Assembly: GCA_000708835.1 (NCBI GenBank)
Contig: DF237720.1
Location: 1-34,487 of the forward strand
Origin: Klebsormidium nitens
Taxonomy: Eukaryota; Plantae; Klebsormidiophyceae
Direction of reading: 5' to 3'
DNA: 34,487 bases
Part shown: piece after piece, positions 1 to 34,487 of the stretch
Position numbering within the stretch: position 1 is the stretch's first letter
Layout of the letters: each line of letters starts with the position of its first letter
Position numbers and translations under genes: made by a program
The notes under the pieces: model-generated
Told to the model about the DNA's origin: nothing
Databases searched by the model: none
The model's input: only the letters and a program-made list of their open reading frames with translations

Positions 1-937
1 TCTGCGCCTCTGCTCCTCTGCGTGTCAGGTGCTTCCAGGTGGGTTGAGTGTGATTCACACCGATCAGAGTGGCGGAGACACTAACAAAAGGAGTCTACTT
101 TGATAGTTTTGCGTCACGGGCCAGAAATTCACGGGTTCAAACCTCGCAGAAGTGCATTCTTTTTCGTTCTTTTTGGGTGTTCCGCAGAGCGGCGCATGCA
201 GAATCACTGTGGTTTCCACTAAGGTGAGCCCCCGCAGTGTGGAAGTCACGTCTGTGCCCTGCAAATTGGAAGCGCTGTAGAACCCGGCGACTCCGGCGCC
301 TTGCGGCGCAGGGCTCAACAATCCACAGCGATATTGACATAAATCGTGGCCCGTGGCTCCGGCCTAATCAAAGTCAGGCATATTTCCGATTTACCGTAGC
401 CGGAGTCATGAGTTTCAACCGAGGACCGAGTCTCGGCTCAAGGACAAAGTGCATGCAGACCCGTCGATTTCATGGCATCTACGGTACAAACACTGACGGA
501 TTGTAGCCGACGGCTGACGAAGTTGCTTTAGCGTCCGGCGTTCCGCGGAACAGAACGCCCACTTTAACAATGTGCCGGTGCGCAGATTCACCCACTCGGG
601 GTGCATAATGCACTTGACGATCAACGCTGCGGTTCCGTTTCTCGATTCCGCCCAGGCGTCGCGGAATCCGCGCTCGCGCCAGAGGGGCTGATATAGAATT
701 ATTTGCAGGCTGGTTTGGGGTTTGGCATTGCATTGGCAGCCAGGATCCTACTCGTTACGGTTCAGAAACTGAGCTCAAGTTACCTTGAGCGAGCTTGACA
801 ACTCTGTTGAAAACTCTGGCACCTTCGAAGTTTGATCGCAAAGGGGTCCTCGTTCTTCTCAAAGTTCCCTTAGATACGCGTGCCCAAGAGGTCCCAAAAA
901 GCAGCCGTGAAAGCTGACCTGCAACTGAATTGCTAAC

Positions 938-3900
938 ATGAAGCTGTGGGGGTTGCTGGCATTGGGTTATCTTCTGATGCTGTGTGCTCAAGCACAGGAC
1001 AATGAGGAGAGATTGCCAGGATGGCAGGGAGAAACGTGAGTTGGCCCATTGCTCTGCTGAATTTCAGAGACACGCTTGTCTCCATTGGCTTCTCCAAATT
1101 AGGGTTCACAAGTCGAGCAGATTCCATAAATGCCCCGAGGCTTTGCTTCTCTTCTACTCGCTGGCACAGTAGGCCATTGCTTGCAATTGGACAACATTCT
1201 TACACTCAGGAGTTGCTAAAAAGCAAACAGAGCCTTCAGCAGCTCAGTAGTTGCTATGAAGTCCTTATCAATTTCGCCCGCCACTACCTGCTCTGGGTTG
1301 CAAAAGTTTTACCTCTGCTAAGACAGGAAAAGCAAGGCTTTCAAGGCTTCTATCTGGAGCTTGGGTTTTGGTGCACATCCATAGACTCTAAAGGAAACCA
1401 GGATTTTGCTTGAAGGCAGCAGTCATTCTTGCTTGCAATTTGTGTAAACCGTGTGCGTTTCCGGAAGAATGGTACATACAGTGCAATCCGCAATTGAGAA
1501 AGGGCCTAAGCTAGAACAGAGTTTTAACAACACTATTTGGGATTGCCTTGAATGTCGTTGTATGCCCACTCTAGTGCCCATCTGATGGGCATTAAGGAAT
1601 ACTGAGGGTACATTGTCAATGGTGGTGCAGACATAGTGTAGCACGCTCGATTGCGGAGAAGAGCCAAGAAAGACGGATGTGGGTGGAGCCGCTTTCTTGG
1701 GAGCCCCGGGCTTCTGTCCTTCACAATTTCTTGGTGAGAAGCTGATTCTCCAACAGCTCCTCCGGTGCTCGCAAGTTCTTCGGTAATTCCCTTCAAAACT
1801 CCAATTTTAGCAGGTCATCAATCAGTCATTGGCCTGCAGATGTGAGTCTAGGGAGAGAGCTTTCTGCTCTTTAACAAGGCCCATGGATAGATTCGCAAGT
1901 TGCACCTGCAGGTCCCAGAACCCAACCGCTTTTCTGTGTCCTAAAGGCAGTGGCACCATGATGCAAATCATGCTCAGGGTCTGACCCGCTGTGCATACAT
2001 GGGAGCTGCCTGCTAAGGTTGAGACAGTCACTGTGTGAAAATTCACTCAAGTGTAATGTAGTTTGGCTAAAAGTTCGAATTGTCAAGGGTTTGCTTCGAG
2101 TATCGGAGAGTGAGTTACACCACAGCGATGGCAAAGCCTGAAATGTCTGGAGCCTCAATGTTCCTTAGCATTGGCAACTGAGCTTGACCCCATCGTTTTG
2201 GTACTTTCAGACGGACGACGAGTGCGACCATCTGGTCGAGGCAGCTAGGCCCAATATGAAAAGGAGTACTGTGGTGGACAGCAAAACGGGGCAGAGCGTG
2301 GACAGCACGTGAGATCCTACTGTTATAATCTCACCCGAGATTCTTTTGTCTTCATCCGATTGTGCAACTGAAGCCGACAGTGTTGCTTGATGGAAGCTTG
2401 CACTCTGAGTGGTTGCATTGAAACATTAGAAAGACGAGCCTTGAAGTTGCCCTCTTACATTGATGTGGGTTTCCCTACGGGCGGACATATTTTGGGACAA
2501 GGGATGCTTGATGCCTGATTAAGGTTCTGCGGCCAGGTTGCAAAGGCAATTGCATCTGAAAAGCACTGCTTTCTGGTCTTTGATGTTTGTCATGGAGTGC
2601 TCCAATGGGGAAAAAGGAGATCTTTGCAGAATGAACGTGTCAGCCTGTCTTTTACTCGAAAATTCTCTTCAGAAGGCTTACCAGCCAACTGATCTCATTG
2701 CACAGTCCTGGTATCGATGACAAATTTTCTCAAGCTCACGGCTTATAGAACCAAATTGTTCGCTCGTGCAGGGTTCGAACGAGTTCGGGGACGTTTTTGA
2801 TGCGGGGTCAAGATGAGATAGTGCGAGCAGTCGAGGAGCGAATCGCCAAAGTGACGTTTATCCCCGTCTGTGAGTTCCTCGACTTGCTCATCCAGAATCT
2901 TACACCACGCCAAGGCTTTGGCATCGTGCCGTATGACGGCGGCTGTGATCGGAATCTTTTGCTAGCCCAAGTCAGTCTTCAGCATCGTAAGAAGAGAGTC
3001 CTTGCGGATCGTGGTCGAGTCACTGTGTCACTTTTACGTACATGAGAACGCTTTCTTGGTTGGAGGGGGGATCCGCCCTTTGTTTGCTTCGCTTAAATTT
3101 CCACGAAGTTAATCATGCAATCCTTCATTGTACATCTCAGAGCGTTCGTTTTGAGTTCTGCACGTTGCAATCTGAGAAGCATGGTTGACAAAAGCCGTCA
3201 GGGAACATGGATATGCGCAGCTTACACGTAAGATGTCCCAGTTGGAAAAGTACTTCCTTTGGCACCGCGCTGGGCTGGGCCGGCGCTCTCTGCAGCTTCA
3301 TGAACTGTCCGCAGCATTTTCTGGTAGAGACAGTCGTCGTCTTTGTTTCAGAACCTCCTTGAAGGCAGAACTTGACCTCCTGTCACTGTTCAGTTGCGCT
3401 CTTTTTGTTCGGCCCCATGCATTTCGTAGTCCCACTCCCAAAGGATCTCATCTGTCCTGGTCACCGAGTCGGTCCGTCACTTTTCCGCAGCCCACGGAGA
3501 GGGCTTCCAAATTCTGCACTACGAGCACGGCCAAAAGTACGAGCCGCACACGGATTGGTTCGACGCGGCATCCGACGTCAACGAGATGCACACCCGCAAC
3601 GGGGGACAGCGTTTGGCCACCATGCTGTTGTATCTGTGAGTTGCGCCACCCCCCCATTTTGGTTTTGACGGAATTTTATCTTTTTCCGCAGCGCATGGGG
3701 AGGGGTTTCAGGTTCTGCTGTACCAGGACGGGCAAAAGTACGACCCGCACTATGACTGGTTCGACAGCGAGTTGCACACGCGCAATGGGGGGCAGCGCAT
3801 CGCAACGGTGCTCATGTACTTGTAAGCGCGAGCGAGCGAAGAGAGGATAGACCTGTAACAGAGACCGCTTTCTTTTGGCCTCTTGCATAAACCGGTTTAT

Positions 3901-4971
3901 TGAGAATGTTTTATCTCATTCTTGTGATATACTTCAGACGGAATCAGCGGCTTTGACGAATGCAGTTCCATCCTGTCGAAGCTGCCCAACATCAATCCGG
4001 CTTCTCGTATGGTTTTATCAATCTAGAGATTGCAACCGGACAAACCCCTCGAGTTGAAAAGCTTCGATCGCTCTCCAATTAACCCTTGTAGACCCGTTTC
4101 GTTTGGCGCACCCGTGACGAGAAAGGAAAAAGCTGCAGATGTCATTCTCCGACCCAGTCTTGTTCTCCCGGTTCCGCGCAAGCAGAATCGCTCATTCACA
4201 CCTCCTCTTTGAACCAGGACTGACGTCGAGGAGGGCGGCGAGACGGTGTTCCCGGCGGCCCACGATAGCATCGATGTGAACAGGCCGGGGTTCGACCAGC
4301 TGTCGGAATGCGGGAGGCGGGGTCCCTCCGTGAAGCCCAAGAAGGGAGACGCGCTCCTTTTCTGGAGCCTCACGCCGGAGGCGAAGCCGGACTCGAGAAG
4401 TCTGCACGGTGGGTCTCCGCTTTGCTTGCGACACTTTCAATATCAGGAAGGATTTTGCCGGAAGTACTTGGCGAACGCGTTCCTCTGTAGATGTGAGGAG
4501 GATAGACTTTGGGATCTGTGGGTCGAAAGGTCAAAGCTCTGTGGACCCGTTCGAGCTGGGGCCGATTGTATGCCAAGGTGGTGACATCTGGCCGGAAAAC
4601 TGCGCTTCTGGCAAGTTCTGAGACGTCGTGTCTACGTCATCTATGACCTTCAGCAGTGATCTCTTCAGAGCAGCGTGCACCATCTTGAAAGTTTAAGAAA
4701 CAATCCTAGCCAACCTGACGTTACAGCTTGCTCGCAGTTCGCCCCTACGCAAAGCAAATACCTAGCTCATGTGGACGCGTCTGCTTGCTATGCACTCATT
4801 GATCCTGAGTGGCCGATTGGAAAGACATGTTCCTTTGGCAGCAATTCTGCATTTATTCAGTTGGTTTTTACCATTTACCTTTTTGTTGCATGTGCAGGTG
4901 GCTGCCCAGTGTTGAAGGGGAGCAAATGGTCGGCTACGAAGTGGCTAAGAGTACATGAATACAGCATTTAG
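938..4971 (+). CDS. P4H: Prolyl 4-hydroxylase (2OG-Fe(II) dioxygenase, plant/algal P4H). Exons 938-1035, 1631-1733, 2211-2308, 2772-2869, [3491-3635 OR 3692-3821], 4218-4408, 4898-4971; 268 or 263 aa
   Basis: The spliced translation reads MKLWGLLALGYLLMLCAQA (signal-peptide-like) ...WVEPLSWEPRASVLHNFLTDDECDHL...STVVDSKTG...VRTSSGTF...KY(E/D)PH(T/Y)DWFD...GGQR.AT.L.YLTDVEEGGETVFP...KPKKGDALLFWS...SLHGGCPVLKGSKWSATKW. The HxD...H iron triad and the 2OG-binding Lys are present. All introns are GT-AG with matching phases. Confidence 0.95.
3491..3635 (+). CDS. P4H alternative exon 5a (145 nt): (S)HGEGFQILHYEHGQKYEPHTDWFDAASDVNEMHTRNGGQRLATMLLY(L)
   Basis: Acceptor ttttccgcag (3481-3490) and donor gtgag (3636). 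It splices in frame to the exons ending at 2869 and starting at 4218. Confidence 0.85.
3692..3821 (+). CDS. P4H alternative exon 5b (130 nt): (S)HGEGFQVLLYQDGQKYDPHYDWFDSELHTRNGGQRIATVLMY(L)
   Basis: Acceptor tttttccgcag (3681-3691) and donor gtaag (3822). Same splice phases as exon 5a. Confidence 0.88.
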
Positions 4972-6259
4972 GTTAGGTTTAGTGCCGAGATTTGACCTTG
5001 CTTCTGGATTACCGATGAAGTTGCAATCACGTCACATGCACGGCTGGTTGGACTCGTACACCCGCCGAAAAAGTGCAGACGGATACTCATGGTACAGGTT
5101 TCTTTCACAAGGCGCAGATGTCGTCCCCAAAAGCATTTCCAGCACGGCACGTTGTGAAGTTGTCGTTCCAGATTGCAGCCAGCCGCTGACAATTATGGTA
5201 CCTTCGAAAGCGAGTCCAATCTCAGCTTACATTTTGTATACGTATACACGGGTGTGCCAGTTTGGCATCCAATCCTACGTAGCTGAGCCGAATGCATTCA
5301 AATATTACCGTCTGTTCGGAGTTCTTTTCCGGCGGCTTGCATGAGAAGGGTTACGTTGAAACGAATAGGGCGATCTCACGAGCAGCTGCATGCCTATGAA
5401 GAGCTTGTACGTCTCTTCAGATCTGCGACTGCAGCATGCTGATGACGGAAATTGCACGCGCACCGATCGGCCCATGTAGAGCTGTTTACAAACATAACGA
5501 CCGCATTTATGCACAAGATCTCTTGATATAAGCATGCTGCGCAAATCTATCATATCTTGATGTTAATTAACTCTTTCGGTCATGTGCTTTTCTTTTCTCC
5601 GGATATCCAGGCTTAGAACTGTTGAACAAGTTAGAACAAGTTGAACAACTGTTCTTGTGTTATGACCAGGCTAGTTAGCTATAGCCATATATGCACTGAG
5701 CTCCCACCCGCCGCGCCTCTTCATTCTTTGTGCAAGATGCAGGCGGCTCACAAGTTGACTGCACCCTCACTGCATGCGAACCGTCAGTAAACGACGTCGA
5801 GCTTAAACCAACATAGCAAGAAGCCTGACCTGTGCCCCACGGAAAGCTCTGATACGTCGGGCATGTGCGCGGTCAGTCCAAAAACTTGAAGCTTGATCTG
5901 GCTGGTACTCGACAGCTCCCATCCTCTAATGTCAAAGCATGTTCGACAATTCAAGTTCTGCAGAACACAGGAAGAGAAGTCCAAGGTTAACCGACACGCG
6001 CCGTCTGATCTTAACAAGTTTTTGTGCCATGAGGTGCCAGCTTGGACTGCCTAAGTACCAGTGAGACGCGGCGCACGTTTCAGTCCAACGTTGCTGCTTC
6101 AGTCTGTCCTTCCGATCGACGGGGGTGCTACAAGAAACCCGCAGCTCGTCAAATGCCGTCAAAGTGCATGCAGAGCAAAGCGTTTGCGAGGACGTCTGAC
6201 GGATGAACGAAGTAAAAGCTCTGGGTCCTTGTGCATGACAGGCAAGAAGCTGCCAAAGC

Positions 6260-9200
6260 ATGCGTTGCGCCGCAAAGCTTTGTGCGCAAAAAGCGAGAGC
6301 GCTCTGCCCTATTCCAGAATGGAGACACGGCTGCTCAGGAATTCTGCCTTTCTTTACGCAAAAGAGATGCTCGATGCTGTCTTCTGAAGCGGCAGAGAAG
6401 ATGGAGCTCTCAACAAGCACCCTGCCTTCGGGGGAGGGGGATGCAAATCTTGACCCGTCAGAGTTCCCTCGGGGGTTTGTCAAAAGGGAAAGGGAGCGCA
6501 TCGAATTGTGTTTCAAGCAAGAATGCACTGCAAGGACGCCCGTCTGCGTTTCAGTAGAGGAAAGTCAGATTGCGGTGGAAGAGGGAAGTCAGGCTCAGCT
6601 TTCCACGACGGGACTAGAGCGCAGCTCTTCGGAGGCTTCGAGCCTGTCAGCACAGGAGGACAAACTCGCAGAGCGCAAAGCAGCTGGTTCGCAGGAGGCT
6701 GAAACAGGCGGCATGGTTGTTGAGAGTGAGGATGAGTTGGAAGACTTTCTAGCCTTCGGCTCGCCAAAAAGGCCGGAGTTGAGCAACAACAAAGAAGACT
6801 TCTCCTTCGTCCATCTATCAGATGTTCCACAGACAGCCAGTCCTTCCTTTGCCCAGAAAGGGTATCTTACCAATTCGAAAATAGGTAGAGCTACCCATTC
6901 TGAGACGCCACAGATCTCTGGTTTGCAAAAGGGATTGACCGAGGAGAAGTCGCCAGTGGAAAGCATAGAACATCTTGAGATGCTGAAACGGAACTTAGGG
7001 TTCGCTGATCCGCAAGAAAGGAGTCAAACAGCAGAGCCGGCGATCGTCCCTTATTCTGCCGCAGAAGTCTTCAACCAAGCTCAGACCCCTGCTCAAGAAG
7101 CGGTTATAGAAACGAAAGTTGAAATAAGTGACGTCAAGGTCGAATACCCGGCGGCCGCTGAGAGCGCGCCACGTCAGCAGAAAAGACCCAAAAGCCTGCA
7201 CCGGTCACCCTTGGCGCGAGTCTGCGCGTGGAGCGCGTGGAGCGCGTGCTGCGGCCGCGTGCAGCCCGCGGGCGCGGTGCCGCCGGCTGTACGCGCGCTC
7301 TTTGATGAGGTCACGGGAGGAGAGGCGAATGCAACCGTGGAGGATCTTCACGTGTTCGTGACGACGCAGCAGACTGGACCAATGGGGGAAAAGAACGGGG
7401 GCAGCCACGTGCATAAATTGAAGAAGGAACGCGTGCACCTTCGCAAGTGAGCACTTTAACCTCTTCTTTTCTCGTTCTCAAATTACAAGCGTGTGAGCTC
7501 TTTGTGCTCGATGGTCTTAATCTGGAAGGAGCTCTGATTGAAAAGATGAGTTGATACGGAGAAGATAAAGGGATTGCAAAATTTGGTCTGCACAGTCAAA
7601 TGATCCTGCCACGCTGCAAAACTTTCACAAAATGTAGATTATTCAGAGTCTTTTCTGTCTTTCTTTTTGAAAAGGCTACAGACACTGTTCAGATACGTCT
7701 GTTCAGGATTGCCTTTATGAACTCAGTTCCAAACTGCCCATTAAAACGTTTGTTCACAACCTTTCAACACGGGTATCGGCCTGCAGCATCTGTCTCGCCA
7801 TCCTCAACTTCAGGAAAGCAGTGCGAATGCAATCTTATCTGCAGGATCCTTACGATGCGGCCAGAGAGGCGGGATGAGAGCGTCGATCTCGACGCGTTCT
7901 ACGCGCGCCTCCTGGATCCGAACCTCAACGCCGCGCACGCGGCCGCGCGGGCGCCGACCCAGGACATGACAAGGCCGCTCAGCCACTACTACATCAGCAG
8001 CAGGTGAACACCCAATGTCAAACGAGATTACGGATCACAAACGTGCGATTTTCTGATGGTGTAACTTGCAAGAACGGTGGAGCCCGGGTTCTTTTGAATT
8101 GAGTAGAGTGCTCCGCCAGATAAGACAAATGGAAGATGAGGAGGTTTAGTTACACCCGTCCGTATGATAGTACGTGGAGTGCTCTCCACCGCTCCCTGGC
8201 TTACTTAAAAATCATTTGAACCTACGCCAATCTCGCCGTGGATTCTGGAAAGTATGATCGCTCTTCTACTCCCCGTTCGAAGAGTCTTAACCGCCACACA
8301 ATCACCCGATGATGATTGCAACACTTCTACAGCTTCATCTGACAAGCTTTCTATACTCATGCCGCCATCTAAAAGGCAGCTCAAACCCCCCAATTCCCGT
8401 TCTTCGATCACAGTCCCCGGGCTTCACTTGGGCCCCTAAATGGCTCCAATCACCCCGCTTCAAACAACGATACGTGTTGGAAAGTACATATTATGCATTG
8501 TCAAATACTTGCGGGCTTCTTTCCCTGCAGTCACAACACGTATCTCCCGGGCGCCCAGGTGGGCAGTCGGAGCACGCCCCGGGCCATCGCGCGCGCGCTG
8601 CTCGCGGGCTGCCGCGTCATCGAACTGGACCTGTGGCTAGAATTCGGCAGAATCGTCATCCAGCATACCACCAGGTGACGGAATGCTCGTCAATCACAAC
8701 ATATCTGGAGAGGGTCGAAGTGGTCACACGAAAATTTGTTGGTCTTTTGACTTCTACTCGCATTAATCAACGTTTTCCTTCCTCAACATAATCAAGCTTC
8801 TTCTGTTTCTTGATATACGTTCCGTTTCCGCATCATCAATCACCAAGAATTGCTCACGACGCCAGAATTCGTCTCATAATCTAGCCTCTCCATCTTTTCA
8901 TCACCTGATTGTGTCATGATTCCTGTACAATTGCAGAGCGGTGCCGTTACGAAGCAAGGTGGGCATACTGAAGTTGCTGTAGAATCATATATTTTCAAAG
9001 TGTGTCCAATGTATCGATCACACGTGACGGTAAGAAGGAACGGCACGCTGAACTGACGGAGAACCGCCTCTTGCTTGTAGAGCGTTCGCGGGCGCCGCAA
9101 GCTTTGCGGGCTGCCTCCGTGCCGTCCGGGACCACGCCTTTCGGACGTCCATTTACCCGGTCATTCTGACACTGGAAAACCACCTGAGCCCGCACCTGCA

Positions 9201-12200
9201 GAAGAAGGCCGCCCAGGTAAGAAGACAATACCATCTCGCAAAAGCGTGGCATGTCGTATGGGAGTCCTACTAGACGGGTAGTGTGCGTCGAATCGTTTGA
9301 TCGTTTCTTGTTGGTCCAGAATTATCCACCATTTTGGTCTTGCCGGTTTTTGATTTTTCGGATGCACAGTTCCTGCTTCCTTCTTCAAGAAGCAGAAACT
9401 TCTGTTCCTTTTGGCTAGTCCGTTCGTCAAGGGTCACATCAATATCAAGCGAAACCAGACTGAAAATAAATCTGCCTCACGGGTTCCGCAGATGACTGGT
9501 CATTGTAGGATAGAAAGCGGCACTTTTTTGGCACCTGGCACCAGAACGCATTGAATGGCACAAAGGTTCGCAGAGAAGAAGAATGTACTGCATGTCAGCG
9601 AAAAATTGGGCCATCAGCTGCTCTTAGAAACAAAATCCAAAGAGATTCCAGGCCCGAAGCTTTGCTTTGAAACCAATTATCAAAGTTGACAATTACCTGG
9701 TACACGTAGATGACTGGTCAAACTGGTCGCCAGCTTTTACAACCAGTCGCCCCTTTCCACAGACGATCCGCGCCGTTTTCGGCAACCTCCTTTTCGTTCC
9801 CCCCCCGGACGCCCGCAACGCGAGGGAGTTCCTTTCCCCCGATGACCTCAAGCGCAAGATCATCATAAGCGATGCGCCGGGGGGAAACGCCGGGGCCCCT
9901 CGAAACGTCGGACAGCTGGCAAAGCTCCTGATGGCCATCCACGTCAAGTCAAGGAAGGCTCCGGATGACGACAACAGCGGCAAAGGCGACGTCACGATGA
10001 CGTCGGGCGGGGTTCTGCGGTCCGAGAGTGAGGAGCTCTACGGTGGGAAGAAGAAAAAGAACGGATCGAAAGTTGAGGGAGGGGACTTGGCGGAGGGGGC
10101 TTCGACGAGAGAAAAAAGACATTCGGATGGGCGGGTTTCGCGGAAAGAGGGTTCGACGGGCGAGATCGAGACGCTCACTCCCGAAGAGGAGTTCCGGCGG
10201 CTTTCCCCCGGCAACATTCCGCTGGAGGAGGTTCCGTTGGGCGTGGACCCGCGCGAGCGGCTCGCGGCGTACCACGCCGCGTACGGCGGCCGCGGCGCGG
10301 CCGACGAGGAGAGCCTCCGCAAAATCCGGAAGGAGTTGGAAAAGGAGAGAGCGCGGCTGATGCAGGAGTGGAAGCGGCGGGAACGCTTAGCGCGAAAACC
10401 GGCAGCGAAGCCGGTGGTTCCGCCCGTAAGGAAGCTGCTGACGTCAGCGAGCTCGATCGGACGGAGGAGAGAGGCGCAGGGTTCCGGCGAAAAGATCGAA
10501 CTTTTCGGTGGGGAGGCGGAGCTGGTTAAGAAAGGAAAGGGGAAAGAAGCGGAAGAGCGGAAAGAGGAGACAACGGAAGGCGGAAAGATTTACTCAAAAA
10601 CGTGGCCGCAAGAGCAGCGGGTGAAAGGGGGTTCCGCTTTCGCTTTCGTAGCAGCGGAATTTGCACCGGAAGGTCGGACGCCGGAAGTTGCTGGCAAGAA
10701 TGTTTCAACGATGGAGACGGCTGGCGGTTCCCACCAGCCATCTCAGGCGCCGGCTGAAGAGGGCTCCGTTCTTGCACCGGAAACGGCACCGGAAAGCCGG
10801 AAAACGGAAGAGCCCGCTGGCAAGATTTCGGAAATTGAGGAGGCGCCGTGCGGCACGTGGCCGTGCCGCACGCGCGCGCGCGAGGTGGACGTGCCGCGAG
10901 CGGGCGCGCCGCCGCCCGACGCCGAAGAGACGGCAGGGGAGCAGCTGCTGAAAGACATGGAGGAGGACGAGGCAGAAGGGGAGTCCGCGGCGGAACGCGA
11001 GCGCGAGCGGAATCCGCTGGCGATCCCGATCCCGCACGCGGACGAGCCGGCGCGGCCGATCGAAGAAGACGACTTGGCGCGACTGGTTTACATCCCGAGT
11101 CTGCAGAAAGGGTTTCGGCAGTGGAAGGGTTTGGCCATGGTGAACGCGAGCGAGGCCGCGTTCATGCGCGCGATCGCGGAGCGGCCGCGGTTCGTGGTCT
11201 GGTAAGGATTTCCATCAGGTTTCCAGGTTTGGTCAGCGAGAGGAAGTCTGATGACAGAGGAGCGATTGGACATGTTGAATGCTTCAAAGGCATTGTTGTT
11301 GTTATCTGGTCTTCTAGATTGCTCAGAAAGGTCTGTCACGAGTCGTGGTCATCGTGATGCAAAGAATAGCAAGCAAAGCCCGGTAATCACGTTTTCACCC
11401 GCAATCGATCAGACTCGTCGGTTCTTGTCCTTAAGGTGTCTTTTTTTTTTGTTTTTTCCTTTGACTAAGTCTTTGAAGGTCGTCTTACGTGGTGCGAGAA
11501 CACTTGAGCCATGGACTCGAGACGCTGAACACAACATCATGGGTTGTCGCGGTTGAAGCACCGGGCTGGAACGGAATCAGAACAAATTTGGGGCCTCGAC
11601 TTGCACACCTGGAGACTCTCTAAAAGAAGCTCACGAGTAGTGCTTCGTCTGTGCACAGCTGCACTTTTTGTAAGGGACCAGACACACCCTTAAGCTCGTC
11701 ATAAAACTACGTAGTACTGCCGCTGTCTGTCCGATCATTTAGAGACACAAAACCCTGGGCGCGTCTTGGAGCTTCTTTTAGCAGATCTAAAAGCACTTTC
11801 CATGACGGATCAACGGCTCTCGCCGGTCCCCAGGTACACGCGTCGCAATCTGGGCCGCGTGTACCCGTCCGGGCGCCGCCTCGACTCGTCCAACTTCAAC
11901 CCCATGCTCGCGTGGATCCACGGAGTGCAGATGCCGGCTATGAACATCCAGGTAACGTATCTCTCAGACTCCGTTTGAGTTTACGTGCGTACTTCTTTCT
12001 TGAGGAGAACTCTCGACTGGAATTAAGTGATGTGCCGAGAGACTGGGCGCTCGTATCCCCGTGCAAGGTACACTGGGCAGACCGAAAGGCCCTGTGAAGG
12101 AGATTGTGAACTTGGCGCCTGCCAGAGATGGTCCTCTCGCTTGACATAATCTTATAGCTGCTCTTAAAGTGCTCTACCAGAGGCCAAGATAATCTTTGGT

Positions 12201-13695
12201 AGGTATTTCTTGGCTCCATTTGCAGATTTTTCAGGACAAGCAAAGGCTTCATAACGGTTTGAAACTTGTCCCAAAAAGTTCCGTTCAAGAATAGCGCATA
12301 TTCAATCAACGTCTTCTCAGGTGACAAACAAAGGCCTAAACAAGTCACAAATAAGCAACCCTAAAACCTGAACCATGGCAGACCCCCGGGCGGCCCCTGT
12401 GGCTCCACTTCGGCATGTTCTCCGCAAACGGGGGGACCGGCTACGTGCTGAAGCCAGACGTGATGCTCCCCCCCGAAGGGACGCCGTTGGAGGCCGTTCT
12501 CGATCCGCTAGACGTGCCGCCGCCGTCCAAGGTTCTCACGGTAAGAGCGGACGGAACGACATTCCGCTTGATCTACAAGTAGGAGGCAAAGTACTGGGCC
12601 GGTCACGTTATCCTCGCAGAGCGTGAGCCACGTGACAATTGGTCGATAAAAGGTTGAATTGAAGTTCTGCCTGAAACTATTGGGGTCGATATATTGGGAG
12701 TCAACCGCTGAGCTGGAAGTTTAATTTGGGTTTGGCGATGAATCCGGCTTTTCATTTAGATAGCAGTTGCTCCCCTTCCCCCATCTTGAGCAGGAACAAT
12801 CGAAACTAATTGCGTTTAACCTCTGAACTTCCTTGTAGAAAAGTTCTGCGTCTGACTGCCATGCAGAGAAGGATGAACGTTTGACCCCGTTAGAGAAGTC
12901 CATTTCCGCTACCTTCAAGCAGTAGATCCCGCAATCGCCAACGTCGAGCTTCGCAAACGCTCGGGCGGTCGCTCATGTCAGCGTGCAATTGCTTACCGTA
13001 TCTCGACGTCCGGACAGCTCAATGTGCATTGCAGGTGCAAGTCATTTCGGGCGCCTACTGGGGAAGGATCAGGCCCACCTTCCTAGGATCGTCCTTTCAT
13101 GTCCGGGTGGGTTTACCGAGTACCGTTCACCTTTTTTTTGGGACTGGAATCTTAAGCTCATCTTGTATCCTGGTTTCTTCTCTGCAAAGACGGCGGACCG
13201 GAAGCGTGGAGGGGGCGACTAAGCTGATCCTGAAAGTCAAAAAACTTTATGACAAGCGGATGGGTATAAGTTGAGGATACAGTGACGCTCTGCCTGTAGT
13301 GGTGAAAACATGGGCGGTACCGGTACCCCTTTTCTTTCAAGCTCTGACCAGGTTACTTTTGGCCGCAGGTTCAAGTGGTGGGCGTTCCGGCGGACACCCG
13401 CAAGTTCTGGACCGGAAAGACGCCCGCCTCGCGCGGCCCCTGCTGGGAGGACGCGCGGTTCCGCTTTCCGCTCTCGATGCCGGAACTCGCGCTGCTGTGC
13501 TTCGAGGCGCATGAGGAGTATAAGACGGGCCTCGAGGAGTACTTTGTTGGTCAGACCGTAATCCCAGTCTGGGAGCTTATGTTGGGTTACAGGGTGGTCC
13601 AGCTAAAGACGAAGAAGGGCGAGGTGAAGCGGCACGGGCCGCGGCTGCTGTGCAAGTTCGAGATGACGGACGCGGGCGAAGACTCGTCGTCTTGA
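6260..13695 (+). CDS. PLC: Phosphoinositide-specific phospholipase C (EF-like, X, Y, C2 domains). Exons 6260-7446, 7845-8003, 8531-8674, 9081-9216, 9763-11201, 11834-11951, 12382-12540, 13035-13106, 13369-13695; about 1246 aa. Start codon uncertain (in-frame ATGs at 6260, 6374, 6401)
   Basis: The spliced translation contains QDMTRPLSHYYISSSHNTYL, GCRVIELDLW, IQHT, YPVILTLENH and SPDDLKRKIIIS (X box); RNLGRVYPSGRRLDSSNFNP and GMFSANGGTGYVLKP (Y box); VGVPAD and FPLSMPELALL...FVGQTVIPV (plant-type C2). All introns are GT-AG with consistent phases. Confidence 0.93.
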
Positions 13696-14441
13696 CACGT
13701 TTGTGAATATGGAAGAAAGCTAGCGGGCAGGAGCTTTTCTTCGTATCATCAGACTGGTTACGACTCTAACCCTTGTAAAGCAAAAGCACTTATGGCGCTA
13801 GTTCTGCAGCCGGCTAGGTGGTTGCCTTGTTAAGGAGATGACTTGGGCGTCAATGAGCTGTGATTGCATCGACATTGGCTAAGATGAAGCCTGCACAAGA
13901 TTAAAATACAACATGCAAACCTTAGCCTAAAGACACCTCTTGAAGCCTGCTGCATACTAGGTACACTGCTCAAGGAGCTGGGCGGACTTCCGTAGTACGG
14001 GTTTCGTGTGAGATGTGATGGTGAAGGTTGTCTCCAACTCTACTGTGTTCAAGACACGGTTGATTGGAGCGCTGTAATAAGCCAGTCCGATCCAATTTTG
14101 GGCCTGCCATACATGAATGCCCGACATATACCTATGTGACACATCAACCTCAGTAGCTAGCTCAGAGCCTCTAAGCGGTGTGCTCCGATATGCTCGAGCA
14201 CATCGCTAACATAATGGTGTAATTGCATGGGCCGCCGTTGTCGAGTGATTCTTTTAAGATTCGCGCCTGAAGACAGTGAAAGCCGAGGCGGGGCATGAAT
14301 ATCTGCTATGTAGCACCGCGGCGCCGGAGATTCGCCTATGCGGCCGCGTAAAGTCAAGATTAACGATATTCAGTTCGATCCGGAAGGAGTCTGCAGTTTG
14401 ATCAAACTTATCCGATGTCACCACATGCCTCAGTGCAAGGT

Positions 14442-14573
14442 CGTGACATGATTCGCATGTCACGGTCCTGCAATAACGCGTGGCCAATGACCAGTGACCG
14501 GCCCAGCCCGTTACGTGCATATCAAGCATACCGAACCAGACGTGCAACGTGCCATGTGGCAGGTTCGGTATGC
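14442..14573. repeat. Two short inverted repeats in the PLC/CENP-C convergent spacer
   Basis: cgtgacatg (14442-14450) pairs with catgtcacg (14456-14464), a perfect 9-bp stem. gcataccgaacc (14526-14537) pairs with ggttcggtatgc (14562-14573), perfect 12-bp arms. Function unknown. Confidence 0.7.
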
Positions 14574-15023
14574 ATATTAAACAAGACGAAGTTCGTTCAG
14601 ACCGACTTAAACAGGCGCCACGTTTGTATGAAACAGCAAACCCCGTTCTGCGTTGGGGACACGGCTAACTTCGCCGATCGTTGATGTTGTTTGGACAGGC
14701 GCGTGACTGCATCTTGCGTTCGACCATCAGCACAAATCTGCCGGGAGTCAAGGACAAAGATTGGTTGTATGTTTCAAGTCGAAACAGTTTCAGCCATTGC
14801 CGCCAAACATGCTTTGCCGTCAGCAGGCCGTATCGTACATGTCTGTCCTAGGTTCTTCTTTCGGATCAGGAACGCCTTTATCCTTTCCATCTGCCTATGT
14901 TATCCACCTCAAAACAAGATGCAGACCAGCGACGGGCAAACACTAGAGCTACTGTGTCACTTAGCACGAAACCTTAGTGACGACCAGCGGTTGCCCTAGC
15001 GCTGCTTGTTAGTGTTAAGGCGT

Positions 15024-18000
15024 CTAACCCGAGGTAATGGCGAGAGCCGGACGCTTCGCAGCTGCTCTGATGGATTGCAACTTGACACTTTTTCTGCCGT
15101 CGTTCCTAGGCCAGATGGGGTCCGGCGACAGCAAAACGACCTTCGAGATCGTCGGGAGGCCTGCAAAGGCACGAAAGTTGTGTAAGCGTCTGCGAATACG
15201 CCCAGAAGTTTCCACTATCCGCGTGTCAATTAGTACCTCGCCAATTAGAAAGGGGGGGCTGTCCATTTATGACTTTGCTCGCTAAAAAATGACGACGTCA
15301 AGTCTCCTTCGAGGTCACAATGGAAGGAAAAGACGTATACATTTTGTCTTGTAAGATAACACAGTGCACGCGCGACTGAGATGGGTTGCAAGACTCGAAT
15401 TAGAGCTTCTAAGGACGCGGTCCTTGATTATCGGCCCAGCGTGCGTGTTGAGTGGGAGCGCCGCAAGCCGTGCATATGCTTCCAACCGGGTCCTTGCAGT
15501 CCTGACGGGGAAACCACATCTTGAGTCCCCGCAAAGCGTCATTGTTCCAACCACCACTGGATAAGTACACCAGAATCTCCGCATATCTGCGCGGTCGAAG
15601 AGCGACGCCAGGGCACTCACTGTCGTGCGATCGCTCCCAGTCAAACGACTCGTTCCGCCACCACTCCAACGGACGCTGCCGCGCGCGAGTGCTCCTCCGG
15701 ACCCCGTGGTCGATCGTCAACCCAGCGCCTGGCACAAGTTAAAAGAATGTCTACTTGTCAGTGTTGCTTATTGTTTCCCATACAACCTTCCTCCTTTTAA
15801 TCAGTCTTCTGTTGTCCAGGGAAAGCAGAAATGCGGGCTCGTTTCAGTCTGATAGTATCCTGTTATGGCTCTTATTCTTTCCTGGAACCGTTCTTTCACA
15901 AGAAAGGGTTACATCCGACCTGTCACTCTTGAGATTTCCTACCCAAGGTTCATCTCGTTTCCTGCATACGGGCCTGAAGGCTGCGGCAAGAAAGCATACG
16001 GTCCACTTAACCATAGCCCTTCCTTCTTTCCTTTGTTCTCCCCTCCGGCAAGAACACCGTCCCGGCCTGCCAATTCCAACAGCATTACCCTGCTTGAAGC
16101 CAGTGCAGAATGAGTCTCAAGAACCGAGTTTTAACTCGTAGCGAGCTCATCCAACTCAGGCTTTTCAAACCTTACAGTTGGTCCAGCCGCCTTTTGTTTT
16201 AGCGATCATAGTAGGTGAAGAATCTCAAGATCTGGTGTTAAGTATTGGCCGGCGCTAAGCTCTGTGCTTCACACCAGATCAAACAGTCGGTCGGCTGAGC
16301 AGGGTGGATGGTTCTCAGCACAGATATGCTTCGAGAAGTGCAAACGCACATGTGAGGAGCCTGTAAATATCTAGACTTTTTCCTGAGAGTATGCTCAGTA
16401 CAACAGCTTCTTGCCAGCAGCCTGAATTAAGAACTTCCTGTGGCCGTCTCTGACAATTAGGGCGTGAGCAGGTCCCATCTCATTTGGAAGATTCGGAGGC
16501 ACGAGAGCCACTCACTTGCCAGGCTCTTCCTGCTCTTGACGAGCATTGTTTTTAGCCGGCGGAACTTCTCAACTGGCTTCCGCTCAGCGAAGCGGACAAC
16601 GGCGCGGCTCCCAATGGGGACTTGGGTAGCGGCAGTGGCAGCGTCAGCGGCTTGGCTGGTGGTGGCTTGCTCAACCGGTCTCTCGTCCTGAAGGTGAAAA
16701 ACAGGATGCTCAAAACCGCTCTCAAGTCTATGGATGGCTGATTTTTAAAAGGGAGAGGAATTGTTTCGCTCGAACGAATTGGGGGGAAGTCAGTGTTCTG
16801 CTCTGGGAGCCGAATTCTGGAGCTCTGTCAAAAGCAGTGGTGAATTAGAACCGACAGGGAATCAAATGCAGCAGTCTTGCCTTTTTAACCTCGTTCTGTC
16901 AGCTGCTCCACTGAGCCCCTTCATCTGCCAGATTAGCTGCCGTCTCTAGGAACGATGGTCGGAAAGATGCGTGTACACAGGACAATTTCGCATTCTGGTT
17001 CGTGTTGCTATCAGCCATTTGATTGTAGAATCACTGGCTGTTCAGCCACATTCACCACAGCATCGGACAAATTGACTCACCTCTGCGGGTCCGTCCATCA
17101 CTTCCGGCATCTCCTCCTCCCGCTCTCGCATCTCCCCCTCCGCTGCACTTCCAGATGCCATCTGGCCTGCAACCAGCTCCTCTTCTCTCGAGCCGACCGA
17201 GTTGACCCGCGGGGGGGATCCCTCCAGCGCCGGGAAGTCCACCTCCTCTGCCACCTGTCCAGCTTCTGCCACCTGTACAGCTTCTGACATGTGCACAGCT
17301 GTCGACCTACTGCTGACGGCGGCCCTCTCCTTGAGGATCCGCTCGGCTAGCTTTTTGGCCTGCGCTGATAGGCTGGCGTGAGGTGCGGCGCTGATCTGGG
17401 GGGGTGGGGTCTGGCTCGGGCTGGGGTTTGCTGCGGTTTTGGTTTTGGGAGGGGAAACAGCGGCAGGGGGAGGAACGATTTGGGGCCCTGGCGCGGCTTG
17501 CTTCTCTGGCCATGCGTTGTCGAAGATGGGGTTTGTCTTCCAGGCTGCATCGACTGCAGAGCAGAAAAGAAGGGATGGCAAGCTGAAGCAGTTGTGTTGA
17601 AACTGCACTGGAATGCGAGAGCGCAATCCTGGAAGAAGGTGCAACAAGAACCTTTACATGATATTGCACATCTGTTTCCCCTACTTGTGGAGACGCTTAC
17701 GAGAAGGTCACACATTCACCAAGTGCATACCTGCGAACTCTGCTAACAAGGCCTCCAAAGAGCGAGCTGGACGCAAGCATACACCTAGCATCTGTTCCTC
17801 ACAGAAACATATGGAGAGCGTAAGATGCACACCGATCAGGCTTCTTCATTGCTCGGTGAAAGTGCTACTCACGTTTCACAGCCGCTCTTCGGGCCAAACC
17901 TCCCTCCTCTTCTCCCTGTCTCTGTTTTGGATCACCAGCCATCTCAGCGTTCCTGTCCAGATCCATGCTGTCATCATCTGAGTCTAGCTCCATGTCTTCC

Positions 18001-19481
18001 GCTCCCTCCCCCCTCGACACCCGTGGGCCCCCTGCTGACTGCCTGCGCCGCCGGTTCTCCGCATCCCGCTTTCTCTGAGCAGATCTCTCCGCCTTCTTCC
18101 TGGCGAGCGCCTCGTTCCCCGCCTCCCATTCTGCCTCGCTGTCACTGCCTTCCTGCTGCCGAGAAAGCTGCCTCAAATCGAGGCCAAACGTCCTCTTCAT
18201 TTGGGGAACCCTGCCGGACCCCTCTTTTCGTAAGCCCCTGAGCTTTGCATGGGGCCGAGGCTTGGATAGGTAGAGCGTAAGGGCGTCTGAGTTGGGGGGG
18301 ACGTTTTCCTGCTCGGGTGGCTCCCCTGCAGGGTGAGAGAAGATTCAGAGCCTGAATATTTGCGGAGACGGTCCTTGACAGATTTTAAGGATGTCTTGAA
18401 GCAATCTCTTAAACCACCTGAACCACTCGTGCTACCAGATTGTGCAGTGTGTGAAACTGGTATGGGACTGTTTAATGTGGACAAACGTGCACGCACACCT
18501 TTTTGACACCCTTAGCACACCAAAGACACCAACTCTAGGTAGGCGGCAACTTGTAACCCCTGAAGCTGCTACCGTTGAGTGCATATTGCAAATACAACAG
18601 GATGATGAAGACCTCAGATTCCTGCAATCAATGATTCCATTTCATGAGTCGTCACTTACCAGCCCTCTGCTCCAAGATTGCCGTCATCTGAGTGGGGCCC
18701 CTAGGAAGAGCAGTGGCTATCTGTGGGTTTGCATGCTGCGCAACCCTGCTCAACAGAAGGAGACAGTCTTCAGTTTCCAACCTCAGTAACAAACCGCTGC
18801 TTACGCAGGCGCAATTCTCCAGATTTTGCCCGAAAAACAGCATGCCACAGTTTAACATGACTGATCCCATCATATACTGAGGGAATCATACGAGAGGACC
18901 AACAGGTATGACCAAGAGTAATATCCTAGTCGTGATTGACCATGCTTGCAAGGGACATACGACACTCCTTGCTCTTCAGAAAGAAGGTGCACCTACCTGG
19001 AAGCGTCACTTTGCATGGGTCCCCTTGCAGCGGTTCCCCAGTCAATGCCGCAAAAGCTTTGGTTGCCCTTCTGCAGAGAGTGAATCAAAGGATCAAGGAC
19101 AAACCTACAAACCGGCATTCAATGGTCTGCTGATCGGGAAAGGCAAGGTTTGTACTGCCGACCAAACACTGGGTCAACAACCCCAGTAGGCATCCTTGCC
19201 AATGGCTGTGATGTGTGGGCAATCTGCCAGGGTCCTATCCTGCCCCACAGTCATTTTTGAGCAACGGGGCATGGGTTCTAGTCGGTAATCAGTAGCATCA
19301 ACTGCGGCTCTTGTAGTGCTTTGCTCCTCACCCCTGATTTTAGATACTCATTCAGTCCCATCGTCTCTCCGTCAGCATCTTCCGGTTGAGCCAGCTTCCT
19401 GTAGTGCATTGGCATCAGCTCATTCAGATCATCCTCGTTGCGATCACCGCGATGTGCTTGCGCCTGCATCATCCTTGACAT
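15024..19481 (-). CDS. CENPC: Centromere protein C (CENP-C). Minus-strand exons 19481-19332, 19070-18997, 18745-18660, 18325-17873, 17553-17081, 16687-16516, 15728-15621, 15160-15024; about 550 aa
   Basis: The C-terminus reads KSRKSLASAGLTIDHGVRRSTRARQRPLEWWRNESFDWERSHDSLPTISKVVLLSP. This matches the CENP-C motif and the plant-type flanks (RKSLA...G VRRSTR..RPLEYW..E...HESL.T). The rest is low-complexity, as expected for CENP-C. Eight GT-AG exons stay in frame. The N-terminal exons are less certain. Confidence 0.88.
15649..15705 (-). other. CENP-C motif (CENH3 nucleosome-binding) GVRRSTRARQRPLEWWRNE
   Basis: Direct translation of exon 15728-15621. The invariant Arg and the aromatic pair are present. 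Confidence 0.92.
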
Positions 19482-19923
19482 ATCAAGATTCCTTGAGCTG
19501 TCCAGCAACCGCTAACTCTACCTGTCAGTGTTGCATTTGCTCAACACAGCAGCTCAAGCGCTGTCCTGATGCCGCCTCCGTCAAGCCTAACCCTTGCACT
19601 TACACCAATTCTGTAGACTGCAATTATCTACGTTTGTTTTGATGTGTCAGAGACGACAACCTCTCTGAATGCAGCATTTCACTGGACGTAAAAGTTAGGA
19701 TGCGTCAGACGTTCCCTACGAGAGAAAGCGCTTCGTGACGGTGCAGCAGGGACCACGTCTGCAAGCCCAACTTTCGATTCACAATGAGCCCGCTTTCAAC
19801 TTTCATGCTCCTCCCAAGCCACACTTGCTTGTCTTCGTCTCAGACTCTCACAGCTGTTGAACAATTTCAGTGTGGCTCCTCAAGCAGGTTTTGAATTCGG
19901 AGAGTCTGAAGTCGTTCACTACG

Positions 19924-19987
19924 AACGGCTGAGATCGCGCGATTGGGGAATCGACGGACGACTGTAACAAAGAGTCCTTGCAAACGG
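19924..19987 (+). promoter_or_regulatory. Two AACGG (MSA-core-like) motifs in the divergent CENP-C / F-box promoter
   Basis: AACGG at 19924-19928 and 19983-19987. Pentamers occur often by chance, so support is weak. Confidence 0.2.
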
Positions 19988-20256
19988 TAACCCCCGGTAT
20001 AACTAGGCTGGCGCAGAAACCAGTATGGTGGGCAAGCTCGGAAAGCGCTCAGTGCTCTGCAGTTGGAATTTGCAGAGCTGACTTTCAAATTCGAGAGACT
20101 CTCATGAACCAATCCTCATTGCAAGGGCGCTTGCGTTTCTGCTCTCTTTGTTAGGGCTGTTGCTGAGGTGCTTGATGCTCTTTGGAGGGCAATCCTGGCA
20201 GAGAGACACGACAAGGTAATTAGATCCGCAAAGTGGTACAGGGGAAAAGCGAAACA

Positions 20257-21627
20257 ATGAGAAGCGATGATCCATTTGAGCGGCTTCCTGACAGCCTGAT
20301 ACTCGAGCAGATACTCTCAAAGATTCCTGATGTAAGGAGCCTCCAGCGGGTTGCTGCATCTTGCCGGCGATTCAGGACGTTGGTTACACAAGTTGACACA
20401 ATAGAATTCGAGTTTCCCAGCCTGAAACTGCTCAATTGGCCGTGCACGGACCTGGCTACTGCACAGATGCTGGCCAGGACGGCCAAGGGGTGTCTCAAGA
20501 TTTTGAAAGTTGTAAGTGACAATCTGTGTGAGGGCAGCTTGCTCTCCTGGGTAGCATCTGTCAGTCAGAGTCTGGAGCAGCTGACTATCATGGAAGGGCA
20601 GGAAAGATGTCATTCCTACTTTCGCCTGGAGGCAGCGTCTCTGTGCCCACACCTGCGAGAGTTGCATCTTACAGGTCTAAGAGACTTCAATGCAACGTTT
20701 GACTGGATTGTGAGGTGTAAAGGTGGATTCAGAGTCCTCGAGACTCTCCATTTGCAAGGTATCACAATGACCCAAGAGTCATCGACTCAGCTAGTGGGCC
20801 TTTGTCCGAAACTTCAGCAGCTTGAACTTAAAGGTTTGAGTGGCGTCGACCGCATCAGGCTTGAAAGTAGCACCATCAATTGTGTCGTACTGACACCCAA
20901 CGAATCTTTAAAGGAGAACCTGTTTTTAGAAGAGAGTTTTCTGGAGGTTACACTTACGATGCCAGCTCTTTGCAAACTCACAGTGGAGGGTGTCCGTAAT
21001 GCTCTGAAGGTCGTCGATGCACCTCTCAGGTTCCTCCGACTTCAAGGATGCCACAAAGATCTAGCTCTTGATCTTGGCAGTAAGGTTGATCTGCGAAGCT
21101 TGATCGTGCGACAAAATCCTTGGCCCCCAGACGGCACGTCGCCTGTGGAGAGATTACCGGTTGGAAAGTTTTTGACGATATTGAAGCTAACAAAACCTGC
21201 AAGACTGAGGGTGCTAGTGATCCCTTTTGTTGACTACGATGAACAGATAACTCGGGACGAGGCCATTCAGTTTGTTGAGCACATCACAGGGCTTGAGAGC
21301 CTCTACATTTCTGCCAGCTTTTTGGCAGCTTGCGGACTGAGTTCTCCACCAGATGAGGGCATAGGCGGACATTTTCAGAACCTCTTGAGGGAACGGACCC
21401 TCACAAACCTGGAGTCAATCTGCTACTTCCTGGACGTAGACGAGCCTGAGTGCTTCGAGTTTGTGCAAAGTATTGCGAGCAGGAGCAACCAATTGAAGAA
21501 GGTGATTATCTTTGCAGCGACAGAGGTATTTTCAGGGCCCGGCAACTTAGTATCTGAATTTCTCCAGTTTCAACGATCTCACCCTCAAATTCGGGTTGAC
21601 TACCGCGAATGCAGCACCTTCGATTGA
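20257..21627 (+). CDS. F-box / LRR (RNI-like) protein, single exon, 456 aa
   Basis: Uninterrupted ORF. The N-terminal F-box reads DPFERLPDSLILEQILSKIPDVRSLQRVAASCRRFRTLV. It is followed by LRR-like repeats (LCPHLRELHLTGL, LETLHLQGI, LCPKLQQLELKGL, LESLYIS). First ATG is at 20257; the ORF track starts at a GTG at 20233. Confidence 0.88.
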   Translation: MRSDDPFERLPDSLILEQILSKIPDVRSLQRVAASCRRFRTLVTQVDTIEFEFPSLKLLNWPCTDLATAQMLARTAKGCLKILKVVSDNLCEGSLLSWVASVSQSLEQLTIMEGQERCHSYFRLEAASLCPHLRELHLTGLRDFNATFDWIVRCKGGFRVLETLHLQGITMTQESSTQLVGLCPKLQQLELKGLSGVDRIRLESSTINCVVLTPNESLKENLFLEESFLEVTLTMPALCKLTVEGVRNALKVVDAPLRFLRLQGCHKDLALDLGSKVDLRSLIVRQNPWPPDGTSPVERLPVGKFLTILKLTKPARLRVLVIPFVDYDEQITRDEAIQFVEHITGLESLYISASFLAACGLSSPPDEGIGGHFQNLLRERTLTNLESICYFLDVDEPECFEFVQSIASRSNQLKKVIIFAATEVFSGPGNLVSEFLQFQRSHPQIRVDYRECSTFD

Positions 21628-23548
21628 TGATAGAATACAGTACAATATCGAAGCACTCCCTAAGGACTTTCTTCAGACTTGTCCGCTTTTCAAGATGTCA
21701 CACAAAGCTTCAAGGTGTCAAACGGTTGCAGTAAAGGGTGGTGCAATCAAGTGCACTCCGCATATGAGCTATTTATTGCGGAGTCGGCCTTCAAGCCCTC
21801 AACTCCTTGGGCAGATATGTTTTGGGAAGATACATACGCGTGTACTTAATTCTTGAGTGCAGCCTGCGGTCCAGATATGCATGCACGTTTATGTTTGAAC
21901 ATATGATCAGGAGATTGCAACAGAAATGCCACATGCTAGTCGATCATGGATAAGAAATGCGATTTTCTAAAACATTTCCACCCATTCGTGGCGATATTAA
22001 GTGCCGATCGACGCACATCATTGTGCAACTAGCAATTGTCTGAGTCGTTGATATTGCCTCTATCGAACATGCCCGACTAATTATGTACCATGCAACGACA
22101 TGGGCCAATGGCATGAGTGACAGGGCCGCGGCCTGGTTGGAACATGCTCATGCACGCCATGATACGGTAGTATACCGTATATATCACTTTCACTATTTGA
22201 TGAGTACAGTGTTAGTGACCTTCGGTTATATGGCTTTAACGCTCGCACTGGGGATCAGGCTTGCATGTGAAATTCACATATGCGTCCATGGACACATGGA
22301 CTGCAGTCTGCTTCATGTCATGATCACTAGCTTTGCAATTTTGCAGTGAATATGATCACTTATGCCCCCAAAAGAGCCTTCAAACAATAAAATAAGATAA
22401 GAATTAGTGCAGATGAAGCTTGGAAGACGGAACAAGCGGCTCAGTGACTTGAATTCTTGAGACAAAACCATTCTTGCTATCTTAGTAGGTGACGTTGGGA
22501 ACCGCGAGTAGTGAGAGTCATGCTGCTTAATTCCGGCTCTGCACCACTCGTATCATATGAGTGACATAGACATATACGATATAGGTATGCGAAGTTGAAT
22601 GCCTGGCATCATGTCGTATACATGCACATGCAAAATCATTGATTCCAATCAATTACATAATCAGTGGATCCTATAGTAATTACCAGCCGTGAATTGCATT
22701 GCCAGCCGCTTAATATCATGCACACCGTGACGTTTACCTATGGTGAACATAGCAATTATTCGTTCAGCTCAGGTAAAAGCTCATGCGGTCAGCATCTTTA
22801 ATCTTCAAATATTTATCCCATGCATGCAGGAATCATATAATGAGTTGATTGATGGTCGATGCCCCCCTTTGCCGAACGTACTGAGAACATGTTGGGAGTG
22901 AGTTCGACAATCAGTTATAGCTCCATCAAGGAGGGGAGGTGAGCACACGTGTACAACGCCCACTTGGTACGTTCAAGCTGGCAAGGATGACAACTAGTTG
23001 TTGCCCTCAGCCGCACAGCCTCCCATTTGTAGCAGGTCCGACCGGCAGTACGCAACCTCATACAAGATGCAATGCATGGCGCCGTTGTTTGGGCGTATGA
23101 CAGTGGTAAGGCCTTGGAACCGTACTAGAGCAGAGTACAAGCGTCAGTAGTTTCTGGGTTTACGAAGATACATGCACCTAAACCAGAGGGTGGGTTGCAA
23201 GAACAGTCTGCATGGGGGGAAAGCTCGACCTGTCTAAACATGCTAGGCAGTCGTTGGCGTTGTCTGGTTTCTGCTTCAGAGGAAGCACTATCACGGACCA
23301 AGGTGCACACCAGGGATGTCGAGTTGGACCCAGCACTTGCTTGGATTTCAGGATCCAGTCCACCAGACAAGCGGCATGATACTTTCTGGTCAAAGCCGAC
23401 AAGTAAGTCCGTATTCCTGCTATCCCTTCAAGTTGCACGTGCCTTTAAATACACCAACACTTCATGTGACAGTTGTAATCTACCCCTTTCTTTCCCACAA
23501 ACGGATGGTGTAGTAACTAACACGAACATACTTCAATGCACTGCTGTG

Positions 23549-26500
23549 TCATTGTTGCACGCTGGGCTGCGACTTTGAGACTTCTTCGGACCTCGTTGAA
23601 ACCACAGACTGCGAAACCGCTGGCTGCGCCCCAAACGTACTTCGAAGGAGCGCGATATCCTCTGGGCCCCCGATTTGCAGCTTGTCTAACCAACCTCGGT
23701 CAGAGCCAGCTACGGCAGCTTCAAAGAAGAGAATGAAGAAAGCTAAGGAGCATGATTGCGGACAAATTACTCAGTGAACGAACGGTATGCTAGCCTGACC
23801 TTGGAAAAACTTGTGATTGAACACCACTTCTCTTGGCAACAAGACAACTCCTGACCCTGGAATAGATGCAACAGGTCGTTACGAGAGGATCTCAACAACA
23901 AGAGGGAAAAAGCGAAATCATATGTGCCTTAGAAGACTCGCCTGTTACACGCAGGAACACCCTGTCCTCTGAGTAGCGCACAACAGAATCCCGGAAACTC
24001 ACGTTTTCTGTCCCGAAGCCTGGCTAGAGGCCCCCTCCGCTGGCTCCGTAACTGCTCCGCTTTGGCAAGCAGCGGTTGTAACCGCGCGGCCATGCCGGCA
24101 ACCTGACGGGCCGCCTCTCCAACTGGCAGAGGCAGACAAAGAGTTATGATTCTCCCACACAAGCAACTTGTTTCAAAAGGTTCGTACATGTATCCGAATC
24201 TTGAAGATGCATGGGAACTGGCCCGAGAATCGATCATTGAGGACAGCGTGGGAGGCGAAAAACGGAGCAGACGTCTCGTGAAGTTCAACCGTCACTCAAA
24301 TTGAGGACGAGAGACATAGCGACAAACTGGTGACCGATCGATCAGTGAGGTGAGGCGTAGCTTGTTTTATCTCGGAACGGCAAAACGGTCCATATCTGAA
24401 AGCAGACATCTTGATGTTAACGGGGCCGACATAACTCCGTCGTCAAACTTTACTTCCTTTGATTGCTTACCAGTCTGAGACGGATTGCAAAATGTCGTAT
24501 CGACCTCATCTCTCTTTTTCCCGCATTGCTTACAGTCTTTTTCACCTCAACAACGGGAAGACGGCCAAAGGAAGAGACGTAGAGGGAATGACAGCGGCAG
24601 TGCAATAGTGCAGACGTCGCACTCGGGACAGGGAACCGGCCGGAAAAGCAGATTTTGAAATATGGAGATGCAAGTTCGCACTGGGCTTGCGCGCAACTGC
24701 ACTGGCCCTGAGTATCGCTGGGTCCTTGTTCCTTGCCGCCCACTAACAGAAGCACGGGCGCCTGGAACTCGTTCCGCGTCCCCCCTAAAAAGGTCAGATA
24801 TGCCCCAAAGAAGCTGACACCGATAGAGGTCACAAAACGGTCGAAAAGAAACCAGTGAGTTGAGAGACGCACCAGCGTCGCCCTCAGCGGAACCCACAAT
24901 CGTCTTGAGGCTTTCAGCCTCCCGTTGGCACCGGCTGATTTCTCGATCAGTCGCACGCAGCTGATTCTTTAGCCCAGCGGACGAGGCGGTAGTCTGCAGG
25001 AACCATAAACGGCGGCTATCGGACTGACCTCGTCTTTGTGACGTCCCTAAAATAAATCTAGGTTTGAGATCACGAGCTGGGTTGGTATCAAAGACTGGGC
25101 CTAAGCTGACAGATTGGGGTCAAGTCGGCATTCCCGCTGGCCGTTTGCTCGGATGCACAGAAACTATTATGTTCATCCCTGCTCCCGCGGCAGAGCAAAG
25201 GTAAGGGTCTCATTTTGCGAAGTCTGAGGCTGACACTTTGTATGGAGACGTGTAGACGGGCGGAAGGAGACGATTGCTCGCTGTGAAGGGGCCCATCCAC
25301 TGCAAGCCCGGACGTAGTGCAATATGGCCCGAATGTGATCAAGCCAAAGCCGAGATTAGTAAGATCTTTGGGGCTTGACAAAATCAAGTGCTCGTTGAGG
25401 CGGCCCCCTCGGTTCGAAAGTGTTGCCGGTGTAGACGAAAAGAGTTCGATACAGTCACACATACCGAGAAGGTATGTACGAAAGGAGCCAAGTCCATCCC
25501 TGCTGATACATGCCCCTCGGTTCGAAGCTGATGCCGGTGGGGACGGAACCACGTTGATGAAGTCGCACACAGACAGAAGGTAGGAAAGAATTCAAGCGTT
25601 TCTTTGCTGATCATGTTATGTTGACCCTAGATAAGTAAGGGATCCGCGACAGAATGTCTTTGATATGAACCAGGACGTTGTGCAGCTTTGAAACTCCGTC
25701 CTGAATGACTTGACCATCTGAGATGCTCAACTGTTTAAAAAGTGCTTGGACCGGCTACGCATACCTGCTCGATCCTCTCCCGCAGCTCCTGAAGCTCGGC
25801 GTCAAGCGCTTGCTCCTCTGCCGGGTTGTAGACAGCACCATTTGAAGCTCCAGGGGCCTGTCAGACAGGGGTGCGCGGATGGGTGCCAAGGAGACCTTCC
25901 GTTTTGTCCATGCTTTATCCCTTCCGTTTCGCTAGTGTGGGCCGCTTACAAGCTTTTGTACTGGTGATACATGGGCCACCGGAAGGCATGTATGTCAATC
26001 GGCAAAGGAGTCAAAGAGCCTGCCAAGATGGTTCTTCTATGGCTTGTTACAGCTTTCGGACACATATTTCTGAGAATTCCCACTTCAATAAGGAACAAAG
26101 AGCAGGTGACTGTGTTCCCTTGGCACTCAGCCTCAGATTTTGGATCTGCAAGCTGAACAGTTCAGAAAAGTGCGGGATCGAGTAGGCCAAGCACGCTTAC
26201 CTGAGGCTGAGGAAGGAGAAGAGCTGGCGGCAGAGCAAAGACCTTGCGGAGCGCATCCCGCTCCCAGTCCGCAAGGCTGGAATCTAGTGCTTCTTGCACG
26301 TGATTATCGTATAGATCCTCGATATCCTGGACAAACGTAGTCAAGCCTGAGACTTCGATGGCTAGCTGAGGCCCTCAAGTCCATTGGCGATGGAACCCGT
26401 ATACTTTTCCAAGCAAAGCCGAGCAAGTTTTCCGTTGTTGTGTAAGTTACAGGTTCATGAGTTAGCAGAGAACTAGCTGGTCATGAGCTTTTTGCAAACT

Positions 26501-26805
26501 TCGCATTGAGGGGCGCTCTGTCATCAGTATTGCATTGCCACACACATGTCCGTTTGTGGGGTGGTTCTGATTGCTGGCAAGGTGCAGTGATCTGGTCGTC
26601 TGCAGTGTGATATATCTGTCAGCAGAATACTTATGCATATGCAACGAAGGCTCACCTCAAATATTTTAAACTTAGCCTCGTCACTCAAGCCTAAGGACTG
26701 GTCCTCGTTTATGACCCTGCAAGCAGCAAGGGTGATGCATAAGTTGGAGCCTTCTTCCACGTCAACATGACTTTGTCGCTTCCTCCCTGCCAACTCTGCC
26801 ATCAT
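23549..26805 (-). CDS. MIS12: MIS12-like kinetochore protein. Minus-strand exons 26805-26656, 26365-26201, 25857-25765, 24993-24873, 24545-24534 (possible microexon), 24122-24003, 23709-23549; about 273 aa
   Basis: The spliced translation contains FVQDIEDLYDNHVQEALDSSLADWERDALRKVFALPPALLLP and EEQALDAELQELRERIEQ, followed by coiled-coil heptads. These resemble the Mis12 blocks recalled from plant MIS12 (FINE..N.VED.V..AFD; L..WE...LR..F.VP....LP; LDAELDSLR). Exons are GT-AG and in frame. The first and last exons are less certain. Confidence 0.72.
25405..25588. repeat. Degenerate tandem duplication (108-nt period, about 80-nt units) inside MIS12 intron 3
   Basis: cccctcggttcgaa occurs exactly at 25405 and 25513. 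The blocks tgccggtg, agtc.cac and agaaggta follow collinearly in both copies. Confidence 0.8.
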
Positions 26806-28189
26806 TACGAAAGAGGCCAAATGGAATTGGCAGGGCCTACGCACCAGGTGAAATGTGGGCTCGTTTGGACACATGTTGCAGCTCTCACATTGCTTGAGCT
26901 TTTACCATTTATAAGAAACGCACCCTGCAAAGCCAAGAGCTCAGGTTGACGCATCAACAATTAGGCCTTGCTCAACCAAACGACAACAGTTACTTGAAGC
27001 TTATTGCATGAGGATCTCAGATCTCAGGGGGGCCAGATAAGCAGCTTCGAGCCATGACAAGGACCAGAACAGAAGCTGTAAATGCAGACCCCAATATAGC
27101 TCACTTTTGAAATTGCTGAAAGCCCTGTTCGAAACACTCGTGAACCTGCAGCAAACCAGAGAGGAGTGCAGATCAGAGAATCGTTACTTTACCACCAGGC
27201 CATACCCTCACATATCCATGGCTTCATGCACGGGCAGGTGCAACTGCCGGCATGGTCGGAAAAATGGAGGAAGCCACAGTCCCGCCACTGTTTCATTTCG
27301 ACCTATTGAAGACTCTTTAGGTTACACTGTGAAGGGGGCGCATTAGATACCTGCTGATTGAGACCCCTGTAAATCTGGCAATATAGCTCAGAAACAAATT
27401 CGTACTGTCTTTCTATGTTTGTTTGGGCACCATCTCCATGTAACCAGATTGCATGTTTGAAGTCTTCGTTTAGCAATTACCTTGCAAAATCAGCTCTGAC
27501 TGCAACAAATCATACATTGACATACCCTCCAGTCCCTCACCATATCTTTTGCGTTTTCCAGGAATTCAGCGCCTTCCGATTTGAAGTCTCGGACTCTAAC
27601 CAGCGAGCTAACGTGCGAGCCCATGTTGATGTCTGGCGCATCTGCATCTTCACCAGGTCTTTCTTCCATTGCTCCAATGCACTACTTGGCGCACAGGTTG
27701 AAGCTGCCTTTTTGCACAGATGATATTTGTGTAAGTTACCCAAAGTGGGCCCCAGCAACCAAAGCAAATTATCCTAGATGACCGCCAATGAGGAAAATTA
27801 TCACAGTGCTCCGTTCACCTAACCCTCTGCATGTTGTTCAGGAACTACATCAACGTGCCGCTCAGCCAACATATGATCCCCGCACTGACCAACGCACATG
27901 ACAAAATCGTATACCTAGATGCAGTGGCAGGAGTTATTCTGGAAAGGAATCAGCCTCCATCAACCAGACTTGGGAACCTTGTGCCAGTGGCAATTTGAAG
28001 ACTTGTTGGCCATACAGACTAAGGTAAGCTTTAGAACTTACATAGAAGTTCAGTAGGTAAAGGCCCAAATTTGAAGTTGTCAAGAGTTGAACTTGAAGTT
28101 CAGAGTGAAACCACATTCAACATTGCCATTGGGCAGGACTCCCTAGACCCTCACTGGCCTCAGGCTGAGCCCCTGCTGAGTACAGTACC

Positions 28190-28483
28190 TACCGTAGTCC
28201 AACGTGATGATTCCGAACGATTTTATTTCAAATTATTTTCCAACAATCCGACCAAATAAGTGGAATTATTTATGCTGATTCCGACCAGAATCCGAATGCC
28301 CTATGGTCTGACTTGGAAGGGGAGTTTTCGGCTGTTTTTGGCAGTTTTACGGCTTCCGAGGACTATTTCAAAGTTATTTTACCTTTCCGAAATTCTACTT
28401 TCCGAATGGGAAATCCGAATTTCTGACTTTCCGAACGCAGATAATTATTTATTTATTCGGAATCATTACGTTGGACTACGGTA
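28190..28483. mobile_element. MITE, Tc1/mariner superfamily (pogo/Tc2-like CCGTA termini); element 28192-28481 flanked by TA
   Basis: 26-bp TIRs: ccgtagtccaacgtgatgattccgaa (28192-28217) against the reverse complement of 28456-28481, 25/26 identical. TA at 28190-28191 and 28482-28483. AT-rich non-coding interior with nine TCCGA copies on the + strand. Confidence 0.9.
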
Positions 28484-28497
28484 TGCAATTTGATTGC

Positions 28498-28507
28498 TTC
28501 CCGCCAA
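28498..28507 (+). promoter_or_regulatory. E2F-like site TTCCCGCCAA upstream of RanBP1
   Basis: Matches the E2F consensus core TTSSCGC. It sits at the edge of a CpG-rich promoter-like zone about 380 bp before the RanBP1 ATG. This is a motif match only. Confidence 0.3.
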
Positions 28508-28887
28508 TTTTAGACTCCACCCGCTGGTCTACAATAGTGTCCGTCGATCAACCGCATGTGAGACTATCCGACGGCTTCAGAAAGACTGCGCGCGTAGCCG
28601 AGAGTCAACCATTACCGGACCATAATGCGGGCCAATCATCGCGTCGGGCTGGGCCCCAAAGAAATAGATTCACCATTACCGCGGCGTGCTAGACGGTATT
28701 AATAATGTAACCGTATTAATACGAAGCTCGAGACATGCGAAATGCTCGATCTGACCCTGGGCCTGAGTCTGACTCTTGGCGATCGCTTTGAAATTTGTTG
28801 TCTTCAAACAGTGCACCCCATCGTTCCGATAGGAGTGGCGACGTTCTTGAGAAGCATCTCTTCAGGAGTTTAGGATCGGAAGTCACC

Positions 28888-31351
28888 ATGGCGAGCTCCT
28901 CGGATGCAGTTCCTGAGAAGAAGGAGGAAGGCGTGACCCCAGCTTTCATGAAGAACGAGACGCCAACGCCTGTTTTTGGGAAGAAGAAGGAGGACGAAGA
29001 AACGACAGCTGAAGGGGCCGAAGATTCAGAGGAAGCGACAGGGACAGGAGAGGAGGATACAGGAGCCGCCTTTGCTCCAATTGTCCAGTTGACCGAGCAG
29101 CAGGTTTCAAGCGGGGAGGAGGATGAGACCACTTTGTTTGAAGTGTGAGTGCTGAGCAGCCGACTGAGTTGATTCAAGCTTGTGATGCTACTTGATGCAA
29201 CTAGTGCGCCACCTGCGTGCTCAAAGTACATTTAAAGGTTGTGTAATGAAAGCATTACCGAGGGAGCGTGTGAAGCAGAAACCCTGGCTGTTTGACATCA
29301 ATGATTGGTCGGTGCGGCAATCCAGAATTGTACAATTCACTCCACCAGAGCTTCACCGTATCTTCTGAGTTAGGTTGAGCTTGCTGATCAGAAGTCATCT
29401 AGTTCATTATTTGGAGAAATTGGATTTGGAGTAACCTGTCCTGGAAGCTTTGCAGAACCTTGGGGTTTTTGTCGAATTCCTGGAGGGCTTGTCTATCAGG
29501 TTTCAAAATTGCTCAGGACAAGTTCCTCAGTGACAAGTTGCGCAGAGTGTGCCTCGCAGTTCATGCTTTCGTCTGGTTAATCCAAGAAAAAAAAATCAAC
29601 GGGTTAACATCTGTGCAGAGCAACTGCTATGCAAGCTTCTTAATGCGTCTGCTTTATAGCTTAGCGGTCGATGAAGAGCCACAAATGAGTTTGTTGATTT
29701 GCAAAGACCCATTGGTGCGTACAGGAAAGCAAAGCTGTACCGGTTTGACAAGGAGAGGACCGAGTGGAAGGAGAGGGGCGTGGGCCAGGTTAAGCTGCTG
29801 CAGCACAAGCAGAACGACAGGATCAGAGTGCTAATGCGTCAGAACCGGACGCTTAAGATCTGCGCAAACTTCGTAGGTAGGTGCTCCGGTGCTCCGCTCC
29901 ACCGGGGTGGTTGTGATTACACCGTGACGTACATTTGACCAGAGCGCCCGATGTAATTGAAACGAAACAGGGGTATTTGCTGCTTGCCAGTCTGTCGTCT
30001 GCCTGTGTGACACGGAACCAGGACTTTCCTGCGTTCTCCCAGCTGATCTTCAAACCACAGTGCGTGCAATTATTAAAAGGGTTTTGCCAGTACTTTGACT
30101 TTGGGGGTAAATCGTACAAGCGGTGCGGAGGCCTTGGAAACTTCATCGGTGCTAACATCAGGAAGCTGCCAAATTGGCAACGTCATGACCTGATCTTTTG
30201 CATACCTGGATGAAGGCTTTTTGATTGTACTCCTGTGCTTGCTCTACAAACCTGCAGTTTGCTATTTCGAAGCTCTCTACACATGCACAGGAGCCAGGAT
30301 CAGTTGGGTGTACAGGCATTGAACAAACGTCTCAACCCATTTCTGCCGAAGTGGTTCTAGATGCCGTGTCTCATGTTTCTTTCCTGTCTTTCAGTGCTGC
30401 CGGGCATGGCCCTGCAAGAGCACGCTGGGAGCGAGAAGTCGTGGGTGTGGCATGCTGCGGACTTTGCCGACGGCGAACTGAAAGACGAGCTGTTTGCAAT
30501 CCGGTTCGGCAGTGTCGAGAGTGAGTATTTCCGAAATGAGCAATTGGTCGCTCCAGCCTCAGACCTAGCGAATGCAGAGACCAACAGCTCGGCGTCATTA
30601 TGAAGTGTCAACGAACAGTCTTCGGTCACTGCACAAGACCAACGTCGCTGTTTAAGAAATGGGAAGGCCAGTTCGAAAGAGACAGGAGCATTGAAGGGTC
30701 GAGGCTGTCGCCGAAAGAGTCTACAGTCAGGTGGTGTGCGTTTGTTGATGTCAATCTTTTGGTACTCGTTTCTTTGAAAGTATTCACGTTCTCAGGTTCT
30801 CCCAGAAAATACAACACATGTAGGTAAGTCAGCTACTAAAAAACTCTTTCCTCACCAAAGTAAGGAGGGAATGCGAGCAATTCAGCTCGTTGTGCTTCTT
30901 CTATCGTACTGTATGCAAGAGAAGCCGGGTGATGAGTATTATAAATTGTGGACGCAATCACGTCGTACGTGTCACATAGAAATGCACGTGTCACAAAGCG
31001 TTGCACGGATGTTGAGCGGCTGTTCACGTCCACAAAAAGGCCCCCAGTATCAAGACACCGTATATCCGTTCCGCTCATTGTTGTGTCACGGAGGATCCTA
31101 CGACTCATAGCACCGTTCTTTTGTTGTCCTCAGATGCCCAGAACTTCAAGAACGCCTTCGAGGACGCTACCGAAAGGATGGGCAAACTGTTGGGGGTGGG
31201 CCCCTCAGAGGAGGAGAACGAGGCTGCGGACGAAGCTGCGGAGGCACTGGGAGGGCTTAAAGTCAAGGACGAAAAGAGCGCTTCCGAGGAGACGCCAGAA
31301 AAGGCTGAAGACAAGAAGGGGGTAGACAGCAAGGACAAGGAGGACCAATAG
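28888..31351 (+). CDS. RANBP1: Ran-binding protein 1. Exons 28888-29144, 29725-29876, 30395-30520, 31134-31351; 250 aa
   Basis: [29 protein letters not shown]...[54 protein letters not shown], and a C-terminal NES-like [10 protein letters not shown]. All introns are GT-AG and in frame. Confidence 0.95.
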
Positions 31352-32513
31352 GCCGTTTGAAGAGTCTGCTTCAATTGGCATTTCGTAACCCTTTCGTTTT
31401 GTGGAGCCTCCGTTGAGTTCACAGGCTTTTGTATCATCAGCGCATCTACAGTTTTGTCGAAGCTTACACAGGAAAATTGTCTTCCTCATCATCTTGATGA
31501 TACGGACTTCACTGTCATGCTTGTGGTGATAAATGGACCGTTATTCGCCAGCCTTTGTAGAGAGCTTGAGCAGCGCGCATCCTGATTCTCGTGTAGAGCT
31601 ATTGGTGTCTAGGTTCATCTCAGGCACGCAATTCATATACCAAGGAGTTCAGATTATATTATCTCACCGTTGCATGAGTCGCTCCATGCATTTCAAGCTT
31701 TTCGAAGTGACCACGCAAAGCATGGCCAATGGGCTTACCCTTGCGCTAAGATTTGCAGTATGCAATCGAGTGCATATTCGTGAGTCAAGCCTTCAGAATA
31801 TATGATCGGACCGGCGCCGCTGCATGATTTCTCAGTGTCCATGATAGCCACGTGCAATAATGCAATTTCAGGTAGCTAGCTGCCAAAACTATTTGTCGCT
31901 TCCATGACATGCTTCTTCATAATGATGCTGTCTGACTGAGTATATCGCGTTGCATGGTACGTATGCAGTTGCATACTGAAGATATGCGCCGACATGTACT
32001 CGGACCCGGTTCCGACCATGCTGCATGAACGAATACCATATTGACTCGGAAGACTCCACTCATTTGTATTGCCAGCTATAGGCGATCATGAATTGGCACG
32101 TGATTGCAGTGGTCATCCGGATTAACTCGAGTCAGTGAGTCGCATCAAGGCCATGCATGCCAGATCGATCTTCAAGCTAGAAATGGGGCATGGAGGGCGG
32201 CTGCATAATTGGCCCAGTCAGTTCGAACCTTTGCAAATCATGACTGGCATGCATGTAAAACTGCTGTCAGTTTGTTCCTTTTCAAGAACAATCACAGAAA
32301 TGAATTTGATAGGCGCAGACTTGCACACACTCGAATGGGTTTCTTGCAATCACCGAAGAGGTAGATTTAATCAGCAACTTTTCGGCAGGCTACAGATCAG
32401 CAAGCATGTATTAGACAAGATTCAATCCAGTTGATCCGGCTTCCGAAGGAACCATCTCAAGAATCAGTCACTGGTCAAATAATGCTTGTCTTTACCACAA
32501 AGACTTATGCACA

Positions 32514-34304
32514 TCATTGTTTTCCTGGCACCGACAGAGGTGTTTGATACTTCACAGTGACTCCAAGCTGCACCCCTATGAAAGCTTGCTCCTTCAACCA
32601 GTTGACTAGCAGCGGCAGTTCCCGCATTGTAACTCGGATCTTCACAAGACGCTTGTGTACGTTGATTTCAAATTGTTCTCTTGACTTCTTATCAATGTGG
32701 GGCGATCTCAAGACCGTGAACCTTCTTTTGTGGGTTGGCAGGATTGCTGACACAGCTCGAGCCTTAGTTTTCGGGGGTGATGAGGTTGAAGGCGTCGCAG
32801 ATGCCTGAAATGGTGGTTTTGAAAACACGCATCAGCGCCTGAGTATAGCATACTTCAAAAAGGGAGACATATACATGATAGGTCCAAAGAACCATCATAT
32901 GAAAGCAAGTAAAGTTCATCGTCGCTTGACAAGGTGTTTCGCAGATTGGGAGAAGCTTGGATACATGTTCCTTGAAATCTAAGCATGCTTACGGTGCACT
33001 TCCCATGTTTTGAGGTGAAAACAGAATCTAGATACTATGCTCGCAAAATCAGCACTGAAAAGCTGGAAAGAGCTGGCCGTTTAGAAATGAAGCAGAGTCC
33101 AGGGAAGTTTGTCAGACCTCGCAATCATGGACTCACAGAATCAAGCAACGTCAATGCTGCATACCATTCACACACCCAGCAGTGAAGAACCTTGTCTCAC
33201 AGACCCAGCATTGAAGAACCTTGTCAAACCAGCGAATCTAAAAGCTCTCTCTTGATCGAGACAACTGCACCTTTTTGCAGATTGGGGTGATTGGCGCCCC
33301 TCTCTAGTAACACCACTCATCATTGGCCAAAAAGTGTCCCTCTTCTTCCAAAAAAGTCCAAAGCAACCGGACTGGGTCAAACTTACATCGTCTGCCTTTC
33401 GGTGGCCTTCCAGAAGCGCTCGCGGTCCCTGACCGGCCCCCTCCTCCAGCGCCGCCGTCGGCTCCTCGTCGTCGACCCAATCCGCCAGCACCGAGTCCTG
33501 GAAGTACTCGACCATCTCAGGCTCAAACGCCTTGGCCACAATCGTCACTGTGCACACCTGCTCACGGGCAAAGTTTCTCGCGCCCTTTGTTTGCGACTCG
33601 CTCGTAACCCCCGCTTCCGCATGATCCTGATCCACCTCCTGTGGGTCGCCGCGCATCTCATCGCTGCCCGCGACAGAGCGCTCGCTTTCGCTACTTGCAG
33701 TTTCCCCGCTTGTGGCAGCCTCGGCACCGACTCCATCGAGAGCATCGGATGCAGATTCTGAAGTCTGCTCCGCAACGTCGACGTGCCCGCTGGTAGCGAC
33801 TAAACCCAAAGGTTCCGAGATCTGCCCTTGCGTACTCATACCGTCCATCGTCCTTCCGGCATCCTTGAGACGAAGTGCAATGGAGTGCACCGCCTGTGAA
33901 TGCTGTCGGAATAAGGCCTCTTCTTGCCAGGCACCGGTTGTGAAGGAGCCAAAAACAGCGCTTTGAAACCTTGGCCACCGAAGGGAAGAAATGTCCGCAC
34001 TAGAAGCATTGCCGAACCCCATTTTCTCGGCGGGCAAGGCGCTATCACTTAGATGCAATTGAGCAGCCCCAGAACCATTCCCACTGATCTCAGCGTCCAC
34101 CACCTCGCACGCCTGCGAAAGCAGCGTTTTAGTGTCACCAAAAACCACTGAGTATCTGTCTGCATTGGTGAGATCATCGCCTGCTTGACTAGCTCCCGCG
34201 GCGAATCCACGGCAGCTTGGAGAGGCGACCAAACCCCGTATGATTACTCCTGAAAGCAACTTAGATACCTCGGTTGCACCACCTGCGATCGACGAGCGCA
34301 ACAT
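32514..34304 (-). CDS. RPS10: Nuclear-encoded mitochondrial-type ribosomal protein uS10 with a long N-terminal extension. Exons 34304-33387 and 32804-32514; 402 aa
   Basis: [33 protein letters not shown] is the organellar/bacterial uS10 signature, and [12 protein letters not shown] corresponds to beta1. The N-terminus MLRSSIAGG...[16 protein letters not shown] is rich in Arg/Ser/Ala and looks like a presequence. One phase-0 GT-AG intron. First ATG is at 34304; the ORF track starts at a GTG at 34325. Confidence 0.88.
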
Positions 34305-34487
34305 CCTGGCAGACGCTCTCAACACCTTTTTCTGCTAGCTTGCGCACAATCCTTGCACTTTTCAGAGAATTTTGCTATCCGGGTCTTCCGAGGGTAAGTT
34401 CACCACATTCCCTCTGACGTCCTTCGTTCTCCTCAGCCTGTGCTCCGCCGTGGCAGCTGATGACCCCCAGGGCCAAAATTACGTTCA

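Follow-up and report, generated by a model that had tools for sequence, protein, structure and literature searches.

The closest described systems are the human prolyl 4-hydroxylases (P4Hs). Human P4HA2 uses either exon 12a or exon 12b, and the resulting variants alter the βII-βIII loop (PMC9676403, PMC11868403), while human P4HA1 contains homologous exons 9 and 10 (9a/9b), only one of which enters each mRNA (Helaakoski 1994, cited in PMC9676403) in a ratio that shifts with hypoxia (PMC11868403). Exons 2 and 3 of α-tropomyosin are also mutually exclusive, and the branch point of the downstream exon reportedly sits so near the upstream donor, at approximately 41 nt, that the two exons cannot be joined (Smith and Nadal-Ginard 1989). 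Homologous either/or exons are well documented in animals, but barely so in the plant lineage. The Arabidopsis Kassiopeia pairs are tandem homologous exons that share a frame and are close in length (PMC3923563), although the paper describing them noted that genes with mutually exclusive homologous exons were at that time 'not described at all' for A. thaliana in PubMed, and a maize study cited in PMC3591102 found non-canonical P4H splice variants without twin exons. Plant-type P4Hs decide which prolines of extensins and arabinogalactan-proteins become hydroxyproline and are then glycosylated.

Here we analyze a P4H gene from the streptophyte alga Klebsormidium nitens in which two neighbouring homologous exons, 5a and 5b, very likely constitute a true mutually exclusive pair that arose by tandem duplication in an enzyme similar to Chlamydomonas Cr-P4H-1 (probability approximately 0.88). 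The parallel with the human P4HA2 splice variants is striking, as the superfamily and the structural target are the same and the algal exons differ by five residues in that very loop. However, P4HA2 is a multi-domain α-subunit within an animal α2β2 tetramer while the algal enzyme is a small monomer-type P4H, the two origins are independent, and the algal exon, unlike those of P4HA2, also carries the His-x-Asp ligands and the βI-βII catalytic loop. Since the same βII-βIII loop is altered, we regard the algal pair as an instance of convergence in a remote part of the family. P4HA1 resembles the algal gene in having two homologous exons in a prolyl 4-hydroxylase with exactly one per mRNA, but its exons alter the hairpin substrate loop rather than the His-x-Asp/βII-βIII segment (PMC9676403), and the control through CTCF and DNA methylation reported for it is specific to animals. 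By analogy, the donor-to-branch distance of α-tropomyosin has a candidate counterpart of approximately 42 nt within the 56-nt intron that separates the algal twins. The Kassiopeia pairs are mostly predicted, whereas the algal pair has RNA for both isoforms and conservation in a second species.

Nothing relevant on mutually exclusive exons in a plant or algal P4H, or on such exons in Klebsormidium, was found in the literature searched. The statement of an earlier note on this DNA that no such plant or algal P4H had been reported therefore holds within that literature, with the correction that either/or exons in prolyl 4-hydroxylases are already known from human P4HA1 and P4HA2. The algal case combines RNA support in at least 16 runs with cross-species conservation, is located in the catalytic exon of the enzyme, and provides a natural experiment in the function of the βII-βIII loop and of the middle residue of His-x-Asp in plant-type P4Hs.

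Gene model and homology of the twin exons

Positions 938-4972 on the plus strand of the window (the whole stretch of DNA that was analyzed, 34,487 nt of contig DF237720.1) comprise a plant-type prolyl 4-hydroxylase gene with seven exons per mRNA and AG/GT at every exon boundary (Table 1). The features of a P4H, including His-x-Asp, the distal His in exon 6, and the 2-oxoglutarate-binding Lys region in exon 7, are present and were aligned with land-plant P4Hs. A profile search for full-length algal proteins corresponding to the isoforms was dominated by land-plant P4H3/P4H10-like proteins and recovered no full-length algal protein.

The same 10-nt acceptor tract, ttttccgcag, precedes both 5a and 5b, which also have a common splice phase. 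Translation of transcripts containing only 5a or only 5b yields products of 269 and 264 aa, respectively, each of which is a complete P4H. Inclusion of both exons shifts the frame and creates a premature TGA 62 nt into 5b, and skipping of both shifts the frame and places a TGA at the exon 4/6 junction; both of these stops lie upstream of later exon junctions.

Each twin encodes HGEGFQ followed by HxD, NGGQR, and Y in the same frame. A codon alignment revealed that 31 of the 42 aligned whole codons specify the same residue (33 of 44 when two split codons, also identical, are included) and that 5a carries a five-codon insertion relative to 5b. At the nucleotide level the exons were recovered by a repeat finder as direct repeats, one of 84 nt with 80% identity and one of 65 nt with 74%, 15 of their 26 differing codons are synonymous (dN 0.15, dS 1.5), and each exon alone matches PF13640 (2OG-FeII_Oxy_3) at the Pfam cut-off. 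No third copy of the exon was detected by local alignment in the four neighbouring introns (z ≤ 2.1). As the exon anatomy, the repeats, the Pfam matches, and the frame logic are all found in the sequence, we consider the twin-exon description to be real and beyond chance. The earlier note had described this arrangement from the sequence alone, and its coordinates for the twins, their lengths of 145 and 130 nt, the AG/GT boundaries, and the ttttccgcag acceptors held exactly, as did its claim that the 3n+1 lengths break the frame when both or neither exon is included; its count of 32 identical residues among 44 was slightly off by the recount above.

Table 1. Features of the prolyl 4-hydroxylase gene in window coordinates.
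Feature	Position	Strand	Description
Exon 1	938..1035	+	Start codon and hydrophobic N-terminal signal or anchor; donor gtgagt; from the translated gene model
Exon 2	1631..1733	+	Conserved P4H N-terminal motif WVEPLSWEPRA..HNFL; aligns with land-plant P4Hs
Exon 3	2211..2308	+	From the translated gene model and alignment with land-plant P4Hs
Exon 4	2772..2869	+	Constitutive; donor at 2869/2870 joins 5a or 5b in all four RNA runs
Exon 5a	3491..3635	+	145 nt; derived version with HTD and five extra βII-βIII loop residues; major form, 51-66% of transcripts
Candidate hairpin	3601..3654	+	G-run at the end of 5a predicted to pair with the conserved intron C-run, burying the 5a donor; hypothesis
Inter-twin intron	3636..3691	+	56 nt; conserved C-rich element; probable branch site near A3678; never seen removed alone
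Exon 5b	3692..3821	+	130 nt; canonical version (HYD, loop of 10 residues); 34-49% of transcripts
Exon 6	4218..4408	+	Constitutive; distal iron-binding His; acceptor takes 5a or 5b
Exon 7	4898..4972	+	2-oxoglutarate-binding Lys region and stop codon; aligns with land-plant P4Hs

RNA evidence for either/or splicing

Contigs assembled from four RNA runs, each from a different study, were aligned to positions 2700-4500. Exon depth was 25-540 and intron depth only 0-8, and the four runs are therefore RNA libraries. The two joints that include 5a (2869>3491 and 3635>4218) and the two that include 5b (2869>3692 and 3821>4218) were found in four of four runs, at 5a:5b depths of 203:104, 88:49, 116:90, and 24:23, from which 5b accounts for 34, 36, 44, and 49% of transcripts by run. 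The joint-bearing unitigs measured 203 nt (29+145+29) and 188 nt (29+130+29) and formed a clean two-way bubble leading from exon 4 to exon 6. Neither the 5a-5b joint (3635>3692) nor the skipping joint (2869>4218) was present in the contigs of the four runs, though intron contigs at a depth of 3-8 had been kept. As assembled contigs drop rare variants, low-level transcripts with both twins or with neither cannot be excluded. An index search with 3491-3821 found 15 further RNA runs, six studies in all, each containing 0.69 of the sampled words, versus approximately 0.71 expected if both exons are present without the 56-nt intron. The contig joints in the four runs thus support the presence of exactly one twin exon per mature mRNA, rare forms aside. 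Junction counts, which the earlier note had proposed as a check, were in this way obtained on contigs, with all four single-inclusion joints present and 3635>3692 absent. Its claim that one gene makes two enzymes by swapping the active-site exon is supported, while a functional difference between the two remains an inference.

The two forms could instead be the products of two paralogous genes that are nearly identical, or reflect an assembly artefact, rather than arise by splicing of one locus, and it is true that short-read contigs alone cannot assign a transcript to a locus. However, the spacing of the twins is 56 nt in the window and 57 nt in a contig assembled independently for a relative (L002, described below), the RNA contigs align to the window without mismatch, and the exon 4 and exon 6 flanks are common to both forms. 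In addition, the depths of the two forms sum to that of the flanking exon, with combined 5a and 5b depth close to exon 4 depth in three runs (306 versus 304, 137 versus 147, and 206 versus 203). We consider this explanation all but excluded.

Conservation in relatives and the segment that is swapped

A homologue search with exon 6 returned only two close relatives, L001 and L002, both of which are genomic fragments. Farther matches to exon 6 were exon fragments of land plants. In L002, from the Logan assembly of SRR23617307, exon 6 is 92% identical to that of the window and both twins are intact, with lengths of 145 and 130 nt, AG/GT boundaries, and 57 nt between them. Comparison of 5a between the window and L002 revealed 14 differences at 141 positions, none of which changes any of the 47 residues (dN 0, dS 0.80), while 5b gave a dN of 0.056, a dS of 0.39, and a dN/dS of 0.15. 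The first half of 5b in L002 reads like 5a, which is likely the result of gene conversion. As this half has been overwritten by 5a-like sequence, some of what separates 5a from 5b in the window is not conserved. The contrasts that the window and L002 have in common are Glu/Asp before Pro-His, Thr/Tyr in His-x-Asp, the loop, and three positions in the strand that follows.

L001 (SRR14092360), whose exon 6 is 90% identical, is the outgroup to the window and L002 by exon 6 dS. Its 5b is intact, with one of 42 residues changed relative to the window (dN 0.02, dS 0.76, dN/dS 0.03), and its copy at the 5a position has decayed, with a 1-nt deletion, an in-frame stop, Asn in place of the first His of HxD, and a donor changed from GT to GA. 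The duplication therefore predates all three lineages (dS between 5a and 5b approximately 1.5). These comparisons support purifying selection on both exons across species (dN/dS of 0 for 5a and 0.03-0.15 for 5b), with both copies selected in two lineages and 5a given up in one; as the L001 copy has decayed, at least one lineage can do without the second isoform. The inference of purifying selection on both copies, drawn earlier from comparison of the twins with each other, held against L002 for 5a and 5b and against L001 for 5b. The check in relatives proposed alongside it found disabling mutations in the 5a of L001 and none in L002, so that the pair is not universally kept.

The loss of a working 5a in L001, by frameshift, replacement of a His-x-Asp ligand, and donor mutation, is the point in favour of an alternative in which only one mRNA encodes a useful enzyme and the other is tolerated as splicing noise or acts as an unproductive decoy to reduce the output of enzyme. 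Against this, both products are full-length, in frame, and retain all catalytic residues, in four studies each form accounts for between one third and two thirds of transcripts, and selection is strong, with 0 of 47 residues changed in 5a and 1 of 42 in 5b (versus L001) despite a dS of approximately 0.8. This alternative is very unlikely, and we infer that both exons of the pair are in productive use.

The best solved matches for both exons are structures of Chlamydomonas Cr-P4H-1 (2JIG, 2JIJ, and 3GZE), and the matched span covers Tyr134-Tyr140 of the βI-βII catalytic loop, His143, and Asp145, continues up to GGQR, and takes in strand βIII. By sequence alignment to 2JIG/3GZE, the swapped exon corresponds to strand βI, the βI-βII catalytic loop, the His-x-Asp ligands, the βII-βIII loop, and strand βIII. 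Tyr140 contacts the proline that undergoes hydroxylation, and the stretch after His-x-Asp is the βII-βIII loop, one of two loops that close over the peptide substrate (PMC9676403). Of 146 retrieved relatives, 138 have a spacing of 10 residues from HxD to GGxR and none exceeds 12, and the middle residue of HxD is Tyr or Phe in 135. On the basis of this survey 5b, with 10 residues and Tyr, is canonical and 5a, with 15 residues and Thr, is an outlier, and we conclude that 5b is of the ancestral type and that 5a is derived, having Thr for Tyr in HxD and a βII-βIII loop longer by five residues. The outlier 5a nonetheless encodes an unchanged protein segment in the window and L002. We infer that the gene likely produces a conventional enzyme together with a version whose substrate lid is longer, and that the two would differ in peptide preference or kinetics; prolyl hydroxylation itself is inferred, and neither isoform has protein-level support.

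Possible enforcement of exclusion

The first proposed means of enforcement is steric. The 56-nt intron would leave approximately 42 nt between the 5a donor and the 5b branch site, which is probably too little for assembly of the spliceosome. A low-depth contig from one run (X7) reads 3607-3677, one extra letter, and then 2869/2870 onward, which is suggestive of reverse transcription across a lariat with a branch at or next to A3678 (context ttttAtc), although this rests on a single contig. The candidate branch lies 13 nt before the 5b acceptor, approximately 42 nt after the 5a donor, and if the contig is correctly interpreted, 5a may be enclosed in the lariat that forms as exon 4 is spliced to 5b. 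Angiosperm introns are reported to need a minimum of approximately 70 nt (Goodall and Filipowicz 1990), and the inter-twin intron is shorter than this. As the shortest spliceable intron of this genome has not been established, the steric argument rests on analogy.

The second proposed means is the reading frame. RNAs with a stop upstream of later junctions undergo nonsense-mediated decay. As the early stops that follow from 3n+1 exon lengths precede later junctions, RNAs with both twins or neither should be decayed. It is possible that exclusion is purely post-splicing, with 5a+5b and skipped mRNAs freely made and then removed by nonsense-mediated decay and no steric role for the intron. The positions of the two TGA codons, 62 nt into 5b or at the 4/6 junction and in either case ahead of later junctions, are in keeping with this, as is the tendency of contigs to drop rare species. 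Speaking against decay alone, unspliced intron contigs at a depth of 3-8 were kept yet no 5a-5b joint was found, the length of the inter-twin intron has been held (56 nt in the window versus 57 nt in L002) whereas differences of 57 and 233 nt are seen in the other introns, and 56 nt is below the reported angiosperm minimum. We therefore prefer a reading in which the short intron and the frame would both contribute to exclusion.

The 5a:5b ratio may, in addition, be set by a conserved hairpin in which the 5a donor is buried. The first ~35 nt of the short intron, including the tract GCGCCACCCCCCC, are conserved in three species, whereas no alignment is possible for the remaining intron sequence. 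A hairpin over the 5a donor is predicted in all three, with a folding energy of -21.7 kcal/mol in the window (z -1.3) and of -30.2 kcal/mol in L002 (z -2.7). Fold prediction gave no comparable hairpin at the 5b donor. As three sequences give almost no power to detect covariation and the z-score in the window is weak (-1.3), the hairpin is only a hypothesis.

Two other known routes to exclusion were rejected. For the docking-site/selector RNA model, known from Dscam, 14-3-3ζ, and ATE1, no conserved long-range complement was found, and a 9-nt match between the intron C-run and a G-run in 5b is not kept in L002, which counts against the model. An incompatibility of U2 and U12 splice sites, as in JNK1, was rejected as both donors are U2-type (gtgagt and gtaagc) and the acceptors are identical.

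In a bolder reading, the gene would act as a two-state switch in which the too-short intron and the hairpin set the ratio of two P4Hs with different substrate lids and so tune the hydroxylation of cell-wall glycoproteins, the solution used by human P4HA2 having evolved independently, and this would be one of many such switches in an early-branching streptophyte. We lean against this reading as it stands. Mutually exclusive splicing is commonly viewed as rare in the plant lineage, and the bolder reading, if true, would run against that view.

The other introns of the P4H gene measure 396-621 nt, versus the 56 nt that separate the twins.

An intron element at the 5a donor

In the prolyl 4-hydroxylase (P4H) gene of Klebsormidium nitens, the intron sequence directly 3' of the donor of exon 5a, the first of the twin exons, is the C-rich element GCGCCACCCCCCC, which is kept in three species and is retained even where 5a has decayed. 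Apart from this element, the intron sequence could not be aligned among the three species.

Position of the C-rich intron element in the window and in genomic fragments of two related algae (L002, from SRR23617307; L001, from SRR14092360)
Feature	Window	L002	L001	Basis
C-rich element GCGCCACCCCCCC	3636-3670	285-320	~1204-1225	conservation in 3 species

Twin exons in related organisms

In L001, the 5a position (1075-1205) is occupied by a pseudo-exon with a 1-nt deletion and a stop codon, in which the first iron-binding His is lost, the donor GT has become GA, and the 15-nt insertion of 5a is absent. In L002, the initial ~50 nt of 5b (342-395) resemble that fragment's own 5a, with ILHYEH replacing VLLYQD, a 5a-like start that probably arose by gene conversion between the twin exons. 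In the index search with 3491-3821, 0.19 of the words were present in three further runs (X34-X36) from another organism, G, which is likely to be a relative that has a conserved portion of the twin exons in common.

Short runs of interstitial telomere-like repeats of the CCCTAAA / CCCTAAAA type were observed within or adjoining the orthologous P4H gene in both relatives (L001 2340-2400; L002 1-30). Two predicted land-plant P4Hs, the 374-aa P0003 from Artemisia annua and the 448-aa P0006, each carry part of the catalytic domain twice within a single protein, which might reflect merged tandem genes or read-through of duplicated exons.

A back-joined contig and a compositional outlier

One contig assembled from RNA run X7 (depth 3.4) follows window 3607-3677 and then returns 809 nt to 2869/2870, with one additional T at the joint. 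It resembles a lariat read from the splice of exon 4 to 5b, a reading that we offer tentatively; were it correct, the branch for this splice would lie at or beside A3678, with 5a within the lariat.

Elsewhere, the 1 kb at window 10001-11000 differs from the remaining window in composition (G+C 0.64, GC skew +0.25, AT skew +0.31), its + strand being strongly purine-rich.
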